Shown: in pieces, positions 1 through 64,000 of the stretch
How positions within the stretch are numbered: the stretch's first letter is position 1
Layout: every line of letters starts with the position of its first letter
Origin: an uncultured Clostridia bacterium
GTDB taxonomy: Bacteria; Bacillota; Clostridia; Christensenellales; Pumilibacteraceae
Reading direction: 5' to 3'
Assembly: GCA_944363615.1 (NCBI GenBank)
Contig: CALVUQ010000001.1
Location: 44,691-108,690, forward strand
Length of the DNA stretch: 64,000 nucleotides
Position numbers and translations under genes: made by a program
The notes under the pieces: model-generated
Seen by the model: the letters and a program-made list of their open reading frames with translations, nothing else
Told to the model about the DNA's origin: nothing
Databases searched by the model: none

Positions 1-357
1 AAAGGATACACTCAGTTTTTCGTGTTCGACTTTTTCAAAGCCGCTGTCGAACTGGAGCGCGAGCCCTTTATCGGCACGGGTGAAACCTTCAGCCTTAAAA
101 TCAAGCTTTACGACTCGGGCATGATAAGAAGTCAGCAATGGGTGAACGGCGACGTCTACGTAAGCGCGGGATTAACCGTGGAAAGCGGCGCGCATTTCTC
201 CCTGCCCCTGCACAATTCCTATAAATTCAAATCAGAACACACCGTAATCTTACGCGCCGACAATCTCGTAAATCCGGTAAACAACGTGCTGATTGATCTT
301 GAAATCAACGGCCGTCACAGCTACGGAACAGCCAAAATCAAACTTATTTCCAAGTAA
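1..357 (+). CDS. 3' end of an unidentified protein (ORF open at the left window edge)
   Basis: Frame 1 is open from base 1 to the TAA at 355-357. A terminator hairpin follows. I recognise no family in the 118 C-terminal residues. Confidence 0.4.
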   Translation, partial: KGYTQFFVFDFFKAAVELEREPFIGTGETFSLKIKLYDSGMIRSQQWVNGDVYVSAGLTVESGAHFSLPLHNSYKFKSEHTVILRADNLVNPVNNVLIDLEINGRHSYGTAKIKLISK

Positions 358-375
358 CGGAACTTTAACGAAAAC

Positions 376-412
376 AAAAACCGCGCCTTTAATAAAAGAC
401 GCGGTTTTTTCT
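376..412 (+). terminator. rho-independent terminator
   Basis: Stem aaaaaccgcg / cgcggttttt with a 14-nt loop, followed by a T-run. Confidence 0.7.
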
Positions 413-714
413 TGCGAAATACAGCGCAAATTTATATCCTTGCGCGTTTTTGTTTCAAGACAGAAACCTACCGATTTATAAATCATTTTCAAAGCACGAC
501 AAAAATGCTTAATCGCTTGAATAAAGCAAAAAAAACAGCCGATTAAAAACGCACCGCCTGATTTGTCCGCAAAATTTTTACAGAAAAAACCGCTCCGATT
601 AAGCCGCGCGCAGAAAAAAACATCAGCTTATTTTACGCGGTTTCAAAGCTATAAGAATAAGGATAAATTAAAATTCAATACGTCCTTTCATTTTCGGACT
701 ATAAGAAAATAAGG

Positions 715-918
715 CTATTCAAGTCCCGCAAGATAATCTATCGTGACGCCGAAAAACGTCGCCAGCCTTACAAGATTGCCCAAAGTAGGCTCGCATTTAT
801 CCGTTTCCCAAAGGCTTATGACGGACTTACCCACCCCTATCGCGTTGGCAAGCGCAATCTGCCCCATGCCTTTTTCCTGTCGCAATTCCTTTAATCTTTC
901 CCCGAAACTTGTCTTCAT
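715..918 (-). CDS. XRE-family helix-turn-helix transcriptional regulator (67 aa)
   Basis: MKTSFGERLKELRQEKGMGQIALANAIGVGKSVISLWETDK is a typical Cro/C1 HTH. I use the internal ATG at 918; the 41-aa N-terminal extension in the ORF track has no HTH-family character. Confidence 0.8.
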   Translation of the reverse strand: MKTSFGERLKELRQEKGMGQIALANAIGVGKSVISLWETDKCEPTLGNLVRLATFFGVTIDYLAGLE

Positions 919-999
919 ATCTATATTTTCCCACAAAAATGGGAAAATAACTTTACTTCCCAGTATATTGGGAATATAATAACAACGGAGGGGACGTCC

Positions 1000-1284
1000 A
1001 TGTATTGTAAATATTGCGGCGCAAAGCTTAAGGACGAGCACGCCGACTGCCCGAAATGCGGCAAAAACAACCGATTAAACAGTAGCGACGACGCAAAGGA
1101 TTTCAGGTTTGCGCTGCTGGGTTTTTTAGTGCCGATCGCGGGGCTTGTGCTTTACCTTGTGTGGAAAAAGGATTTCCCCATGCGGTCATCCTCCTGCATC
1201 AGGGGCACGGCAGCCGGGGCTTTGTTATACGTCTGTCTGCCCGTCTTTATTATACTGTCTTTTGTTTTCGGCGCGGCATATTAA
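1000..1284 (+). CDS. zinc-ribbon domain membrane protein
   Basis: N-terminal CxxC-x10-CxxC (YCKYCG...CPKCG) followed by two hydrophobic segments. Strong SD ggagggg lies 6 nt upstream. Divergent from the HTH gene. Confidence 0.65.
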   Translation: MYCKYCGAKLKDEHADCPKCGKNNRLNSSDDAKDFRFALLGFLVPIAGLVLYLVWKKDFPMRSSSCIRGTAAGALLYVCLPVFIILSFVFGAAY

Positions 1285-1337
1285 AGTTTAAAATTTTCGC
1301 GTAATTTATTGAATTTTTTCGTCTTTAATCAAAATCG

Positions 1338-1378
1338 ATCCGCATTCTTAACGATAAAACGCGGATTTTTCTTTTTTA
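1338..1378 (+). terminator. probable rho-independent terminator
   Basis: Stem atccgc / gcggat followed by tttttctttttt. Confidence 0.5.
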
Positions 1379-1392
1379 AGAACAATACTCTG

Positions 1393-1421
1393 TTGATTTT
1401 CGCGCAAAAATAAGATATAAT
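1393..1421 (+). promoter_or_regulatory. sigma-A type promoter upstream of ade
   Basis: TTGATT, 17-nt spacer, TATAAT. Confidence 0.6.
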
Positions 1422-1464
1422 AACAAAAATAAGACCTTACAAAAAAGCAAAGGCGGTGAAAATC

Positions 1465-3186
1465 ATGGAAACTCTTGAAGAAAGAATCAAAAGAAAACTT
1501 CATAAAAAACAGACCTTGATAAAAGTCGCGCGCGGCCAGGAAAAAGCGGACGTTGCGATAAAAAACGCCAGATACCTTAACGTCTTTTCCTCCACCTGGG
1601 AGGAAGGCGACATCGCCGTATCGGGCGGACTTATCGCGGGCATAGGCGGAAAATACGAAGGACGCCGCGAAATCGACGCACGCGGACGATACGTCATACC
1701 CGGGCTTATCGACGCGCACATTCACCTTGAAAGCGCGATAGTAGCGCCCCCCGAATTCGCGCGGATAGCCCTTCGCCACGGCACGACGACCGTCGTCACA
1801 GACCCGCACGAAATCGCAAACGTCATGGGCGCAGACGGAATACGTTACATGCTGGAAGCAACGGAGAACATCGGACTTGACGTAATGTTTATGCTTCCCT
1901 CCTGCGTGCCCGCCACCCCTATGGACGAAAACGCCGTCCCGCTGTCCTACAAGGATATTGACGAATTTTACTGCCACCCGCGCGTACTGGGTCTTGCGGA
2001 AATGATGAACTACGTGGGCGTAATTAACGGCGACGAAGACGTGATAGACAAGATTCTGGCCGCTCAAAGTCATCACAAAAAGATAGACGGTCACGCTCCC
2101 GCCCTTTCGGGAAGGGACCTTGACGCTTACGTTGCGGCGGGTGTTTATTCCGACCACGAATGCGACACGCTGGAAAACGCGCTGGAAAAGCTGAAAAAGG
2201 GCCAGTTCATCATGATTCGCGAGGGCACTGCCGCCAAAAACCTTAAAGCACTTATGCCGCTTGTTTCAAGAGAGCTTTACTCGCGCTGCATGTTTGCGAC
2301 GGACGACAAACACCCCTACGACCTTTTGAATATGGGGCATATCGACTACATCGTGCGCGAATGTCTTAAAGCAGGCTGCGACCCCATTATCACGCTTAAA
2401 ACCGCGACTCACAACGCCGCGCGTTACTTCCTCATGAACAACAAGGGCGCAATTGCGGGCGGATACGTTGCCGACCTTGTAATCCTTGACGATCTTGACG
2501 AATTCGAAATCGGCGAAGTAATCAAGCGCGGCGAAACGGTTTACGTAAAGGGCGGCGACGTCGTCAAACGCGAGCCTTATATAAGCAAACCCCTTATAGA
2601 CAAGGCTCTTTCCTCCATGCATTGCAAACCCGTCAAAGCGGAGAACTTTGCCTGCGGGAAAAAATCTGTGATCGGGCTTATCCCCGGGGAAATTGTCACC
2701 ACTGACTGCGGACACGCGGACAAAATCAGCGTGAAAAACGACATACTTAAAGTCGCCGTCATAGAGCGTCATCACGACACTGGTCATATAGGGCTGGGGT
2801 ACATTAAAGGCTACGGGCTTAAAAAAGGCGCGGTTGCCACTTCGGTTGCGCACGACTCTCACAACATAATAGCCGTAGGCGTATCCGACGAAGACATCGC
2901 GCGCGCTGTGAACAGCGTTATCGCGGCGGGCGGCGGAATTTTCGTGACCGACGGCGAAAAAACGGAAGGCCTGAAGATGAAAATTGCGGGAATCATGAGC
3001 GAAGACGACATGGAAACCGTCAACGAACAGCTGGAAAACGCCAAAAAATTCGCCTACTCTCTCGGTGTCAGCAAGAATATAGACCCATTTATGACGCTGT
3101 CCTTTCTAAGCCTGCCCGTAATTCCCAAAGTCAAAATCACCACCATGGGCGTTTTCGACGTGGAAAAATGGCAATATAAAGACTGA
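1465..3186 (+). CDS. ade: adenine deaminase
   Basis: About 570 aa amidohydrolase with GLIDAHIHLES and the TDPHEIANV motif typical of adenine deaminase. ATG at 1465 sits 9 nt after aaggcgg; the GTG at 1456 is also in frame. Confidence 0.9.
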   Translation: METLEERIKRKLHKKQTLIKVARGQEKADVAIKNARYLNVFSSTWEEGDIAVSGGLIAGIGGKYEGRREIDARGRYVIPGLIDAHIHLESAIVAPPEFARIALRHGTTTVVTDPHEIANVMGADGIRYMLEATENIGLDVMFMLPSCVPATPMDENAVPLSYKDIDEFYCHPRVLGLAEMMNYVGVINGDEDVIDKILAAQSHHKKIDGHAPALSGRDLDAYVAAGVYSDHECDTLENALEKLKKGQFIMIREGTAAKNLKALMPLVSRELYSRCMFATDDKHPYDLLNMGHIDYIVRECLKAGCDPIITLKTATHNAARYFLMNNKGAIAGGYVADLVILDDLDEFEIGEVIKRGETVYVKGGDVVKREPYISKPLIDKALSSMHCKPVKAENFACGKKSVIGLIPGEIVTTDCGHADKISVKNDILKVAVIERHHDTGHIGLGYIKGYGLKKGAVATSVAHDSHNIIAVGVSDEDIARAVNSVIAAGGGIFVTDGEKTEGLKMKIAGIMSEDDMETVNEQLENAKKFAYSLGVSKNIDPFMTLSFLSLPVIPKVKITTMGVFDVEKWQYKD

Positions 3187-3352
3187 CCGTCTTCCGAAAT
3201 CCGTAACATATTAATTGACAGCGGAAAAATTATTTTTAAGCTTATTCATATCGAATATGATTTTACGGTAAAACTTAAGGAAGCCGTCGGAAATCTCCAA
3301 AAACAATCGAAAATCACAACGGGTTAAAATGCGCATATTTACAGTCGTAAGC

Positions 3353-3385
3353 AAAAAGCCGCTTAAACAGCGGCTTTTTTGTTTG
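3353..3385 (+). terminator. rho-independent terminator
   Basis: Stem agccgct / agcggct, loop taaac, then a T6 run. Lies 170 nt after the ade stop. Confidence 0.7.
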
Positions 3386-3549
3386 TATTTATCTTAATCT
3401 GACTTATCGGGATTAACCCTTGTCTTTGTCCCCGACAAATACTGACGACGGATAAAAGCAATATAAATCGTCCCCTTCCTCACAGGCGAAAATCTTCCGA
3501 AAAAACTATCCGCAGATCAGTTTCAGAAAAAACTTACATTAAAGCGGAA

Positions 3550-3580
3550 TGATAAACGGATTTATCGGAAAATCCGATTT
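3550..3580 (-). terminator. possible terminator of the SPFH operon
   Basis: Stem cggattt / aaatccg (7 bp, 6-nt loop) followed by tttatc on the minus strand. Confidence 0.4.
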
Positions 3581-3646
3581 AACGGACATGCCTAATCTGC
3601 GGTAAGCAAGATTATTATCCGCGAAGAATCGATTTAGCGCAAAAAT

Positions 3647-4099
3647 TCAGTCCTCTTTTTTCTCTTCTTCGGCTTTCTTTTCTTCTTCGGCCTTGCGCTG
3701 ATAGTAATTTTTGTATCCGACGTTCTGGTTGTCGCCCTGATCCCATTTTTTGCCCCCCACCGCCATAAAGCCGAGCAGCAACGCAACGGTTACCACAACT
3801 GCGATAATGGGCATCACGAGTTTTCCGGGAAGAGCGATTTCACCGATGAGGGCAAACAAGGCGACGATAAGCAGCCCTGCGCCGAAGTAGATATAAAGTT
3901 TTTTAACGGGGCCCGCCGTTGACGAAAACAAACCGCGGAGAATAAACATTACGCCGAAAACGCCCGCAATAATCGTAATCGCCCAGCCCAGCGAGAACCA
4001 TCCGAAAGTATCCTCGACAAGCAGCGACAAAAGCCACAAAACCGCCGCGGCTACCGCGACCAGGCCAAGCACGAATTTAAACAGAAAATTTTTACTCAT
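3647..4099 (-). CDS. polytopic membrane protein with lysine/glutamate-rich C-terminal tail
   Basis: About four hydrophobic helices, tail KAEEEKKAEEEKKED. SD aaaggag. Fourth gene of a tightly packed operon. Confidence 0.6.
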   Translation of the reverse strand: MSKNFLFKFVLGLVAVAAAVLWLLSLLVEDTFGWFSLGWAITIIAGVFGVMFILRGLFSSTAGPVKKLYIYFGAGLLIVALFALIGEIALPGKLVMPIIAVVVTVALLLGFMAVGGKKWDQGDNQNVGYKNYYQRKAEEEKKAEEEKKED

Positions 4100-4119
4100 T
4101 ATAAAAAGCTCCTTTAATA

Positions 4120-4542
4120 TTATCTCAGCACCACGGTATGTGAAACCGCGGTAACCTCGTCCCCCTCGGCGATGACTATGCTGTCGCCGTGTTTATACTC
4201 TCTTACGAACCCGCCAGCGCGGATGTTGAAGCTGTCCGCCCCGTCGGACGCCGACAGAACGGTGTATTTGCCGGGCATAAGGAATCCGTTTTTTTCGGCT
4301 TTATAAGTCTTTCCCGCCTTAAGGACGACGTCGCCCTCGTTGTGGGTTACGTTTACTTCGCCGCCCGAGGTGATTTTATCGCTTTCGGTGTAGCGTACGC
4401 CGTCTACCACGTTGACTTTGCCCGCCTTGTCGGAGTCGGTCTTACCCTTGTTTTTCTTTCTTAACGCCACCACCGCGGCCGCAATCAGAACGACGACCAG
4501 AACGGCGATGATTACGATAAGAGCAATCTGATTAGGTTCCAT
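4120..4542 (-). CDS. single-pass membrane protein with beta-rich soluble domain
   Basis: N-terminal TM helix (IALIVIIAVLVVVLIAAAVVAL) followed by RKKNKGK. SD ggagg. Gap of 17 nt to the upstream gene. Confidence 0.6.
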   Translation of the reverse strand: MEPNQIALIVIIAVLVVVLIAAAVVALRKKNKGKTDSDKAGKVNVVDGVRYTESDKITSGGEVNVTHNEGDVVLKAGKTYKAEKNGFLMPGKYTVLSASDGADSFNIRAGGFVREYKHGDSIVIAEGDEVTAVSHTVVLR

Positions 4543-4559
4543 AGTACAATCCTCCTTGA

Positions 4560-5684
4560 TTATCCGCCGAAAAACGAATACAAAAAGCCCAGGGCGGAAA
4601 CGACCGCCAATCCTACGACAACGGTTATGAACACTTTAAGAGGCGATACGGGAGTCTTGCCCGTAACTTTTCCGTTAAATCCGTTGACGAAGAAATTGTA
4701 AAGTTTTTTGCGCCAGTTGCAGTGACCCACGTAGATGGGCAAAAGCAGATATTTATAAGTAATGTTGTTGCATTCGGTGGAAACGTTAAAAGAAGACACC
4801 ACGTCGTAAGTATATTGACTCAGTATGGCGGAGCGCAATTTCTGACGGATAAGAACTTTTGCCTCCTCCCAGCAGGAAATGCCGTCTTTCGTGTACTGGC
4901 TGGCGGTAAAACCGCTTAAAAACTCCTGAGCGTATTCGTTGCTGTCGTTGGTGTTGAAAGGCTGAAGCTTGTTAAGCGACTTCTGGTTGATAATCGTGGA
5001 CGCCTGTATAAGCACGTCGTCGAAAAACATGGAGTAATCGCCGCTGACGTTGAAGTATTTTATGTAACGCTCCTGCACAGTCTTGCCGTTGACGCGTCTT
5101 GTGCGGTAGTAATACTTTCCCAGCACGCCGTTGTAGCGCGAAAACGTTGCCGTATCAAAAGAGAACGCAGGGTTATAAACCCCTTTCACGTCTTCGGGAG
5201 TAACGCTTTTTTTGAATTTTTTCGGGGCGAACAGCTTTTTCCTGGCCCACTTTTTCACTATACCGCAGGCGTCGTCCTTGCTGAGTTTAAACGGGACAAT
5301 GGCATTGGGTTTTATGCCGGAAAGCTCGTCTGTTTCCACGATGTTGGTCGTGCCGCAGAATGAACACGTCTTGGCAAACTCGTTTTTGTCGAGAACTTCT
5401 TTCGCGCCGCAGTTTTCGCAACGGAAAACGTGCGTTTCGTCCGCCCATGTATTGTTTTCTTTAAGCAGCCGCTCGAAAGCCATTTCTTCGCTGCTTTTGG
5501 AGTGAATTTCCTGTTTGGTGCCGCAATGTTCGCAATACAGACAGTTTTCGCCGGGCAGATACACCATGTTTGCACCGCAAGCGGGACATTTCGTAACGGC
5601 GGTGTCGTTTTTCACTTCCGAAAAGCCTTCGGCCTCAAAAGGGTTTTCATCCTCGAAAGGATTGATTTTATTTTCTTGTTCCAT
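4560..5684 (-). CDS. double zinc-ribbon protein with C-terminal TM anchor (YdjG-like)
   Basis: Two CxxC...CxxC ribbons (CPACG..CEHCG; CENCG..CSFCG), an LLPIYV..VNGFNGKVTGKTP motif and a C-terminal hydrophobic helix. SD aaggaag. Confidence 0.7.
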   Translation of the reverse strand: MEQENKINPFEDENPFEAEGFSEVKNDTAVTKCPACGANMVYLPGENCLYCEHCGTKQEIHSKSSEEMAFERLLKENNTWADETHVFRCENCGAKEVLDKNEFAKTCSFCGTTNIVETDELSGIKPNAIVPFKLSKDDACGIVKKWARKKLFAPKKFKKSVTPEDVKGVYNPAFSFDTATFSRYNGVLGKYYYRTRRVNGKTVQERYIKYFNVSGDYSMFFDDVLIQASTIINQKSLNKLQPFNTNDSNEYAQEFLSGFTASQYTKDGISCWEEAKVLIRQKLRSAILSQYTYDVVSSFNVSTECNNITYKYLLLPIYVGHCNWRKKLYNFFVNGFNGKVTGKTPVSPLKVFITVVVGLAVVSALGFLYSFFGG

Positions 5685-5727
5685 ATCTTCCTTTACCGTA
5701 TTCAGTGTGGTATTGTCGGGCTGAAAT

Positions 5728-6825
5728 TTATAACTTTTCGCCGCATTCGGGACAGAATTTTGCGCCTTTTTTGACCGTTGCGCCGCATTTGGGGCAAGTC
5801 AAAGAAAGTTTTTGTCCGCATTCGGGGCAGAATTTTGCGCCTTTTTTGACCGCCGCGCCGCATTTGGGGCAGGTTTCGCCCATCGGTGCGCCGCATTCGG
5901 GACAGAACTTGGCCTTTGTGCTTACCTTAGCGCCGCATTTGGGACAGGTCGCCTTTTCCTCGTTAGTGCGGTTTGCCACATTGGCGGCGGCGTTGCTTGC
6001 GTACATTCCGCCGAACATGTTGCCCATGCCGAAGCCCATGCCCGCGCCCATGGCGGCGCCCGCCATACCGGGATTCTTAGCCGCCTCCTTAAGCGCGTCC
6101 GCCTGAGCCATGGCCATATAAGCGTCCATGTTGCCGCGCATCATGCCCAAAGAAGTGTTTTTATCCAAAGCTTCTTCAAGTTCCTTGGGCATGGAGAAGT
6201 TTTCGAATACGAATTTAGTAAGTTCCAGCCCCATGTTCTTGAAAGTGGGTTGCATGGAATTTTTGACAATTTCGCCCAGTTCCAGAAGGTTGCCCGCCAT
6301 GTCGAGAATGGGTATTTTGCTTTCCCCTATCGCGTCGGAAATGCCCGTAACCACTATGCTTTTAAGGTAATCCGTGATATCCTGGGTTTTGAAAGAAGAA
6401 TTGGTGCCCGAAAGCTCCTGCAAAAAGACGTAAGGATCCGCCACGCGGAAAGAATAATTGCCGTAACCGCGCACCCTTACAGCGCCGTAATCCTTGTCGC
6501 GGATAATGATGGGATTGGCGGTACCCCACTTCATGCCGGTAAACTGCTTGGTACTGACGAAATAGACGTCCGAACGGAAAGGATTTTCAAAACCGTACTT
6601 CCAGGACATAAGCTTGGTAAGCACGGGAATGGAATCCGTGTCCAGTTTATAGAATCCTGGAAGAAAAACGTCTGCCATTTTACCCTTATGCGCAAAAACC
6701 GCCGCCTGGGAATCCCTGACGGTAAGCACGGAACCCTTGCTTATATAATCGTTTTTCATGTCCACTTTGTAGACAATGGTGTTTTTGCTGTCATCGGTCC
6801 ACTCAATGTTTTTCAGAAGCCCCAT
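5728..6825 (-). CDS. SPFH/band-7 family protein with three C-terminal zinc ribbons (YdjI / COG4260-like)
   Basis: The N-terminal 290 aa resemble the SPFH virion-core-like family (GSVLTVRDSQAAVF..GFYKLDT..). The C-terminus carries 3x CPKCGA-x8-KFCPECG. Confidence 0.8.
   Translation of the reverse strand: MGLLKNIEWTDDSKNTIVYKVDMKNDYISKGSVLTVRDSQAAVFAHKGKMADVFLPGFYKLDTDSIPVLTKLMSWKYGFENPFRSDVYFVSTKQFTGMKWGTANPIIIRDKDYGAVRVRGYGNYSFRVADPYVFLQELSGTNSSFKTQDITDYLKSIVVTGISDAIGESKIPILDMAGNLLELGEIVKNSMQPTFKNMGLELTKFVFENFSMPKELEEALDKNTSLGMMRGNMDAYMAMAQADALKEAAKNPGMAGAAMGAGMGFGMGNMFGGMYASNAAANVANRTNEEKATCPKCGAKVSTKAKFCPECGAPMGETCPKCGAAVKKGAKFCPECGQKLSLTCPKCGATVKKGAKFCPECGEKL
5741..5960 (-). repeat. three tandem ~70-nt coding repeats (zinc-ribbon modules)
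   Basis: The unit ccgcattcgggacagaattttgcgcctttt..gcgccgcatttgggg occurs three times in frame. Confidence 0.8.
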
Positions 6826-6855
6826 TATTCAAACCTCGCTTAGATAATTTTCTTT

Positions 6856-6884
6856 ATTATACTATAAAATATTTCTTAAGTCAA
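6856..6884 (-). promoter_or_regulatory. sigma-A type promoter of the SPFH operon
   Basis: Minus strand reads TTGACT, 17-nt spacer, TATAAT, ending 30 nt upstream of the start codon. Confidence 0.65.
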
Positions 6885-6935
6885 TATCGTAAAAATTAGA
6901 AAAACATTAAATATTTGCCGCCGCTTGCGTTACAG

Positions 6936-6964
6936 TTGATAAATCGCCGGAAATATGATAATAT
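6936..6964 (+). promoter_or_regulatory. sigma-A type promoter upstream of the GNAT gene
   Basis: TTGATA, 17-nt spacer, TAATAT. Confidence 0.45.
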
Positions 6965-6993
6965 TCTGTTAAGTTGCTTAATAGGAGGCAAAA

Positions 6994-7548
6994 ATGAATC
7001 CAACTTTAAAATTCGTAACGCTTAAAGAAGACAAGCGCGTTTTCAAGGACTTCAGAAAACTGTACAAAACCGCGTTCCCCAAAGAAGAGCGCGTGCCGTT
7101 AGGCCCCGTAAAAGCCAAAGCGCTTACCGAAAACTCCGATATCGTTTGCGCTTACGAAAAAGACGAATTCATAGGTATTCTGTCCCTTGTTTACCGCCAT
7201 GATGTGGTTTACGTATTCTATTTTGCCGTAACGGATAAAAAACGAGGTGGCGGATACGGCGGCGCAATCCTGCAAAAGCTTAAAGACGATTTACCGCATA
7301 AGAAAATCGGGCTTAACATCGAAATAACCGACGGCGAAAGCCTGAATAAAGCGCAAAGAATCAGAAGAAAGAATTTTTACCTTAAAAACGGGTTTTGCGA
7401 ATGCGGCTTCAAAATGAAAGAAAGAGGCGTTTTGTACGAAACCCTTTCCTTCGGCGGACCTTTTACCCGCGAAGAATTTCAGGACCTCATGAAAAATTAC
7501 TTCGGCCAAAAAATCTACGAAAAATATTACGAATTTCCCGAAGATTAA
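6994..7548 (+). CDS. GNAT family N-acetyltransferase
   Basis: Acetyl-CoA binding motif KKRGGGYGGAILQKL. SD aggagg. Confidence 0.8.
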   Translation: MNPTLKFVTLKEDKRVFKDFRKLYKTAFPKEERVPLGPVKAKALTENSDIVCAYEKDEFIGILSLVYRHDVVYVFYFAVTDKKRGGGYGGAILQKLKDDLPHKKIGLNIEITDGESLNKAQRIRRKNFYLKNGFCECGFKMKERGVLYETLSFGGPFTREEFQDLMKNYFGQKIYEKYYEFPED

Positions 7549-7861
7549 AGCTTATATCCCTGCCAATCCGCTTATCGGACTGATAATTGTCCCCGAAATG
7601 ACTGCCGCTGTAAAAGCTTTTTAAAGCAGCGCGCAAAATAAAGCCGCAATAATAAATCGCTTTCGTTTGTCTTTGATGCGCGCTTTATCCCATATAAAGT
7701 CCCCGAACCCTTATAAAATATAAAAATCCGTCCCGTTTTTCACGGCGGCGGATTTTATTTTGTTCGGATTAAACCGTAAGTTTATGCCCTATTCGGATTA
7801 CCCCCTGCTTAAGGTAAAACCCAAGCCTTGACTTGTCTTAAGGCCGATAAAACAAAACACG

Positions 7862-8785
7862 TTACACTTTGTCTTTGTACCTTTCGGCGGTGATTTTTAT
7901 GCCGTCGATTTTAAGCTTTGCTATCCTGGCAGTGCGATAATCCCGTTTGCCGTCGTTTACGCCCCAGTCTCTGCCGTGATAGACGGCGTACCATTCGCCC
8001 TTGTATTTTATTACGCTGTTATGGCCCGTGCCCTCCTCCCACTCGTTTTTGGAGATAAGCGGAAGATAAACGTCGTCTGAAGGATACTTTTGAAATCTGA
8101 CTTTCGTAAGGTCGCTTTCGCTTGTTTCGGCATAAGCATAGCCTACGTAATAATACTCGCTTTCAAAGCAGTTGCCGCTGTACATTACGAAACGGCGGTC
8201 ACCCTCGCTGAAATAAAACGCGCCTTCCAGAGTGTGCCAGTGCTGTCCCTTTTTAAATCTGTCGCGCTTGAAAATTTCCTCGTCGAGAGTGGGTCTTACC
8301 ACGGCGACGGGTTTACCCTCGGGCGTAAACGGATCCAGCATTCTGTCGACAACTATATAAGTGCCCGCGCGCACGGCGTCGTAGTCGTTTACCGAATAAA
8401 ACAGGAAAAGACCTTTTTCCGTCTTAACAATGTGCGAATCTATGGAAAACGGCGGCAAAATCTGCTTGGGATTCTTAAACGGGCCTTCCGCGGCGTCCGA
8501 CGTAAGCACGAACATGGCCTGCCGATGTGAATCGGACGTTTCCTTTTCCATACAAGAAACATACATGTAAAATCTGCCGTCAAGTTCTATTACGGACGGC
8601 GCCCAGAAATCTTTTCTTCCCTCCACCGTGGCGCAAACGCCCAGACTTTCCCACGGCCCGAACAGGTCGGGGGCGCGATAAAGTTCCACCCCTTCGCCGC
8701 CCGTGGCGTAAACGTAAAACTTTCCTCCGCTTTCGATGATATACGGATCCGCCTGACTTTTTCCCGGTATGTCGATAAGTTTCAT
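7862..8785 (-). CDS. glycoside hydrolase family 43 protein
   Basis: DPYIIESGGKFYVY, FWAPSVIELDGRFYMY and GHNSV are five-bladed propeller GH43 signatures. SD aggag. Confidence 0.8.
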   Translation of the reverse strand: MKLIDIPGKSQADPYIIESGGKFYVYATGGEGVELYRAPDLFGPWESLGVCATVEGRKDFWAPSVIELDGRFYMYVSCMEKETSDSHRQAMFVLTSDAAEGPFKNPKQILPPFSIDSHIVKTEKGLFLFYSVNDYDAVRAGTYIVVDRMLDPFTPEGKPVAVVRPTLDEEIFKRDRFKKGQHWHTLEGAFYFSEGDRRFVMYSGNCFESEYYYVGYAYAETSESDLTKVRFQKYPSDDVYLPLISKNEWEEGTGHNSVIKYKGEWYAVYHGRDWGVNDGKRDYRTARIAKLKIDGIKITAERYKDKV

Positions 8786-9069
8786 GATTTTCTCCTGTTG
8801 ACAAAATGGCTTTTTCGCTGAAATTTTTGTTTTCTTTCAGATAATTTTACAATTGTAAGGCGTTTTTGTCAAACGAATCGTAGTGCGGCGGATTTTTATC
8901 CCGATTAAGTTTTTACGTCGCGCTTAAATCGCTTTTTAATCGGGTGCGGCTTTTTGCGCTTTTCGTTTATCTTGTTGCGATATTTATCGCGAATTTTTCG
9001 CTTAAGCTTGGACTCAGGCGGACGCGTAAAATTATGTCGCAATATCGGGGCAAAAAGAGTCGGATTTTG

Positions 9070-9098
9070 TCATATAAGCGCCCTTTAGAACATAGTAA
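9070..9098 (+). promoter_or_regulatory. sigma-E-like sporulation promoter candidate upstream of spoIIID
   Basis: TCATATA, 14-nt spacer, CATAGTAA, compared with my recollection of the B. subtilis sigma-E consensus (kmATATT, 14 nt, CATACAmT). The -10 match is partial (5 of 8). Confidence 0.3.
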
Positions 9099-9134
9099 TA
9101 AATTGCATAGATTACTTAATAAGGGAAGCGTATC

Positions 9135-9386
9135 ATGAAAGAAAGTATAAAAGCAAGGACACTTACAGAGGCGGAATACATAGTAAAAACAAAAGCAACC
9201 GTAAGGGATACCGCAAAAACTTTCGAAGTCAGCAAAAGCACCGTACATAAGGACGTTTCCGAACGTCTGAAACACATAGATATTTCCCTCTACCGCGAAG
9301 TGAAAAAAATACTCGACTTCAATCTTTCGGAGCGTCACTTGCGCGGCGGAAAGGCCACAAAGGAAAAATACGCGAAAAAACAGTAA
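9135..9386 (+). CDS. spoIIID: sporulation transcriptional regulator SpoIIID
   Basis: 83 aa. The sequence ATVRDTAKTFEVSKSTVHKDVSERL...LSERHLRGGKATKEKY is characteristic of SpoIIID. Confidence 0.9.
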   Translation: MKESIKARTLTEAEYIVKTKATVRDTAKTFEVSKSTVHKDVSERLKHIDISLYREVKKILDFNLSERHLRGGKATKEKYAKKQ

Positions 9387-9410
9387 TGCGTCTTATTGCG
9401 CCCGAAATAA

Positions 9411-9451
9411 AAGCGCCGCTTGGAAAAAATCTTTCAAGCGGCGTTTTTTTA
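9411..9451 (+). terminator. rho-independent terminator of spoIIID
   Basis: 9-bp stem cgccgcttg / caagcggcg followed by a T7 run. Confidence 0.75.
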
Positions 9452-9595
9452 TGCGGCGCACTGTATTTTATTGCGTGACTACCGTGGATACACGCTTTCA
9501 TGGAAATTTAACGCGCTTTTTCTTACGGCAATAGCTGAAAATCCTATTTTTACGTAAAAGTTGTTTTCTTAAAGCGCAAAGAGGGCGAAAGGAAA

Positions 9596-9624
9596 TTGAT
9601 TTTTTGCGCGAATGGTGTTACAAT
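9596..9624 (+). promoter_or_regulatory. sigma-A type promoter upstream of ptsI
   Basis: TTGATT, 17-nt spacer, TACAAT, with a TG extended -10. Confidence 0.55.
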
Positions 9625-9694
9625 AAAACAGGTCGGTCTTCATGACGGAAAAAGACGTAAATATCAACGACAGTGTTTAAAGAGGGATAATCTT

Positions 9695-11335
9695 ATGATT
9701 ACGTTTGAAGGAAAGGGCGTTTACGGCGCGCTGGCATTAGGTAAAGTTTCGATTTTTAAACGCGGAGAAGAACCCGTAAGGCGCATCCGCGTATCCGACC
9801 CCGAAGCGGAAAAAAAGCGGTTTGTCGCCGCCAAGGAAAAAGCCAAAGCTCAGCTTGACGCCGTTTATGAAAAAGCGCTTAAAGAAGTGGGCGAAACAAA
9901 CGCTCAGATTTTTGAGATTCATAAAATGATGCTGGACGACGATGATTTTAACGATGCCGTTTTCGGCACCATAGAGTCGCAAAGCGTCAATGCGGAATAC
10001 GCCGTGGCGGTCACCGCGGACAACTTTTCCGCCATGTTTGCCGCAATGGACGACGGATACATGCAGGCCCGCGCCGCCGACGTAAAGGACATATCGGACA
10101 GGCTTATTGCCTGCCTTAAGGATAAAAAAGACGAAAAGACTTCTGACGAGCCCGTCATTATCTGCGCGGACGATCTTGCGCCCAGCGAAACGGTGTCTTT
10201 GGATAAGGACAAGGTGCTTGCTTTCGTCACCGCTCACGGCTCGGTCAACTCGCACACCGCCATACTTGCGCGCACAATGAATATTCCCGCCGTCATTGGC
10301 GCGGGGGACGAATTCCTGTCCGCGATAAAAGACGGCGACGTGGCGTTTGTGGACGGATATTCGGGCAAGATAATTGTTGACCCGGACGAAAAAACGGTTG
10401 AAGACGCGAAAAAACGCATAGCCGAAGACAAGGAAAAGAAAAGGCTTCTGCAGGAGCTTAAAGGCAAAGAAAACGTCACCAAAGACGGCAAAAAGATTAA
10501 CGTTTTCGCCAACATCGGCAGTATTGACAACATAGGCGCGGTTTTACTTAACGACGCGGGCGGTATCGGGCTTTTCAGAAGCGAATTCCTTTACCTTGAG
10601 AAAAACGACTACCCTACCGAGGAGGAGCAGTTTGCAGCCTACAAACGCGTACTTGAAAGCATGGCGGGCAAAAAAGTTATCATACGCACGCTTGACATAG
10701 GCGCTGACAAGCAAGTCGCATACTTTAATCTTCCGCATGAGGAGAATCCCGCTTTGGGAATGCGCGCAATAAGAATTTGCCTGACGCGGCCCGAATTGTT
10801 CCGTACCCAGCTTCGTGCGCTTTACCGCGCGTCCGAATACGGAACCTTAGGAATTATGTTTCCCATGATAACAAGCGTCGAAGAAGTCACTGAGATACTG
10901 GAAGCTTGCCGCGGAGCAAAAGAAAGTCTTAAAGCGGACGGATTGACTTACTCGGAAAACGTGGAAACGGGAATCATGATAGAAACGCCCGCCGCCGCGC
11001 TTATCAGCGACAAACTTGCGCCTCTTGTGGACTTTTTCAGCGTGGGCACAAACGATCTTACGCAATATACCCTTGCCTGCGACAGGCAGAACCCCGCGCT
11101 TGATCGCTTTTGCGACACTCATCACGAGGCGGTGCTTAAACTTATACAAATGTCTGCGGAAAACGCGCACAAATACGGCAAATGGATAGGCATCTGCGGA
11201 GAGCTTGCCGCGGATACAACGCTTACCGAAACGTTTTTGCGCATGGGAATAGACGAGCTTTCCGTCTCCCCCTCGTATGTGCTTAAAGTGCGCGAAGCGG
11301 TAAGAAACGCCGATTTGTCCAAAGAAAAAGCCTGA
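9695..11335 (+). CDS. ptsI: phosphoenolpyruvate-protein phosphotransferase (PTS enzyme I)
   Basis: Contains GSVNSHTAILARTMNIPAV (phospho-His site) and a PEP-utilising C-terminal domain. ATG at 9695 is preceded by agaggg; the longer ORF-track start adds 33 non-conserved residues. Confidence 0.9.
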   Translation: MITFEGKGVYGALALGKVSIFKRGEEPVRRIRVSDPEAEKKRFVAAKEKAKAQLDAVYEKALKEVGETNAQIFEIHKMMLDDDDFNDAVFGTIESQSVNAEYAVAVTADNFSAMFAAMDDGYMQARAADVKDISDRLIACLKDKKDEKTSDEPVIICADDLAPSETVSLDKDKVLAFVTAHGSVNSHTAILARTMNIPAVIGAGDEFLSAIKDGDVAFVDGYSGKIIVDPDEKTVEDAKKRIAEDKEKKRLLQELKGKENVTKDGKKINVFANIGSIDNIGAVLLNDAGGIGLFRSEFLYLEKNDYPTEEEQFAAYKRVLESMAGKKVIIRTLDIGADKQVAYFNLPHEENPALGMRAIRICLTRPELFRTQLRALYRASEYGTLGIMFPMITSVEEVTEILEACRGAKESLKADGLTYSENVETGIMIETPAAALISDKLAPLVDFFSVGTNDLTQYTLACDRQNPALDRFCDTHHEAVLKLIQMSAENAHKYGKWIGICGELAADTTLTETFLRMGIDELSVSPSYVLKVREAVRNADLSKEKA

Positions 11336-11563
11336 TTACGATAACCCCTGCCCTTTTACGCAAACTGATTCCGATTTTCCTACGCATTGACAATGCCCGT
11401 CTAAATACACGGAATATAATACGATCAAATCGTTGCGTTTAAGATCGCCGTAAAAGCGGAAACAGACGGAAATGCCGAAGGAAATGCCGCTTCCAAAGGT
11501 GCGGGCTTAAAAAAATTAAAACAAAACGTCGGCGCACGGAAAAAAACAACTTCATAGAAATAT

Positions 11564-11610
11564 GAAAAAAGAGCCTGAGACATATTGTCTTAAGCTCTTT
11601 ACTTTTTTCC
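11564..11610. terminator. bidirectional terminator between ptsI and spoVG
   Basis: Imperfect hairpin agagcctgagaca / tgtcttaagctct flanked by an A6 run and a T6 run. Confidence 0.5.
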
Positions 11611-11680
11611 GCTGTAAAGTACGGCAGCGTTTTCCGATTACGCCGCCAATACGCAATTCGCTATTCCGCAATTAGATTTT

Positions 11681-11968
11681 TCAGACCTGATGCTCGTCGA
11701 TGGCGACCTGAGATTTAACTTTTTCAAACTCCTCCAGAACGACTTTTTTAAGCATTTCTCTGGTTTCGGTGTTAAGCGGATGCACAATGTCCTTATACTC
11801 TCCGTCAGGAGTCTTTTTGCTGGGCATGGCGATAAAGAAGTCGTCGCTTCCCTCTAAGATTTTGACGTCGTGCACAACGAAACAATTGTCGATGGTGATC
11901 GATGCAACGGCTTTAAGTTTACCCTCGTCTTTTTTAACAAGTCTTACGCGTACTTCGCTAATGTTCAT
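11681..11968 (-). CDS. spoVG: septation/sporulation protein SpoVG
   Basis: [35 protein letters not shown]...[22 protein letters not shown] is the canonical SpoVG sequence. Confidence 0.95.
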
Positions 11969-12127
11969 ATTTTACCCCTTTAAACGTAGCAGATTTTATA
12001 GGTGTTACCTACCGATTTGAGTATATTTTACAATATTTAATAAACTTTGGCAAGTATTTTTACAAAATTTTTAATTTTTTTGCTCAAAATGCATAAAAAA
12101 CGACCAAAAACCGATACTAAACGAGCT

Positions 12128-12268
12128 ATGAAATGTACTAATTGCGGAAAAGAACTCAGTATAGACGAAGCAAGACACTGCACCACCTGCGGCAACGATT
12201 ACTGTCCGGAGTGCGCAAGGCTTTTAGGCTTTTGCAATTGTCTTGGCGACATTGTGCCTTACAACTGA
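12128..12268 (+). CDS. small cysteine-rich (zinc-ribbon-like) protein, 46 aa
   Basis: MKCTNCGKEL..CTTCGNDYCPECARLLGFCNC has eight Cys in CxxC pairs. No clear SD, so the start is uncertain. Confidence 0.4.
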   Translation: MKCTNCGKELSIDEARHCTTCGNDYCPECARLLGFCNCLGDIVPYN

Positions 12269-12305
12269 AAGGGACAAAAGAAAATACGCCCGTTTCACTG
12301 TCGAA

Positions 12306-12338
12306 GCGTTTTAAAGTCCCGGACTTTAAGGCGTTTTA
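12306..12338. terminator. palindromic hairpin between convergent genes
   Basis: ttaaagtcc c ggactttaa (9-bp arms) followed by gcgtttt. Confidence 0.4.
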
Positions 12339-12368
12339 TGTGACCGATTGCGAAACAGACGTATTACG

Positions 12369-14225
12369 TTATTTTTTAAGGTTGACAATCAAAACATTGA
12401 CGTCCGCGGGTGTAACCCCGCTTATACGTGCCGCTTGTCCTATGGACAGCGGTTTTATTTTATTCAGTTTTTCGGCGGCTTCCAGTCTTAAGCCCTTGAT
12501 CGTACGGTAATCGACGTCGTCGGGAAGCGAAGCGTTTTCAAGACGTTTTTGTTCCGCTCGCGTTTTTTCCGCTCTTCCCAGATACCCCGAATACTTGACT
12601 TCCACGAAAAGCTGCTGAAGAGCGGACTTGTCTGTTCCGTCGAAAATATCCGAATATTTTGCAAAAACTCCGGGAGTTATCAAGGGTCTTTTTATTACCG
12701 ATTCCACAGTGTAACCCGTGACAGGAGGCTGCTCGCCCGCCGCGGCGAACATTTCGGTAAGCGCTTTAGGCGGCATTACTGTATTCAATTTCTCACGCGC
12801 TTTATCAAGCGACTTTACCTTTTTAAGATAAGCTTTCCAGCGTCTGTCGGTGACAAGGCCCGCCTGCCTTCCTATGGGGGTAAGTCTTAAGTCCGCGTTG
12901 TCCTGCCTTAATGACAGACGGAATTCCGCGCGGGAAGTCATCATGCGATAAGGCTCGTCCGTGCCGACGGTCACAAGGTCGTCGATAAGCACGCCTATAT
13001 AGGAGTTGTCGCGCGTAAGCACCACGGGGTTTTTGCCGGACAGGAACATGGCGGCGTTTATGCCCGCAACTATTCCCTGCGCGGCTGCCTCCTCATATCC
13101 GCTTGTGCCGTTAATCTGGCCCGCGAAAAACAGTCCCTTGATTTTTTTGTGCATAAGAGTGGGAAACAGCTCGAGAGGGTTTATGCAGTCGTATTCTATG
13201 GCGTAAGCGTCGCGCATTATTTCCAGGTGTTCAAAGCCCTTGATGCTGCGATACATGTCCAGCTGTACGAAAACGGGCAACGACGTGGAAAGTCCCTGCA
13301 CGTACATTTCCTCCGTTCCCTCCCCTTCGGGTTCGAGAAAAAACTGATGACGGCTTTTATCGGCAAAACGCACTATTTTATCCTCTATCGAGGGGCAGTA
13401 GCGCGCGCCGGTGCCGTGAATCAGTCCCGAATATTTGGGCGCAAGCGAAAGATTTTCGCGTATGATTTCATGAGTTTTTTCGTTGGTGTAGCCTAAGTAA
13501 CAGCAGCGCTTTTTTGCGTTGACCTTTTTTGACAGAGCGGAAAAGGAGTAAATGTCCTCCTCTCCTTCCTGCACTTCAAGCGCGGAAAAGTCCACCGAAG
13601 AGCGCTTTACGCGGGCGGGAGTGCCCGTTTTAAAACGCCTTACCTCTATTCCCAGCGCTTTAAGACTGTCCGAAAGGTGGTTTGCGCGGTTGAAGCAGAC
13701 GGGGCCTTTGGGCTCGATGACGTCGCCCACGATAATGGTGGATTTGAGATACACGCCGCACGCAAGCACTACGACGGGCGCGTAATACTCCATTTTATAA
13801 ACCGTTCTTACGCCTTTAACCGTGTCGTTTTCCACGATAAGGTCGCTTACTTCGCCCTGCCTCAAATGAATTTTGGGGTGCTTTTCCAGCACGGACTTCA
13901 TGTATTCGTGATACTTGTACTTATCTACCTGGGCACGAAGCGAATGGACTGCCGCGCCTTTGGAGCGGTTTAACATCCGCAGCTGCGTAAGCGTTTTGTC
14001 CGCCGCAATTCCCATTTCGCCGCCCAAAGCGTCCACCTCGCGCACGAGATGGCCTTTCGCCGTGCCGCCGATACTGGGATTGCATGCAAGATATGCCACA
14101 TTGTCCAAAGTAATGGAAAGCACAAGCGTTTCATGTCCTAAACGCGCAAGAGCAAGTCCCGCCTCCACTCCGGCGTGACCTGCCCCCACGACAATTGCGT
14201 CATAACAGCATTTATTTGTTGACAT
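12369..14225 (-). CDS. mnmG: tRNA uridine 5-carboxymethylaminomethyl modification enzyme MnmG (GidA)
   Basis: YDAIVVGAGHAGVEA FAD motif. 618 aa with MnmG family conservation throughout. Confidence 0.95.
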   Translation of the reverse strand: MSTNKCCYDAIVVGAGHAGVEAGLALARLGHETLVLSITLDNVAYLACNPSIGGTAKGHLVREVDALGGEMGIAADKTLTQLRMLNRSKGAAVHSLRAQVDKYKYHEYMKSVLEKHPKIHLRQGEVSDLIVENDTVKGVRTVYKMEYYAPVVVLACGVYLKSTIIVGDVIEPKGPVCFNRANHLSDSLKALGIEVRRFKTGTPARVKRSSVDFSALEVQEGEEDIYSFSALSKKVNAKKRCCYLGYTNEKTHEIIRENLSLAPKYSGLIHGTGARYCPSIEDKIVRFADKSRHQFFLEPEGEGTEEMYVQGLSTSLPVFVQLDMYRSIKGFEHLEIMRDAYAIEYDCINPLELFPTLMHKKIKGLFFAGQINGTSGYEEAAAQGIVAGINAAMFLSGKNPVVLTRDNSYIGVLIDDLVTVGTDEPYRMMTSRAEFRLSLRQDNADLRLTPIGRQAGLVTDRRWKAYLKKVKSLDKAREKLNTVMPPKALTEMFAAAGEQPPVTGYTVESVIKRPLITPGVFAKYSDIFDGTDKSALQQLFVEVKYSGYLGRAEKTRAEQKRLENASLPDDVDYRTIKGLRLEAAEKLNKIKPLSIGQAARISGVTPADVNVLIVNLKK

Positions 14226-14250
14226 ACTTTAAATCTTGATATTTCACCGA

Positions 14251-15474
14251 TTAACGGTTTCTTACGTCCGCCCACTTAACGCTTATTGCGGCGTCACGGT
14301 CGCCGAAGTCGCGCATTGTTCCGCAGCGCTTAAGAGTTTCAGCGGAGGGGAACAACGTGTCGATATACATGTCGCGCCACTCCTGTCCGCTGGTCTCCGC
14401 GTAGGAAGTGTCGGCGGTATATTCCTCGTAAAGCTGGTAGTAAGCTTCTTTGACGGGGCTTATCGCGCCTGCGTACTCGCTGTTTTTAAGCGCGGTTTCC
14501 TTAAGGCAAAGGAACTTGAGGAAGTAATTGGCAGCCTCGGTATTCTTGGCGTATTTGGAAATCACGAAGGAATCGAGATAAATGTTTCCGCCCTCTTTGG
14601 GTACGACGTACCACATGTTGCGGTTACCCTCGTGCTCCACTCCGTCGTCGTCCTCGTAATCGTTCATGACGTAACCAGCGTCGCAGGACCACATAAGCGC
14701 GACTTCGACGTTGGTGTTGTTTGCCGCCATGTCGAACTTAAGGCTTTCGCCGCCCCAGATTGCCGAATAGGAACGCATTTCACCCAGCACGGAAACTGCG
14801 TTGTCGATGGCCGTGTCCGAGAAATCCTCATAAATGCTTTGAAGTTTTGCCTGATATTCCGCCCCGTAGGAGGTGAAACCGTTGCTGAGCGAGGAAAGCT
14901 CTTCACGGTTATACCAGATTGCGGCGGAGGTAATAGCCTCTCTCAACGAATCCTTGTTGGCGCTTTTCTGGTCGTATTCGTCGGTGAAAATCGCGGACCA
15001 GCTGTCGATGTGCTTACCCGTCTTGGAATAATCGTACATGATTCCGAAGGTGCCGTACATATAGGGTACCGAATATTCAAGCGTGGGGTCGGATATCTTT
15101 GCGCGGTCAACGTATTCTTCTTTCATTACGCTTTCGACGTCGATAATGTTTTTATCCACTTTGACCAGCAGATCTTTTTTGATAAGCTGCTCCACCGCGT
15201 AATCGGAGGGAAGCAGAAGATCGTAGTCGGCGTGGTCGCGCTCTACGGCGGTCATGATCTCTTCCACCGCGTCAAACGTGGTGGGCGTGACGACTTCCAC
15301 GGTTTTGCCGGTCTGCTCGTTGTACCAGGTTTCGAACTCGTCGAAAATTTCCTCGTCGATGTATTCGCCGGGAATGTACATCTTAAGCTGAGTACTGCGG
15401 TCAGAGCACCCGGTAAGAGCGGCGACGGGAAAAGCAAGCATGACTGCAAGCAAAAGGGTAAGAATCTTTTTCAT
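14251..15474 (-). CDS. potD: ABC transporter substrate-binding lipoprotein (spermidine/putrescine PotD-type)
   Basis: Signal peptide with lipobox LTGC. Last gene of a potABCD-like operon. SD aaggag. Confidence 0.75.
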   Translation of the reverse strand: MKKILTLLLAVMLAFPVAALTGCSDRSTQLKMYIPGEYIDEEIFDEFETWYNEQTGKTVEVVTPTTFDAVEEIMTAVERDHADYDLLLPSDYAVEQLIKKDLLVKVDKNIIDVESVMKEEYVDRAKISDPTLEYSVPYMYGTFGIMYDYSKTGKHIDSWSAIFTDEYDQKSANKDSLREAITSAAIWYNREELSSLSNGFTSYGAEYQAKLQSIYEDFSDTAIDNAVSVLGEMRSYSAIWGGESLKFDMAANNTNVEVALMWSCDAGYVMNDYEDDDGVEHEGNRNMWYVVPKEGGNIYLDSFVISKYAKNTEAANYFLKFLCLKETALKNSEYAGAISPVKEAYYQLYEEYTADTSYAETSGQEWRDMYIDTLFPSAETLKRCGTMRDFGDRDAAISVKWADVRNR

Positions 15475-15613
15475 TGTTTTTCTCCTTTATATAAAAAATT
15501 GTGAACTGTGTTTCGGGCAAAGCGGTTTTATGTGAAAACGGCTTTGCGGATTTGATTTCAGATGCGCCTTTGACCGACTTCCGTTTTTAATTAAAAATAA
15601 GCGGAACAAAATC

Positions 15614-16453
15614 TTAAGCCGAGGTGTGCTGCTGGGCGGATAACTTTTTTTGCTTTGCGCGCTTGACTATGTTGAAGATAATCATTACGGCAAGCACGGT
15701 TACGAACAGGATGGTACTGAGCGCACGAATCGCGGGGTCGAGGTCGCGTCTTAAGCTGGCGTAAACGAAAGTGGAAACGGTATTTACTCCGTTTGTGCCC
15801 TTGTTGAGGTTAGTCACCACAAAGTCGTCGAGAGAAAGCGTGAACGCAAGCGCAAAGCCCGAAATCATGCCGCCGATAAGCTGAGGAAGAATTACGGTGA
15901 AAAGACTGCGCATAGGGCCCGCGCCGAGATCCAGACCCGCCTCGTAAAGATTGGGGTTAAGCTGGTTAAGCCTGGGACTTACGGTCAGAATAACGTAAGG
16001 CGTGGTGATAATCGTATGCGCGAGTATCAGCCAGCCCACTCCTTTCTGGACGGGTATCATCACGACGTCTCTCAAAAAAATGGAGAGAAGGAAAAATCCG
16101 ACTGCGGTTACGATTTCGGCGTTTACTACCGTGATTTCCGACACGAAGTTAACTGCTTTTTTACCGCGTTTCATGTAATACAGCCCCACCGAAGTAAAGG
16201 TGCCCAGAAACGTGGCAAGTAAGGCGGATACAACTCCTATCACCAGCGTGTTAATCGTCGCCTGCATAAGCTGCTTATTGGTAAACAGGCGGGCATACAG
16301 CGAAAAGGTAAAGGAGCCGAAGCCGTTTTCGCCGCCGATGTTTTTCTCTGCGGAGAAAGAATACAGGATTATAAGCGCGATGGGCAGATAAATGCACGCA
16401 AGCACGATTATCAGGAACAGCCATCTTAAGACGAGAGAAAGCGTTTTTTTCAT
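15614..16453 (-). CDS. potC: ABC transporter permease (PotC-type)
   Basis: Six-TM MetI-like permease with an EAA-type loop (YEAGLDLGAGPMRSLFTVILP). Start overlaps the potB stop. Confidence 0.8.
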   Translation of the reverse strand: MKKTLSLVLRWLFLIIVLACIYLPIALIILYSFSAEKNIGGENGFGSFTFSLYARLFTNKQLMQATINTLVIGVVSALLATFLGTFTSVGLYYMKRGKKAVNFVSEITVVNAEIVTAVGFFLLSIFLRDVVMIPVQKGVGWLILAHTIITTPYVILTVSPRLNQLNPNLYEAGLDLGAGPMRSLFTVILPQLIGGMISGFALAFTLSLDDFVVTNLNKGTNGVNTVSTFVYASLRRDLDPAIRALSTILFVTVLAVMIIFNIVKRAKQKKLSAQQHTSA

Positions 16454-17265
16454 TGCGCAACCCCTCCCTTTGTCGAAGCCGAGGGCTTGCTTTTAGGCGC
16501 CCGCGCCGTAATGAAATTACTTATGAACATGGTAAGAAACACCAGTATCAGCAATACGAAGGACAGCGCGGAACCCACTCCCCAAGTGCTTGTGGTGGTA
16601 AAAAGGCCGTTTATCTTGCCGCCGATGACGTTGGTGGACGCGTCGCCCAGCATACCGGTAATCGCATAGGCGCTGAACACGGGCATAAACACCATTGTTA
16701 TGCCGCTGACCACGCCGCCCATGGAAAGCGGAAGAGTGACTTTGAAAAAAGTGACCGCTCCGTTTGCGCCAAGGTCCGCGGACGCCTCCTTATAGCTTTT
16801 GTCCATATTGGTAAGAACGGTGTAAATGGGCAGCAGCATAAAGGGCAGAAAGTCGTACACCATGCCGATCATGGTTGCCAGGAATCCGTAATCGACGCCC
16901 AGCATGAACAACAGCGATTTAAGCGCGATAACCCTTAAAACGAAGTTCATCCACATGGGGATAATGAACAGAAGCGCCAGCACTACGTAACGGTTAAACG
17001 GCGCGGAAGCCAGCACCATGGCGGTGGGATAAGCGATAAGCAGGCAAATGACGGTGGTAAGCGCGGCAATGCCTATCGTCTTAAGCAAAAGCGTGAGATT
17101 GCTGCTTTGGGTAAACACCAGCTTGAAATTTTCGAACGTGAAGCTGCCGTCTGAGCCTATAAACGCGTAAATAAGCACCAGAATCAGCGGGAAAACCACG
17201 AAAATTGCGCATATGACCACGTAAGGCAACGCGAAAAACGCGGGACGAAAACTAATTTTCTTCAT
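16450..17265 (-). CDS. potB: ABC transporter permease (PotB-type)
   Basis: EAA loop KEASADLGANGAVTFFKVTLP. ATG at 17265 is preceded by gaggagg. Confidence 0.8.
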   Translation of the reverse strand: MKKISFRPAFFALPYVVICAIFVVFPLILVLIYAFIGSDGSFTFENFKLVFTQSSNLTLLLKTIGIAALTTVICLLIAYPTAMVLASAPFNRYVVLALLFIIPMWMNFVLRVIALKSLLFMLGVDYGFLATMIGMVYDFLPFMLLPIYTVLTNMDKSYKEASADLGANGAVTFFKVTLPLSMGGVVSGITMVFMPVFSAYAITGMLGDASTNVIGGKINGLFTTTSTWGVGSALSFVLLILVFLTMFISNFITARAPKSKPSASTKGGVAQ

Positions 17266-18733
17266 TTTCCGCCTCCTCGGCAAGGGGCTCCGCCTTTATT
17301 TTGGCGGGGTCAAGCCTGACGCCCACGCGGTCGCCGATGTCCCACTCGTCGGTGGTATCGATGTAGAAGTCCTCGTCGGTGTCGGTGTAAATCTGCACCT
17401 GATAATATGTTCCCTTATAAAGAGTCTGGGTGACAAAGGCGCCGATCACACCGTCGCTTTCGTCGTCGGTAAGCTCCACCCCGTCGAAGCCGACGGAAAC
17501 TTTTACCGCTGTCCCCTTCTCGAGTCCGTCTTTATTGTCGAACTCGAACGTTCCGCCGCAGATGTCCACGGTGTTTTCGCCGCTGACTTCGCCTTTGAAC
17601 TCGTTAATCGTCCTGAGCTTTTTCATAATGTGTATGCCGTCGGGTTTGATGCCCAGCCTTACGTTTGCGCCCGGCTTAGCCTCGGTAGTGGACTGAACGG
17701 TGAATTCGTAACCGTTAGCTTCCACCTCCATTTCGTACCAGGTGCCTTTGAAGACGGCGGTAAGCACTTTGCCCGAAAGCTGACCTTTGCCCGAATCAGC
17801 CGCATAAATCTTGATGTCTTCGGGGCGCACCACAAGGTCGACGGGTTCGTTTTTATCGAAGCCCTTATCCTCGCACTCGAAAACCGTGTCCAGAAATTTA
17901 ACGGAAAAATCCTTTACCATTACGCCCGAAAGAATGTTGCTTTCGCCTATAAAGTCCGCAACGAAAGCGTTTGCCGGCTCGTCATACACTTTTTTCGGGG
18001 TGCCGATCTGCTGAATTACGCCGTCGTTGATGACCACTACCACGTCCGACATGGTAAGCGCCTCTTCCTGGTCGTGCGTGACGTAAACGAACGTGATGCC
18101 CAATTCCTTGTGCATCTTCATAAGCTCGACCTGCATGTCTTTGCGCATTTTAAGGTCCAACGCGCCCAAAGGCTCGTCCAGAAGCAGAACCTTAGGCTCG
18201 CAGACGAGAGCGCGCGCAATAGCCACCCTTTGCTGCTGACCGCCCGAAAGCGAGTTGACGTCGCGGTGACCGTAATCCTCAAGTCCCACCATTTTAAGGG
18301 CGTGATTGACTTTGTCGGCAATCTCCGATTTCGTGAGTTTGCGCGTCTTTTTGACCGTGTTGCCCTTTGCGTCCGTCTTTACGCCGTCGTCCAGTTTTTT
18401 AAGCTTAAGCCCGAAAGCCACGTTTTTGAAAACGTTGAGGTGCGGGAAAAGGGCGTATTTCTGAAACACGGTGTTAACGGGACGGCGATAAGGCGGCATC
18501 TGCGTCACGTCCTGCCCTTCGATAATGATATTACCGCTTGTGGGCAACGTGAATCCCGCAATCATTCTTAAAAGAGTGGTCTTGCCGCAGCCGCTGGGGC
18601 CTAAAAGCGTGACGAATTGTCCGCGGCGAATGGACAGATTGATGTCGTCGATGACGGTGACGTCGTCGAAAACCTTGGTTACGTTTTTGACTTCGATGAT
18701 TTTATCGAATCTTTGTTCCCTTGTCTCTCTCAT
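17252..18733 (-). CDS. potA: ABC transporter ATP-binding protein (PotA-type, extended)
   Basis: Walker A GPSGCGKTT, signature LSGGQQQRVAIARA, Walker B LLLDEP. At 493 aa it carries a ~20-aa insertion after the Q-loop region and a long TOBE-like C-terminus. Confidence 0.85.
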   Translation of the reverse strand: MRETREQRFDKIIEVKNVTKVFDDVTVIDDINLSIRRGQFVTLLGPSGCGKTTLLRMIAGFTLPTSGNIIIEGQDVTQMPPYRRPVNTVFQKYALFPHLNVFKNVAFGLKLKKLDDGVKTDAKGNTVKKTRKLTKSEIADKVNHALKMVGLEDYGHRDVNSLSGGQQQRVAIARALVCEPKVLLLDEPLGALDLKMRKDMQVELMKMHKELGITFVYVTHDQEEALTMSDVVVVINDGVIQQIGTPKKVYDEPANAFVADFIGESNILSGVMVKDFSVKFLDTVFECEDKGFDKNEPVDLVVRPEDIKIYAADSGKGQLSGKVLTAVFKGTWYEMEVEANGYEFTVQSTTEAKPGANVRLGIKPDGIHIMKKLRTINEFKGEVSGENTVDICGGTFEFDNKDGLEKGTAVKVSVGFDGVELTDDESDGVIGAFVTQTLYKGTYYQVQIYTDTDEDFYIDTTDEWDIGDRVGVRLDPAKIKAEPLAEEAENEEN

Positions 18734-18751
18734 TTGTTTGTATCCTTATTC

Positions 18752-19285
18752 TCAGAAATTGGGCGGGCAGCTCAGCCAGATTACGACCGCCTGACTTTTG
18801 CCCGTGTTTTCGATGTAATGCGTGCGGTCGCTGCGGAAATAAAAGCTTTCCCCTTCCCTTGCGTCGGCTTCGCGTTTACCGACATGCACTTTTATTCTTC
18901 CCTTAAGTACGTAACCGAATTCCTCGCCGTCGTGCGGAAGATCTTTTTGAGTCACGGCATGAGGCTCCAGCTCCATGCGGATGGGCTCCATCATATTTTT
19001 CTGCGCGGTGGGCACAAGCCAGGTAATCCTGACGTTTTCGCCCGTCTTTTCGAAATAGTCGTCCGCGCCGAACACCAGACTGTCGTCGCCCTCCGAAGCG
19101 AAAAAGTCGGCAAGCGTGCACCCCAGCGTCTGCAGGATATCCTTAAGCGTGGCGATGGACGGGCTTGTAAGGTCGTTTTCCAGCTGGGAAATATAACCTT
19201 TAGTAAGCTCGCACCGATCGGCAAGTTCCTCCTGCGTAAGCTGTTTTTTTAGTCTGAGTTCTTTGATTTTAAGGCCGATTTCCAT
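18752..19285 (-). CDS. XRE-family HTH plus cupin domain transcriptional regulator (PuuR-like)
   Basis: N-terminal HTH (LKIKELRLKKQLTQEELADRCELTKGYISQLEN) and a C-terminal cupin fold. First gene of the pot operon. Confidence 0.8.
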   Translation of the reverse strand: MEIGLKIKELRLKKQLTQEELADRCELTKGYISQLENDLTSPSIATLKDILQTLGCTLADFFASEGDDSLVFGADDYFEKTGENVRITWLVPTAQKNMMEPIRMELEPHAVTQKDLPHDGEEFGYVLKGRIKVHVGKREADAREGESFYFRSDRTHYIENTGKSQAVVIWLSCPPNF

Positions 19286-19456
19286 CGGATTTTTCCTCCC
19301 GTCGCAAGGATTAGTATTACCAAACCCCGCGTTTACAAGGTCACATAATAATAAACTTTTGGTTTAATTTTGCTAAACCTCGAATAGTTTATACGTTTTA
19401 CGGACAAATGTCAATCGTTTTAAGCATATTTTTTAGGGAATTTTACGTTTGCGCGC

Positions 19457-19486
19457 TTGTAATTATCCGAAAAAATATGCTATAAT
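19457..19486 (+). promoter_or_regulatory. sigma-A type promoter upstream of divIC
   Basis: TTGTAA, 18-nt spacer, TATAAT, with a TGc extended -10. Confidence 0.5.
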
Positions 19487-19520
19487 CATCTAAAGAATCG
19501 TTTTACGGGGTTTTTATTCA

Positions 19521-19799
19521 ATGGACAAAGTAAAACTAATGAAAATAATTACCGTTTCGGCAATAATATTTATTGCCGTTCTGGCGATTGCGCTTATCAT
19601 AAATCTGGTTAAGCTTTCCAACGTCAACAACAAAAAAGCCGCTTTGGAAAAGGAACTTACGGAAATTCAGCGCAAGATAGAGCAGAACAACAGCGAAATA
19701 GATTACATAACCACGGACGAATACATCGACCAGTACGCGCGCGAATACCTTAACATGCACGGAAAGGACGAGCAAGCTTTTACGGGCAGCGAAGACTGA
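19521..19799 (+). CDS. divIC: septum formation initiator (FtsB/DivIC family)
   Basis: N-terminal TM helix, then a coiled coil (KKAALEKELTEIQRKIEQNNSEI) and YIDQYAREYLNM, typical of DivIC/FtsB. Confidence 0.7.
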   Translation: MDKVKLMKIITVSAIIFIAVLAIALIINLVKLSNVNNKKAALEKELTEIQRKIEQNNSEIDYITTDEYIDQYAREYLNMHGKDEQAFTGSED

Positions 19800-20662
19800 T
19801 GGACGCGGTTATCGATATCGGAAGCAACTCGGTAAGGTTGCTTATCGACGAACATAAAAAAGTTGCGAAAAAAGACGTTCTGACCACTACTTTGGGCGAC
19901 GGGCTTGCCCTTACGGGTAAACTGAACGAAGAAGCAATGTTACGCACCGAAAAGGCGGTGACGGAGTTTGTGCAGAAGGCGCGCTCCTGCCGCGCAGACA
20001 ATATTTACATCTTCGGCACGGAAGCAATGCGCGCGGCGGAAAACGGTGTGGCTTTTAAACAAAGACTGGAAAAATCCACCGGACTGAAAGTAGACGTAAT
20101 AAGCGGCGAAACGGAAGCCAGACTGGGCCTTATGGGCGCGTTGTCCGATATGCCCGGCGGCGAAATCACCATAATAGACATCGGCGGCGCAAGCGTGGAA
20201 ATAGTTCGCGGCGACGAAAAAAGAATAACTTATCTTAAGTCCCTGCCTTTGGGCATGGTAAGGCTTATCGACCTTGCGGGCACCGTGCGCGAGGATATCG
20301 AACGTTACGTTAACGAACATATTTGCGAATTCGGTTTTGTCTGCGGCGTGGAGGCGGTGGCTATCGGCGGGACGGCGACGTCGCTTGCCTCGATGGATCT
20401 CAATCAAAAAACATACGATCCGTACGAAGTGCACGGACACGTGCTTACGCTGCACGCTTTAAAAAAGCTGACGGACAGGATTTTCGCGTCGAAGGATTTA
20501 CTTAAAGACTTCCCCTCTCTTCCCGAAAAACGCGCGCGGATTATAGGACACGGCGCAATCATGCTTACCGCCCTGTTGGAGTATCTGGGGCTGGAGCAGA
20601 CAACGGTTTCGGAACGCGACAACATGGAAGGCTACCTCTACTACACGGCAGGGAAAAAATAA
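19799..20662 (+). CDS. Ppx/GppA family phosphatase
   Basis: N-terminal DIGSNSVRLL and GTEAMRAA motifs of the Ppx/GppA (ASKHA) fold. Start overlaps the divIC stop (TGATG). Confidence 0.8.
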   Translation: MDAVIDIGSNSVRLLIDEHKKVAKKDVLTTTLGDGLALTGKLNEEAMLRTEKAVTEFVQKARSCRADNIYIFGTEAMRAAENGVAFKQRLEKSTGLKVDVISGETEARLGLMGALSDMPGGEITIIDIGGASVEIVRGDEKRITYLKSLPLGMVRLIDLAGTVREDIERYVNEHICEFGFVCGVEAVAIGGTATSLASMDLNQKTYDPYEVHGHVLTLHALKKLTDRIFASKDLLKDFPSLPEKRARIIGHGAIMLTALLEYLGLEQTTVSERDNMEGYLYYTAGKK

Positions 20663-20680
20663 AAGAGTTTTTAACGGAAC

Positions 20681-20716
20681 AAAACGCGTCTTTATATATA
20701 AAAAGGCGCGTTTTTA
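20681..20716 (+). terminator. rho-independent terminator
   Basis: Stem aaaacgcg / cgcgtttt followed by a T-run. Confidence 0.5.
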
Positions 20717-20863
20717 AATAGGTAAAAATTACAAGCGGACGCTTCGCATAAAAGAAAACGGCAGGTCAGATAATAGAACTAAGCAAGGAGGATGCTTGCC
20801 GTCGGTTTTAAGAGAAGGCGGGTGTCTTTCCCCGCTAATCTTAAAAAAGGAGATCTGGATAAA

Positions 20864-20986
20864 ATGGCTGCTACCAAGAATGCTAAGACTCAGTCTGCAA
20901 ACTCCAAGGCCACGGCGAAGACCACTTCCAAGGCTAACGGAAGCACTTCCGCCAAGGCGACCAAATCCGCTAAAAACTGCAAATAA
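20864..20986 (+). CDS. small basic low-complexity protein (40 aa, K/A/T/S-rich)
   Basis: SD aaggag lies 11 nt upstream of the ATG. The gene is bracketed by two terminators. Sequence: MAATKNAKTQSANSKATAKTTSKANGSTSAKATKSAKNCK. Confidence 0.35.
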   Translation: MAATKNAKTQSANSKATAKTTSKANGSTSAKATKSAKNCK

Positions 20987-21063
20987 GTTTTTATCGGGGA
21001 TTACGGTCCTGTTTTAAGGCAAGCGTTTTCCATATGACGTTTGATTAAACCGGACCCTTAAAA

Positions 21064-21105
21064 GAAAAGACACGGACTTAACCATAAGCCCGCGTCTTTT
21101 TTTTA
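21064..21105. terminator. bidirectional terminator (small ORF / tex)
   Basis: Stem aaaagacacgg / ccgcgtctttt (one mismatch) flanked by an A-run and a T8 run. Confidence 0.55.
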
Positions 21106-21180
21106 CGCGATTTTCTTATCCGTCAAAGTCGCATATTCACGCCCGAAGTTTTTTGTTAAATCGGGCGTAACAAATACGGC

Positions 21181-23505
21181 TTAACGGCGGTTGAATTTGT
21201 TTTTAAGCGCCTGAAGCATATCGTCAAGCGATTTTTCCTCTCTGTGCGGTTTAACGAACTTTTTATCATTTTTCCCGTTGTCGCGGCGGGGACGGCTGTC
21301 CGCTTTTTCCCTGCTTGCGCCGCCTTTAGGCGCCTGCGACACGAATCCGCTTGCCTGTTTTATGGAAAGGTTGATACGGTGTTTTTCCGCGTCCACGCCG
21401 ATAACCTTGACTTTTACGGTTTGACCCACGCTTAACGCCTCCGACGGGTGTTTGATGAAACGGTCGGAAATTTCCGAAACGTGCACAAGTCCGTCGTGAT
21501 GAACGCCTATGTCCACGAACGCGCCGAAGTCAATGACGTTGCGCACCGTGCCCGTAAGCTCCATCCCCTCCTTAAGGTCTTTGATGTCCATGAGGTCCGC
21601 CCTCAGCTGCGGGGGCGGAAGCAGGGTACGAATATCGCGGCCGGGCTTTAAAATCTCTTCCACGATGTCGTGAAGGGTCATTGCGCCCACGCCTAATTCC
21701 GCGGCTACTTTTTCCTCTCCGTCGGCGTTGATTTTGTCTTTAAGCGCGGAAATTTTACCCTCTTTCACGTCGGCATCGGTGTAACCGTACTTGGCAAGCA
21801 GTTTTTCGGCGGCTTCATAGCTTTCGGGGTGAACGCCCGTATTGTCAAGCACGTTTTCGCCGTCCTGAATACGCAGAAATCCCGCGCACTGCTCGAAAGC
21901 CTTGGGCCCGAGTTTGTTTACTTCCAGAAGCTGGCGGCGGCTGAGGAACGGGCTTTTTTTACGGTATTCCACTATGTTTTTGGCTATTGCGGTGTTAAGT
22001 CCCGCAACGAACGCCAGAAGGCTGTAAGAGGCGGTGTTAAGATCCACGCCTACGCTGTTGACGCAATCCTCCACTACGCCTTCAAGCACTTCGGTAAGGC
22101 GCTTTTGCGGCATATCGTGCTGATACTGACCCACGCCTATGGATTTTACGTCAATTTTTATAAGCTCGGCAAGGGGATCCATGAGTCTGCGCGCAATGGA
22201 AACCGCGCTTCTTACGGTGACGTCGTATTCGGGGAACTCCTCCGTGCCCAGCTTGCTTGCCGAGTAAACGGACGCGCCCGCCTCGTTGACCACCATGTAT
22301 TCCACTTTTCTCGGGCAGTCTTTGATAAGATCGGCGACGAAAATTTCCGATTCTTTGGACGCGGTGCCGTTGCCGATGGAAATGACGTCGACTTTATACT
22401 TATCGATAAGCTTAAGCATCGTTTTCTTCGCCTCTTCCGTCTTGTTCTGCGGCGGAGTGGGATATATTACCGTATGGTCAAGCACGTTGCCCGATTGGTC
22501 TATAACGGCGATTTTGCAGCCCGTGCGGTACGCGGGGTCCAAGCCTATGATAACTTTGCCCTTAAGCGGCGGCTGCATAAGAAGCGGCTTAAGATTGACC
22601 TCGAACATCTTTATGGCCTGTTCGTCAGCCTTGTCGGTAAGCTCGTTCCTCACTTCGCGTTCTATCGACGGGAATATAAGGCGCGCGTAACTGTCCTCTA
22701 TCGCCTCGGTCATGATAGAGTTGAACGCGCTGTCCTTTAAGAATTTCGCCTTGATGATGCCTACGGCGCGCTCGCTGTCCGCGTTAATCGAAACCTTAAG
22801 GCATTCCTCTTTTTCTCCGCGGTTAAGCGCAAGTATGCGATGCGACGGAAGCGTGGAAATTTTTTCCGAAAAATCCTTGTACATCTCGTAGGTGTTAAGC
22901 TTTTCCTTGTCTTCCTGCTTGTCGGAAAAAACGCTTACGATAAGTCCTTCTTTAAACAAGAACTCCCTTAACGCCTTTCTCGTTTCGGCGTCGTCGGAAA
23001 TACGCTCCGCTATTATATCCTTGGCTCCGGCAATTGCCTCTTCGGGGGTGTTGACTTCCTTTTCCGGATCTACGTACGCCGACGCAAGCGCCGTAATGTC
23101 GCACTCCTTTTGCTCCTGCGCGAAAATAACGTCCGCAAGAGGCTGAAGTCCCCTTTCGACGGCGACGGAAGCACGGGTCTTCTTTTTCTGTTTATAAGGT
23201 CTGTATATGTCCTCGACCTCGGTAAGCGTGACGGCTTTTTCAAGCGCGGCGGCAAGCTCGTCCGTCCATTTACCCTGTCCTTCGATTGAGGAACGCACTT
23301 CCTCTTTACGCGTTTCAAGGTTTTTAAGATAAGTCAGTCTGTCCGCAAAATCGCGCAAAAGCTCGTCGTTGCAGCCGCCGTGCATTTCCTTGCGGTAACG
23401 CGCGATAAACGGAATGGTGTTGCCTTCCTCGATAAGGTCGACGATGTTAGACGCGTATTTGGGAAGAAGTTTGAATTCTTCGCTTAATTGAGTTTTAATG
23501 TCCAT
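21181..23505 (-). CDS. tex: Tex-like transcription accessory protein (S1 RNA-binding domain)
   Basis: Tex N-terminal region (IPFIARYRKE), YqgF-like and HhH regions, C-terminal S1 domain (GTVRNVIDFGAFVDIG). ATG at 23505 is preceded by aaggaag. Confidence 0.9.
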   Translation of the reverse strand: MDIKTQLSEEFKLLPKYASNIVDLIEEGNTIPFIARYRKEMHGGCNDELLRDFADRLTYLKNLETRKEEVRSSIEGQGKWTDELAAALEKAVTLTEVEDIYRPYKQKKKTRASVAVERGLQPLADVIFAQEQKECDITALASAYVDPEKEVNTPEEAIAGAKDIIAERISDDAETRKALREFLFKEGLIVSVFSDKQEDKEKLNTYEMYKDFSEKISTLPSHRILALNRGEKEECLKVSINADSERAVGIIKAKFLKDSAFNSIMTEAIEDSYARLIFPSIEREVRNELTDKADEQAIKMFEVNLKPLLMQPPLKGKVIIGLDPAYRTGCKIAVIDQSGNVLDHTVIYPTPPQNKTEEAKKTMLKLIDKYKVDVISIGNGTASKESEIFVADLIKDCPRKVEYMVVNEAGASVYSASKLGTEEFPEYDVTVRSAVSIARRLMDPLAELIKIDVKSIGVGQYQHDMPQKRLTEVLEGVVEDCVNSVGVDLNTASYSLLAFVAGLNTAIAKNIVEYRKKSPFLSRRQLLEVNKLGPKAFEQCAGFLRIQDGENVLDNTGVHPESYEAAEKLLAKYGYTDADVKEGKISALKDKINADGEEKVAAELGVGAMTLHDIVEEILKPGRDIRTLLPPPQLRADLMDIKDLKEGMELTGTVRNVIDFGAFVDIGVHHDGLVHVSEISDRFIKHPSEALSVGQTVKVKVIGVDAEKHRINLSIKQASGFVSQAPKGGASREKADSRPRRDNGKNDKKFVKPHREEKSLDDMLQALKNKFNRR

Positions 23506-23651
23506 GGATGCTTCCTTGAATTTTATTAGCCCCACGTTTTACCGTGCGACCGTATAATTGTATAATATTTTGAAAAATAAAGCAAACGTTTTTTCCAAAA
23601 GTACATAATAGCTTTTTTGCCCGAATAATTATAATCGGAGGTATATATTCG

Positions 23652-23918
23652 ATGGAAAACGAAACAATAAAAAAACGCCATTCGTTAACGCTGGAAAACA
23701 GGGCAAAAGGCAGTATGACGGGAGTCAGCGAAGTGCTTTCCTACGGCGAAAACGAACTTTGTCTAAATACAAGCGAGGGGCTTTTGACGCTTACGGGCAA
23801 ACAGCTTAAAATTATAAAATACAATACCGAAGACGGCAGCCTGGCTTTTTCGGGCAGCGTGGACACCGTTAAATACAATGCCAAAAAACCGCCTCTTATC
23901 AAGCGTATCTTCAAATGA
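23652..23918 (+). CDS. yabP: sporulation protein YabP
   Basis: The pattern HSLTLENRAKGSMTGVSEVLSYGENELCLNTSEGLLTLTGKQLKI matches the YabP family. SD ggagg. Confidence 0.85.
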   Translation: MENETIKKRHSLTLENRAKGSMTGVSEVLSYGENELCLNTSEGLLTLTGKQLKIIKYNTEDGSLAFSGSVDTVKYNAKKPPLIKRIFK

Positions 23919-24247
23919 ACGAAACCGTTCTTTTCTTTCTGTGCGTTGCGGCGGGGTTATTTGCAAGGGCTTTGTTTATCCCCTTTCGCCCCTTGCTTAA
24001 AAAAAGCGGAACGGCTTTGACTTTCATCACCGATACCGTCCTGACTTTTCTGGGCGGCGTGCCTTTTGCCGCGCTTATATTTATTTTTAACGACGGAATC
24101 ATGCCGTACTTTGCGGTGGCGGCATTCGACACAGGACTTTTGCTGCCTTCGGCGTTTAAATTATTTAATTTCAAAAAGGCATTGCATTTAACTTTGTCAC
24201 AGCGTAAATCTTGCGATAACAATGCCGCAAAAGCGGAAGTTAAATAA
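23915..24247 (+). CDS. yabQ: spore cortex biosynthesis protein YabQ
   Basis: Small polytopic membrane protein. Its start overlaps the yabP stop (ATGA), the conserved yabP-yabQ arrangement. Confidence 0.7.
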   Translation: MNETVLFFLCVAAGLFARALFIPFRPLLKKSGTALTFITDTVLTFLGGVPFAALIFIFNDGIMPYFAVAAFDTGLLLPSAFKLFNFKKALHLTLSQRKSCDNNAAKAEVK

Positions 24248-24289
24248 AATAAACTAATAAATAATCTTTTGTTTTTATATCGGTTTTAC

Positions 24290-24319
24290 TTGATTTTGTC
24301 TCCTTTTTAAGGTTATAAT
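24290..24319 (+). promoter_or_regulatory. sigma-A type promoter
   Basis: TTGATT, 18-nt spacer, TATAAT. Confidence 0.5.
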
Positions 24320-24356
24320 TTATCTGACGTCAAGCACAATTTAAAAGGAGAAAGCA

Positions 24357-25235
24357 ATGAAAATCGGATTGATAACCGAAAATTTTCAGCAGCATTACGA
24401 GTGCGGTGAAATTTTTCACAAGCTTAAACAGATCGGTTACGACGGAGTGGATTACACGCTTAGCTTAACTTACAATAAACCCGAAGAAATTTTTTCAAAA
24501 CCACGCTCCGAATGGACAAAGTATTTTAAACATATAGCCGATGAATTGAAAAACAACGAAATGCTTACTTTTCAGACGCATGCAACCTTCCCTACGGATT
24601 TTGACGGCGCAAAACGCCTTACGGACTACACTCTTGACCAGTTCAGAAAGGAAATAGAAGCCACCGCCATTTTAAACAGCCCTTACATTGTCATCCACCC
24701 CATCAATATTGCGGTAAGGGAAAAAAACAAACAGCAGGACTTTGAAGTCAACATGGACGCTTTCGGCAAGCTTTTGCCCGTGCTGGAAGAATTCGGAGTG
24801 ACGCTGGGGGTCGAAAATATGTTCACATGGGATAGCCTGAGAAGATGCAACTGCCCAACCGGCTGCTCCTCCGCAGAAGACATGATTCGCTACATCGACT
24901 CAATGAATTCCGAACGTTTTAAGGCGTGTCTTGATACGGGACACATGCCGGTAAACTGTTTTTCTCCCGCGGAAGCCGTGAGAAAATTGGGAAAACGCCT
25001 TAAACTTTTGCACGTGCATGACAATTACGGTTTGTCCGACAATCACAACGCACCGGGCCAAGGCGCGATAGACTGGCATGACTTTGCCGCCGCGCTTAAG
25101 GAAACGGGATACGACGGAGCTTTTTGCATGGAAACTAGCTTCAGCACAGTAATGAAAATATCAACCGAACTTGGCTGGGAATACGCGAAATACGCCTACG
25201 CCGCTGCGAAAAAAATAGTCGAAATGGCGGAATAA
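24357..25235 (+). CDS. sugar phosphate isomerase/epimerase (xylose isomerase-like TIM barrel)
   Basis: GYDGVDY, HP-I, GVENM, DTGH and HVHDN motifs of the AP-endonuclease-2 / TIM barrel family. SD aaggag. Confidence 0.75.
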   Translation: MKIGLITENFQQHYECGEIFHKLKQIGYDGVDYTLSLTYNKPEEIFSKPRSEWTKYFKHIADELKNNEMLTFQTHATFPTDFDGAKRLTDYTLDQFRKEIEATAILNSPYIVIHPINIAVREKNKQQDFEVNMDAFGKLLPVLEEFGVTLGVENMFTWDSLRRCNCPTGCSSAEDMIRYIDSMNSERFKACLDTGHMPVNCFSPAEAVRKLGKRLKLLHVHDNYGLSDNHNAPGQGAIDWHDFAAALKETGYDGAFCMETSFSTVMKISTELGWEYAKYAYAAAKKIVEMAE

Positions 25236-25293
25236 TCCGGTTTACTTACTTCATCCGAAAAAATTATTACTTTGTAAAACTTTTAAAATGCAT

Positions 25294-25330
25294 AAAAAAA
25301 CGCCTTGGAAATATTACGAGGCGTTTTTTC
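25294..25330. terminator. bidirectional terminator
   Basis: Stem aaaaacgcct / aggcgttttt with a 13-nt loop, flanked by A and T runs. Confidence 0.7.
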
Positions 25331-25437
25331 ATTGTTTCTTATTGACAATCGTCTGTATTTGCGTTTAAGACAAAACTTTCCTGGCGCGTAAAGCTTAAAG
25401 CCTTTGTTGAATCTCGCTTTTGCCGACCATTACGGCG

Positions 25438-26265
25438 TTACCGCTTTATTTTACAATAAGCGTTGAAATACCTTTCACCCAAAGTAAAAAGAGCGTCGCG
25501 GCAAAAGTGCAGATCGTCGCCGTCCCCCACCTTTTGATTATTACTTTTAAGGTCGCTTGTTCCGACAAAACCGCCATTAAGCGTTTCACAGGTTTGCTTT
25601 ACGGCTTTAAGTACGGCGTCGCAAGCGGTCTTGTTTTTAAGATACCACTCTTCTGCAAACCCTCCCGCAACAAAAGGCAGACTTTCAAGCCCGAAAGTAT
25701 TTTTAAAATCCGAAAGCATTTCGGTCAGATTTTTATAATGAGTCAGATAACGCTTTTCGCTGTCCCGGGAGGGATTTTCCACCGAATCGCACTCCCCTTG
25801 ATGCCACAAAAAGGCGACAATCCGGTTTTCGGGGTTAAACGCCAGCGCTTTTTTTAACATGTTTACCAGTCTGACGTAAAGGATATTGCCCTTGCCCCAC
25901 TCTCCGCGCGCAAAACCCGTGCCGCCCACCGCGCCGTTTACTATCAGTATTTTGCGGTCGGACTTCAGAAACTTTTCCGCGTAACAGCGGGCGAACGACA
26001 AAGCAAGATTCCCCCTTTTTCCACATTGGTTTTGCGGCTCTTCCGCGACAGACACACAGTCGCGCGCGGGATAATTAAACACAAGACGGCTTTTGTCGCC
26101 TGTTTTTACAAAATGCGGCGAAGAGTCGTCGTTCATCAAAAGAATACGCTTGTCGGGAATGTAATCTGATGCGTCGCCTTTCCCGTTGCCTTCTGCGTTG
26201 GATTGCCCGGCAAGGACAATGACGTCCAGTTTTTCGTCTTTGATTTTATCGGTTAAATCATTCAT
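25438..26265 (-). CDS. SGNH-type carbohydrate esterase (sialate O-acetylesterase-like)
   Basis: VIVLAGQSNAEGNG catalytic-serine motif and WHQGE..D motif of the DUF303 / sialate O-acetylesterase family. Confidence 0.7.
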   Translation of the reverse strand: MNDLTDKIKDEKLDVIVLAGQSNAEGNGKGDASDYIPDKRILLMNDDSSPHFVKTGDKSRLVFNYPARDCVSVAEEPQNQCGKRGNLALSFARCYAEKFLKSDRKILIVNGAVGGTGFARGEWGKGNILYVRLVNMLKKALAFNPENRIVAFLWHQGECDSVENPSRDSEKRYLTHYKNLTEMLSDFKNTFGLESLPFVAGGFAEEWYLKNKTACDAVLKAVKQTCETLNGGFVGTSDLKSNNQKVGDGDDLHFCRDALFTLGERYFNAYCKIKR

Positions 26266-26420
26266 AAAATCACCCGATTAAAACAAGCGTAAATTACGCA
26301 AACACGGCTTTGTTGCCAAAAAAGTCTGACGGCGGGAAATTTTCTTTCTTCATCCAAATAATAAGCGGACAGATAACTGTTTTCGTCCGATTCGGAATTG
26401 TTAACGGCGAAAGCGCGCTT

Positions 26421-26882
26421 TCATTTCTGCCCGAAAAAATCGTGCTGGCGAAGTGCCTCGTAAAGAATTATCGCGACCGAGTTTGAAAGATTAAGCGACC
26501 TGAGCGCCCCGTACATGGGTATGCGGACCGCCCTTTCGTAATGTGCAAAAATAAGGTCTTCGGGAAGGCCTTTCGTCTCTTTTCCGAAAAGAATAAAGCA
26601 GCCGTCGGGGTAAACGACGTCGGTATAAGCCTTATCCGCCTTTGTGGTAGCGTAAAAGAAAGTCCCGTCCGCGTTTTTTCGGAAAAAATCGTCGAGATTA
26701 TCGTAATAAACTATTTCCACCTTGTCCCAGTAATCCAGCCCCGCGCGGCGCAAAGCTTTCTCGCTTACGTCAAAGCCCAAAGGTTTTACTAGATGCAGTT
26801 TTGTCGCGGTACAAGCGCAGGTTCGGGCGATGTTACCCGTGTTCTGCGGGATTTCGGGCTCCACAAGTACGACGTTAAGCAT
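26421..26882 (-). CDS. trmL: tRNA (cytidine/uridine-2'-O)-methyltransferase TrmL
   Basis: SpoU/TrmH knot motifs (IPQNTGNIARTC, LFGKETKGLP, IPM..RSLNLSNSVAI). 153 aa. Confidence 0.85.
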   Translation of the reverse strand: MLNVVLVEPEIPQNTGNIARTCACTATKLHLVKPLGFDVSEKALRRAGLDYWDKVEIVYYDNLDDFFRKNADGTFFYATTKADKAYTDVVYPDGCFILFGKETKGLPEDLIFAHYERAVRIPMYGALRSLNLSNSVAIILYEALRQHDFFGQK

Positions 26883-27118
26883 TAAAGCAGGTCCTTGGGG
26901 TCGTACTTCGGGGCTTTATAGAGCACAGCCTTTTTATCGGTGATTTCGCGTTTGAACTCGTCCTGCCACTCTACGGGAGTAAAATCCTCTATGGTGACGG
27001 AAACGTGTGTGTCCGATACGCCCAAAGTTTTAATCAAAGCTTCGCTGAGTGCGGCGGAAAGACGTTTTTTCTGCTCCTCGGTTCTGCCTTTCAGCATTTT
27101 TACGGATATATGCGGCAT
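26882..27118 (-). CDS. 4-oxalocrotonate tautomerase family protein
   Basis: MPHISVKMLKGRTEEQKKRL carries the catalytic Pro-1 and the tautomerase beta-alpha-beta pattern. Confidence 0.8.
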   Translation of the reverse strand: MPHISVKMLKGRTEEQKKRLSAALSEALIKTLGVSDTHVSVTIEDFTPVEWQDEFKREITDKKAVLYKAPKYDPKDLL

Positions 27119-27134
27119 AGTGTAATGCTCCTTT

Positions 27135-29003
27135 TCAGTGCCAGGTAATCTGGTTGACGCCGATGTTTTTACCGAAGTTATTGAAGTTTACAAGGCGTTT
27201 ATTGACCTCAGCGGAATTTCCGAAGGGGTCAAGCATGATTTCTTCAAGCTCGTCGATGCGGGCGTCCTTGCCGTCGGCAAAGCGCAAAAGGCGAGCGGCG
27301 CAATGTTCGACTCGTCTTATGAGTCCGCCCAGACGATAGTCCAGCACCTCGAAACCGTTAGGCTTGTTTTCGACGCTCCACTGATATTCCAAAGCGGCAT
27401 AAAACTGCTCCAGTTTTTTGATAAGCGGATAATAAAGCGATTTGACCAATGTTTTGATAGCCTTGGGATCTGCCGTCTTATAGGCGTTGCGCGTTTTGAC
27501 GCCCAGCTCGTATTTTATCTGAAGCGCCTCGCACAGACAGCGCTGAGTGGTAAAGATATAGGAATATCTGCCCGCGATTTTTTCGGCTGCTTTAAGATCT
27601 TTTATATGTTTTTCGTACACGGCGGCGTCACCCTCTTTAACCAACGGGTCCATAAGGCCGCCAATGCAGTCGTTGAAAAGCATGTACTTGGAGGGATTGT
27701 TGTGATTGGGCGCAAGATATTCGTCGACGTCGTTGGCGGAGTCGATTTCCATGAACTTTTCGGCTTCCATGTCCGTAAGCGCATAGAACGCCGCCGAATA
27801 ATCCTCGTGGCCGTACTCGAATTCCGCAGTATAGCAAAGCACGGGAAGCACGGCAAGGTCTGAGCATTCCGCGCCGTCGTCGCCCCACATGGTCATCATT
27901 ATTTTGTCGACGCCCTTTTCCTCGCAGGACTTCAAAGCGGTTTTCGTCACGTCCAGGGAGAATTTGTTGGAAGGCGTGAATCCCGACCACATCCAGGCGC
28001 CGCCCGCAAACATAACCTCGCGGTTGAATTCCTGATGGCGTTCGATCATGGCGTTATACACGGCGGGGTCGTTGTTGTAATAATCCCAATAAACGAGTCT
28101 GAGATTTTCGGGAACGAGTTCTATGACTTCCTGATCGATGGTTCTGCCGTCGGACACGTAGTATGCGCCGTTAAAAGCAAGGCGGAAGAACATATCGCTC
28201 CACATCATGGGTTTAAAGCCATATCTTTCGGCGATTTCCACCACTTTATTGAGGTGACGAAGCATAATTTCGCTGCGCTTTTGCGTGGCGCCGTGTTTGT
28301 CTTCGAATTTGCCCCTGCCGATAAGATGCGCTTCGTCCATACCGATATGAATTTTACGCGAACGGAAGCACTTGTCAAGCGTGATGAACATATGCTCTAT
28401 AAGTTCGTAAGTGCGGTCCTCGTCAATAAGCAGAATATCGTTGATGTCGTTTATATCCCTATAAGCCTCCCAGCGGAATATCTGATTGAGGTGCGCAAGG
28501 GTCTGAATACAGGGCACCGCCTCGATTCCGAAACGAGCGGCGTAATCGTCGATTTCCTTCATTTCGGCAATCGTGTATCTGCCGCGCATATAACCGAAGT
28601 AGGGCTCCGACTCCACCTCGTAAGTGTCCTCGGTATAAAGCTGAATCTGATTGTAGCCCATAAGCGCAAGATGACGAATAAGCTGCTTGACGTGAGTCAC
28701 GTTTCTTACGGCGTTTCTGGAGCAGTCAAGCATAATGCCCAATTCAGACGCCTTGCAGGTTTCCGAAACGGAAAATCCCTTTTTGTTGAAATTCTGTTTG
28801 ACAAGTCTTAATCCGCGGAAAAACTGATTAAGCGCGGGATAAATCACTTTGATGACTTTGCCGTCGAAAGAAACCTGAAGCGTTTCTCCCTCCTCGGCAA
28901 CAAGCTCGTATCCGTTGCCGTCCAGCGTAAAATTAAGTTGCGCGGCAAGCTCTGCGGTACATTCCCTTAAATTGTCCGACAATTTGGAAATATTGACTTT
29001 CAT
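27135..29003 (-). CDS. glycoside hydrolase family 20 beta-N-acetylhexosaminidase
   Basis: GIMLDCSRN and HIGMDEA catalytic-region motifs. 622 aa. SD ggaggag. Confidence 0.85.
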   Translation of the reverse strand: MKVNISKLSDNLRECTAELAAQLNFTLDGNGYELVAEEGETLQVSFDGKVIKVIYPALNQFFRGLRLVKQNFNKKGFSVSETCKASELGIMLDCSRNAVRNVTHVKQLIRHLALMGYNQIQLYTEDTYEVESEPYFGYMRGRYTIAEMKEIDDYAARFGIEAVPCIQTLAHLNQIFRWEAYRDINDINDILLIDEDRTYELIEHMFITLDKCFRSRKIHIGMDEAHLIGRGKFEDKHGATQKRSEIMLRHLNKVVEIAERYGFKPMMWSDMFFRLAFNGAYYVSDGRTIDQEVIELVPENLRLVYWDYYNNDPAVYNAMIERHQEFNREVMFAGGAWMWSGFTPSNKFSLDVTKTALKSCEEKGVDKIMMTMWGDDGAECSDLAVLPVLCYTAEFEYGHEDYSAAFYALTDMEAEKFMEIDSANDVDEYLAPNHNNPSKYMLFNDCIGGLMDPLVKEGDAAVYEKHIKDLKAAEKIAGRYSYIFTTQRCLCEALQIKYELGVKTRNAYKTADPKAIKTLVKSLYYPLIKKLEQFYAALEYQWSVENKPNGFEVLDYRLGGLIRRVEHCAARLLRFADGKDARIDELEEIMLDPFGNSAEVNKRLVNFNNFGKNIGVNQITWH

Positions 29004-29155
29004 ATTCTCCTCCGTTAACGGAAATATTGATTATTATATTGTAACAGATAGTATTTGTAAAATCAAGCCAAAAAACGGAAATTTTATCAAACTGATACCT
29101 TTTTGTATAAGCATAAGCCTTATTGTGTAAGAAAAATTTGCGCGCTTGACATGTG

Positions 29156-29177
29156 CGCATATGCGCAAAAATATTTT
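29156..29177 (+). promoter_or_regulatory. TTGACA box followed by a perfect 14-bp palindrome (operator candidate) upstream of uppP
   Basis: TTGACA at 29156-29161. TGCGCATATGCGCA at 29164-29177 equals its own reverse complement. Confidence 0.35.
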
Positions 29178-29251
29178 AATCCGTTACAGCCTGCGGTTCA
29201 GCCTCTTTCATAAGGCGTAATAACCGTCTGATAACGATCATATTTTATTGT

Positions 29252-30016
29252 ATGAGTTATCTTGAAGCTTTTATTATGGGTATATTGCAAGGACTTACGG
29301 AATTTTTACCCGTTTCATCCAGCGGGCACCTGGTGCTGTTTTCGCGTATTACGGGCACAGAGTCCTCTTTGTTTTTCGACCTTATCTTGCATCTCGGTAC
29401 ATTGCTTGCGGTTATAATAGTTTTTGCGGGAGATATTGCCCGTCTTGCCGCGCATCCTTTCTCCCATAAGTCGAAAATGCTGATTTTGTCAACCGTCGTA
29501 TCCGCAGCTGTGGTTTTTTTAGTCAAAGACGTCGTAAAGCAAACCTTTGACGGAGCGTTGCTGCCTTTCTTTTTCCTGATAACGGCGCTTGTTCTCTTTT
29601 GCTCTACTTACTTCTCTCCCCGACATAAAAGCGAAGAAATCGGCGTATTAGACGCCTTGATAATCGGCGCCGCGCAGGGCCTTGCCGCTTTTCCCGGGCT
29701 TTCGAGAAGCGGACTGACCGCGTCGGCGGGCAACTTCCTCGGGATCAGGCAAAAGGAAAACGCCTCCTACTGCTTTTTGCTTTCCGTGCCGATAATACTG
29801 GGTTCGGCAATTGTGGAAATTATCGGCGGGAATTTCGAATACGTGCCTTCAGGATGCCTTTTGACAGGCTTTTTTGCGGCGTTTCTTTCGGGGTTAGTCG
29901 CGCTTATGCTGCTTAAAAAAGTGTTTCTTAAAAACCGCTTCGACGTTTTTGCCGTCTATCTTACAGTACTGTCGGCGTTTCTGATAATAAACGACGTATG
30001 GCTGCACCTTTTTTGA
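29252..30016 (+). CDS. uppP: undecaprenyl-diphosphate phosphatase
   Basis: GILQGLTEFLPVSSSGHL and PGLSRSG motifs of BacA/UppP. Confidence 0.9.
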   Translation: MSYLEAFIMGILQGLTEFLPVSSSGHLVLFSRITGTESSLFFDLILHLGTLLAVIIVFAGDIARLAAHPFSHKSKMLILSTVVSAAVVFLVKDVVKQTFDGALLPFFFLITALVLFCSTYFSPRHKSEEIGVLDALIIGAAQGLAAFPGLSRSGLTASAGNFLGIRQKENASYCFLLSVPIILGSAIVEIIGGNFEYVPSGCLLTGFFAAFLSGLVALMLLKKVFLKNRFDVFAVYLTVLSAFLIINDVWLHLF

Positions 30017-30180
30017 TTTTTACGGCATTAAACGTACTGAACGTAAAAAACTTTTTCCGGCACGGTTAAAAAGCTTTAATATTATGCCGCAAAAGGAAAA
30101 CGCTGCGGCGCGCATTAAAAAGTATATAAATTCTGTTTATGCATATAATAGGATTGTCAAGACATTCAAGGAGGAATAAA

Positions 30181-30696
30181 ATGGCAACTGCCGTAAACCA
30201 GAACAGCAAAACTTCGCCCGCGATGCACGTGCTTTATTTACTGCTTATATCCGCCACTATCGTGTCGCTTGGGGCGTTGATGGGATTTATCGGCGGCGCA
30301 ACCGAAGGCTTTTCGGGGATAACGCGCCCCACCTTAACCCCGCCCGACATAACTTTTTCCATAGTATGGCCCATATTGTACTTCATGATGGGCGCGTCTT
30401 TCTATCTGACGCTTATCTCTACGCCCGCTACCAAAGAAGAAAAAACGATCAGAATCGCTTCCATCGTGATTTTCCTGGTTCAGCTTGCGGTTAATTTTAC
30501 ATGGACTCCCATTTTCTTCAAAGCGGATATGTATTTCTTTGCGTTTGTATGGATCGCCATCCTGGACGCAATGGTGACCGCGCTTATCATACTGAATTTC
30601 AAAATTAACAAGTGGTCCGCAATACTTCTGATCCCTTATCTTGCCTGGATACTGTTTGCAACTTACCTTAACATCATGATAGCTGTTTACAATTAA
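30181..30696 (+). CDS. tspO: TspO/MBR family tryptophan-rich sensory protein
   Basis: Five TM helices, W-rich (FSIVWPILY, NFTWTPIFF, PYLAWILFATYLN). ATG at 30181 is preceded by aggagg. Confidence 0.8.
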   Translation: MATAVNQNSKTSPAMHVLYLLLISATIVSLGALMGFIGGATEGFSGITRPTLTPPDITFSIVWPILYFMMGASFYLTLISTPATKEEKTIRIASIVIFLVQLAVNFTWTPIFFKADMYFFAFVWIAILDAMVTALIILNFKINKWSAILLIPYLAWILFATYLNIMIAVYN

Positions 30697-30802
30697 ATCA
30701 TGGGCTGAGGAAATCGTTATTCGCCTGATAAATCTTATAAGTTTTTGCCAAAATCGGGCTTATAAGAACAGCTTACGAATAACAAGGAAACGATAAATCA
30801 AC

Positions 30803-30837
30803 AAAAAAGACAGGTCTATTAAACCTGCCTTTTTTTA
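30803..30837. terminator. probable bidirectional terminator (tspO / rubrerythrin)
   Basis: Short imperfect stem agacagg / cctgcct flanked by an A6 run and a T7 run. Confidence 0.45.
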
Positions 30838-30884
30838 TTTAACAGAAAAGTTTGCGCATTGAACCTTATGCTAACAAGGAAATT

Positions 30885-31412
30885 TTACTTGAAGTATCTG
30901 TCAAGCAATCCCTTGAAGCCTGCGCCGTGACGCGCCTCGTCCTTCGCCATTTCGTGAACGGTATCGTGAACGGCGTCGTAACCGAGCTCTTTTGCGCGTT
31001 TTGCAAGCTCCAGCTTGCCTTTGCAAGCGCCCGCTTCAGCCATGTAACGAAGCTCAAGGTTCTTCTTGGTGGAATCGGTAACGACTTCGCCCAGAAGCTC
31101 GGCAAATTTTGCGGCATGCTCAGCCTCTTCGTAAGCGTATCTCTTATAAGCCTCGGCAACTTCGGGATAACCTTCGCGCTCGGCTACTCTTGCCATGGCA
31201 AGATACATGCCTACTTCGGTGCATTCGCCGGTAAAGTTCTCCTTAAGTCCGTTGACGACCATTTCGTCCTCTACTTTGCCGTCGCCTACGTGATGCTCGC
31301 AAGCCCAGGTCTCCTTTTCGGCGGGAACAGGCTCAAACTTAGTGGCGCCGCACTGAGGGCATCTCGTTACGTTGTCTTCAACCACACAACCGCAAACCAA
31401 ACATCTTTTCAT
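30885..31412 (-). CDS. rbr: reverse rubrerythrin (N-terminal rubredoxin-like domain plus ferritin-like diiron domain)
   Basis: CLVCG..CPQCG at the N-terminus, then [12 protein letters not shown] and EMAKDEARH diiron motifs. Confidence 0.85.
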
Positions 31413-31495
31413 AATTACAAATCCTCCGTAATAAATTTTTTATCCAAAAGCGCTTTTGCGCGTTTCGTCCTTTTTTTCGGGCGCTGATTGTCTTA

Positions 31496-31918
31496 TTATG
31501 CGTCCGCTTTGTCCTTTTTTATACAATCGGGACATATCCCGTAAAAAACAAGTTTTTCCCTTTCCACCTTATACCCTAAATTTTCCACCTCGTCGGTTAA
31601 AGCCGAAGCAATGAACACGTCCTTTATTTTGCCGCACCTGCTGCAAACAAAATGCGCGTGATTGCTGACGTCGGCGTCGTAATGAATACAGTCTTTGGTG
31701 GTTTCAAGAGTGTTGACCTTGCCCGTCGCCACAAGCTTTTTAAGATTGCGATAAACCGTTGCCACCCCTATGTTGGGAAGACGCCGCTTTACCTCATTGT
31801 AAATGGCGTCCACATCGGGATGAGAGGTCGTGCTTTTAAGCGTCTCGTATATTATATCGCATTGAGCGGAATGTCTTACGCCCTTTTCGGTATTGACTTG
31901 TGATGTCTTTTCAATCAT
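31496..31918 (-). CDS. fur: Fur family transcriptional regulator
   Basis: Winged-helix region ATVYRNLKKL, then HAHFVCSRCGK...CPDC metal sites. Confidence 0.85.
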   Translation of the reverse strand: MIEKTSQVNTEKGVRHSAQCDIIYETLKSTTSHPDVDAIYNEVKRRLPNIGVATVYRNLKKLVATGKVNTLETTKDCIHYDADVSNHAHFVCSRCGKIKDVFIASALTDEVENLGYKVEREKLVFYGICPDCIKKDKADA

Positions 31919-31942
31919 TTAAGTAACCGTCTTAATCAATAA

Positions 31943-31957
31943 TGATAATCATTATCA
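31943..31957. promoter_or_regulatory. Fur box (perfect 7-1-7 TGATAATcATTATCA)
   Basis: Exact match to the B. subtilis Fur 7-1-7 consensus TGATAATnATTATCA, 3 nt downstream of the -10 element of the fur promoter. Confidence 0.7.
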
Positions 31958-31959
31958 TT

Positions 31960-31988
31960 ATAATAGCACCCTGAAAGAGCTTTGTCAA
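31960..31988 (-). promoter_or_regulatory. sigma-A type promoter of fur(-rbr)
   Basis: Minus strand reads TTGACA, 17-nt spacer, TATTAT. Confidence 0.55.
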
Positions 31989-32135
31989 GCATTTTTACAA
32001 AATTTCCCGAAAATTTTTCGGAGAAAAGGGAATCGAACAAATCGATAAAAAAACGAAACATTATCCTGTTGATTTTTGCCGTTATGCGATATATACTTAA
32101 ATCTATATTAAGATAATAAAATCGGGAGGATGATA

Positions 32136-33305
32136 ATGTTTACTTTAACGCCGCCGATGGGCTGGAATTCATGGAACACGTTTGCGGAAAATATCGACGA
32201 AAAGCTGATACGCGATACCGCGGACGTAATTGTGGAAAAAGGACTTGATAAACTGGGTTACAATTACGTAATAATCGACGACTGCTGGTCGGAAAAGGTG
32301 CGCGACAAAAACGGAAGGCTTGTCGCCGACGCAAAAAAATTTCCCTCGGGAATAAAAGCGCTTTCCGACTACATCCATTCAAAAGGATTGAAATTCGGCA
32401 TGTATTCCTGCTCGGGCACGCTGACCTGCGCGGGTTACCCGTCCAGTTACGAATACGAATTCATTGACGCGGATACGTTTGCAAAATGGGGCGTTGATTA
32501 CCTTAAATACGACTTCTGCTTCAAACCCGAGTTCGTTCAGGGCAAAACCCTTTACCGGCGCATGGGAACGGCGCTTGCAAACTGCGGCAGGGATATCCTG
32601 TTTGCGGCGTGCAGCTGGGGCGCGGAAAAAACTCACGAATGGATACGCTCCACCGGTGCAGGCACATGGCGTTCAACAGGCGACATTTTCGACAACTGGG
32701 AATCCGTTAAAAAAATAATTCTGCAGCAGGTCGACAGGACGGGCGAGTACGGCGGCAGCGGCGCAATGCCTTTCGGCGGACTGGGCTGTTTTAACGACAT
32801 GGATATGCTTATCGTGGGTATGAACGGTAAAGGCAACGTAGGATTGGGCGGCTGTACTTCGGAAGAATACAGGACTCATTTTTCCGCCTGGGCTATTTTC
32901 GCCTCCCCCCTCATTATCGGTTGCGACGTAAGAAACCTGGACCCCGAAGCGGAAAAAATCCTTACCAACAAAGAAGTTATTGCAGTTAACCAGGACGTGC
33001 GCGGCGCTCAGCCCTATATCGCCAACGAAGTCTGGCTTAAGGAAAACAACGACAATACCCCCGTTGTGGCAAGACTGCTTGCAAACGGCGACATTGCTGT
33101 GGCATTGTTTAACCTTAAGGACGAAGGCTCGCGCGTGGACTTCCGCGGCGACCAGCTGGGACTTTCCCCGTCCACCAAAGTCAGACTTTTCGCGCGCGAT
33201 CTTTGGAGCGGCGAAGAATTCGAGATACACAATTACACCTACTTTACGCACATCGACGCGCACGCTTGCAAACTTTTAAGAGTCAGGGTCGTCCCGCAAT
33301 TATGA
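32136..33305 (+). CDS. glycoside hydrolase family 27 alpha-galactosidase / alpha-N-acetylgalactosaminidase
   Basis: PPMGWNSWN, IIDDCW and YLKYDFC motifs. ATG at 32136 lies 6 nt after gggagg. Confidence 0.85.
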   Translation: MFTLTPPMGWNSWNTFAENIDEKLIRDTADVIVEKGLDKLGYNYVIIDDCWSEKVRDKNGRLVADAKKFPSGIKALSDYIHSKGLKFGMYSCSGTLTCAGYPSSYEYEFIDADTFAKWGVDYLKYDFCFKPEFVQGKTLYRRMGTALANCGRDILFAACSWGAEKTHEWIRSTGAGTWRSTGDIFDNWESVKKIILQQVDRTGEYGGSGAMPFGGLGCFNDMDMLIVGMNGKGNVGLGGCTSEEYRTHFSAWAIFASPLIIGCDVRNLDPEAEKILTNKEVIAVNQDVRGAQPYIANEVWLKENNDNTPVVARLLANGDIAVALFNLKDEGSRVDFRGDQLGLSPSTKVRLFARDLWSGEEFEIHNYTYFTHIDAHACKLLRVRVVPQL

Positions 33306-33502
33306 GCCGTTGCAAAAATTGCGGAAAAGAGCTGAACACCGTCGACATAGGGCTTACCAAAAAGCTGATAAACCGCGGCGCGACGGAATTTTACTGCAAA
33401 AAATGTCTTGCCGCTAAATTCAACGTCACGGAAGAGCTTCTTGACGAAAAAGTCAGACAATTCCGCGCGGCGGGCTGCATGCTTTTCCCTCCCCTTGAGT
33501 AA
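33302..33502 (+). CDS. small zinc-ribbon protein (66 aa)
   Basis: MSRCKNCGKEL...YCKKCL. The ATG overlaps the GH27 stop (ATGA), suggesting translational coupling. Confidence 0.5.
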   Translation: MSRCKNCGKELNTVDIGLTKKLINRGATEFYCKKCLAAKFNVTEELLDEKVRQFRAAGCMLFPPLE

Positions 33503-33556
33503 AAATTACGACAATCGGATATAAAAAGGTTAAATACTTATAAACTGCCCGTAACT

Positions 33557-33596
33557 GAAAAAAAAGCGGGCCTTGTCAGAAAGGCCCGTTTTTTTA
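33557..33596. terminator. bidirectional terminator
   Basis: 8-bp GC-rich stem cgggcctt / aaggcccg, loop gtcaga, flanked by an A9 run and a T7 run. Confidence 0.8.
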
Positions 33597-33647
33597 TATA
33601 CCTGTTTACTTAACGGCAGAGGCTTTATCGTTATAGCTTCCGCTTAT

Positions 33648-34457
33648 CTATCTTACGCCCAGTTTTTTAAGAATCTGAGCGGCTTTTAAAGGATTATTGC
33701 AGGTAAACGCAACTGCGCCGCGCTCTAAAGCCGTCTTAAAGGTCTCCTCCTCGTCAACCTTGAAATAGCACCACGGCTCGGCACCGTAAGATTTTACCAG
33801 GTCAAACTTCGATTGATCGGACACGATGTTCGTTTTGCTCCAGTCGGCTTTTCCGTTTTTGTCAAAAGAAATGTTGAAAAGGCAAACGCAGGCACAGCGC
33901 TTAAAAAAGTTTTCGGAAAAATATTCGCCCAGAAGCCTTACGGGACAATATCCGTGCAACCTTATGCGGTTTTCGTATTTCGTGTAAACGTAATTTAATA
34001 TGTCTCCCGAAAAACTGTTGATGTAACAGCGTTCCGTTACGCCGTATTCGTCCAGCATCGCGATCGCCTTGTCGCAGGATTCGTAAGCAAAAGCGCCGCA
34101 TTCGCCTGGATAGTCTTTAAGCTCGATATTAAGCTCGATATCCTTGCGGTCTTTGACAAGCTCCAGAAACTCGCGGAGAGTCGGAACTTTTTCCCCTTTG
34201 AACTTTTCACCCTTATGTATTCCGGCGTCGGCTTTTTCCACTTCGGCAAAATCCGTTTCGCGTATCAGTCCTTTTTTGTCGGTAGTGCGGCAAAGATCAT
34301 GATCGTGCATAAGCACAAGAACACCGTCGCGGGTCATGTGAACGTCCGTTTCAATCATGTCAATGTCCAGCTTAAGCGCTTCCTTAAAAGCGACCATCGT
34401 GTTTTCCGGATAACATTCCGAAAAACCTCTGTGAGCGGCAAGTCTGATTTTTTTCAT
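33648..34457 (-). CDS. glycerophosphodiester phosphodiesterase family protein
   Basis: AHRGFSECYPENTMVAF and ETDVHMTRDG motifs of the GDPD fold. SD aggagg. Confidence 0.85.
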   Translation of the reverse strand: MKKIRLAAHRGFSECYPENTMVAFKEALKLDIDMIETDVHMTRDGVLVLMHDHDLCRTTDKKGLIRETDFAEVEKADAGIHKGEKFKGEKVPTLREFLELVKDRKDIELNIELKDYPGECGAFAYESCDKAIAMLDEYGVTERCYINSFSGDILNYVYTKYENRIRLHGYCPVRLLGEYFSENFFKRCACVCLFNISFDKNGKADWSKTNIVSDQSKFDLVKSYGAEPWCYFKVDEEETFKTALERGAVAFTCNNPLKAAQILKKLGVR

Positions 34458-34609
34458 ATCCTCTTCCTCCTTATAATGAGGTTAATTTTATCACTTGCAA
34501 ACTACAAAGTCAAGTCGCGTTTAACCATTTTAAATATTTTTTCATATCATGTAAAAGGGAAGATTTTTTACTTCCTTAATTCAAACCAAAGAAACACGAG
34601 GATTTTTAT

Positions 34610-34990
34610 ATGTTCAATAACCTTTTCGATAATCTTTTCGGCTTTAACCGTTGCGGCAACTCTTCCCAAAACAACTGCGGCTGCGACAGTAATTGTCAGA
34701 ACGGCTGCGGCTGCGGCAATTCTTCTCAAAACAACTGCGGCTGCGACAGTAATTGGCAGAACGGCTGCGGTTGCGGCAATTCTTCCCAAAACAACTGCGG
34801 CTGCGACAGCGGTTGGCAGAACGGCTGCGGCTGCGGCAATTCTTCCCGAACCAACTGCGGGTGCGACAGCGGTTGGCAGAACGACTGCGGCTGCGGAAAC
34901 TCTTCTCAAACCAACTGCGGGTGTGACGAATGCCATATAAGAAAACGGCGCTGTCACAAATGCAAATGTTTTTTCTTCCTTAATTATTAA
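34610..34990 (+). CDS. cysteine-rich tandem-repeat protein (126 aa, 24 Cys)
   Basis: SD gagga lies 8 nt upstream of the ATG and a terminator follows immediately. Differences between repeat copies include several third-position synonymous changes in this frame (TCC/TCT, GGC/GGT, GGC/GGG, TGC/TGT). Confidence 0.6.
   Translation: MFNNLFDNLFGFNRCGNSSQNNCGCDSNCQNGCGCGNSSQNNCGCDSNWQNGCGCGNSSQNNCGCDSGWQNGCGCGNSSRTNCGCDSGWQNDCGCGNSSQTNCGCDECHIRKRRCHKCKCFFFLNY
34652..34933 (+). repeat. about 4.7 tandem copies of a 60-nt (20-codon) unit
   Basis: Unit tgcggcaattcttcccaaaacaactgcggctgcgacagyrrttggcagaacggctgcggc encodes CGNSSQNNCGCDSxWQNGCG. Confidence 0.9.
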
Positions 34991-34993
34991 AAA

Positions 34994-35030
34994 GAAAAAA
35001 ACCGCTTTTTTATAAAGCGGTTTTTGTTTT
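34994..35030. terminator. bidirectional terminator (Cys-rich gene / rpsR)
   Basis: Stem aaaaaaaccgcttt / aaagcggttttt flanked by A and T runs. Confidence 0.75.
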
Positions 35031-35302
35031 TACTCTCCCTTATAAGGCAGTAAAGCGATTGCCCTTGCGCGTTTGATGGCGACGGCAAGCTGACGCTGAT
35101 GTTCGGCACAGGTGCCGGAAGCACGGCGGGGAATGATTTTGCCCTTTTCCGTGATGAATCTTTTAAGTTTTGCAACGTCCTTGTAATCGATTTCCTCTAT
35201 TTTTTCGGCACAGAACGCGCAAACTTTTTTCTTGGGCGCGCGTCTGAACTTTTTGGACTTATCGTCCGTATCGACGTTTTTAGTGATATTTTTCTTATCC
35301 AT
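35030..35302 (-). CDS. rpsR: 30S ribosomal protein S18
   Basis: [53 protein letters not shown] is the canonical S18 sequence. Confidence 0.95.
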
Positions 35303-35326
35303 TTTAAATTACCTCATAAAAAATTT

Positions 35327-35746
35327 TCAGAAAGGCAGGTCGTCCGTATCGACGGGTTCCAGCTCACTGACCTTTTTGTTCTGCCCGGAAGGCCTGTTAG
35401 AGGGACCTGCGGCGGGCGCGCCGTCTGCGCTTTTGGGCGAAATGAATTCCACGTCTTCGGCGACGATGTCCGTCATATAACGCTTGTTGCCGTCCTTATC
35501 CTCGTAAGTGCGGTTCTGAAGCTGGCCTACGACGCAGACTTTACTTCCCTTGAAAAGGTACTTGCTGCAATTGTCCGCAAGGCCTCTCCAGGTGACGATG
35601 TTGATAAAGTCCGTCTCCCTTTCTCCGTTGGCGTTTGAATAGGAGCGGTTAACGGCAATGCTGAATCTGCAAAGCGAAACGCCGCTGCCTGTGGTCTGAT
35701 ACTCGGGGTCTCTGGTAAGATTACCGATAAAAATACATTTGTTCAT
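35327..35746 (-). CDS. ssb: single-stranded DNA-binding protein
   Basis: MNKCIFIGNLTRDPE OB fold and acidic C-terminal tip DDLPF. Confidence 0.95.
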   Translation of the reverse strand: MNKCIFIGNLTRDPEYQTTGSGVSLCRFSIAVNRSYSNANGERETDFINIVTWRGLADNCSKYLFKGSKVCVVGQLQNRTYEDKDGNKRYMTDIVAEDVEFISPKSADGAPAAGPSNRPSGQNKKVSELEPVDTDDLPF

Positions 35747-35759
35747 AATTTACCGCCTG

Positions 35760-36041
35760 TTATTTCTTCACCACGATAAATCTGATAACTTCGTCCGTGA
35801 TGCGCATCTGACGTTCAAGTTCCTGCGGGAAATCGCTGGGAGCCGTGAAGTTCATAAGCACATAGTAGCCTTCCGACTTGAAGTCGATCTCGTAAGCAAG
35901 CTTTTTAACGCCCCACTTGTCAACGCTTTCCACAGTTCCGCCGCCGTTTTCCACCGCGGTCTTGAACTTGTCGCAAAGCGCGTCTTTTGCAGCGTCGTCA
36001 ATCTTCGCGTCGAGAATGTAAAGAACCTCGTACTTGTTCAT
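35760..36041 (-). CDS. rpsF: 30S ribosomal protein S6
   Basis: MNKYEVLYILD...WGVKKLAYEI is the canonical S6 sequence. Confidence 0.95.
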   Translation of the reverse strand: MNKYEVLYILDAKIDDAAKDALCDKFKTAVENGGGTVESVDKWGVKKLAYEIDFKSEGYYVLMNFTAPSDFPQELERQMRITDEVIRFIVVKK

Positions 36042-36117
36042 GATTTAATACCTCCTTATGGTCTTGTGTCCCCGTTTTCCTCGGGGAAAGGATAGCCCTT
36101 TTTATCGGGCAAATGGT
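36042..36117 (-). promoter_or_regulatory. rpsF 5' leader with GC hairpin (candidate S6:S18 autoregulatory leader)
   Basis: 76-nt UTR between the promoter and the SD, containing the hairpin ccccg aggaaaa cgggg (36070-36086). S6:S18-binding leaders are described for rpsF operons, but I could not score the motif. Confidence 0.3.
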
Positions 36118-36147
36118 ATTATAACATCATATTGAGAGTTTTGGCAA
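36118..36147 (-). promoter_or_regulatory. sigma-A type promoter of rpsF-ssb-rpsR
   Basis: Minus strand reads TTGCCA, 18-nt spacer, TATAAT, with a TGt extended -10. Confidence 0.6.
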
Positions 36148-36228
36148 CTGTTTTCAGATAAAAAAACAGACAAAACGCCGATTTTGCCTGTTTTCCATCT
36201 TCAGTTTTACTTAATAAACGCGCATACG

Positions 36229-37251
36229 TCAGATTTTATCTATTTCCACTAAAAGAGTAATGTATTTTGTGACGCAGGACGCCACTTCTTTGACCGAGTC
36301 GCCCACCTCTTCGAATTTTACGCGTTTGGAAATGAGGGGCAATACGTCCACGGCTTTTGAGGCCAGCATATTGACCGCCGAAAGATAATTGTCCTCCGCC
36401 CCCGTGACCGAACAAACCGACAACGCCTTGTGAAAAAGCGGCATAAAGTCAAACGTAAGATTGATTTTCGCGTCGTCGAATCCCACGAATGCGGCCCTGC
36501 CGCCGCGCGCAAGACACTCGAAAGCGCGTTGAACGGGCATATTGGTAAAAAGGCAATATGCCATAGTTTCCGCCATTTTGCCGCACGTTAACGAAAATAT
36601 CTTTTTTACGGGGTCTGTATCCACGGCGTTAACGGTGTAATAAATACCGAACTTTTCGGCAAGGTCAAGCCTGTCCTGGCGCATGTCGACGAGAATGGGC
36701 ACCGCCTGATAGTAAAGCGCGACCTGCGCGAGAATAAGTCCCACGCTGCTTGCGCCCACAATAACGATATGTTCGCCTTTTTCCAGCTTCAGTTTATCGA
36801 TGGCGGCAATGCAAAGCGCGACGGACTCTATAAACACGCCTTCGTCGGGGGAAACTTTAGGCGGCAACAGAATAAGATCCGACTGCGGCACAACCATGAA
36901 ATCTCTTAATACTCCGTTTTCGGTTTTACCGTAAGTGTAGCTGTGTTCGCATTCGCTTTTATGTCCGCTTCTGCAAAGGCTGCATTCGCCGCAGGACGAA
37001 ACGGGACGGACGTAAACCCTGTCGCCGCGCTTGAATCCAGTAACTTCCTCTCCCGTTTCCGTGACGATGCCGACGCCGTTTCTGCCCGCAATAAGCGGCA
37101 GATTTTGTCCGCTGTCGTTAAACAGCGCAACTTCGGGAGTGTCGATGGACGAAGTCAGCATTTTAATTTTGACGCATGAGGACGAAACCTGTTGCGCACC
37201 GAGGTCTGTCAACTCTATTTCGTGTTCGCCCTTTATCATCCATGCTTTCAT
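36229..37251 (-). CDS. medium-chain dehydrogenase/reductase (zinc-ADH-like) with degenerate catalytic zinc site
   Basis: Structural Zn motif CGECSLCRSGHKSEC and Rossmann motif VIVGASSVGL are present. GHE is replaced by GRN. ATG at 37251 is preceded by gaggaaag. Confidence 0.75.
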   Translation of the reverse strand: MKAWMIKGEHEIELTDLGAQQVSSSCVKIKMLTSSIDTPEVALFNDSGQNLPLIAGRNGVGIVTETGEEVTGFKRGDRVYVRPVSSCGECSLCRSGHKSECEHSYTYGKTENGVLRDFMVVPQSDLILLPPKVSPDEGVFIESVALCIAAIDKLKLEKGEHIVIVGASSVGLILAQVALYYQAVPILVDMRQDRLDLAEKFGIYYTVNAVDTDPVKKIFSLTCGKMAETMAYCLFTNMPVQRAFECLARGGRAAFVGFDDAKINLTFDFMPLFHKALSVCSVTGAEDNYLSAVNMLASKAVDVLPLISKRVKFEEVGDSVKEVASCVTKYITLLVEIDKI

Positions 37252-37432
37252 TGAAACTTTCCTCACGAATTGATTTTACCGATTATTACATAGTATATCA
37301 TATCCTGCCGAGAAAAACAACCGATAAGCGGTTTTTTTTGATTATTACAAGTTATACCATGATTTTATACGGTTTAAATCCGTTGAAATTTTTATATACC
37401 ACTGCGTTTTCCGCGCGATTCCGTCGCGTTTT

Positions 37433-40400
37433 TTACGAATACAGTTCTATAACGGGGGCAGCCGCCTCGTCCAGCAGAATTTCCAAATCGGAAAATTCGA
37501 TGGTGAACGTTTTGGAGGAAGTAAAGCCCAGTCCGAAAGCCGCCTCACCCGCCGTCAGGGAGAAATCGTGGCCCGACTGCTTGCTGTCGTAAATCTTGAC
37601 GTAATCTCCGCTTCGCTCGGAATAATAGTATAATCTGTAAGCGTTGTCTTCACGTATGAACATATACGAATACGTTTTGTTAAGCGCGGCAAACGTGCGG
37701 TTGTCGTACTCGTCGGTAAGATTGCTCTGGTTTTGCGGCGCCCAGACGGAATTGTCGGTAAGCACGCGGTAACCGCTTGCCCAGAATCCTATAAACGAAG
37801 TGTCGGTCCCGTTGTCGACGATGATGCCTATAGCGGGGTCGTACTCGATATTCGCGTCGCTAAGCTCGCTGTCGGTGGTGTAATCCCCCACGTCCGTCTT
37901 ATTGGTTACGCTGAACTTGATTACCGCGTTGTTTCCCACCCCTTCGGTAAAATAAGCGGTGCGGTTGTAATTTGCGGTGTAGACGTTTTCGTCGCGGCGG
38001 CTTGTGTCCCACGCGCTTAAATCCGAATAGATAGTCTGACCGTTAACCGTAACGCTGTTGCCGATCGCATAATGCTTGAGCAAAAACTCAGGCTGCGACT
38101 CTCCTTTGCGGTAATCGTATTCGGCAGTCGGATAGCCTGACTTTTCGACGGTAACCATATACTCCGCCGTTTCGGACAGAATTACGGAATAATTTCCTTC
38201 ACCGTCGGTTTTGCACCTGTAAACGTTGTAAGTGCCTTTTTCGCGGAAAGTCATGACAGCGCCCGCAACGGCTGAGCCGTCGGGAGAAGACGTCACTTTA
38301 CCCGAAAGCGTAAAAGCGTTTTCCGTTTTTCTGAAAATCACCTGGACTAACGACGCGGTTTCTTTGGTCGGAACCGCATAGCCCGACGCCGGGTCGGTAA
38401 TTTCCGCAGAAACGCCGTTTACTTTAAGAGAATCGAAAACGTAGCCGTCTTCGGGATAGATATACAGCGTTGCCGAGTTACCTGTTTCGGGAATCGGTGA
38501 CGGGATGCAGACGTAACCCTTACCCGTTACCGAAACCGCGGGCAGATAATTGCCCGAAGTCCCCGCAGGGCTTGCTTTGACGACATCCTCCGCGTTTTTG
38601 TAAACGCTGTAGTAGGCGTCAGTAAACCTTATCGAGGACGAGTCGGAATATAAGCCCACGGCACACGCGCCCGAGTAGTCCTGAGTGAATTTGTCTTCTT
38701 CGGATATGGCGTAAAGAATGTTACCCTCCGAGACAAGCATAATAAGACTACCCGCCTTATAAAGCGTAAATATCTTGTTACCGCCTAAAGAAGTAAAAGG
38801 AACGTCCAGTAGCGTACCGTCTGTAAACGAGAGGATAAATCCGCCCGAAGAAGTCTGAGACGCCGAAGCGGAGATCTCAAAAACGAAATTGTCGGAATAG
38901 CCGTGAGTGTAAAATACCTCGCGTCTGCCGTTTGCGTCCGTTTCCGCTCCCGTTCCTTTGACCGTCACGCCTTCGGTCATTAAGTCGCCGCATAAACTGT
39001 CGCCGAAATTTTCGCCCGCGCCTACGGACTGATAGCCGCTTGAGGAAAACGCGGGATAAGACGAAATCGCGGTGGCGGAAGAGACGGACGGCGGAAGAAT
39101 CAATATGCCCGAAGTGTATTCGCCCGCAGTTTCCACGCGATAATATGCGGGAAGGATTCTTACCCTTGCAATCGCGGCGGAATACCCCAGCTCCTCCCAG
39201 GAGATGAACGCCTCAGCCGTAAAGCTTACGGTGTTTCCCGAATTTATCACGCCGTCCACTCTTGCGCCGGACGTAATTTTGTTTTCAAACAGCTTATGAT
39301 TGTACGCGTCGATGTAAATCTGTTTGTATGTGCCGTCTTTAGTCTCGAAATAAAATCTGAAATGAGTGTTTTTAGTGAACTTGTTTTTAGCCGTCCAGCT
39401 TATTTTGTCGTCGTAAGCGCGCGCGTAAAAATAAACGCCGTTTTCGGTGAATACGCTTGAAGCCTCTATTTTCACGTCCTCGTAAAGATAGCTGAATTTG
39501 TTTTTGCCGATAATTTCGGGCTCGGAAGTAACGCCGTCTATCATCAGATAGCCGTCCGGCTGACTGCCGTTGGCGTTTTTGTAAGCAGGCTCATCCGCGC
39601 TTGTTTCGCCCGTTTTTCCCAAAATCACGATATCCCCTATCCTGATCTTATCGACGGAAGAATTGTATTTGTCCTGCTGCCTTACCGAAATTTCTATCTT
39701 TTTGACGCTGACGGGCAAAAAGTCCGCGATTACGGAGCCGCCCGGCCGCATGACCGATTTTGCGCGGTTGACACTGTTTTCGTCCGCGGTAAGCCCGCTT
39801 AACACCTTCTGCGTCCCGTCCGCCATGGTAAGCGTGATTTTATCCACTCTTTCAAGAGCATAGTCGTAAGTGTAGCTGGAATAAATCATTACGGCGCGAA
39901 TCTGTTCGGGCTGCGGGAATTCAATAGTAATGACGCTGTCGGAAACGGCCTCGAACTCCAGGTCCTTATCGAAAGGCTGGTACGCGAATCGGTAATCGGA
40001 CAAAAATCTCAGCGTTCCCGCGGTGGCGTTCGTCGCGCTGATACTCACCTTTGAAGTAATATTTCCGTATCCGGAAGCAACCTCGGGAAGCGGCTGAAGC
40101 GAATAAGTCGGACCGTTACCCTGCAGTATATCGAAATCGTAATACGGACTGCTTACGAACTGTACTCTGTCGACGGCAATGGCTCTGCCCATGAAACTGT
40201 CGTTTTCGTTGTTGTTCAACGGATTGTAAAAGGCGTGATAGACGGCAAAAATTTCGTCGCCCGCCTTAACGAAGCTGTGATGTCCCGAACCGGACATGAA
40301 ATCGTATGCGCTGCTTTCAAAGCCTATGCCGATGACGGGATTGGCGTTTGAACGCGTAAGTTTGGTGAAGGGACCCAAAGGAGTGTCGCCCACAGCCTGC

Positions 40401-43400
40401 ATTATGGAATATCTCCTGCTGCCGTATCCGAACGGCGAATATGTAAGATAAAATTTGTTTTTGTGTTCTATGACGAAAGTGCCCTCGTTGATGTTACCGT
40501 CGAACGAGCCGCCCGCGTCGTCGGGTACTTTGACGCCCGTCCAGTCTTTTTCCAGAATACTGCCCGTTTTTCCCGTATAAAGATGATAGTTGGGGGAAGC
40601 CAGTTTGGTCATAGTACTCCAGTCGGGCGTAACCATGTCTTTCATATTAAGCGCCCAGATGTGATTTCCCGAAACGGCGGAGCTTGTATGCTGCGAAAAA
40701 TATATGTAAAAATCACCGCTTTCGGTAAAGAACGGACTTACGTCGATGGACGGCCATATACCCATACCCGTAACCGAATCGACGAATCGGGACCCCTGCG
40801 AGGCAAGCTGATCCGCGAAATGTTTGCCGAAGTTAATGGGCGGAGTGGACTCGTTAAGCAAGTCGCCGTTAAGGTTTGTCGTTGCGCCCGCGCCGTAATA
40901 TCTTTCAGCCGTAACCATTCTGTACGGGCCCACGGGCGTATCGGATATACCTATGCCGAGATATAATCTGTCATATGTGTTTGCGTCCGAAGCGATGTAT
41001 GCGGTACTTGAGGTGCCGCGCTTGGATCTTGCCGAGAAGAATATGAAATACTTGCCGCTTTCGGGATCGCGTATGAGTTCCGGCGCCCAATAGTAGCCGT
41101 CCGACCAGGCTGAAGAAGTGATTTCAAGCGCATTGCCGTCACCGGCCCCGCCGCAACGTTCCCACGCGGACAAATCGCGCGAGCGGTAAAGCGGATATGC
41201 GGAAGATCCTCCCCCGCCGGTCACCGCCATATAAAACCAGCCGCCGTAGACGGGATCTTCCTCCGTAGATACGTACATGACTCCGGGGTCCGCGCCGTCT
41301 ATTTCCAGATCGTTGCGGTAAAACAGCGACGTATCGTAGCTTGTGCCGGCGCCCAGACCGTTTGTCACCGTGCCCATAAAGTCGGTTGCGGAGGTTTCGT
41401 CCGCAATAAAATGAATTTCGATTTCGTTAAGCTTGAAGTTTTTATCCGCGCGGAAAGAGAAAACGTAATCGCCGCCGTTTTCCTCCGTAGCAGTAAGAGG
41501 GTTGCCGTTAAGCGTCACGTAATCCAGTACATATCCGTCAAGCGGACGTGCCAGAACCATAAGGTCCTTAAGGGTGCTTATTCTGTCCGAATCGAATCCT
41601 TCAAGCTGAACCGTGCCGAAAGCGTTGCGAGTAACGGAAACGTCGGTGAACAGCATGCTTTCGATATAGGCGTAATCGGCGTAAATATCGACAGCGGAAA
41701 ATTCCGCGCCGAAATCCGCAGAATCCGATTTTGCAGCAAGACCGTATACGCAGTTTCCGTCCAGTCCGTCCACGCGCACGTCGTAGCGGTTTTCCGCGCC
41801 GCCCTCGCTTTCGGTATAATAAACGCAGATATAATTTTCGTATTTTATGATTTTAAAGCCGTTGTCGTAATTTAATCCGATTCCGTCAATCTTTTCAATC
41901 AATGCGCCGTTTGCGTAAACATATACCCCGTCGGAGCCATAGATTACCGTGGCGGTAATCTTTCCGTTGGAGGCCGTGAATCCCGCGCCGCCCGCGCTTA
42001 AGGACGAGATATCGATTTTACCCTCCGCAACGGCGTAAGGACTGACAAAATTCTTTTTGAAAACGCTTTCTTCCCCAACCCCCGCGGCGAAAAGTTTTTC
42101 CTCTCCGTCGAAAGTTCCGCTGAACTTAACGCCGTCGAAGTCGAATGAAGGACGCATGATAACGATGTCTTTTTCAACGTCGTCGTAGTTAAGCACCGCA
42201 CGCAACGAGCAATCGTAATAGCCTTGCGCGTTTACTTTCACTTCGTAAATTCCTTTGGGAAGATCAACCGAATAACCCCCGTACGCATCGGTGGTTACGA
42301 CGGCGGCAGTTTCGCCCGTTTGTTCGTCGGAAATTTCTATCGTAAGATCCGAAACGGGTAAATTTTCGCCGTAAGTGAAAACGCTGCCCGACAAATTTAT
42401 AGCCGATTTTTCGGGTCTGAAAGTGACGGACACCGAAATATCCTCAGTTACCGTAACGTCTGTAAAACCCGTAAGATCGATAAAAATCGTATTATCGCCG
42501 TAAGAAAGGCTGTATGGCACGTATCCCGGCTGCGGAGTATAATAAATTCTTACATTCTTGCCGTAGTCTACGTATTCGGACTCCGCGTACGCCGTGCCGT
42601 TTTCCGCGGCCAAAACGGTGACCTTGTGCTTTTCTAAAGAGAACACGCACTCTATTTCAACATCGTAATGTATGTCGCTTAACGAAAGCACGCCGCCGTT
42701 TAATTCATCTATACGCTCCTGTCCGTTGATAAGTAAAGAAGTCAGTTCGTAATGAAGGGCCGCCTGGACCGAAATATCCAGACTGTCCCCGGGAATCACC
42801 GATTCCGACGAAGGCGTAACTTCCCCTTCTCCCGTAACGCTGACGGATACGTTGTATGCCGAAACCGCGGTAAAGGAAACAGATATTAAAATATCGCCGT
42901 TTACGGTAAGCGTATATTCGCCGCCCAAAGAAATCCCGCTTACGTCCAGATTCTGAAAATCGCTGCCGTCGGGCTTGCTGACTTTTACCGAACCCACGCG
43001 GTAATCCGTATCGGGCTTCAGGGTGAGGACGATGTTTCCGCCGCTTTCCACGCGGTTTTTATCCACCGTGACGCTGCCGTTGGTTTTGCCGGTCCTGTCG
43101 GGTATTACCACGGTGTCCACGGAATAAACCTCCGCTTCGGGCGTCTGCTCGTCTATGACGAACACTGCCGACAGTGAAATGTCGGAGCTGATGTTATGTA
43201 TGGTAAATGTGTTGTCAGTAATAAGCGAAGAGCTTAACTCGTGTACGCCCGAGGAATCGGTATAAATCGCCTTTTCGGTTTTATAGCCGCTTTCGGGGAT
43301 AAGCCTTACAGTAAGCGAATCCCCTTTCGTAAGCGTATATTTGCCGCCTATGTCGATATTGCCGCCCGAGGTCTCCTCTATCGTGACGTAACATGTCCCG

Positions 43401-43501
43401 GTATCGGTCGGCTCGTTTTCTTTGGGCGGACTGCACGCGAAACACGCCAAAACAGCAAGGCACAATAATGCCGTCGTAACAAAAAATAACTTCCTCTTCA
43501 T
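37433..43501 (-). CDS. 2022-aa multidomain surface lipoprotein with central GH43 catalytic domain
   Basis: Signal peptide with Cys lipobox (LAVLAC). Four to five ~85-aa Ig-like repeats. Two carboxypeptidase-regulatory-like domains. GH43 core at about aa 725-1125 (YWAPELI, NINEGTFVIEHKNKFYLTYS, GSGHHSF). CBM- and ConA-like beta-sandwich regions at the C-terminal side. Confidence 0.85.
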   Translation of the reverse strand: MKRKLFFVTTALLCLAVLACFACSPPKENEPTDTGTCYVTIEETSGGNIDIGGKYTLTKGDSLTVRLIPESGYKTEKAIYTDSSGVHELSSSLITDNTFTIHNISSDISLSAVFVIDEQTPEAEVYSVDTVVIPDRTGKTNGSVTVDKNRVESGGNIVLTLKPDTDYRVGSVKVSKPDGSDFQNLDVSGISLGGEYTLTVNGDILISVSFTAVSAYNVSVSVTGEGEVTPSSESVIPGDSLDISVQAALHYELTSLLINGQERIDELNGGVLSLSDIHYDVEIECVFSLEKHKVTVLAAENGTAYAESEYVDYGKNVRIYYTPQPGYVPYSLSYGDNTIFIDLTGFTDVTVTEDISVSVTFRPEKSAINLSGSVFTYGENLPVSDLTIEISDEQTGETAAVVTTDAYGGYSVDLPKGIYEVKVNAQGYYDCSLRAVLNYDDVEKDIVIMRPSFDFDGVKFSGTFDGEEKLFAAGVGEESVFKKNFVSPYAVAEGKIDISSLSAGGAGFTASNGKITATVIYGSDGVYVYANGALIEKIDGIGLNYDNGFKIIKYENYICVYYTESEGGAENRYDVRVDGLDGNCVYGLAAKSDSADFGAEFSAVDIYADYAYIESMLFTDVSVTRNAFGTVQLEGFDSDRISTLKDLMVLARPLDGYVLDYVTLNGNPLTATEENGGDYVFSFRADKNFKLNEIEIHFIADETSATDFMGTVTNGLGAGTSYDTSLFYRNDLEIDGADPGVMYVSTEEDPVYGGWFYMAVTGGGGSSAYPLYRSRDLSAWERCGGAGDGNALEITSSAWSDGYYWAPELIRDPESGKYFIFFSARSKRGTSSTAYIASDANTYDRLYLGIGISDTPVGPYRMVTAERYYGAGATTNLNGDLLNESTPPINFGKHFADQLASQGSRFVDSVTGMGIWPSIDVSPFFTESGDFYIYFSQHTSSAVSGNHIWALNMKDMVTPDWSTMTKLASPNYHLYTGKTGSILEKDWTGVKVPDDAGGSFDGNINEGTFVIEHKNKFYLTYSPFGYGSRRYSIMQAVGDTPLGPFTKLTRSNANPVIGIGFESSAYDFMSGSGHHSFVKAGDEIFAVYHAFYNPLNNNENDSFMGRAIAVDRVQFVSSPYYDFDILQGNGPTYSLQPLPEVASGYGNITSKVSISATNATAGTLRFLSDYRFAYQPFDKDLEFEAVSDSVITIEFPQPEQIRAVMIYSSYTYDYALERVDKITLTMADGTQKVLSGLTADENSVNRAKSVMRPGGSVIADFLPVSVKKIEISVRQQDKYNSSVDKIRIGDIVILGKTGETSADEPAYKNANGSQPDGYLMIDGVTSEPEIIGKNKFSYLYEDVKIEASSVFTENGVYFYARAYDDKISWTAKNKFTKNTHFRFYFETKDGTYKQIYIDAYNHKLFENKITSGARVDGVINSGNTVSFTAEAFISWEELGYSAAIARVRILPAYYRVETAGEYTSGILILPPSVSSATAISSYPAFSSSGYQSVGAGENFGDSLCGDLMTEGVTVKGTGAETDANGRREVFYTHGYSDNFVFEISASASQTSSGGFILSFTDGTLLDVPFTSLGGNKIFTLYKAGSLIMLVSEGNILYAISEEDKFTQDYSGACAVGLYSDSSSIRFTDAYYSVYKNAEDVVKASPAGTSGNYLPAVSVTGKGYVCIPSPIPETGNSATLYIYPEDGYVFDSLKVNGVSAEITDPASGYAVPTKETASLVQVIFRKTENAFTLSGKVTSSPDGSAVAGAVMTFREKGTYNVYRCKTDGEGNYSVILSETAEYMVTVEKSGYPTAEYDYRKGESQPEFLLKHYAIGNSVTVNGQTIYSDLSAWDTSRRDENVYTANYNRTAYFTEGVGNNAVIKFSVTNKTDVGDYTTDSELSDANIEYDPAIGIIVDNGTDTSFIGFWASGYRVLTDNSVWAPQNQSNLTDEYDNRTFAALNKTYSYMFIREDNAYRLYYYSERSGDYVKIYDSKQSGHDFSLTAGEAAFGLGFTSSKTFTIEFSDLEILLDEAAAPVIELYS

Positions 43502-43556
43502 ACTCCCGTTCCTGATAAATAAGTTTAATGCGGTTCTTATTATAAAGTCTTATATT

Positions 43557-43584
43557 AGTATACCATAAATTCGTTTTTTGTCAA
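43557..43584 (-). promoter_or_regulatory. sigma-A type promoter of the giant GH43 gene
   Basis: Minus strand reads TTGACA, 16-nt spacer, TATACT, with a TGg extended -10. Confidence 0.5.
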
Positions 43585-43804
43585 CGAACGGCAAGAAACA
43601 AATTCTTATCACGCAATGATTCTGACGCGATTTATGCGCATATATACATATAAAACCGTAAACGAAATTTGCGTAGAAATTCTGCCCCGATCCCGGCAGA
43701 TATACTGATAATATACGCGGCGCAAGGTTTTAACCGTTATAAGCAGATTAGATAAAATCAGTATCTCAATAAATATTACGCGGCGGAATCTTCGATATGC
43801 AAGC

Positions 43805-43847
43805 GTAAAAAAACGCCCCCGGCCCGCCTTCGGGCAAAGAGCGTTTC
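43805..43847 (-). terminator. rho-independent terminator after the MBL hydrolase gene
   Basis: Nested hairpin aaacgc..gcccg-aagg-cgggc..gcgttt followed by a T7 run on the minus strand. Confidence 0.7.
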
Positions 43848-43854
43848 AATTTAT

Positions 43855-44709
43855 TCAGATTTCTATTTTATAGCCGTCGTAAGCAAGTATGAAGCCTTCC
43901 TTTTCGGCAAGGGGTTTGAAGTCGCCGTAACCTACCTCAGGGCCGTTGTGCGAAAAATGAGTGACTATATCCACCGTATCGTCCTTATATACTCCCGCGG
44001 CTTTAAGTTTATCGCGCATCATGATTACGCTGGGAAGTCCCATGTGCGAAGCGTTTTCGCCCCAGTCATGATAGGTGTCCATCATTCCCATGGTGCAGTC
44101 GTAGCTTACAAGGTCGAATTTTATGCCGCTTTTTGCCAGCCAATCGACGACGGGCTGTTTAAGGACGCCGCTGTCGTTGAGATAAAAAATAGTCTTACCG
44201 TTTTTGGAAATCACGTAGACAAACGGACTGACCGTACCGTGCGTCGCCGGCAGAGGAATAACCTTGAAATTTCCGATTTTATATTTTTCGTAAGGCTTCA
44301 TGACCGACAAAACGACTCGTCCCTGGTCCAAAAGGTATTGTCCGTTTCCTGCCATGTAGTCGTAATACTTTTCCACAATGTTGGAAGAGCCGTGTAAAGT
44401 AATGGCAGGATATTCCATGTCGTAACAAAATCCTTTCTGACGGTTGTGAAGTTCTTGCGGATAATAATGGTCCTCGTGGGTATGCGTGATAAGAACGTCG
44501 CCGAGCTGTGACAAATTATATCCCGCCTTAAGCGAATTTTGGTAAGTATCGGCGCCGAAGTCCACCAAAAGCTCGTCGTCGATCATCACCTGAGAACGGC
44601 CGCGGACATATCTGCCGCCTTTCTCGCGCGCCTCCTGACACACCTTGCAATTACAGAACGCGCTGGGAATACCTTCCGCCGCTCCCGTACCCCAATAATG
44701 CAATTTCAT
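43855..44709 (-). CDS. MBL-fold metallo-hydrolase
   Basis: ITHTHEDHY (HxHxDH) motif. ATG at 44709 is preceded by ggagg. Confidence 0.8.
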   Translation of the reverse strand: MKLHYWGTGAAEGIPSAFCNCKVCQEAREKGGRYVRGRSQVMIDDELLVDFGADTYQNSLKAGYNLSQLGDVLITHTHEDHYYPQELHNRQKGFCYDMEYPAITLHGSSNIVEKYYDYMAGNGQYLLDQGRVVLSVMKPYEKYKIGNFKVIPLPATHGTVSPFVYVISKNGKTIFYLNDSGVLKQPVVDWLAKSGIKFDLVSYDCTMGMMDTYHDWGENASHMGLPSVIMMRDKLKAAGVYKDDTVDIVTHFSHNGPEVGYGDFKPLAEKEGFILAYDGYKIEI

Positions 44710-44784
44710 TTTCCATACCTCCAAAACTTTATTTGCACAGGCATCGCCCAGTAAACGAAGCGTCACCCGTTATAACAGTTAATT

Positions 44785-45519
44785 TCAATATTTTACCGAG
44801 ACGAGATAAAGTCCTTCTGCCGGCATTACTTCTCTTACGGCGTGTTTGTTTTTAAGGGCAATCAGCTTTTCCACGCCCTCGCCGTCGATTTTGCCCTGCC
44901 CCGCGCGCACAAGCACCCCCGCCATAAGCCTGACCATATTGTAAAGAAACCCGTTTGCCGTGACGAAGATTTTTACAAGGCCGCTGTGTCGGACTACGCG
45001 CACGTCTTTGACGTTTCTGACCGCGCTTACGGTGTCGGAGCCGGTGCTCATGAAAGAAGTGAAATCGTGCTCGCCTTTAAACGCGAAGGAAGCGGAGCGC
45101 ATAGCCTTTACGTCCAGTCGTTCGCTTACTCTGACGGCGCGGTTAAGAAAGATCGCGCGGTCGAATTTGCTTTCGTAAATGCAGTAGCAATACGTCTTTT
45201 CGTGCGCCGAAAACCGCGCGTGAAAGTCGCTTGCGGCTTTTTCCGCCTTTAAAATCCTGATATCGGGCGGAAGAAAGTGATTAAGCCCCGTCATAAAATT
45301 CTTTACGGGAATATCGGCGTTCGTGTCGAAATGCGCCACCTGACCCAAAGCGTGCACGCCCGCGTCCGTGCGCCCGCTTGCTACGACGGCGGCGCGCTCT
45401 CCCGTAAGCGAAAAAAGCGCGTCCTCCACTCTTTTCTGAATCGTGTCGCGGTCGGGCTGACGTTGCCAGCCGCTGTAAGCCGTGCCGATATAATCCAGCG
45501 TTAACTTTATCCTGCGCAT
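44785..45519 (-). CDS. truA: tRNA pseudouridine(38-40) synthase TruA
   Basis: YDGTAYSGWQRQ-like YIGTAYSGWQRQ and GRTDAGVHALGQVAHF catalytic Asp motif. Confidence 0.9.
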   Translation of the reverse strand: MRRIKLTLDYIGTAYSGWQRQPDRDTIQKRVEDALFSLTGERAAVVASGRTDAGVHALGQVAHFDTNADIPVKNFMTGLNHFLPPDIRILKAEKAASDFHARFSAHEKTYCYCIYESKFDRAIFLNRAVRVSERLDVKAMRSASFAFKGEHDFTSFMSTGSDTVSAVRNVKDVRVVRHSGLVKIFVTANGFLYNMVRLMAGVLVRAGQGKIDGEGVEKLIALKNKHAVREVMPAEGLYLVSVKY

Positions 45520-45533
45520 TCCGGTTTCACCCC

Positions 45534-46382
45534 TCAGATTATCCAGGGAATAGCCGACAAATCGATAAGCGCGGGAAAGAAGTTATACCTTAACCAAAGC
45601 ACCGCGAAAAAGAATACGCACATCACGAAAAGCGCGGCGAAATCACGGAAATGAACCTTGAGTTTTTTCATTCTGGTCCTGCCCTTTGCCCCGCGGTAGC
45701 ATCTTGAATCCATGGCGTCGGCAAGGTCGTCGGCGCGGCGGAACGAGGAAACGAAAAGCGGGATAAGCACGGGAATCATCGCCTTTGCGCGCTTAAAGAT
45801 ATTGCCGCTTTCGAAATCCGCGCAACGCGCTTTCTGGGCGGACTGAATTTTGTCCGTTTCCTCCACCAGCGTGGGTATAAGACGAAGGGCGATGCTCATT
45901 ATGATTGCAAGTTCGTGCACGGGAAATTTAATGTAACTCAAGGGTTTTAAAAGGCTTTCAAGCCCGTCGGTAAGTTCCACGGGCGTAGTGGTGAAAGTAA
46001 GCATCGTGGGACCAAGCACCAGAAACACAAGCCTTAACGCCATGCGTCCCGCGTTGAGAAGCCCTTCCTTGTAAATCTTCAGTATGCCCGCGCTCCAGAT
46101 AAGGTCTTCCGCCGTGCCGTTATAAAAAAGCACGGACATGACCACGGTGAAAATGACCAGAATAATAATGACCTTAAGGCTTTTAAGCACTTTTAAAAGC
46201 GGGACGTGTGACAAAGCTATGGTAAGCGCAAGAAAGATAAGCACGATCCCGAAGCCTATGAAAGTCTTGATGAAAAATATCATCACGATATACAAAACCA
46301 TAATGATAAGCTTCATCCTGGGATCCATCCTGTGCAGTACGGATTTTACGGGATAATATTGTCCTAAAGTTATTTCTCTCAT
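45534..46382 (-). CDS. ecfT: energy-coupling factor transporter transmembrane component EcfT
   Basis: Polytopic membrane protein with DPRMKL near the N-terminus and conserved ARG motifs (AQKARCADF, AMDSRCY). Position after ecfA1/ecfA2. Confidence 0.9.
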   Translation of the reverse strand: MREITLGQYYPVKSVLHRMDPRMKLIIMVLYIVMIFFIKTFIGFGIVLIFLALTIALSHVPLLKVLKSLKVIIILVIFTVVMSVLFYNGTAEDLIWSAGILKIYKEGLLNAGRMALRLVFLVLGPTMLTFTTTPVELTDGLESLLKPLSYIKFPVHELAIIMSIALRLIPTLVEETDKIQSAQKARCADFESGNIFKRAKAMIPVLIPLFVSSFRRADDLADAMDSRCYRGAKGRTRMKKLKVHFRDFAALFVMCVFFFAVLWLRYNFFPALIDLSAIPWII

Positions 46383-47239
46383 TGCGCTTTTCTCCCGAAA
46401 TACTCCGCGCGTACGGCCTCTATGAGTTCTTCTTCGTTTATTATCGACGGATCGACGTTGAATCCGCGCTCGTTAAGGCCTGCGGCAAGCGCCGTAACCG
46501 CCGGCACGTCGATTTTTAGCGACTTAAGCAACTCGCGGGAGCGGAAAAGTTCGCGCGGCTCGTACACTCCGTAAAGCTTGCCCTGCGACAGAACGGCGAT
46601 ACGGTTACAGTATTCCGCCACTTCGTCCATGTTGTGCGAAATCATGATTACGCTTTTGCACGTTGCGGCAATGTTTTTCACCAGTTGCATGATCTCGGTT
46701 TTGCCCCTTGGGTCCAGTCCCGCGGTAGGCTCGTCCAACACGAGATATTCGGGCTTCATGGCTATTACGCCCGCAAGCGCGACCCTGCGCATCTGTCCGC
46801 CGCTCAGTTCAAAAGGCGAACGGTCCTTGATGGACGAAAAGTCAAGTCCCACCAGGCCTATGGCCTCTTCCACGCGCTTTGCAATTTCCTCTTCGGGAAG
46901 TTTTATGTTCTCCGGTCCGAACGCGACGTCCTTATACACCGTTTCGGCAAACAGCTGATACTCGGGGTACTGAAAGACCATGCCCACTTTGCTTCTCAGC
47001 TTTTTGAAGTCGATTTTCTTGGGCCTCAGATCCATGTCGTCCACGAAAATAACGCCCGACTGAATTCGCGTCAAAGCGTTGAGATGGCTTATAAGCGTGG
47101 ATTTGCCGCTGCCCGTGTGTCCGATTACGCCCAAAAAGTCCCCTTCGCGTATTTCAAGGCTTATGTCATTTAACGCGGCCGTGGCAAATGAGGTTTTCTG
47201 ATTGTAAACGTAATTAAGATGTTCGATTTTTATCGGCAT
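46379..47239 (-). CDS. ecfA2: energy-coupling factor transporter ATPase EcfA2
   Basis: Walker A GHTGSGKST, signature LSGGQMRRVALAG, Walker B LVLDEPTAGLDP. Confidence 0.9.
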   Translation of the reverse strand: MPIKIEHLNYVYNQKTSFATAALNDISLEIREGDFLGVIGHTGSGKSTLISHLNALTRIQSGVIFVDDMDLRPKKIDFKKLRSKVGMVFQYPEYQLFAETVYKDVAFGPENIKLPEEEIAKRVEEAIGLVGLDFSSIKDRSPFELSGGQMRRVALAGVIAMKPEYLVLDEPTAGLDPRGKTEIMQLVKNIAATCKSVIMISHNMDEVAEYCNRIAVLSQGKLYGVYEPRELFRSRELLKSLKIDVPAVTALAAGLNERGFNVDPSIINEEELIEAVRAEYFGRKAQ

Positions 47240-48057
47240 AGTTCTTCAATCAATTGTCGGTCGGTGATAATGTCGTCGGACAGCGGAACACCCGCTTTTT
47301 TAAGCGCGTGCGCAACGCGTACGGCAAGCGGAACGTTAAGTCCGATGGACTTAAGCTCCTCCTCCCTGAGTAATATTTCCTTACCGCCCTGCATGTATAT
47401 TTTACCGTCGTTCATGACGACAATACGGTCGGCAAGCAGCGTTTCCTCCATAAAATGAGTGATCATTACAACCGCCATCTTTTCGTCGCGGTTAAGCTTT
47501 TCGATTGTCTTAAGCACTTCGGCCCTGCCTTCGGGGTCCAGCATGGAAGTGGACTCGTCCAGCACGATGACGCGGGGTTTGACGGCAAGCACGCCCGCGA
47601 TTGCGACGCGCTGCTTCTGTCCGCCGCTCAGCCTGAAAGGAGTCCCTTCGCGGTACTCGTACATTCCCACGCTTTTAAGCGCCCAATCCACGCGTTTGCG
47701 GATTTCCTCGGAAGGAAGCCCGATGTTTTCCGGGCCGAAAGCTACGTCGTCCTCGATAATGGTTGCGACCATCTGGTTGTCGGGGTTCTGAAAGACCACG
47801 CCCACCGTTTTTCTTACGTCGAAAAGTTCCTTGTAATTCTTTGTATCGTGTCCGTCAACGGTAACGGTGCCGGAGTCGGGCTCCAGAAGTCCGTTCATCA
47901 GTTTTGCGATAGTGGATTTGCCGGAGCCGTTGTGCCCGACGATCGCGACGAATTCTCCCTCCTCCACGGAAAGGCTTACGCCGTTCACGGCGCGCTGCTC
48001 GGACTCGTCGCCGCGGTTATAGGTATAATATACGTCGCGAAATTCAACAATGCTCAT
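47230..48057 (-). CDS. ecfA1: energy-coupling factor transporter ATPase EcfA1
   Basis: Walker A GHNGSGKST, signature LSGGQKQRVAIAG, Walker B IVLDESTSMLDP. I use the ATG at 48057. Confidence 0.9.
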   Translation of the reverse strand: MSIVEFRDVYYTYNRGDESEQRAVNGVSLSVEEGEFVAIVGHNGSGKSTIAKLMNGLLEPDSGTVTVDGHDTKNYKELFDVRKTVGVVFQNPDNQMVATIIEDDVAFGPENIGLPSEEIRKRVDWALKSVGMYEYREGTPFRLSGGQKQRVAIAGVLAVKPRVIVLDESTSMLDPEGRAEVLKTIEKLNRDEKMAVVMITHFMEETLLADRIVVMNDGKIYMQGGKEILLREEELKSIGLNVPLAVRVAHALKKAGVPLSDDIITDRQLIEELCR

Positions 48058-48167
48058 GCCTAATATTATAGCGGTGCGGACGAAATTTCGCAAGTCAATT
48101 AGCGCGCATAAGGGCGGATTTTTAATAATATTTTAAAAATAATATAATATACTCAAGCAAAAAACAA

Positions 48168-48196
48168 TTGCTTAATGAGTAAATATATGTTAAAAT
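48168..48196 (+). promoter_or_regulatory. sigma-A type promoter upstream of the Soj-like gene
   Basis: TTGCTT, 17-nt spacer, TAAAAT, inside a 207-nt AT-rich divergent intergenic region. Confidence 0.5.
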
Positions 48197-48264
48197 GTTA
48201 GAAAGATTCATTCATAAATAAAAAACGCTTTCATTACAGTTAAGCTTTACAGCGGTGAGGTATT

Positions 48265-49080
48265 ATGCATAAAATCATTGCGATAGCCAATCAGAAAGGC
48301 GGCGTGGGTAAAACCACTACCTGCGTCAATCTTGCCAGTTATCTGGCACTTATGGGCAAAAAAGTTCTTGCGGTGGACATCGACCCTCAGGGCAACTGCA
48401 GCAGCGGCTTCGGGGTGGACAAAACCAAAGTAAAATATTCAACATACAGCGTTCTTTCGGGAGAAACGGACGCCAAAAACGCGATTATTCCCACACTGGT
48501 CAAAAATCTGGACATCATGCCTTCCAACATCGACCTTGCGGGCGCGGAGGTGGAACTTGTGGGCGTCGAGGATCGCGAAAAAGTACTGAAAAAAGTGCTT
48601 TCGCCGCTCAGGAACAGTTACGATTACATACTGATAGACTGCCCGCCGTCGCTTGCGTTGCTTACGGTAAACGCGCTGACCGCGGCAAACTCCATACTGA
48701 TCCCCATTCAGGGCGAATATTACGCGCTGGAAGGATTAAGCCAGCTGATGAACACCATTCGTCTTGCAAAGAAGATTCTTAATCCTCAGCTTGAAGTCGA
48801 AGGCGTCGTGCTTACCATGTACGACAGCCGCTCAAGATTAGTGCAGAACGTGACGGAGGAAATTTACAAATTCTTCGGCAAAAAAGTATTCGACGCAAAA
48901 ATTCCCAGGAACATCCGTCTGGGCGAAGCGCCCTCCTACGGCCTTCCCGTCATGTTGTTTGAACCTAAGTGCGTGGGCTCGCTTGCGTACAAGGCTTTGG
49001 CGGAGGAATTCTTAACGCGCAACAACGATACGTTCAAAAAAATCACGGATCTCAAAATACTGAAATACAAGGCTCAGTAA
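48265..49080 (+). CDS. soj: ParA/Soj family chromosome-partitioning-type ATPase (no adjacent ParB)
   Basis: Deviant Walker A NQKGGVGKTTT, then DIDPQGN, IDCPPSLALLTVNAL and IPRNIRLGEAPSYG, colinear with B. subtilis Soj over the full length. Confidence 0.9.
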   Translation: MHKIIAIANQKGGVGKTTTCVNLASYLALMGKKVLAVDIDPQGNCSSGFGVDKTKVKYSTYSVLSGETDAKNAIIPTLVKNLDIMPSNIDLAGAEVELVGVEDREKVLKKVLSPLRNSYDYILIDCPPSLALLTVNALTAANSILIPIQGEYYALEGLSQLMNTIRLAKKILNPQLEVEGVVLTMYDSRSRLVQNVTEEIYKFFGKKVFDAKIPRNIRLGEAPSYGLPVMLFEPKCVGSLAYKALAEEFLTRNNDTFKKITDLKILKYKAQ

Positions 49081-49110
49081 CGGCTGCTTTTTTAATGGCC
49101 GTATTTTTCC

Positions 49111-49968
49111 ATGGAATCTGCGTCATCCGACAATAAAAAAATATTTTTAAAAAAGCCTAAGCTGCTTTACATAGGTTCTTATAAACCGAAAGCGGGCTGG
49201 ATGAATTCCGTTCACTCGCATGATTTTTGCGAAATCATGTTCCTGAAAGAAGGCAGCGGCCGCTTTAAAGCGGAAGAAAAAGAATACCCGGTCACCAAAG
49301 GCGACCTGATCGTGTGCAACCGTGGGGTTAATCACTGCGAATACATCGACGATACGGAGCCGCGTCAGACGGTTTTTCTGGGCGTTTCCCGCATAAAAAT
49401 AAACGGTTATCCCGAGGACTGCCTTTTAAAGGATTCTTTCGTGAAAATCGCGGCCACCGGGGTTTTTTACGACCAGCTGTGCCAGTATTTTGAGCAGCTT
49501 TTACTTGAAAAAGAAGTAAAGTCCCCCTACTTCGGCATAATCAGCGAAAGTCTGTTGCTTATCATCGTTACTTACGTTTTAAGGCTTACGTCCGACGGCG
49601 CGGATAAATATTTCGAAAGCAAGAAGACTTACGTCGAAGTAAAGGAATTTCTGGACAATAACTTTACCACCATCGACACCATAGACAACGTTTGCAGAAG
49701 TCTGTACATAAATAAGTTTTATCTTACGCATTTATTCAAGGATACTTTGGGGATTCCCCCGCTTAAATATCTCATACAAAAGCGCGTATCGCTTGCGAAA
49801 AAACTGCTTGTGACCACCGATAAACCCATTAACGACATCGCCAAAGCCTGCGGTTATCTGGACATCGCTTACTTTTGCAGGGTTTTCAAAAAAGTGGAAA
49901 ACATGACTCCTTTGGACTATCGCAAAAAAATGTCCGTTTCCGCACGATACGACAAGGACGAAAAATAA
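49111..49968 (+). CDS. AraC family transcriptional regulator (N-terminal cupin sensor domain)
   Basis: Cupin-like region (HSHDFCEIMFLKEGSG) plus a C-terminal double HTH (INDIAKACGYLDIAYFCRVFKKVENMTPLDYRKK). Confidence 0.85.
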   Translation: MESASSDNKKIFLKKPKLLYIGSYKPKAGWMNSVHSHDFCEIMFLKEGSGRFKAEEKEYPVTKGDLIVCNRGVNHCEYIDDTEPRQTVFLGVSRIKINGYPEDCLLKDSFVKIAATGVFYDQLCQYFEQLLLEKEVKSPYFGIISESLLLIIVTYVLRLTSDGADKYFESKKTYVEVKEFLDNNFTTIDTIDNVCRSLYINKFYLTHLFKDTLGIPPLKYLIQKRVSLAKKLLVTTDKPINDIAKACGYLDIAYFCRVFKKVENMTPLDYRKKMSVSARYDKDEK

Positions 49969-50181
49969 TCATAAAAAGCATATAACAAGGAAGAACTTTC
50001 TGACGGAATCGGGACGCGGCCGTAAAGTGAGCCGTACTCACAGTTCCCGCTTAAAAAAATGACGACAGCCGTAAAGCTCTTTATCGTAATAAACCGGCTG
50101 TGATCGTATATTAGACAAAAACAGCAACGCGGAATGCGTTTTACCGTCGGCCTTCTATAGGCAAAATAAAGGAGAATTAAA

Positions 50182-53100
50182 GTGAGTAAAACCAAAATAA
50201 TGAGCAAGAAAAAAATCATTATTTTTTCCATACTTTTATGTCTTGCCATAATAGCCACGTTTTATTTCCTGGGTTGTCACAAAAACGATTTTACCGACGA
50301 AATAAACCTTAACGGATTGAACGAACAGCAAAGCACCGTCAAGCAAAAGCCCGGCGACGGCTCTACCCCTTCCGACCACAGTCCCGCCGATAACTTTGCT
50401 TACGCGCTGTACGACCTTATGGAAGCGGGCAGCTTTGTAGGCGAATCCAGCGGTCAGACCGTTTCTTTGGGTGTAGAACAAAACGTAAAAGCGATAAGAT
50501 ACGTAAACGGCGACGAGGTTTTTAAACGCTCGCTTTCCCACTCCGCTTTCAAATCCGTGGGTGTGGAAATGTTTGTCAGCGGCAAAAATTACATACTTCG
50601 CGACGCCACTTCCCTTAAATCGGTGGACGAAGTTACCTGGGGCGCCGATCCGTACAGGGTCAGCGAGGAAACTTTCAATTCCAAGTTCGGCGGCGTGCCC
50701 AACGGAATAACGGCGTACGTGTTGAACGAAAATTCCATTGTCTCCGCGGAGTTTCTGGGCGAAGAAAACGGAATTTACGCATACCGTTACGTACTGGACA
50801 ACGCGCTTGCAACCACCAAAATCCGCCTGGAAATGCGTACCATGGCGGGGACAAAGACCTTACCCAACTTTGAAGAAGTTGCGCTTACCGTTTACATGGA
50901 CGCCAACTGGCGCATACAGAAAACCGAAACCGCCTGCGTGTACAAAGTGGATATGCTGGGCGGCGTAACCTGCAAAGAATCTCTGACAGAAGTTTTTTCC
51001 GCGATTGGCGAAGGAAAGGAAATCCCCGACGCGGATATTTTCCGTCCCTATCTCGACGCGGAAATCACCGAAGACGACGGCGAATTCACGCCCGACGCCA
51101 TGTATTACCTCACCAACGGCTTCAACGAGTATATGACGGGAAAGCCGCTGAACCTTTCGCTTGAGATAAAGGGCGCGATAAATGCCGTGGGGTCGGCAAG
51201 CGTGGACATCGACGCAAACGACCTTGCCAACATCCGCGCGCGCGTTTTTCTCGACGAACTCAGTTTCGGCGATATAACCCTTAAAGACCTTTTCGTGGGC
51301 TATGCCTCGGGCGAAGTATATGCCGCTCTCGGTGATTTTAAATTCAAAACGACGGTTAACGAGCTTATTGCGTTTATCGACAAACTTATGCCTCTCATCT
51401 CGTCCGAGCCCGTTAGCGTAGGCGATATGCTGTCCTTTAATCCCGACTCTTTGCTTACGAACGCAACTCTTAAGCGCGAAAACGGGTCCGCCGTCGTCAC
51501 TCTTCCCCTTGAACTGGGCAAACTCGACGCCGATATCGAAATCGGATTTTCAGACGGAGATACGGTCGCCTTTACCGGTATTTACGCTTGCGTCAACGGC
51601 CTTGAAGTGTCTGTAAATCCCGTTGATGAGGTTACTGTGCCCGAAACGGGCGACGACTACCTCAGTATAGCGCCGCTACTTAAGCTTATCGACGACGATT
51701 ACAACCTGGCCTTTAAAGCGCGTTTGGGCAAATCCGACGTACAATTAAAATTCAATCTTGAAACCATGGCCCTTGACGCCGCTTACGGCGACCTGCTTGT
51801 AAAATTCGAAAACGACGTATTATATCTGAATTACGGCGACCTTAAAGCGAAGGCCGACTTAAACGACTTACCCGCGCTTATAGAAAAATTCAAGCCGCTT
51901 TTCGTAAACCCGGACGGCACGTATAAACCGGAATTCCTTTCGGATATTTCAAGCTCGCTTAGCGACCTTGACGCCAAGGCGCTTATAAAGCAGCTTACAG
52001 ACAATCTTGATGTCGTTAAAACCGACGAAGGGGTCAGAATCTCCACCGCCGTTATGGGCGCAAACGTAGGAATTAACCTTTACGCGGGCGAAAGCGGTTA
52101 TTCCTTGACCTCCGTATCGCTCTCTTACGGGGATTTGTCGATTGAAGCCGAACCCGCCGAATCGGATGAAATTCCCGAAATATCCCAAAACGATCTTGCG
52201 GAATATAAAAATATCCTCTCTCTTGCAGACATTATAGACGAAAATTACCAAATAAATCTTTCTGCCGCTTTGACCGCGGGTGACCTTTCTTTGAACGCGG
52301 ACCTGTGCATTGACTTAACCACTCTTACCATTACCGCTAAAACTCAGCTTTATAATAACGACCTTTACGTCAAATTTTCCGACGGCACCGTGTATGCTTC
52401 CTTCAAGGGCCTTAACGTTTATGCCGACGTGGACGACATTCAGTCCCTTCTCGACCGTCTTGCTCCGCTTATCGGTGAAAGCTTCTCCTTGGACGGACTT
52501 ACTGACCTTAACATCGACATTGCTTCCGTACTCTCCTCGCTTTCCTTTACCGAATCCGGCAGCGGTCTTATCGCTTCTGTGTCGCTTAGCGGAATAAACG
52601 TTTCCGTTGACTTTACCGCTGAAGCAGACAATCTTAAATTGAGTCGGATTTCCGTTTCCTCCAACGATTTCTCTTTGACCGCCGCGCCTTCAGCCAAAGC
52701 GGATTATTCCGTCATTGACAACGCAGATAAATTCTACAACATCCTCTCTCTTGCGGACATTATAGACGAAAATTACCAAATCAATCTTTCTGCATCGTTG
52801 TCGGGAACCGAAATTGCGATTACCTTAAATCTTGACAGCATGCGCCTTAACGCCTCCGTCGCGGGCGCGGCGATAACTTTTGACATCAACAAGAATACGC
52901 TTTACGCCGCTTACGGCGGGGCAAGAGTAAAGCTCAATCTTGCCGACACAAAGCAAATTCTGGAAAAATTCGGGCCCGTCATCGATAAATTCGATAAAGA
53001 TGGCAAAATAAGCGGATTGTTAAACGGTTTATTAGGCGACAGCGCGAAAAGCTTAAACGTAAGCGATATACTTTCCTCCTTAACCGTATCGGAAGGCGAC

Positions 53101-54756
53101 GGAACATTAAGCTTGTCGCTGAATGTTGCAGGCGTCGATATAGTTGCGATTTTCGCAACAGACGGAGGCGGACTCTCGTTCTCATCGGCTACGATTAACG
53201 CGTCGGGTACAAGTATAAGCGCGCACCTTACCCAAAACATAACGCCGGATCTCGACACGTCGCTTTATTACATGGACCTTAAAGAGTTTACACGGGTTTT
53301 CGGAGACGCTTTGAATAAGCTTGTCACTTCCGAAAATCTCGTCTTCCGCATAAGCGGCACCGTCAGCACGGAAAGCGCGGTTTATACGATAACAAACGGA
53401 GAATTGGTTGTAGGCGGCATAGGCTCTGCCTGCAAAATAAACGCCGACTTTACTTTCGTCAAAAAGACCTCTGACGCAAGCGGAAACGTAACTGAAAAGA
53501 CCAATACTTTGCGCTTTGTCTACGACTTAGACGCACAAGAGGGCTACTTTAACTTTAACGGTATAGAAGGCACCTTCTCCACTGTTGACTATAACGAAAC
53601 GCTGGAAATTCTGAAACAGATATACCACAACATTCCCGAACTTCAGGAGCTTATTTCGGGCATAATACCCTTGTCTGAAGACGGTAAATTCAGTATGCCG
53701 GAGTTTGATTTCACTAAAATAATCAGCTCTCTTTCGCTATCAGACAGCGGAGTGCTTAATGTGGACGTAAACGCTAAGTCAGTGATAGATGTCCTGCCCG
53801 AATCGATAAAATTATCGCTTTCGCTCTCCGATGACGGTGCGCTTAACCTTGATCTTGATGAACTTGTATTGGGCGGCACCTCGGTAAAGCTTTCGGTAAA
53901 CGCTGCGCCTTATGCCAATGCGGACGCGGAAGGCAAATTCGATTACACCCCCGGCGAAAACGCAAGCGACTTTTCTTCCGTCAACACCTTGCTTAAAACG
54001 CTTGCGACGACATCCGCATACAGACATTATGAACTTAACGGTAACCTTAACCTTGATTTAATGGGCTTTATCAACGTTAACGATAAAGTCAAACTGAACA
54101 TTAAAATTGACATTGTAGACGGAGTTACTTACGTTGTTGCCACCCTTACGCGCGAATATGTGTTTGCCGCAAACTTGGCCGGTATGTATCCCTGGAGCGA
54201 TTACAGCGGTACATCCACGCTTTACTACGACGGCGAAACCAAAATGATTTATATTGCAACCGATCATATAAAATCCAAAAGTATCTTGGGCGTCAATTAC
54301 AAAAACGGCGAAGAGCAGATTTACGAAAAATATACCGAAGAAGAATTTTCCGCAGACACACTGAATATTCTTCTCGGAATGCTGCGCTTAAGCTCCAAGT
54401 ATCGGGACATGATAGGAAACGCAAACACCAATACTTCCGCCATAAATATCGAAGATATATTTACCAAATATTCCTACAACGGCACCGATATGTTCACGCT
54501 GAATCTTAACCTCGGCACCCTCACCGACAACTCCCTCAACGACCTTACGGTAAACTTACATCACGACTCCGACTACAACCTGAGCTCCTTAGACGTAAGC
54601 ACCTCGGTGGGCGCGCTTGGAATTGACAAGATGCTGGGCATAAACTTCAGCGCAACGCACGTCGCGCCTTATAACCACGATAACGGCGTTAAGGAACAGG
54701 TTAAACTGCAACCCACCCTGACCGACGGAAACGGCAATCCTCTTTACGGCGATTAA
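50182..54756 (+). CDS. 1524-aa membrane-anchored / lipoprotein-like modular repeat protein of unknown function
   Basis: GTG start lies 8 nt after aaaggag. N-terminal basic region plus hydrophobic helix ends in FLGC. About six ~180-aa modules are each opened by a Y-x-x-I-L-S-L-A-D-I-I-D-E-N-Y-like helix. I see no catalytic or known-domain motif. Confidence 0.8.
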   Translation: MSKTKIMSKKKIIIFSILLCLAIIATFYFLGCHKNDFTDEINLNGLNEQQSTVKQKPGDGSTPSDHSPADNFAYALYDLMEAGSFVGESSGQTVSLGVEQNVKAIRYVNGDEVFKRSLSHSAFKSVGVEMFVSGKNYILRDATSLKSVDEVTWGADPYRVSEETFNSKFGGVPNGITAYVLNENSIVSAEFLGEENGIYAYRYVLDNALATTKIRLEMRTMAGTKTLPNFEEVALTVYMDANWRIQKTETACVYKVDMLGGVTCKESLTEVFSAIGEGKEIPDADIFRPYLDAEITEDDGEFTPDAMYYLTNGFNEYMTGKPLNLSLEIKGAINAVGSASVDIDANDLANIRARVFLDELSFGDITLKDLFVGYASGEVYAALGDFKFKTTVNELIAFIDKLMPLISSEPVSVGDMLSFNPDSLLTNATLKRENGSAVVTLPLELGKLDADIEIGFSDGDTVAFTGIYACVNGLEVSVNPVDEVTVPETGDDYLSIAPLLKLIDDDYNLAFKARLGKSDVQLKFNLETMALDAAYGDLLVKFENDVLYLNYGDLKAKADLNDLPALIEKFKPLFVNPDGTYKPEFLSDISSSLSDLDAKALIKQLTDNLDVVKTDEGVRISTAVMGANVGINLYAGESGYSLTSVSLSYGDLSIEAEPAESDEIPEISQNDLAEYKNILSLADIIDENYQINLSAALTAGDLSLNADLCIDLTTLTITAKTQLYNNDLYVKFSDGTVYASFKGLNVYADVDDIQSLLDRLAPLIGESFSLDGLTDLNIDIASVLSSLSFTESGSGLIASVSLSGINVSVDFTAEADNLKLSRISVSSNDFSLTAAPSAKADYSVIDNADKFYNILSLADIIDENYQINLSASLSGTEIAITLNLDSMRLNASVAGAAITFDINKNTLYAAYGGARVKLNLADTKQILEKFGPVIDKFDKDGKISGLLNGLLGDSAKSLNVSDILSSLTVSEGDGTLSLSLNVAGVDIVAIFATDGGGLSFSSATINASGTSISAHLTQNITPDLDTSLYYMDLKEFTRVFGDALNKLVTSENLVFRISGTVSTESAVYTITNGELVVGGIGSACKINADFTFVKKTSDASGNVTEKTNTLRFVYDLDAQEGYFNFNGIEGTFSTVDYNETLEILKQIYHNIPELQELISGIIPLSEDGKFSMPEFDFTKIISSLSLSDSGVLNVDVNAKSVIDVLPESIKLSLSLSDDGALNLDLDELVLGGTSVKLSVNAAPYANADAEGKFDYTPGENASDFSSVNTLLKTLATTSAYRHYELNGNLNLDLMGFINVNDKVKLNIKIDIVDGVTYVVATLTREYVFAANLAGMYPWSDYSGTSTLYYDGETKMIYIATDHIKSKSILGVNYKNGEEQIYEKYTEEEFSADTLNILLGMLRLSSKYRDMIGNANTNTSAINIEDIFTKYSYNGTDMFTLNLNLGTLTDNSLNDLTVNLHHDSDYNLSSLDVSTSVGALGIDKMLGINFSATHVAPYNHDNGVKEQVKLQPTLTDGNGNPLYGD
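52213..52793 (+). repeat. near-identical 53-nt segments 528 nt apart inside the modular gene
   Basis: 52213-52265 and 52741-52793 match at 51 of 53 positions (atcctctctcttgcRgacattatagacgaaaattaccaaatMaatctttctgc). The offset is exactly 176 codons. Confidence 0.85.
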
Positions 54757-54845
54757 CGACGTTCTCTATTTCCTTGAAATCTTGCATTACGCTTTGTCTT
54801 TTATTCCGATAATAAAACCGACGGAATAGTAAATCTCTTTAAGCA

Positions 54846-55052
54846 TTACCGGCACTTGAACATATAAAAAAGCTTCCGCACCAATACGGAGGCTTTTGTT
54901 TTGTCAGAAACGTTATATCCGGCTTCCTTGAAGGGCTGTATCTTTTTCATCAACTTATTATAATTATCTTTAATCATGGGATAAACTATATTCGTGCCTT
55001 TTTTCTCTTCTTCCGCCTCTTCGGGAGTAACCGGTATATATCAGTTTGCCAT
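54846..55052 (-). pseudogene. small ORF interrupted by an in-frame TGA at codon 4 (or a 3-codon leader ORF plus untranslated RNA)
   Basis: Translation reads ATG GCA AAC TGA, then 64 further open codons in the same frame (YIPVTPEEAEEEKKGTNIVYPMIKDNYNKLMKK...KCR*). The ATG is preceded by aggaaag and a consensus promoter. Confidence 0.25.
54865..54903. terminator. bidirectional terminator
   Basis: 8-bp stem agcttccg / cggaggct (one G-U pair) flanked by an A6 run and ttttgtttt. Confidence 0.65.
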
Positions 55053-55081
55053 TTTGCTTTCCTGCTAAAAAAAGCACTACC

Positions 55082-55110
55082 ATTATATAACGCTTTTTAA
55101 ATGCTGTCAA
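55082..55110 (-). promoter_or_regulatory. consensus sigma-A promoter with no intact gene behind it
   Basis: Minus strand reads TTGACA, 17-nt spacer, TATAAT, an exact match to consensus. Confidence 0.6.
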
Positions 55111-55210
55111 TGGTAGCGCTTAAGTATAATTTTGACACTGCCATTATAGCATATAAAAAATAACTAAATAAGCGCTTAAAACGGCTGATAAAGCGCGGAA
55201 ACGAACGCAT

Positions 55211-55250
55211 TAAAAAAGACGCCTATCCTTTAAGATATAGCGTCTTTTAA
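55211..55250 (-). terminator. terminator of the alpha operon after rplQ
   Basis: 9-bp stem aaaagacgc / gcgtctttt with a 17-nt loop, followed by a T-rich tract on the minus strand. Confidence 0.55.
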
Positions 55251-55290
55251 TTTGATTCCGGTTTCGGCCTCAGTTAAAAGCAACCGACTG

Positions 55291-55803
55291 TTACACCAAT
55301 TCGATTACAGCGAGTTCCGCACTGTCGCCGCGGCGGGCGCCTAATTTAATGACGCGGGTGTAACCGCCCTTTTGTCCCTTCTCCTTACCGCGCTGAGCGT
55401 ATTTGGGAGCATACTCGTTGAAAATCTTTTCGATGAGGGGATGACGGATGTTCTCGGTCCTGGCGATAAAGTTAGCCTTGGACTCCTTTTCCTTTCTCTG
55501 CTCCTGAAGATCGTTGACTTTAGCCATGATTTTGCGGCGAGCGGCAAGTTTCTTTGCTCCGTCGTTGACAAGCTCCACCTTAATATCCTGACCCTTATCG
55601 TTTTTACGGGTTTCGATTTTCTTAACGGTATCGGTATAAGTGTTGATTGCAATGGTGAGGAGCTTTTCGGCGAGTTTGGAAACTTCCTTAGCTCTGGCAT
55701 AGGTAGTCTCGATCTTACCGTTCCATAAAAGCTCCGATACCTGATTTCTCAGCAGAGCCTCTCTCTGGTCGGTCGGTCTGCCTAATTTTCTTTGTAATGC
55801 CAT
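55291..55803 (-). CDS. rplQ: 50S ribosomal protein L17 (expanded, 170 aa)
   Basis: N-terminal LGRPTDQREALLRNQ..IETTYARAKE and C-terminal GGYTRVIKLGARRGDSAELAVIELV are canonical L17 sequences, separated by an extra ~50-aa K/E-rich segment. Confidence 0.9.
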   Translation of the reverse strand: MALQRKLGRPTDQREALLRNQVSELLWNGKIETTYARAKEVSKLAEKLLTIAINTYTDTVKKIETRKNDKGQDIKVELVNDGAKKLAARRKIMAKVNDLQEQRKEKESKANFIARTENIRHPLIEKIFNEYAPKYAQRGKEKGQKGGYTRVIKLGARRGDSAELAVIELV

Positions 55804-55812
55804 AATGTCCTC

Positions 55813-56766
55813 CTAATCTTCGTTGCTTTTCAAGTCCAGACCGTAGCTTTTAAGCTTGGCGATGACTTCGTCAAGCGATTTTCTGCCCAGGTTTCTGACT
55901 TTAAGCATATCGTCTTCGCTCTTTTTTGTTAAATCTTCGACGGTATGGATTCCCGCACGCTTAAGACAATTGTAGCTGCGGACGGAAAGATCCATTTCCT
56001 CGATACTCATTTCCAAAATTTTGGTATGTTTGTCGCCCTCGTTGCTGACAAGAATGGTGGTGCCGCTGAAAGTATCGCTGAGGTCGACGAAAAGCCTGAT
56101 ATGTTCGCAAATGGCTTTTGCCGCAAGGCTGACAACCTCTTTCGCGGACAGCGAGCCGTCGGTCTTAACCTCAAGAATAAGCTTATCGTAGTCGATGCTT
56201 TGTCCCACACGAGTAGACTCAACGCTGTAGCTGGCCGCCTTTACCGGCGTAAAGATCGAATCGATAGGTATATAACCTATGGGCTTGGACGAATCCTTAT
56301 TGTTTGCGGCAACGACGTAACCTCTTCCGCATGCGACGGTCATCTCCATATTGAGTACACCGCCTTCGTCAAGCGTGCATATATACATATCGGGATTAAG
56401 GATAGTGATTTCGGGGTCACGCTCGATATCTGCGGCGGTGACGATGCCCGGAGTCTTTCTCTCGATCTTGAGCGTCTTTTTAAGCGATTTGTCGGAATAC
56501 TCGGCCTTGAGGTTGAGCCCCTTAAGGTTAAGTATAATTTCAGCTACGTCCTCTTTTACGCCCGGTATTGTGGAGAATTCGTGAGAGATGCCCTCGATAT
56601 TGATGCCGACCACAGCCGTACCGGGAAGGGCCGATAAAAGAACTCTTCTTAATGCGTTTCCGAGCGTTATTCCGTATCCGCGCTCGAGAGGCTCGACAAT
56701 AAACTTGCCAGTTCTGTTATCCGCGCTTTCCTCCAGTGTGATTCTTGGCGTTTCGATTTCCATCAT
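55813..56766 (-). CDS. rpoA: DNA-directed RNA polymerase subunit alpha
   Basis: GYGITLGNALRRVLLS and C-terminal domain LSVRSYNCLKRAGI. Confidence 0.95.
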   Translation of the reverse strand: MMEIETPRITLEESADNRTGKFIVEPLERGYGITLGNALRRVLLSALPGTAVVGINIEGISHEFSTIPGVKEDVAEIILNLKGLNLKAEYSDKSLKKTLKIERKTPGIVTAADIERDPEITILNPDMYICTLDEGGVLNMEMTVACGRGYVVAANNKDSSKPIGYIPIDSIFTPVKAASYSVESTRVGQSIDYDKLILEVKTDGSLSAKEVVSLAAKAICEHIRLFVDLSDTFSGTTILVSNEGDKHTKILEMSIEEMDLSVRSYNCLKRAGIHTVEDLTKKSEDDMLKVRNLGRKSLDEVIAKLKSYGLDLKSNED

Positions 56767-56811
56767 ATTTTATATAATCTCCTTGACTTTTTTACCTGAA
56801 GGCAAACTTAA

Positions 56812-57432
56812 TTACTTCGAATACAACTCGATGATAAGCTGCTCGTTGATGTTAAGGTCGATGTCCTCGCGCTTGGGGTTGTCGATGATTTTGCCGGTAA
56901 GCGCCTCGGTATCGAATTCCACCCACTTGGGCATAACGATCTTAGCGCCGCGAAGCTCCTTAAACAAAGCGTTATCTTTCTTGTTCTCCTTCACGGCGAT
57001 GACGTCGCCGGGTTTAACCTGAAAACTGGGTATATCGACGCACTTGCCGTTTACGGTGATGTGACCGTGATTGACTATCTGACGGCTTTCGGCGCGGCTG
57101 GAACCTATTCCCATACGATAAACGACGTTGTCAAGACGTTTTTCGATAAGGGCAAGCATGTTCTCGCCGGTGACGCCGCGCATGCGCTCGGCTTCCTCGT
57201 AATACTCGCGGAACTGTTTTTCAAGCAGTCCGTAAGCGCGTTTAACCTTTTGTTTTTCACGCAACTGAATATTGTACTCCGACGCCTTTTTCCTTACGAC
57301 GCCGTGCATACCGGGGGCGACGGGACGCTTTTCCATAGCGCACTTCTTGGTGGTGCAACGCTCTCCCTTCAAAAACAGCTTTGCGCCTTCGCGTCTGCAA
57401 AGCTTGCAATCTGCGTTAGTATATTTAGCCAT
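56812..57432 (-). CDS. rpsD: 30S ribosomal protein S4
   Basis: CKLCRREGAKLFLKGERC and LDNVVYRMG, plus an S4 domain. Confidence 0.95.
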   Translation of the reverse strand: MAKYTNADCKLCRREGAKLFLKGERCTTKKCAMEKRPVAPGMHGVVRKKASEYNIQLREKQKVKRAYGLLEKQFREYYEEAERMRGVTGENMLALIEKRLDNVVYRMGIGSSRAESRQIVNHGHITVNGKCVDIPSFQVKPGDVIAVKENKKDNALFKELRGAKIVMPKWVEFDTEALTGKIIDNPKREDIDLNINEQLIIELYSK

Positions 57433-57446
57433 TTATGTTTATCTCC

Positions 57447-57833
57447 TTATACTCTTCTGCGCTTGGGCGGTCTGCAACCGTTGTGGGGAATGGGCGAAAC
57501 GTCCGTAATGGCCGTGACGGCGATACCTACGGTTTCAAGCGCTCTTATCGTGGACTCGCGTCCCGAACCGGGGCCTTTGACAAAAACCTCTACGCTGCGG
57601 ATACCGTGCTCCTTAGCGGCGACTGCAGCCTTCTCGCAAGCCTGCTGAGCGGCAAACGGCGTGCTTTTTCTGGAGCCTCTGAACCCGAGTGCGCCCGCGC
57701 TGCAAGCGGAAATGGCGTTACCCTGCTCGTCGGTGAAGGTAATAAGCGTATTGTTGAACGACGCGTGGATATGAACCTGTCCCTTGTCGATGTTTTTGGT
57801 TACTCTTTTTTTAGTAGTCTTTTTAACTGCCAT
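57447..57833 (-). CDS. rpsK: 30S ribosomal protein S11
   Basis: [26 protein letters not shown]. Confidence 0.95.
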
Positions 57834-57844
57834 TGTCCTATCTC

Positions 57845-58216
57845 CTACTTCTTCTTAGCGCGACCCACGGTGCGTTTGGGACCTTTGCGGGTGCGAGCGT
57901 TCTGTTTGGTGCTTTGACCGCGCACGGGCAGACCCTTACGATGTCTGACGCCGCGGTAGCAGCCGATTTCCATAAGACGCTTGATGCTGAGCGCGACTTC
58001 GCGGTGAAGATCGCCCTCAACGACAATGTTTTTCTCGATGTAGCTTCTCAGTGCGTTTTCCTGCTCTTCGGTAAGATCTTTAACGCGCACGTCGGGGCTG
58101 ACACCGGTTTCCTTCAAAATCTTGTTTGCCAAAGGACGGCCAATGCCGTAAATATAAGTAAGCCCGATTTCAACGCGCTTCTCTCTCGGCAAATCGATAC
58201 CAGCAATTCTTGCCAC
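57845..58216 (-). CDS. rpsM: 30S ribosomal protein S13
   Basis: [28 protein letters not shown] start is preceded by aaggag. Confidence 0.95.
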
Positions 58217-58566
58217 TTTTTTCTGACTCCTTGTAAGAAAATTAAAAAAATGAATATTTATAACGTACTGTGCCCTCTTACGCTATGGAATGTTAACGTA
58301 AGCGCCGTACGCATGAGTTTTCCGATTTTATATTTTTTCGGCCGCAAAACCGAAAAGCCGCTTAAGAAGCCGCTGCCGCTTAAACTCTTTTGTAAATTGC
58401 GGAAAGAACGGGGTAAACGGGCGCGGATCAAGCTTAATAAGCCCGATGGACAGCAGCCGGAATAAAATGCCTGAATAAAATAAACGCGCTGCTTTCGTCG
58501 CCCGGTCCGTAAAGCCCGACAGCCCGAACGGATTTTACCGTTTGGGCTAAAGGACTTATGACGTTA

Positions 58567-58683
58567 TTAACCTTGTCTTTGCTTATGGTTTGCGTACTTG
58601 GAGCAAATGACCATAACCTTGCCGTGGCGTTTGATGACCTTGCATTTATCGCACATGGGCTTAACCGAAGATCTTACTTTCAT
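58567..58683 (-). CDS. rpmJ: 50S ribosomal protein L36
   Basis: Hand translation gives [38 protein letters not shown] (38 aa). The gene is below the ORF-track length cutoff. Confidence 0.9.
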
Positions 58684-58694
58684 GATAAACTCCT

Positions 58695-58916
58695 TTAATT
58701 TTTGTTTCTGTAGGTGATTCTGCCTTTAGTGATATCGTAAGGCGACATTTCCAGCTTAACGGTATCGCCCTCGAGAATCTTGATATAGTGCATTCTGATT
58801 TTGCCCGAAATCGTGCAGGTAACAATGTGTCCGTTGGACAGCTTTACCTTGAACATGGCATTGCGCAGGCACTCTACCACGGTTCCTTCGGCTTCGATAT
58901 TATCGTCTTTCGGCAT
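58695..58916 (-). CDS. infA: translation initiation factor IF-1
   Basis: [42 protein letters not shown]. Confidence 0.95.
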
Positions 58917-58930
58917 ACATCCTCCAAAAA

Positions 58931-59155
58931 TTATAATTTACACATTTTTCTGAGAGCGCTGTCGGTAAGGACAGTCGGAAGAGCAGCCTCCCTCACGATC
59001 TCCAGATGTTTGATGCGCTTTTGCTTCGGGTTGTCGAGTTTTCTGTATTTTCCGTCCGCGACAAGCACAAAACTGTCGTTAATCACGGAAATAACCGCAT
59101 AAATCCTGTCGGTATCGTGTCCTTTCAGACTTTTTACTACACAACCTTCTTTCAA
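58931..59155 (-). CDS. KOW-domain small RNA-binding protein (conserved between map and infA in Clostridia)
   Basis: [21 protein letters not shown] is KOW-like. The start appears to be TTG. Confidence 0.6.
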
Positions 59156-59225
59156 AAACTTTATCCTTACCTTTTGAACCGCAATTATTATTATAACATA
59201 ACTCGTGCGGGTTTGTAAACTATTT

Positions 59226-59972
59226 TTATATGGTTAATATTTCGGGATCGCCGTTTGTGACCAAAACGGTGTTTTCGTAATGAGCGCTGGGTTTACCGTC
59301 GGAAGTCCTGCAGGTCCAGCCGTCGCCGCCGTCGATGAAAACCTTGTACGTCCCCATGTTTACCATGGGTTCCACCGCCAGAGTGTAGCCGTTTTTCAGC
59401 ATGACGCCCATGCCTTCCGCCCCGAAATTGGGAATGTTGGGGTCCTCGTGAACGCGCTTTCCTATACCGTGCCCGGACATTGCCCTTACCACGGAGAAAC
59501 CGTTTTTCTCGACATAAGCCTGAATGGCGTGAGACAAGTCGCCCAGTCTTCTTCCGGCGCGCGCGTGTTTGATTCCCTCGAAAAAGCTTTCGCGCGTGAC
59601 GTCTATAAGCCTTTGTTTTTCGTCGGAAATTTTACCCACCGCAAACGTCCTTGCCGCGTCGCCGTTGAATCCGCCGTAAGCGGCGCCCACGTCGATGCTG
59701 ACGATTTCGCCCTCTCTTAACTTGCGGTCGGAGGGAATGCCGTGAACCACGACGTCGTCTATGGAAATACAAGCGGATGCGGGAAAACCGTAAAGATGTT
59801 TGAAATTGGGTGTGCCTCCGCTTTTCCTGATGAAGTCTTCGATAATCGCGTCAAGTTCCTTTGTGGTAACGCCCGGTTGCACGTATTTTTCTATCATCTT
59901 AAGCGTATCGCCCGTAATCTTGCACGCAACGCGCATTTTTACAAGGTCGGCTTCGCTTTTTACGGTTATCAT
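59226..59972 (-). CDS. map: type I methionine aminopeptidase
   Basis: HGIP, VSIDVGA, GHGIG and TLAVEP metal-ligand motifs. Confidence 0.95.
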   Translation of the reverse strand: MITVKSEADLVKMRVACKITGDTLKMIEKYVQPGVTTKELDAIIEDFIRKSGGTPNFKHLYGFPASACISIDDVVVHGIPSDRKLREGEIVSIDVGAAYGGFNGDAARTFAVGKISDEKQRLIDVTRESFFEGIKHARAGRRLGDLSHAIQAYVEKNGFSVVRAMSGHGIGKRVHEDPNIPNFGAEGMGVMLKNGYTLAVEPMVNMGTYKVFIDGGDGWTCRTSDGKPSAHYENTVLVTNGDPEILTI

Positions 59973-59973
59973 A

Positions 59974-60594
59974 TTATTTGTTCAAAGCCTCCGAAATTTC
60001 AGCGAAAACGTCTTCTATTTTCTGCATGCCGTTGACGTTTATCAGCTTTTTCTGTTTGGCGTAATAGTCGATAAGCGGCTTGGTGGATTCGGTATAAACC
60101 TTAAGACGGTTGTTAACCGTTTCGGGCTTATCGTCGTCGCGGTGCATAAGCGTGCCGCCGCATTTATCGCAATCGCCGTCTTTTTTCGTGGAAATGTGAT
60201 AACTTTCTCCGCACTTGGAGCAGACCCGTCTGCCCGTAAGACGGTCGGAAAGAGCGTCAAGATCCACGTCGATGTTGATTACCGTATCGATGTCGGTAAT
60301 TTTATCAAGCGCCTCTGCCTGAGCGATAGTCCGGGGGAATCCGTCGAGAAGAAATCCGTTTTTCGCGTCGTCCTCACGAATTCTCAAGGCGACAATCTCC
60401 ACCACCACTTCGTCGGGAACAAGCTGACCTTTGTCGATATAGGCTTTCGCCTTGATGCCGACGGGAGTCTGCTCTTTGATGTTCTTTCTTAAAATATCGC
60501 CCGTGGAAATGTGGGGAATTTTGTACTTTTCGGCAATTCTTACGGCCTGAGTGCCTTTACCGGCACCGGGAGCGCCCAATAAAATCAAATTCAT
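59974..60594 (-). CDS. adk: adenylate kinase
   Basis: MNLILLGAPGAGKGTQ P-loop and a zinc lid (CSKCG...CDKCG). ATG at 60594. Confidence 0.95.
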   Translation of the reverse strand: MNLILLGAPGAGKGTQAVRIAEKYKIPHISTGDILRKNIKEQTPVGIKAKAYIDKGQLVPDEVVVEIVALRIREDDAKNGFLLDGFPRTIAQAEALDKITDIDTVINIDVDLDALSDRLTGRRVCSKCGESYHISTKKDGDCDKCGGTLMHRDDDKPETVNNRLKVYTESTKPLIDYYAKQKKLINVNGMQKIEDVFAEISEALNK

Positions 60595-60679
60595 ATACGT
60601 TTCCTTTTTTCCGACCGAAGCCGCCTCTCTTCCCCCCGGCATAAGCCAAGGAAAAAAGACGCGGCCGATCGATATTTTT

Positions 60680-61984
60680 TTATTTCAAGAATCCTTTGTA
60701 ATGTTTCATCATAAGCTGGCTTTGCAGCTGCTTGTCGAATTCAAGCGCGACGGACACGACGATCAGCATACCGGTTGCGCTGAGCGCGTTGACAAGCGAC
60801 GCGTCGGAAAGCACAAGCGAGAATATGAGCGAGGGAACAATCGCGATGAACGCAAGATAAATTGCGCCGAAAAGCGTGATTCTCTTGGAAATTCTGACAA
60901 GGTACTCGTAAGTGGGTTTGCCCGGTCTTATTCCGGGGATAAATCCGCCGTACTGCTGAATGTTTCTTGCCACTTCTTCGGGATTAAACTGAATCTGAGC
61001 GTAGAAGTAACAGAAGAAAAGAATCAGAAGTCCGACAAGCACGCTGTAGATGGGAGTGCCGGTACCCAACCACTTCACCCACCACGCGTAGAACGCGCTT
61101 GTGGGCCAGAACATCTGAGCGATGAGCTGCGGGAAAGTGATTATCGCCGTTGCGAAAATGATGGGAAGCACGCCGCTGGCATTGACTCTGAGCGGAATAT
61201 AGGTGCTTTGCCCGCCGTACTGTTTTCTGCCCTTTATCTGTTTGGCGTACTGTACGGGAATCTTACGTTCGGCAAGGTCTACGAACACGATGAGACCGAA
61301 CACGAGAATAACCATAAGCACGAAACCGAGAAGCTCCCAGATAGCGGTATCCACGCCGCTGAAAGCGTCAGCGAATTTAGCGACGATAGCAAGACCCGCG
61401 CTGCTGAGAATACCTACGAAGATGAGAAGGGAAATACCGTTGCCCATGCCGTTTTCGGTAATAAGCTCGCCCAGCCAGAGAGTGAACATGGAGCCGGCAA
61501 TAAGCATGACGGCGACAAAAATGCCCACCATCCAGGTCTTTGTAAGAAGACCCCTGAAGATGCCGGTTTCAAGACCGCTTTGGTTAGCCCAGCTTATAGT
61601 GATTGCAACTGACTGAGCAATTGCAAGCGCAAGCGTAACGAATCTTGTAATTTTGTTTAACTGTTTTCTGCCTTCCGCCCCCTGCTTGGAAAGTCTTTCC
61701 AGTTTGGGGATTGCTACGGTAAGAAGTTGGATGATAATAGAAGCGTTAATGTACGGGGAAATGCCTATTGCGAGAAACGCGCCGTTGGCAAGCGCACCGC
61801 CGGTAATGGAAGACAACAGATTGAGCAGTGAGTCGTCCTGACTGACCGTGTTGGAAACTGCCGCGCTGATGCCGGGTACGGGAAGCCAGCAACCGATGCG
61901 GTAGATAAAAAGCAACGCCAATGTAATGAGCAGCTTTTTTCTGACTTCCTTATTCTTGAAAGCATTTACCAATGTCTGAAACAT
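60680..61984 (-). CDS. secY: preprotein translocase subunit SecY
   Basis: 10-TM protein with GISPYINASII and the other conserved SecY motifs. Confidence 0.95.
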   Translation of the reverse strand: MFQTLVNAFKNKEVRKKLLITLALLFIYRIGCWLPVPGISAAVSNTVSQDDSLLNLLSSITGGALANGAFLAIGISPYINASIIIQLLTVAIPKLERLSKQGAEGRKQLNKITRFVTLALAIAQSVAITISWANQSGLETGIFRGLLTKTWMVGIFVAVMLIAGSMFTLWLGELITENGMGNGISLLIFVGILSSAGLAIVAKFADAFSGVDTAIWELLGFVLMVILVFGLIVFVDLAERKIPVQYAKQIKGRKQYGGQSTYIPLRVNASGVLPIIFATAIITFPQLIAQMFWPTSAFYAWWVKWLGTGTPIYSVLVGLLILFFCYFYAQIQFNPEEVARNIQQYGGFIPGIRPGKPTYEYLVRISKRITLFGAIYLAFIAIVPSLIFSLVLSDASLVNALSATGMLIVVSVALEFDKQLQSQLMMKHYKGFLK

Positions 61985-62427
61985 TATAACACCTCTACTT
62001 TGCCACCGATCTTTTCGATTTTTTCAACCGCAGATTTGGAAAACTTTTTAGCCTGGACGGTAAGTTTCTTTGTAAGCTCGCCGTCGGAAAGCACTTTAAG
62101 ACCGTAAGGCTCGATCTTGCTTAAAATGCCTTTTTCCAGAAGGACTTCCGCATTGACGACGGCGCCGTCCTCGAAAGACTCAAGCTGACCGAGATTGACG
62201 ATGGAATAAACTTTTTTCCAGGCGTTGTCGAAGCCTGTTTTGGGCAGTCTGCGCGCAAGAGGCATCTGACCGCCTTCGAAACCGATACGGACTCCGCCGC
62301 CGCTTCTTGCCCACTGGCCCTTGCTTCCCTTGCCGCTGGTTTTGCCCAGTCCGCTGCCGATGCCGCGGCCGAGGCGTCTTGCTGCTTTTTTGGAATTGGG
62401 CGCGGGACTTAATTCATGTATTTTCAT
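61984..62427 (-). CDS. rplO: 50S ribosomal protein L15
   Basis: [21 protein letters not shown]. Confidence 0.95.
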
Positions 62428-62429
62428 AA

Positions 62430-62636
62430 TTATGCCTCCACGGGTTCGACCTTAACCATGTGCTTTACGACGAAAATCATTCCGCGCACGGCAGCGTTGT
62501 CGTTGTGAACAGCGCTGGAGCCGATTTTCTTGAGTCCCAAAGCCTGAACGGTCTTTTTCTGCTTATCGAGGCAGCCGATGGTGCTTCTGATAAGCGTAAC
62601 CTTTATTTTTGCAGTTGTTTCGTTTTTCTTAGCCAT
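62430..62636 (-). CDS. rpmD: 50S ribosomal protein L30
   Basis: [28 protein letters not shown]. Confidence 0.9.
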
Positions 62637-62643
62637 AAGTCAC

Positions 62644-63156
62644 CTACCCTAAAATCTCTTCAACGGTTTTGCCGCGGAGCGCCGCAACCTGCTCGGGCGT
62701 ATGAAGGTTTTTAAGTCCTTCCAAAGTGGCCTTAACGCAGTTGATGGGATTGCGGGAGCCGTACGCCTTGGTGGTGATGTTTTTGATGCCGGCAAGCTCT
62801 ACGACCGCACGGACGGAGCTGCCCGCGATAACGCCGGTGCCTTCGGGCGCGGGTTTAAGCAGAACGCTGCCCTTGCCGAAAACTCCGATGGTTTCGTGCG
62901 GAATGGTATTGCCGTCCATAGCCACTTTTATAAGACTGCGACGAGCCAAAAGCTCCGCCTTCTTGATGGCCTCGGGTACTTCGGCAGCCTTTCCGGTACC
63001 GATACCCACGCTGCCCTTGCCGTCACCCACGACGACAAGCGCGGAAAAGCGCATGTTTCTGCCGCCTTTTACAACCTTGGTGATACGGTTGACGGCGACG
63101 AGTTTGCTGGAAAAACCGTCATCCGGCTTAACTTCTTCACGTTCTCTTCTTGCCAT
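62644..63156 (-). CDS. rpsE: 30S ribosomal protein S5
   Basis: [28 protein letters not shown] use the ATG at 63156. Confidence 0.95.
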
Positions 63157-63166
63157 GATAACCTCC

Positions 63167-63529
63167 TTAGAATTTAAGTCCGGCTTCTCTTGCGGCTTCC
63201 GCAAGCGCCTTTACGCGACCCGTATAGAGGTAACCGCCTCTGTCGAACACGACTGCGGTGATACCTTTTTCAAGGGCCTTTTTGGCTATATCCTTACCCA
63301 CTACCTCCGACGCCTGAACCTTGGTAAGGCCTTCGACGTTAACGCCTTTGGCGATGGTGGAAGAAGAAACCAACGTGTTGCCTTTTACGTCGTCGATTAT
63401 CTGAGCGTAGATGTTTGAGGTCGAACGGTAAACGTTAAGACGGGGGACCTCCGCGGTGCCCGAAACTTTGTTGCGGACGCGAAGATGTCTTTTGCTTCTT
63501 ACGGCGTTTTTATTAACTTTGTTTATCAT
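63167..63529 (-). CDS. rplR: 50S ribosomal protein L18
   Basis: [23 protein letters not shown]...[26 protein letters not shown]. Confidence 0.95.
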
Positions 63530-63544
63530 AATCTATCTACTCTC

Positions 63545-64000
63545 CTATTTACCTGCGGTCTTGCCCTCTTTCTTCACAAGCACCTCATCCGAATAATGGA
63601 TGCCGTAGTTGTGATAAGGCTCGACGGGGCGCTTGGACTTGATAGTCGCAGCGACCTGACCGACGCGCTCCTTGCTGACGCCCGTAACCACGATGGTGTT
63701 GGCATCGGGGCATGAAAGCGTAATTCCCTCGGGAGCAACGTATTCGACTGGGTGGGACAATCCCAAACTCATGGTGAGCTTGCTGCCCGCGACCGACGCC
63801 TTGTAACCGACGCCCGCTATCACGAGAGTCTTGGTGAAAGGCGTAACGACGCCCGCAACCATGTCCGCGATAAGCACGCGGTAAAGGCCGTGCATGGACT
63901 TGGTTTCCTTTTCGTCGTTGCTTCTTGTGACTTTAACTTCGTTACCCTCAACGGTGACGCCGATGTTTTTGCTGTCGATGTGACGGGTTAAAGTGCCCTT
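63545..64000 (-). CDS. rplF: 50S ribosomal protein L6 (5' end beyond the right window edge)
   Basis: The frame stays open to base 64000 (..KGTLTRHIDSKNIGVTVEGNEVKVTRSNDEKETKSMHGLYR..). L6 motifs are present and the stop is TAG at 63545-63547. Confidence 0.9.
   Translation of the reverse strand, partial: KGTLTRHIDSKNIGVTVEGNEVKVTRSNDEKETKSMHGLYRVLIADMVAGVVTPFTKTLVIAGVGYKASVAGSKLTMSLGLSHPVEYVAPEGITLSCPDANTIVVTGVSKERVGQVAATIKSKRPVEPYHNYGIHYSDEVLVKKEGKTAGK

Follow-up and report, generated by a model that had tools for sequence, protein, structure and literature searches.

A tandem-repeat gene for a cysteine-rich protein, possibly of the spore outer layers, in an uncultured clostridial gut lineage

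Genes and features of the locus

The window analysed here, a stretch of 64 kb from an uncultured member of the Clostridia, contains a small plus-strand gene for a cysteine-rich protein (pI 6.6), which lies between minus-strand genes, with a glycerophosphodiester phosphodiesterase gene (GDPD) on one side and rpsR, ssb and rpsF on the other (Table 1). This arrangement had been described in a first, sequence-only reading, as had the ORF with 24 Cys in 126 aa, whose translation agrees with the sequence quoted there. Related loci, denoted below by L numbers, have the same neighbours throughout, namely melibiase, GDPD, rpsR, ssb, rpsF and ADH.

The Shine-Dalgarno sequence and the terminator right after the gene, both adduced in that reading, were found in place, the terminator beginning 7 nt past the stop codon. 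The corresponding ribosome-binding sites are GAGGA-N8-ATG in L084 and AGGAG or GGAG in L003, L006 and L009, and the terminator of L001 is identical to that of the window. A stem-loop in the 5'-UTR may stabilise the mRNA. The Rfam scan of the 64-kb window returned nothing.

Table 1. Coordinates of the cysteine-rich gene, its signals and other genes of the window
Feature	Position	Strand	Remarks
spoIIID, mother-cell transcription factor	9135..9386	+	TIGR02844, E = 5.7e-32, full-length match
yabP-yabQ sporulation pair	23652..24247	+	TIGR02892, TIGR02893
GDPD	33648-34457	-	adjoins the Cys-rich gene, divergent neighbour
Promoter	34521..34551	+	-35 TTAACC (34521-34526), -10 region CATATCATG (34543-34551)
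5'-UTR stem-loop GGAAG-N8-CTTCC	34558..34575	+	kept in the sister species (L084: GGAAGATTTTTTCTTCC)
Shine-Dalgarno GAGGA	34598..34602	+	7 nt 5' of the ATG
Cys-rich ORF	34610..34990	+	126 aa, 24 Cys (19.0%), 13.5 kDa
N-terminal 14 aa MFNNLFDNLFGFNR	34610..34651	+	short, hydrophobic/acidic, not signal-peptide-like
Tandem array, 60-nt unit	34652..34927	+	Tandem Repeats Finder: 4.6 copies, 91% matches, score 412
C-terminal tail ECHIRKRRCHKCKCFFFLNY and stop codon	34928..34990	+	basic, Cys- and aromatic-rich
Bidirectional intrinsic terminator	34997..35025	.	12-bp stem, T-runs on both sides; common to the convergent rpsR
rpsR, ssb, rpsF	35030-36041	-	convergent with the Cys-rich gene

Coding frame

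ORF 34610-34990 is a real protein-coding gene, read in the Cys frame, as follows from codon usage, from an excess of synonymous changes and from the related sequences. The codon-usage score of the Cys frame, -0.889, lies in the range of the genes of the window (-0.994 +/- 0.072), and the remaining frames score -1.39 to -2.16. Synonymous third-position differences between the repeat copies had been pointed out before and are indeed seen: in a comparison covering nine repeat units from two strains, 13 columns vary, 8 of them at third positions of Cys-frame codons, and the ratio of synonymous to nonsynonymous changes is 7:6 in this frame and from 1:12 to 4:9 across the other five. Moreover, the Cys frame is the sole frame open in all eight orthologous sequences, the non-repetitive ones included. 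All three observations agree with the earlier view of a monocistronic coding gene in this frame.

An antisense Ala-rich ORF (34568-34957, minus strand) was rejected as a real gene on the basis of its codon usage, its synonymous to nonsynonymous ratio of 1:12 and the stops in orthologs. In fact, this frame is open in the window, L001, L002 and L084, and is interrupted by stops in L003, L006, L009 and L082. The earlier reading had asked whether relatives keep the Ala-rich frame instead; what they keep is the Cys frame.

Layout of the protein

The protein has a composition high in Cys, Gly, Ser, Asn and Asp, with ten CxC and two CxxC motifs, two His residues and 8.7% aromatic residues (7 F, 3 W, 1 Y). 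The 60-nt tandem repeats reported before are recovered by Tandem Repeats Finder, and the unit corresponds to the 20-aa sequence CGNSSQNNCGCDSxWQNGCG with the motif pattern CxC-x7-CxC-x6, the Trp of which is kept in every repeat and across species. The repeats contain neither Lys nor Arg. The ends of the protein had been correctly delimited as a 14-aa N-terminus and a C-terminal tail; a 12-nt tandem duplication within the N-terminal coding part (34613-34640), present as a single copy in the sister species, had been overlooked. The N-terminal counterparts are MFYNLFGFNR (L084), MIFKNFG (L003) and MDLFDFLNxY (L006 and L009). The tail of the sister species (SCHIRKRRCSRCKCFFFLNF) is almost identical to that of the window protein, and the last 20 residues of all orthologs include 3-6 Lys and Arg together with 6 hydrophobic or aromatic residues. 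No signal peptide was found in the window protein. AlphaFold2, run on the single sequence, yielded no confident fold (mean pLDDT 49.8) and an unusable model, with which Foldseek retrieved no match from the PDB.

Database searches

Searches of Pfam and NCBIfam gave no match at E <= 10 for the protein and three positional orthologs, and a sequence search of the PDB gave none at E <= 10, in line with the earlier statement that no described family could be recognised. The profile or homology search that had been recommended was carried out with phmmer, exhaustively, against 1.84 billion representatives. It again found no described family: among 23 matches the only true relative is P0001; P0002 and P0004 have the Cys skeleton in common with the window protein, and all others are translations of unrelated tandem repeats, chiefly from eukaryotes. 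Families of Cys-rich spore envelope proteins came up for the window protein neither in Pfam and NCBIfam nor in this search. The L003 ortholog had no match in a collection of 5.8 billion proteins, from which the L003 protein itself is absent, and no record of the exact window protein as a called gene product was found.

The finding of a single relative among billions of proteins is partly explained by the breaking of MAG contigs at the repeat. Such genes regularly drop out of MAGs and of protein databases, since repeats make assemblies break or collapse and low-complexity filters conceal what is left. Judged by these searches, the gene appears to be new, that is, previously undescribed and a member of no known family.

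Relatives and evolution

Positional orthologs have been found by synteny in the slot between GDPD and rpsR of about five related lineages of uncultured, Christensenellales-like gut bacteria. The distribution within the clade is patchy, the gene being missing from L004, L008 and L010. The protein-based locus search in genomes and metagenomes confirmed no relative, a false negative of its tblastn confirmation step: relatives are in fact carried by L002, which comes from the genome collection, and by two loci of the metagenome collection, L084 and L085.

The slot holds tandem CGCG alleles, a non-tandem CGCG form and a Cys/Pro-rich form (L006 and L009), the last with 27-29% proline, about 13% aromatic residues and only 3-4 CxC motifs. 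The tandem alleles contain from about 1.5 to at least 5.3 units, and their copy number varies both between strains and between species, which answers the earlier suggestion that it be surveyed in related strains. Homogenisation of these arrays has proceeded independently in every species, a case of concerted evolution. The orthologs range from 65 to >126 aa with variable repeat number, although the 65-aa allele of L084 may be due to a collapsed assembly; Cys makes up 16.8-24.8% (highest in L003) and aromatic residues 7-14% in all members, and all forms keep an N-terminus that is short and hydrophobic and a C-terminus of basic-aromatic character. What is conserved is the locus, the two termini and the density of Cys; the core between the termini is hypervariable, with unrelated sequences. 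Across subtypes, Cys density and the short termini are the only invariant features.

Promoter and sporulation context

The promoter can be read as sigma-K type, mACm-N17-CATAnnnT(G), or as a weak sigma-A type, TTAACC-N18-TATCAT, with a 9/12 match to sigma-70. The sigma-K-like pattern has four matches in both strands of the 64-kb window (128 kb), and its shuffle probability per upstream region is 0.01-0.02 (about 0.02 for the window gene). AC-N17-CATAnnnT(A/G) precedes the gene in four of five lineages (window, L084, L003 and L009), with a perfect CATATAATA in L084; the -35 'AC' is lacking in L006 and L082. The CATA box is present upstream in all five lineages, the remainder of the intergenic regions being unalignable. 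In the established B. subtilis consensus, 'CA' before TATNNT forms the core of sigma-E/K -10 boxes and is no sigma-A feature. The same promoter bases fit sigma-A as TTAACN-N18-TATNNT, and L084 and L006 have a perfect TATAAT. The scan for a sigma-K or sigma-E promoter that had been proposed earlier has brought to light a conserved sigma-K-like motif together with a possible sigma-A reading: the motif fits a mother-cell promoter of the sigma-K type, and the assignment is insecure because sigma-A fits as well. Two other candidates were discarded. A sigma-G reading of the -10 box, CATnnTA, matches L003 only, and a conserved upstream 'AAGTCAAG', considered as a regulator site, actually belongs to the divergent GDPD promoter as its -35 (TTGACT).

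The host had been taken for a sporeformer, and SpoIIID, YabP and YabQ are encoded in the same window, all scoring under curated cutoffs. SpoIIID reaches 109.9 bits against a cutoff of 111.5 (1.6 bits under), YabP matches TIGR02892 over its full length with E = 2e-16, and YabQ matches TIGR02893 weakly with E = 1.4e-4. They were found among the small ORFs, no sporulation gene being present among the window ORFs of >=150 aa. The predicted spoIIID suggests that mother-cell sporulation regulation exists in the genome. No collagen-like repeats, other spore-surface genes or Cys-rich paralogs were found in the window. Christensenellales MAGs have mostly been predicted to be non-sporulating, a spore-former being predicted in 1/19 human MAGs (PMC12536801), and the cultured species of Christensenella do not form spores (PMC11536998).

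Function of the product

We tentatively propose, at a probability of roughly 0.45, that the product helps to build the outer layers of the spore (coat, crust or exosporium) as a structural protein that is lineage-specific, modular and Cys-rich. The sequence-only reading had not decided whether the protein is metallothionein-like or a spore protein cross-linked by disulfides; the sigma-K-like promoter, the termini around a hypervariable core, the conserved locus with unrelated cores and the aromatic residues in each unit tilt the balance towards the spore-structural option, without proving it. The lack of a signal peptide, the monocistronic organisation and the patchy distribution are usual for outer-coat genes. 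Counting against a spore protein are the scores of SpoIIID, YabP and YabQ under their cutoffs, the lack of homology to spore protein families and a Cys content (17-25%) about twice that of the exosporium proteins CdeC and CdeM (about 9%).

If the product is such a spore protein, we infer the sigma factor used, expression in the mother cell, localisation to the spore, targeting by the termini and cross-linking by disulfides as follows. Transcription would take place at a late stage in the mother cell, from a promoter of the sigma-K/sigma-E type, and translation in the mother-cell cytoplasm, the product having no signal peptide. The N-terminal motif (M-x-LF-D/N-x-L) and the basic-aromatic C-terminal motif (C-R/K-x-C...F-x-F) would target it to the spore surface, where the CxC-dense central repeats would form multiple intermolecular disulfides and lock the layer together. 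The repeat number would set spacing or valency, and the array would evolve through unequal recombination.

The main rival is a metallothionein-like cytoplasmic protein, whose CxC-rich 20-aa modules would each enclose Cu(I), Zn(II) or Cd(II) in thiolate clusters, with a metal capacity that grows by tandem duplication as it does in modular eukaryotic MTs. This seems to us unlikely, though it accounts for several properties. The protein is small (13.5 kDa), has no signal peptide and a strong Shine-Dalgarno sequence, and its Cys content (19%, and 24.8% at most, in L003), its ten CxC motifs and its C/G/S/N/D-rich composition suit an MT; we take the composition to resemble that of fungal Cu-thioneins, e.g. 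Neurospora crassa MT. Fast sequence turnover with Cys density kept is also typical of MTs. Classical MTs, however, have few or no aromatic residues, whereas here all members contain 7-14%, with a Trp in every repeat and Phe-rich termini, and the L006 and L009 orthologs, with their proline, few CxC and high aromatic content, are un-MT-like. The hydrophobic N-terminus and the basic-aromatic C-terminus would have no role in an MT, a metal-sensor gene, a transporter and a metalloregulator operator are absent at the locus, and no MT family of Pfam or NCBIfam matches. In sum, size, Cys content and the arrangement of Cys motifs agree with an MT, and scarcity of aromatics and His and a family match are not found. 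It is more doubtful still that the product could found a class of modular metallothioneins new to bacteria, and be the first such protein from anaerobic gut Firmicutes; each 20-aa CxC-x7-CxC-x6 unit would then supply a part of a metal-thiolate cluster, the units being stacked as a regular Trp-buttressed beta-solenoid and copy number tuning metal capacity between strains.

Some other cytoplasmic or cell-associated role in vegetative cells, under sigma-A, such as a thiol/redox or sulfur buffer or a self-aggregating scaffold with no relation to spores or specific metal handling, is likewise improbable. In its favour, the promoter can be read accordingly, the sporulation capacity of the lineage is only putative (PMC12536801), and Cys density and short termini are all that is invariant across subtypes. 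Against it, the CATA -10 box together with SpoIIID and YabPQ points to sporulation; the idea is also unspecific and hard to test, and we know of no bacterial precedent for a Cys-dense protein in these roles. Precursors of Cys-rich peptides occur in many Clostridia, and one SCIFF-like peptide is found in an unrelated locus (L019), but there is very little to recommend an exported RiPP or bacteriocin precursor whose Cys-rich core carries thioether or sactionine-type links: a radical-SAM or other maturase, a protease and an ABC exporter are absent from the conserved neighbourhood in all loci, a usual leader would be longer than the 14-aa N-terminus, NCBIfam precursor models do not match, and length and repeat number vary from ortholog to ortholog. 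Slightest of all is the chance that the array is no gene but a minisatellite, derived from (TGCGGC)n and open in one frame by accident. The antisense Ala-rich frame, open in four of the sequences, and the missing protein records of L003 and the window would suit it, yet it is already effectively refuted by codon usage, the synonymous-site excess and the conservation of the frame in orthologs, as well as by the conserved ATG, Shine-Dalgarno sequence, promoter and terminator.

If the spore-layer assignment is right, the gene would add a new sequence family to the unrelated Cys-rich proteins that sporeformers use for disulfide-locked envelopes. It would also provide a marker for uncultured Christensenellales-like bacteria of the human and animal gut, whose sporulation, and hence transmission from host to host, has been guessed from gene-content classifiers only.

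Comparison with known systems

Metallothioneins (fungal Cu-thioneins and multi-domain MTs) share with the window protein the high Cys content, the CxC motifs, the C/G/S/N-rich composition, modular duplication and divergence with Cys retained; the window protein departs from them by the conserved Trp of each unit, the Phe-rich termini, the presence of His, the Pro-rich orthologs and a gene context unrelated to metals, besides the lack of an MT-family match. The Cys/Gly/Asp skeleton is also shared by P0002 and P0004, unannotated proteins with 21-aa CG-x5-CGCD-x6-GCGCG repeats (BLASTP: 43% identity over 96 aa, E = 2e-20) and no match in Pfam and NCBIfam. These are large (811 and 1150 aa), with N-terminal signal peptides, large non-repeat domains, Pro/Lys/Ala-rich positions between the Cys and a period of 21 instead of 20 aa. 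The likeness may be convergent, from (TGCGGC)n-type DNA.

Unrelated Cys-rich proteins that build disulfide-cross-linked spore layers include ExsY/CotY, CsxA and CdeC/CdeM (PMC7333573). CsxA, ExsY/CotY and CotZ follow the principle proposed here, being assembled in the mother cell into disulfide-locked layers, and differ in being non-repetitive proteins of ~16-33 kDa with hexameric lattice folds, whereas the window protein is of low complexity. Closer are CdeM and CdeC, which act in exosporium morphogenesis of Clostridioides difficile. CdeM is confined to its species and lacks conserved domains; besides N/G-rich and CHK repeats it has a C-terminus that is basic and rich in Cys (PMC6101409). The N/G/C repeats and the CHIRKRRCHKCKC tail of the window protein are much like its repeats and C-terminus, and CHK motifs are shared. 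Both Cde proteins are, like the window protein, small (CdeM 161 aa), restricted to one species or family and without signal peptide, and are regarded as disulfide cross-linkers, a role proposed here for the window protein. Sequence homology is undetectable, Cys is far less abundant in CdeC and CdeM, the window protein repeats a 20-aa unit almost perfectly in tandem and in a varying number of copies, and its host is an uncultured gut bacterium of a Christensenellales-like lineage.

The evolution of the locus resembles that of CotG-like proteins, which occupy a conserved slot with non-homologous sequences of modular architecture, their repeats arising from mini-gene elongation (PMC9765600). The conserved slot, the short N- and C-termini and the central species-specific tandem repeats of CotG all have their counterpart at the window gene. 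The repeats of CotG, however, are Lys/Arg/Ser-rich, positive and phosphorylated by the adjacent CotH kinase, whereas those of the window protein are Cys/Gly/Asn-rich and near neutral, and in place of a divergent cotH the window gene has GDPD as its divergent neighbour. CotG-like modular spore coat proteins of Bacillus were reportedly treated by Saggese et al. in 2016. If the spore-layer assignment holds, the locus, with a conserved slot and conserved motifs at both ends of a repeat core that evolves anew freely, would extend the CotG-like proposal to Clostridia, with Cys chemistry.

Gene structure and coding frame

The open reading frame recognised in the sequence-only reading, here called the Cys gene, was recovered as described, with its 126 aa, 24 Cys, 60-nt repeats (delimited by Tandem Repeats Finder), Shine-Dalgarno sequence and terminator. 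Three independent tests (repeat variation, codon usage and open frames in relatives) agree in making the Cys frame the coding one. Across nine repeat units taken from two strains there are 13 variable columns, eight of them at codon position 3 of this frame, and the ratio of synonymous to nonsynonymous changes is 7:6, as compared with 1:12, 4:9, 1:12, 4:9 and 3:10 for the remaining frames. Scored as mean log relative synonymous codon frequency, the Cys frame reaches -0.889 and falls within the spread of 28 window genes (-0.994 +/- 0.072), while the five other frames score from -1.39 to -2.16. Moreover, the Cys frame lacks internal stops in 8/8 orthologous sequences, and no other frame is open in all. 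The Ala-rich frame on the antisense strand stays open in the nearest relatives but has two stops in the related loci L003, L006, L009 and L082; the relatives thus do not keep the Ala-rich frames, whose preservation had been named as evidence against the gene.

The 12-nt element duplicated at the start of the gene is single in the sister-species locus L084 (N-terminus MFYNLFGFNRC), so repeat expansion is lengthening the N-terminus as well. The single-sequence AlphaFold2 model (mean pLDDT 49.8, pTM 0.39) shows a faint succession of short strands at intervals of about 10 residues and warrants no structural conclusion; Foldseek found no PDB match to it.

Features of the Cys gene, its relatives and the surrounding DNA (window coordinates unless a locus is named)
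Feature	Position	Strand	Details
Cys gene	34610-34990	+	126 aa
60-nt repeat	34652-34927		4.6 copies, 91% identity
12-nt tandem duplication	34613-34640	+	TTCGATAACCTT x 2.3; encodes NLFD-NLFG in the N-terminus
Shine-Dalgarno sequence	34598-34602	+	GAGGA, 7 nt before the ATG
Promoter element, window	34521-34551	+	TTAACC...CATATCATG
Promoter element, L084			TTAACG...CATATAATA
Promoter element, L003			TTAACA...CATATTATA
Promoter element, L009			TTAACC...CATATACTG
Promoter element, L006/L082			-10 only (CATATAATG)
GDPD promoter	152-nt intergenic region	-	TTGACT-17-TAAAAT, canonical sigma-A
GDPD-family phosphodiesterase	33648-34457	-	neighbour, divergent transcription
Bidirectional hairpin	34997-35025	both	12-bp stem, T-flanked; terminator common to Cys gene and convergent rpsR
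rpsR-ssb-rpsF	35030-36041	-	other neighbour
Ortholog, L002 (UMGS606)			sister species, ~83% DNA identity; at least 5.3 units, differently homogenised repeat CGCGNSWQNDCSCGSSSQSN
Ortholog, L084	11761-11958 (reverse-complement coordinates)		complete 65-aa allele of L002's species, ~1.5 units
Ortholog, L003 (HGM11395)			~76% DNA identity; 109-aa ORF, 27 Cys, CGCG/N/D/S/W-rich, not tandemly repeated
Orthologs, L006, L009, L082, P0024-26	GDPD/rpsR slot		Cys/Pro-rich protein, 133-159 aa
306-aa gene	L006 4942-5862; L009 5017-5940; L082 5597-6517		between Cys-rich gene and rpsR
SpoIIID	9135-9386	+	TIGR02844, E = 5.7e-32, full length, 109.9 bits vs cutoff 111.5
SpoVG	11681-11968	-	above its cutoff
YabP	23652-23918	+	E = 2e-16, full length, under cutoff
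YabQ	23915-24247	+	weak match
Two adjacent small proteins	3647-4542	-	150 aa and 140 aa
374-aa protein	4560-5684	-	no Pfam match
Rubrerythrin-like ORF beside PerR/Fur-family regulator	30885-31412, 31496-31918	-	regulator NF052545, E = 2.7e-32, under cutoff
Zinc-ribbon-like ORF	33203-33502	+	…CKNCGKELNT…YCKKC…
68-aa gene	L082 3716-3922		matching position
1524-aa protein	50182-54756	+	no Pfam match
RiPP precursor-like ORF	L019 5302-5514	+	71-codon open stretch ending CSVCEGSCLGNCMNMCKGACDGGCQGSCYGTTVVR

Relatives and positional orthologs

The view that the protein belongs to no described family held, since neither Pfam, NCBIfam nor the PDB sequence set gave a match. When 5.8 billion protein clusters were searched by word index, the sole relative was P0001 (106 aa), encoded on the syntenic gut metagenome contig L001, which shares 98.8% identity with the window over 10 kb; P0001 is shorter by exactly one repeat unit, with synonymous variants reshuffled and identical flanks. 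Scanning 1.84 billion representatives exhaustively with HMMER brought no further true relative. Locus searches seeded with the Cys protein reported none either, a false negative, as their tblastn confirmation step missed true relatives present in the searched collections. Eighty loci were recovered by anchoring on the adjacent ssb gene and scanned for Cys-rich ORFs in the GDPD/rpsR slot, where such ORFs turned up; L084 was located with a degenerate DNA pattern matching the protein's tail, and three ssb-anchored loci (L004, L008, L010) lack the gene. The L003 ortholog is missing from the 5.8-billion-protein collection, the L002 contig ends inside the gene and that of L001 begins 216 nt upstream. 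Contigs from MAGs and metagenomes break at the 60-nt repeat and possibly collapse there, and the short L084 allele may be such a collapse. Genes of this kind are systematically under-represented in collections.

The copy-number survey that had been proposed revealed variation, with repeat numbers differing among P0001, L002 and L084. The L002 tail (CHIRKRRCSRCKCFFFLNF) is nearly identical to that of the window, and L003 keeps the order GDPD, Cys gene, rpsR. In the Cys/Pro-rich subgroup wider synteny is kept (melibiase, small ORF, GDPD, Cys gene, the 306-aa gene, rpsR, ssb, rpsF, ADH, giant GH43 protein); the additional 306-aa gene has no Pfam match on record, and its product has an N-terminus like that of a lipoprotein (…LTGCGEK). 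All members have a Cys content of 16.8-24.8%, a short hydrophobic/acidic N-terminus (MFNNLFDNLF / MFYNLF / MIFKNF / MDLFDFLN) and a final 20 residues with 3-6 K+R, six hydrophobic/aromatic residues and a C-x(1-3)-C...CF motif. The putative homology between the CGCG-type and Cys/Pro-type subtypes draws mainly on position, with weak alignment.

Between the two tandem-repeat species the unit positions C1 G2 C3 W7 Q8 N9 C11 C13 G14 S16 S17 Q18 N20 are kept and the others differ. Units within one genome are more alike than across species, a pattern of concerted evolution in which the Cys, Trp-Gln-Asn and Ser-Ser-Gln positions are under selection.

Promoter and sporulation context

Within the 152 nt separating GDPD from the Cys gene, the conservation of AAGTCAAG in all orthologous upstream regions is explained by its being the -35 of the divergent GDPD promoter, and the only conserved element for the Cys gene is TTAACm-N16-CATATnnT(A/G). 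The proposed scan for sigma-K/sigma-E promoters yielded an element that fits the B. subtilis sigma-K consensus, mACm-N16/17-CATAnnnTA; only four matches to this pattern exist on the two window strands together, and each upstream region, when shuffled, yields it in 1-2% of cases. The same bases may also be read as sigma-A, the -35 then carrying a G-to-A substitution and the spacer measuring 18 nt, but sigma-A does not explain the invariant CA directly 5' of TATNNT, the core of sigma-E/K -10 boxes. Assignment to a sigma-K-type factor is at most suggestive.

The roughly 30 larger window proteins are housekeeping or carbohydrate-active, none of them sporulation-related; among the small ORFs SpoIIID, YabP, YabQ and SpoVG were found. 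SpoIIID is a mother-cell regulator acting between sigma-E and sigma-K, and its presence implies that mother-cell sporulation regulation exists in the host. Upstream of spoIIID lies TCATATA-N14-CATAGTAAT, a sigma-E-like arrangement. These core mother-cell/sporulation-associated genes occur in a Christensenellales-like gut lineage: the window SSB is 74-75% identical to that of MAGs labelled Pumilibacteraceae, a family described in bioRxiv 10.1101/2022.03.07.483007. Such regulation supports the label of sporeformer, although Christensenellales MAGs are mostly predicted to be non-sporulating (PMC12536801). The Cys gene may be relevant to sporulation in uncultured gut Clostridia.

Other observations in the window and loci

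The rubrerythrin-like ORF, which we take to be such from its sequence, and the PerR/Fur regulator resemble a module for oxidative stress, which lies some 3 kb from the Cys gene and has no evident link to it. The zinc-ribbon-like ORF overlaps the 3' end of the melibiase gene and is probably a real conserved small gene, since L082 too has a gene called there. The 1524-aa protein has a signal or anchor-like N-terminus, and the two small proteins look membrane-associated (150 aa, no Pfam or NCBIfam match; 140 aa, no match in NCBIfam). The L019 ORF resembles a Cys-rich RiPP precursor of the SCIFF/ranthipeptide type and has no relation to the Cys gene.

Possible function

Of the two functions offered by the sequence-only reading, metallothionein-like or spore-structural, the second is favoured by analogy: the Cys protein may be a modular cysteine-rich spore-envelope protein (probability about 0.45), because its features converge with those of experimentally studied proteins (CotG-like, CsxA/ExsY/CotY, CdeM/CdeC). 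We infer every functional step: synthesis would take place in the mother cell, the conserved termini would anchor the protein, disulfides of the CxC-dense core would provide cross-links, and repeat number would be an evolvable spacer or valency parameter.

The Cys density and CxC motifs would also suit a metallothionein-like protein, the main rival. This unlikely reading is weakened by the Trp kept in the repeats, by termini rich in Phe, by orthologs rich in Pro and aromatic residues and by a locus devoid of metal-related context. A vegetative, non-specific thiol-rich protein is a little less probable again, and some explanation outside those considered retains a small share. A RiPP precursor is very improbable, and that the ORF is a non-gene is slightly more so.

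Comparison with known systems

Two large, unannotated signal-peptide proteins, P0002 (811 aa) and P0004 (1150 aa), neither with a Pfam or NCBIfam match, contain many 21-aa CG-x5-CGCD-x6-GCGCG repeats with the Cys/Gly/Asp skeleton of the 20-aa unit (BLASTP E = 2e-20). This likeness may reflect a wider (extracellular) Cys-repeat structural module, or (TGCGGC)n-like DNA may have given rise to it convergently.

All sequence-based tests failed to place the Cys protein in a described family. Its near-perfect 20-aa tandem units under concerted evolution are unusual, as is a core wholly re-made (CGCG-type vs Cys/Pro-type) in one conserved slot, and the gene represents an orphan family that can be tested and whose evolution is instructive. 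CotG-like proteins occupy a conserved locus with sequences that are not homologous, and have central repeats and interaction-mediating termini (PMC9765600); the Cys gene is alike in its conserved slot, central repeats and distinct termini. CsxA, ExsY and CotY are unrelated Cys-rich proteins that build disulfide-locked spore lattices, and many further Cys-rich candidates have been predicted in sporeformers (PMC7333573). CdeM and CdeC are lineage-restricted and lack conserved domains; they have repeats rich in N and G, CHK repeats and a C-terminus that is basic and rich in Cys (PMC6101409). The Cys protein has about twice their Cys content. By sequence it would be a new family, whereas by function it looks like a known sort, the cysteine-rich and/or repeat-modular spore-surface proteins.

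Follow-up and report, generated by a model that had tools for sequence, protein, structure and literature searches.

The gene at 50182..54756 (+ strand, GTG start, stop included) encodes a giant anchored modular protein of 1524 aa. We give about an even chance to reading it as an extracytoplasmic rod or fibril that is held N-terminally in the cytoplasmic membrane, varies in length and carries conserved end domains. The window (the whole stretch of DNA analysed, 64,000 nucleotides) comes from an uncultured Clostridia bacterium, and the protein belongs to a family of putative giant envelope proteins of uncultured gut Clostridia for which neither Pfam nor NCBIfam has a model. In this family the LolA-type half-barrel, known from small carriers, appears as the tandem block of rods with 6 to more than 15 domains.

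Gene, anchor and domain architecture

The 1524-aa reading frame proposed in the first-pass annotation was confirmed as real, and almost all of the sequence features described there held up. A near-identical full-length protein (P0001, 99% identity to the query) is present in public data. A ribosome-binding site read directly from the DNA (AAGGAG, 50169..50174, +) lies 7 nt before the GTG start, and this site is kept, together with a GTG or TTG start, in the orthologues at four loci (L001, L008, L009 and L005).

The N-terminal anchor (aa 1–32; 50182..50277, +) was identified from the sequence and the AF2 models. As described earlier, a basic N-terminus (SKTKIMSKKK) precedes a 20-aa hydrophobic stretch that leads to FLGC with Cys32; AF2 models a helix at aa 4–27, with low pLDDT. 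The context of Cys32 (Y-F-L-G-C) is atypical compared with the lipobox [LVI][ASTVI][GAS]C. An N-terminal hydrophobic segment is present in 200 of the 216 family members, and a lipobox-like Cys follows it in only 59. The anchor would be a signal-anchor helix, which may carry a lipid at Cys32 in the query lineage. The computed residue counts (L 11.8%, S 9.4%, D 8.5%, N 7.0%; 7 Cys, 0.5%; net charge about -107) agree with the acidic, D/L/S/N-rich and nearly Cys-free composition reported before. An LPXTG sorting signal is absent from the query, and LPxT[GAN], a weak motif, occurs in the last 60 aa of only 2 of the 216 relatives. A relative of 4325 aa has a Listeria-Bacteroides surface repeat at its end. 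Because the basic N-terminus stands before the helix, the chain is acidic and Cys-poor, the anchor is widespread in the family and a relative carries a surface repeat, we infer that the giant protein is located outside the cell and exposed at the surface.

Two AF2 models, covering aa 1–850 and aa 675–1524 (mean pLDDT 80.9 and 82.3; pTM 0.54 and 0.65), predict seven domains head to tail behind the anchor, each of about 180–260 aa. The first is the conserved N-domain (aa 57–304; 50350..51093, +), characterized by the motifs LEMRTMAGTK and GGVTCxESLTE and predicted as a helix and 12 strands with inserted helices, with a pLDDT mostly of 80–95. The mixed beta domain of about 230 aa that had been expected after the anchor is placed by AF2 at aa 68–290. 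This is the most conserved part of the protein (mean pairwise identity 52%, dN/dS 0.06).

The six domains that follow share a common predicted order of a helix, 6 strands, 2–4 helices and 5 strands. Self-BLAST revealed a repeat period of 176–182 aa (E down to 1e-22), and the first four of these domains, 176–187 aa long, matched one another with pairwise hhalign probabilities of 97.6–99.9%. Module 1 (aa 305–491; 51094..51654, +; HMM match aa 316–491) scored 97.6–98.4% against modules 2–4 and is modelled as a helix, 6 strands, 3 helices and 5 strands. Module 2 (aa 492–674; 51655..52203, +; HMM match aa 492–670) scored 99.8–99.9% against modules 3 and 4. Self-BLAST, AF2 and hhalign all delimit module 3 (aa 675–850, 176 aa; 52204..52731, +; HMM match aa 674–848), the unit that is absent from variant P0002, and module 4 (aa 851–1028; 52732..53265, +; HMM match aa 851–1027). 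A degenerate fifth module, CA (aa 1029–1261; 53266..53964, +), reached 79–91% against modules 2, 3 and 4, with the same AF2 element order. The C-terminal cap domain, CB (aa 1262–1524; 53965..54753, +), carries the conserved motifs DFSSINxLLKTL, YxKYTxEEF and HDxxYNLSSL. No sequence similarity between CB and the modules was detectable with hhalign; the order of helices and strands in the AF2 model is nonetheless the same. The six modules claimed earlier thus comprise four clear homologues at the expected positions and a fifth that is only degenerate, while the sixth shares element order alone. CB is strongly constrained (dN/dS 0.08; 99% identity to the L001 orthologue), and the distance between the end of the cap and the C-terminus has a median of 7 aa in 126 of the 216 relatives.

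The models show a pLDDT of 85–90 over the module junctions and values of 53–68 only in mid-module loops. The high confidence at the junctions suggests that the chain is stiff, a rod and not a string of beads.

Module number, recombination and the proposed anchored stalk

An exhaustive profile search placed the family at at least 1095 clusters (50% identity), all unnamed and all from MAGs of gut Clostridia; the hosts are uncultured Clostridia of the human and animal gut (Christensenellales and relatives). The 216 relatives range from 1300 to 4325 aa with 1–13 detectable modules, and the members of the close subfamily contain 3, 4, 5, 6 or 8. No description of the family was found in the literature on tandem LolA-like domains in Firmicutes or on the envelope of Christensenellales.

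Module number changes in whole units, through unequal homologous recombination at near-identical DNA at the module starts. Variant P0002, 98.5% identical to the query, lacks exactly aa 677–852, one module of 176 aa, and P0003 is exactly 176 aa longer than the query. As reported before, modules 3 and 4 begin with a 53-nt island (copy A, 52213..52265, +; copy B, 52741..52793, +) that is identical at 51 of 53 positions at an offset of 528 nt, or 176 codons. The remaining DNA of the two modules is only 23–35% identical, and the crossover that removed one module from P0002 falls inside the island. A further recombination breakpoint was located within the gene at about nt 53,920.

The modules also evolve about 3–4 times faster than both end domains, with dN/dS values of 0.12–0.24 compared with 0.06–0.08 in the end domains and 0–0.07 in flanking housekeeping genes. 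Values below 1 in the modules indicate relaxed purifying selection and are no proof of diversifying selection. Because modules are gained and lost exactly at strain level and the gene is a recombination mosaic, the protein is likely an exposed, variable envelope component. This bears on strain tracking, interaction with phages or the host, and antigenic variation in an abundant, poorly known gut lineage.

The extended cell-surface fibre suggested in the first-pass annotation is still the best functional reading of this modular, anchored, beta-rich chain with its length polymorphism. According to the proposed arrangement, the modules would mainly set the length of a surface-exposed stalk, which would hold the conserved cap at a distance from the membrane, across the cell wall or past it. 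Specific contacts would be made by the two conserved ends, with an envelope component at the N-domain and an external ligand at the cap. Whole-unit differences between close strains, as in P0002 and P0003, are those of a repeat surface protein with polymorphic copy number. Similar features are found in the repeat-stalk proteins SasG/Aap, alpha C/Rib and Ebh, which are likewise very large, acidic and Cys-poor, contain tandem modules whose number varies between strains through recombination, and project an end domain on a rigid stalk, the rigidity being predicted here from the AF2 models. These proteins, however, are built of Ig-like, G5-E, Rib or helical repeats and mostly possess a C-terminal LPXTG or transmembrane anchor, whereas the present protein combines an N-terminal anchor with a LolA-like half-barrel module and has no LPXTG. 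Classical Gram-positive adhesins carry a C-terminal LPXTG anchor and usually the most variable domain at the tip. The N-terminal anchor and the conserved cap depart from this layout and count against the stalk.

Similarity to LolA-type half-barrels and competing functions

Sequence searches gave no family assignment. Neither Pfam nor NCBIfam matched the whole protein, and Pfam searches with seven pieces at E up to 10 yielded nothing credible. Membership of the LolA-clan families (LolA, LolB, LppX_LprAFG, MucB_RseB and related DUFs) was not detected for the whole protein or its pieces, and profile searches of PDB sequences found no match at cut-offs of E = 1 and E = 10. Foldseek searches of the PDB with both models, in contrast to these sequence results, returned LolA, LolB, LprG, RseB, EPDR1 and 4eg9 at a probability of 1.00 and a TM (target) of 0.36–0.52, with 168–224 aligned columns. 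The earlier statement that the protein has no recognisable family is accordingly true for its sequence, and its fold resembles the LolA/LolB/LprG/RseB half-barrel. LolA-like matches were also obtained with the model of aa 675–1524, which does not contain the N-domain. TM-scores of 0.4–0.5 to LolA-like structures are modest. In each model at least one domain gives this match, and the output does not state which domain was aligned; the putative LolA-likeness of each individual module therefore rests on the shared order of secondary structure.

LolA-type proteins are unclosed beta-barrels with plug helices and show the same element order as the six domains. The domain length of about 180 aa, the eleven antiparallel strands, the helices after strand 6 and the N-terminal helix all correspond between the AF2 models and the LolA superfamily (PMC13078400 and general descriptions of the fold). 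LprG and LolB are lipid-anchored to the membrane as well. In contrast, known members of the superfamily have one or two domains and 180–320 aa, whereas seven domains are fused here and more than 15 in some relatives. The modules also differ in lacking sequence similarity (Pfam, NCBIfam and PDB profiles) and a Lol/ABC partner nearby, and their hosts are presumed monoderm. At 19 related loci, the flanks read contained no LolCDE-type ABC partner; the ABC genes next to the giant-protein gene, ecfA1/ecfA2/ecfT, belong to the ribosomal cluster.

The fold raises the question of a lipid or lipoprotein relay, in which LolA/LprG-like modules with hydrophobic cavities would hand cargo outward from the membrane through the wall. 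The cargo could be a glycolipid, a lipoteichoic-acid precursor or lipoprotein acyl chains, and the protein would be a Gram-positive counterpart of Lol, LprG or Lpt-type transport in a single polypeptide. We regard such a relay as unlikely, although several features agree with it: the matched folds bind acyl chains (LolA, LolB, LprG and EPDR1), the membrane anchor adjoins the most conserved domain, and the junctions look rigid in the AF2 models. Each module also has a low-confidence, length-variable helical loop in its middle, at a position which we take to be that of the LolA lid or plug. Against this, module counts run from 1 to at least 13 and differ by one unit even between near-identical proteins, which is unexpected for a conduit spanning a fixed distance, and dN/dS shows weaker constraint on the modules than on any other part of the protein. 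No transporter or energy source occurs as a conserved neighbour in the flanks read, and presumed monoderm hosts offer no outer membrane as a delivery target. The complete version of this reading, a wall-spanning single-chain LolA/LprG-type relay that takes up hydrophobic cargo at the cytoplasmic membrane and delivers it to the cell surface in monoderm gut Clostridia, appears less probable again. If true, it would constitute a previously unknown envelope lipid transport based on concatenated carrier domains, as opposed to polymerised subunits (Lpt) or a groove (AsmA/VPS13). If the modules bind lipid, the protein would likewise represent a new architecture by which hydrophobic molecules are brought across the Gram-positive wall.

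A further argument against the relay is that the LolA fold also serves purposes other than transport in Firmicutes. GerS of C. difficile activates the amidase CwlD (bioRxiv 10.1101/2025.01.13.632879), and the envelope protein SsdC/YdcC of B. subtilis influences spore shape (PMC7769602); the role of both lies outside lipoprotein transport. Both resemble the giant protein in being membrane-anchored, extracytoplasmic LolA/RseB-fold proteins of Clostridia and Bacilli. They differ in being single-domain proteins with defined sporulation roles and partners (CwlD), without tandem arrays or copy-number variation, and no sequence relationship of the giant protein to GerS or SsdC/YdcC was detected.

The same two examples of LolA/RseB-like proteins with an envelope function but no lipid cargo (bioRxiv 10.1101/2025.01.13.632879; PMC7769602) bear on a second alternative, a rod within or along the wall with a role in setting or sensing the dimensions of the envelope or in organising wall enzymes, perhaps in sporulation. 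The genomes of relatives encode spoIIAA-spoIIAB-sigF and spoIIE, the membrane-proximal domain is conserved, and the protein is encoded by a single gene in housekeeping contexts. However, the sporulation genes nearby vary by locus and stand on the other strand or in unrelated operons, and inspection of the upstream region by eye gave no evidence of a sporulation-type promoter. Strain-level length polymorphism, moreover, is easier to reconcile with an exposed structure than with an internal ruler. A scaffold of this kind is decidedly unlikely.

The first-pass annotation had also raised a groove-type bridge. This reading was taken up here as a lipid transport protein of AsmA/TamB/VPS13 type whose beta-taco forms a continuous groove. 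The N-terminal signal anchor, the long beta-rich body and the conserved C-terminal domain do recall the layout of AsmA, TamB and YhdP. Nevertheless, Pfam gave no AsmA, TamB or DUF490 match, even when pieces were searched at E = 10. The 50 top-ranked Foldseek matches listed per model contained no TamB-, YhdP-, VPS13- or ATG2-type structure, and LptDE, at a probability of only 0.08–0.11, was the sole non-LolA-like envelope-transport machine among them. The domains are discrete modules and not a continuous taco; in each module, 2–4 helices separate strand 6 from strand 7, an arrangement seen in plugged half-barrels. Monoderm Clostridia have no second membrane for a bridge to reach, in contrast to the hosts of AsmA-type proteins. 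We consider this idea very improbable and return to the anchored stalk as the preferred reading.

Several other matches were rejected. The best E-values in Foldseek belonged to a sliding clamp, TbpB, pre-ribosome and nuclear-pore structures, yet their TM of 0.04–0.14 and rmsd above 20 Å mark them as artefacts of aligned repeated sheet-helix units. A Foldseek search of BFVD found nothing beyond repeat-type matches of low TM, and kinship with viral structures was dismissed. PADLOC and PHROGs had no match to the giant protein, and a defence-system or phage-protein reading was rejected. In relative P0167, Flg_new is the only real Pfam stretch; the matches to GldD_lipo, MG4 and others are summed repeat noise in which no single stretch passes alone. 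A word-indexed search with the C-terminal region (A6) returned two fragments only.

Genomic neighbourhood and flanking signals

The genes for a ParA-like protein, an AraC regulator and the giant protein lie on one strand, inserted between rplQ and ecfA1. The first-pass annotation had treated them as one unit, in which AraC would activate the giant-protein gene through the direct repeat GCCGTAAAG and a Soj/ParA-like ATPase would take part. The arrangement is repeated in L001, L008 and L009, and L005 has ParA without AraC; in L008, ParA is 99% identical and the gene order is that of the query. The flanks of 19 related loci were read, comprising these 4 loci of the close lineage and 15 others. 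All four linked loci belong to the close lineage (rpoA 89–100% identical in the three whose contigs reach rpoA), and no relatives of either protein were found in the flanks at the 15 other loci. More distant members sit in unrelated neighbourhoods, no neighbour is conserved across distant loci, and the conserved ParA/AraC linkage expected earlier thus fails beyond the close lineage. Between the window and L001, ParA is 99.6% identical and the giant protein 80% identical, which argues that the two do not evolve together.

The repeat GCCGTAAAG is indeed present in two copies upstream of the reading frame (50019-50027 and 50068-50076, +; sequence match). It was not found upstream of the orthologues in L001, L008, L009 and L005, whose upstream regions are barely alignable, nor is it conserved where the orthologous locus has an 86%-identical AraC. 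This leaves AraC control through the repeat without support, though conceivable in this strain, and the two copies are probably functionless. The 213-nt upstream region contains no sigma-70-like promoter of at least 9/12, in agreement with the lack of a good -35 element noted before; this would suit an activated gene. Taken with the genetic linkage on one strand, it still leaves a three-gene unit hardly credible. Judged from these comparisons, the giant-protein gene appears to work alone, with ParA and AraC as lineage-specific neighbours and not partners.

At 3 of the 15 other loci, an unrelated AraC-family gene was observed at a distance of over 3 kb, on the opposite strand. Inspection by eye of the region upstream of the giant-protein gene revealed nothing convincing as a promoter for sporulation sigma factors, and no Rfam RNA family matched across 47900-55400. 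Downstream, a hairpin with a T-run resembling an intrinsic terminator was located 112 nt past the stop (54868..54897, +), by consensus match only. The opposite strand also has a matching hairpin.

Domain architecture and predicted fold

The open reading frame proposed in the first-pass annotation was confirmed (50182-54756, + strand, 1524 aa) and is preceded by a ribosome-binding site, AAGGAG (50169-50174, +), located 7 nt before its GTG start. Reading of the protein bore out the basic N-terminus (SKTKIMSKKK) and the hydrophobic helix that follows, a 20-residue stretch closing in F-L-G-C32. Beyond this anchor all domains are acidic, with net charges between -9 and -19, and the overall composition includes 11.8% Leu, 9.4% Ser, 8.5% Asp and 7.0% Asn, with 7 Cys. 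Self-comparison revealed a period of 176-182 aa (E down to 1e-22), and a module HMM located copies at aa 316-491, 492-670, 674-848 and 851-1027. In profile-profile comparison, modules 1-4 matched one another pairwise at 97.6-99.9% probability and a degenerate fifth (aa 1029-1261) matched them at 79-91%, while no similarity to the modules was found for the membrane-proximal N-domain (aa 57-304) or the C-terminal cap (aa 1262-1524). The six modules originally claimed thus comprise four clear copies, one degenerate copy, and a last unit with no detectable sequence similarity to them. No match to the protein, whole or in pieces, was found in Pfam or NCBIfam.

Two AlphaFold2 models were built from 25-sequence alignments, covering aa 1-850 (mean pLDDT 80.9, pTM 0.54) and aa 675-1524 (mean pLDDT 82.3, pTM 0.65). 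The anchor helix, modelled at low confidence, is followed by seven consecutive beta-rich domains. The first (aa 68-290) has a helix and 12 strands, among which further helices are inserted. The six subsequent units begin near aa 305, 492, 675, 851, 1029 and 1262, exactly at the module starts read earlier from the sequence, and share the order short helix, 6 strands, 2-4 helices and 5 strands, with one inserted helix of 14-18 residues per unit. Model confidence stays at 85-90 where one module joins the next and dips, to 53-68, solely in the loop that follows each module's long helix. This argues for a stiff, uninterrupted rod and against beads on flexible links; the number of modules would set its length.

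Both models were compared with the PDB using Foldseek. Compact matches (168-224 columns, probability 1.00, target TM 0.36-0.52) were obtained to LolA (8cgm, 1iwl, 9azz, 8veh, 8t5t), LolB (8cm1), LprG (3mh8, 3mh9), EPDR1 (6l9x) and entry 4eg9, and likewise to RseB (2v42), there over 446 columns. Long alignments to sliding clamps, TbpB, pre-ribosome and nuclear-pore proteins (TM 0.04-0.14, rmsd >20 Å) were discarded as artefacts of repeated sheet-helix units. Since LolA-type matches were found with both models, and that of aa 675-1524 lacks the N-domain, the likeness is not restricted to that domain. LolA is described as 11 antiparallel strands in an unclosed barrel, with helices as cap or plug (PMC13078400), and the 6+5 strands and inserted helices of a module agree with this. 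The Foldseek output names no aligned query residues, and it is the shared topology that suggests that each single module is LolA-like. The earlier statement that the protein has no recognisable family therefore holds for sequence, as it belongs to none of the LolA, LolB, LprG or RseB families, but not for fold, which resembles that superfamily. An AsmA/TamB-type groove, akin to the groove-type bridge raised in the first-pass annotation, appears highly improbable. In the searchable literature, no account was found of LolA-like domains arranged in tandem, which points to an undescribed family and architecture made from a known fold.

A variable family and its possible envelope role

A word-indexed search retrieved 54 relatives of 1332-2298 aa, all of them unnamed and devoid of Pfam domains. 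When the N-domain and three modules served as query in an exhaustive HMM search, clustering at 50% identity gave 1095 clusters at E<=1e-3, 728 at 1e-10 and 315 at 1e-30; any name given by the source was "hypothetical protein [Clostridiales bacterium]". In GTDB one-genome-per-species data, a strict N-domain motif was present in 20 species, all gut Clostridia MAGs (Christensenellaceae, Ca. Scatosoma, and unclassified Clostridia or Clostridiales) from human, sheep, roe deer and other sources. Among 216 near-full-length members (median 1858 aa, 1-13 detectable modules), an N-terminal hydrophobic segment occurs in 200, followed by a lipobox-like Cys in only 59, and LPXTG is virtually missing. The cap is common to 126 of the 216, where the median distance from its end to the C-terminus is 7 aa; the C-terminal region of a more distant subfamily is different. 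Eighteen distant members lack Pfam domains except for one protein, the longest of the family (4325 aa), which carries a genuine Listeria-Bacteroides surface repeat at its C-terminus. This is a large family of giant, predicted envelope proteins without annotation, with an uncommon building block and clear strain-level variability.

At 98.5% identity to the query, the public protein P0002 lacks a single block of exactly 176 aa that corresponds to one module (aa 677-852), and P0003 has exactly 176 residues more. The 53-nt island noted previously as shared by modules 3 and 4 was verified (52213-52265 and 52741-52793, 51/53 identical); outside it, their DNA is 23-35% identical. As the P0002 junction switches from module-3-type to module-4-type sequence across the stretch encoded by the island, the island is the substrate of unequal crossing-over. 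The length differences, with the crossover inside the island, provide direct evidence of whole-module gain and loss through unequal recombination.

The orthologue in locus L001, whose genome encodes a 100% identical RpoA, is 80% identical to the giant protein. Compared with this orthologue, the modules evolve faster than the ends (dN/dS 0.12-0.24, versus 0.06 in the N-domain and 0.08 in the cap; flanking genes, 0-0.07). Nucleotide identity to L001 rises at about nt 53,920 from 55-79% to 92-100% and persists at about 95% through rplQ, rpoA and rpsD to 58,331; dS is about 0.1 from approximately 53,900-53,965 onward and 0.5-1.4 elsewhere. This jump marks a recombination breakpoint at the cap boundary, inside the gene. 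The locus is a recombination mosaic, and the protein as a whole has conserved ends that enclose a rapidly changing, recombining middle cassette.

We favour, at roughly even confidence, a length-variable envelope or surface fibril, as the first-pass annotation had proposed. The anchor would keep the protein in the membrane, module number would set the length of the rod, and the conserved N-domain, with its invariant motifs E217-M-R-T-M-A-G223 and G260-G-V-T-C264-x-E266, and the cap would make the specific contacts. That the bulk of the protein lies outside the membrane is suggested by its positive-inside N-terminus, by a composition that is acidic and poor in Cys, and by the surface repeat in one relative. 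In behaviour the protein is similar to Gram-positive repeat-stalk surface proteins, although its anchor is N-terminal and without LPXTG, and its module fold differs. The LolA-type fold also makes attractive a relay of lipids or lipoproteins through the module cavities, which would represent a new and testable lipid-transport architecture, but extreme, strain-level length variation, weakly constrained modules and the lack of a transporter partner fit it poorly and make it unlikely. The same fold serves non-transport envelope roles in Firmicutes in GerS (bioRxiv 10.1101/2025.01.13.632879) and SsdC (PMC7769602); an internal scaffold of this kind is, in our estimate, quite unlikely.

Gene neighbourhood and upstream region

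The ParA-like gene (48265-49080, +), the AraC gene (49111-49968, +) and the giant gene break the otherwise conserved minus-strand run between rpsD-rpoA-rplQ (rplQ, 55291-55803, -) and ecfA1 (47230-48093, -)-ecfA2-ecfT-truA. This arrangement recurs in loci L001, L008 and L009, and in L005 a ParA without AraC occupies the same site beside P0034, 37% identical to the giant protein. Where the contig extends to rpoA, as it does in three of the four, RpoA identity is 89-100%. In the other 15 family loci with flanks read, neither a relative of these ParA/AraC genes nor any common neighbour was found beside the gene. Among the genes around them are those for sugar-modifying enzymes, spoIIAA-AB-sigF on the opposite strand, spoIIE, asparaginase with NUDIX and, twice, OmpR-type two-component systems. 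Missing linkage of this kind is what the first-pass annotation had named as refuting its proposal; the three-gene system dissolves, and a single ParA/AraC-giant protein system is hardly tenable. No partner gene is conserved across the flanks read.

The direct repeat GCCGTAAAG was indeed found upstream of the giant gene (50019, 50068). It is absent upstream of the orthologues in all four loci checked, and AraC control in this strain, though conceivable, finds no support. The ribosome-binding site and a GTG/TTG start are kept in four related loci, while the remaining upstream region is not conserved. No sigma-70-like promoter with at least 9/12 matches was detected upstream of the giant gene, and no clear terminator separates it from AraC.

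Several further features were observed. The ParA/Soj-like ATPase is an orphan ParA with no adjoining ParB; its identity is 99.6% in a pair of genomes in which the giant proteins share only 80%. An OmpR-type response regulator and a histidine kinase lie on the same strand, upstream of two distant members (L006, 5962-7754; L029, 2976-4885), and could reflect chance or a lineage-specific regulator. GCCGTAAAG, a pattern picked post hoc, occurs five times in the window (25597, 39216, 50019, 50068, 54742) against 0.86 expected, a count reached in 0 of 100 shuffles; one copy lies on the minus strand at the extreme 3' end of the giant ORF. The minus strand of the 530-nt spacer beyond this end (54757-55290) bears a perfect TTGACA-17-TATAAT (55110-55082). 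The spacer also contains a two-way terminator-like hairpin (54868-54897) and ORFs of 28-46 aa only, with no Rfam match. Its cargo differs in relatives (an Imm5_like gene in L001, a 66-aa ORF in L005), and it is a variable spot. The adjacent ribosomal protein L17 (55291-55803, -) has 170 aa, and the 97-position Pfam model covers residues 17-170, indicating an insertion of ~55-60 residues. Near the giant gene, a second giant ORF of 2022 aa (37433-43501, -), whose L001 orthologue has GH43, CarboxypepD_reg and faint Flg_new domains, probably encodes an enzyme, secreted or on the cell surface, that degrades arabinan or xylan; the AraC regulator may act on this gene instead.
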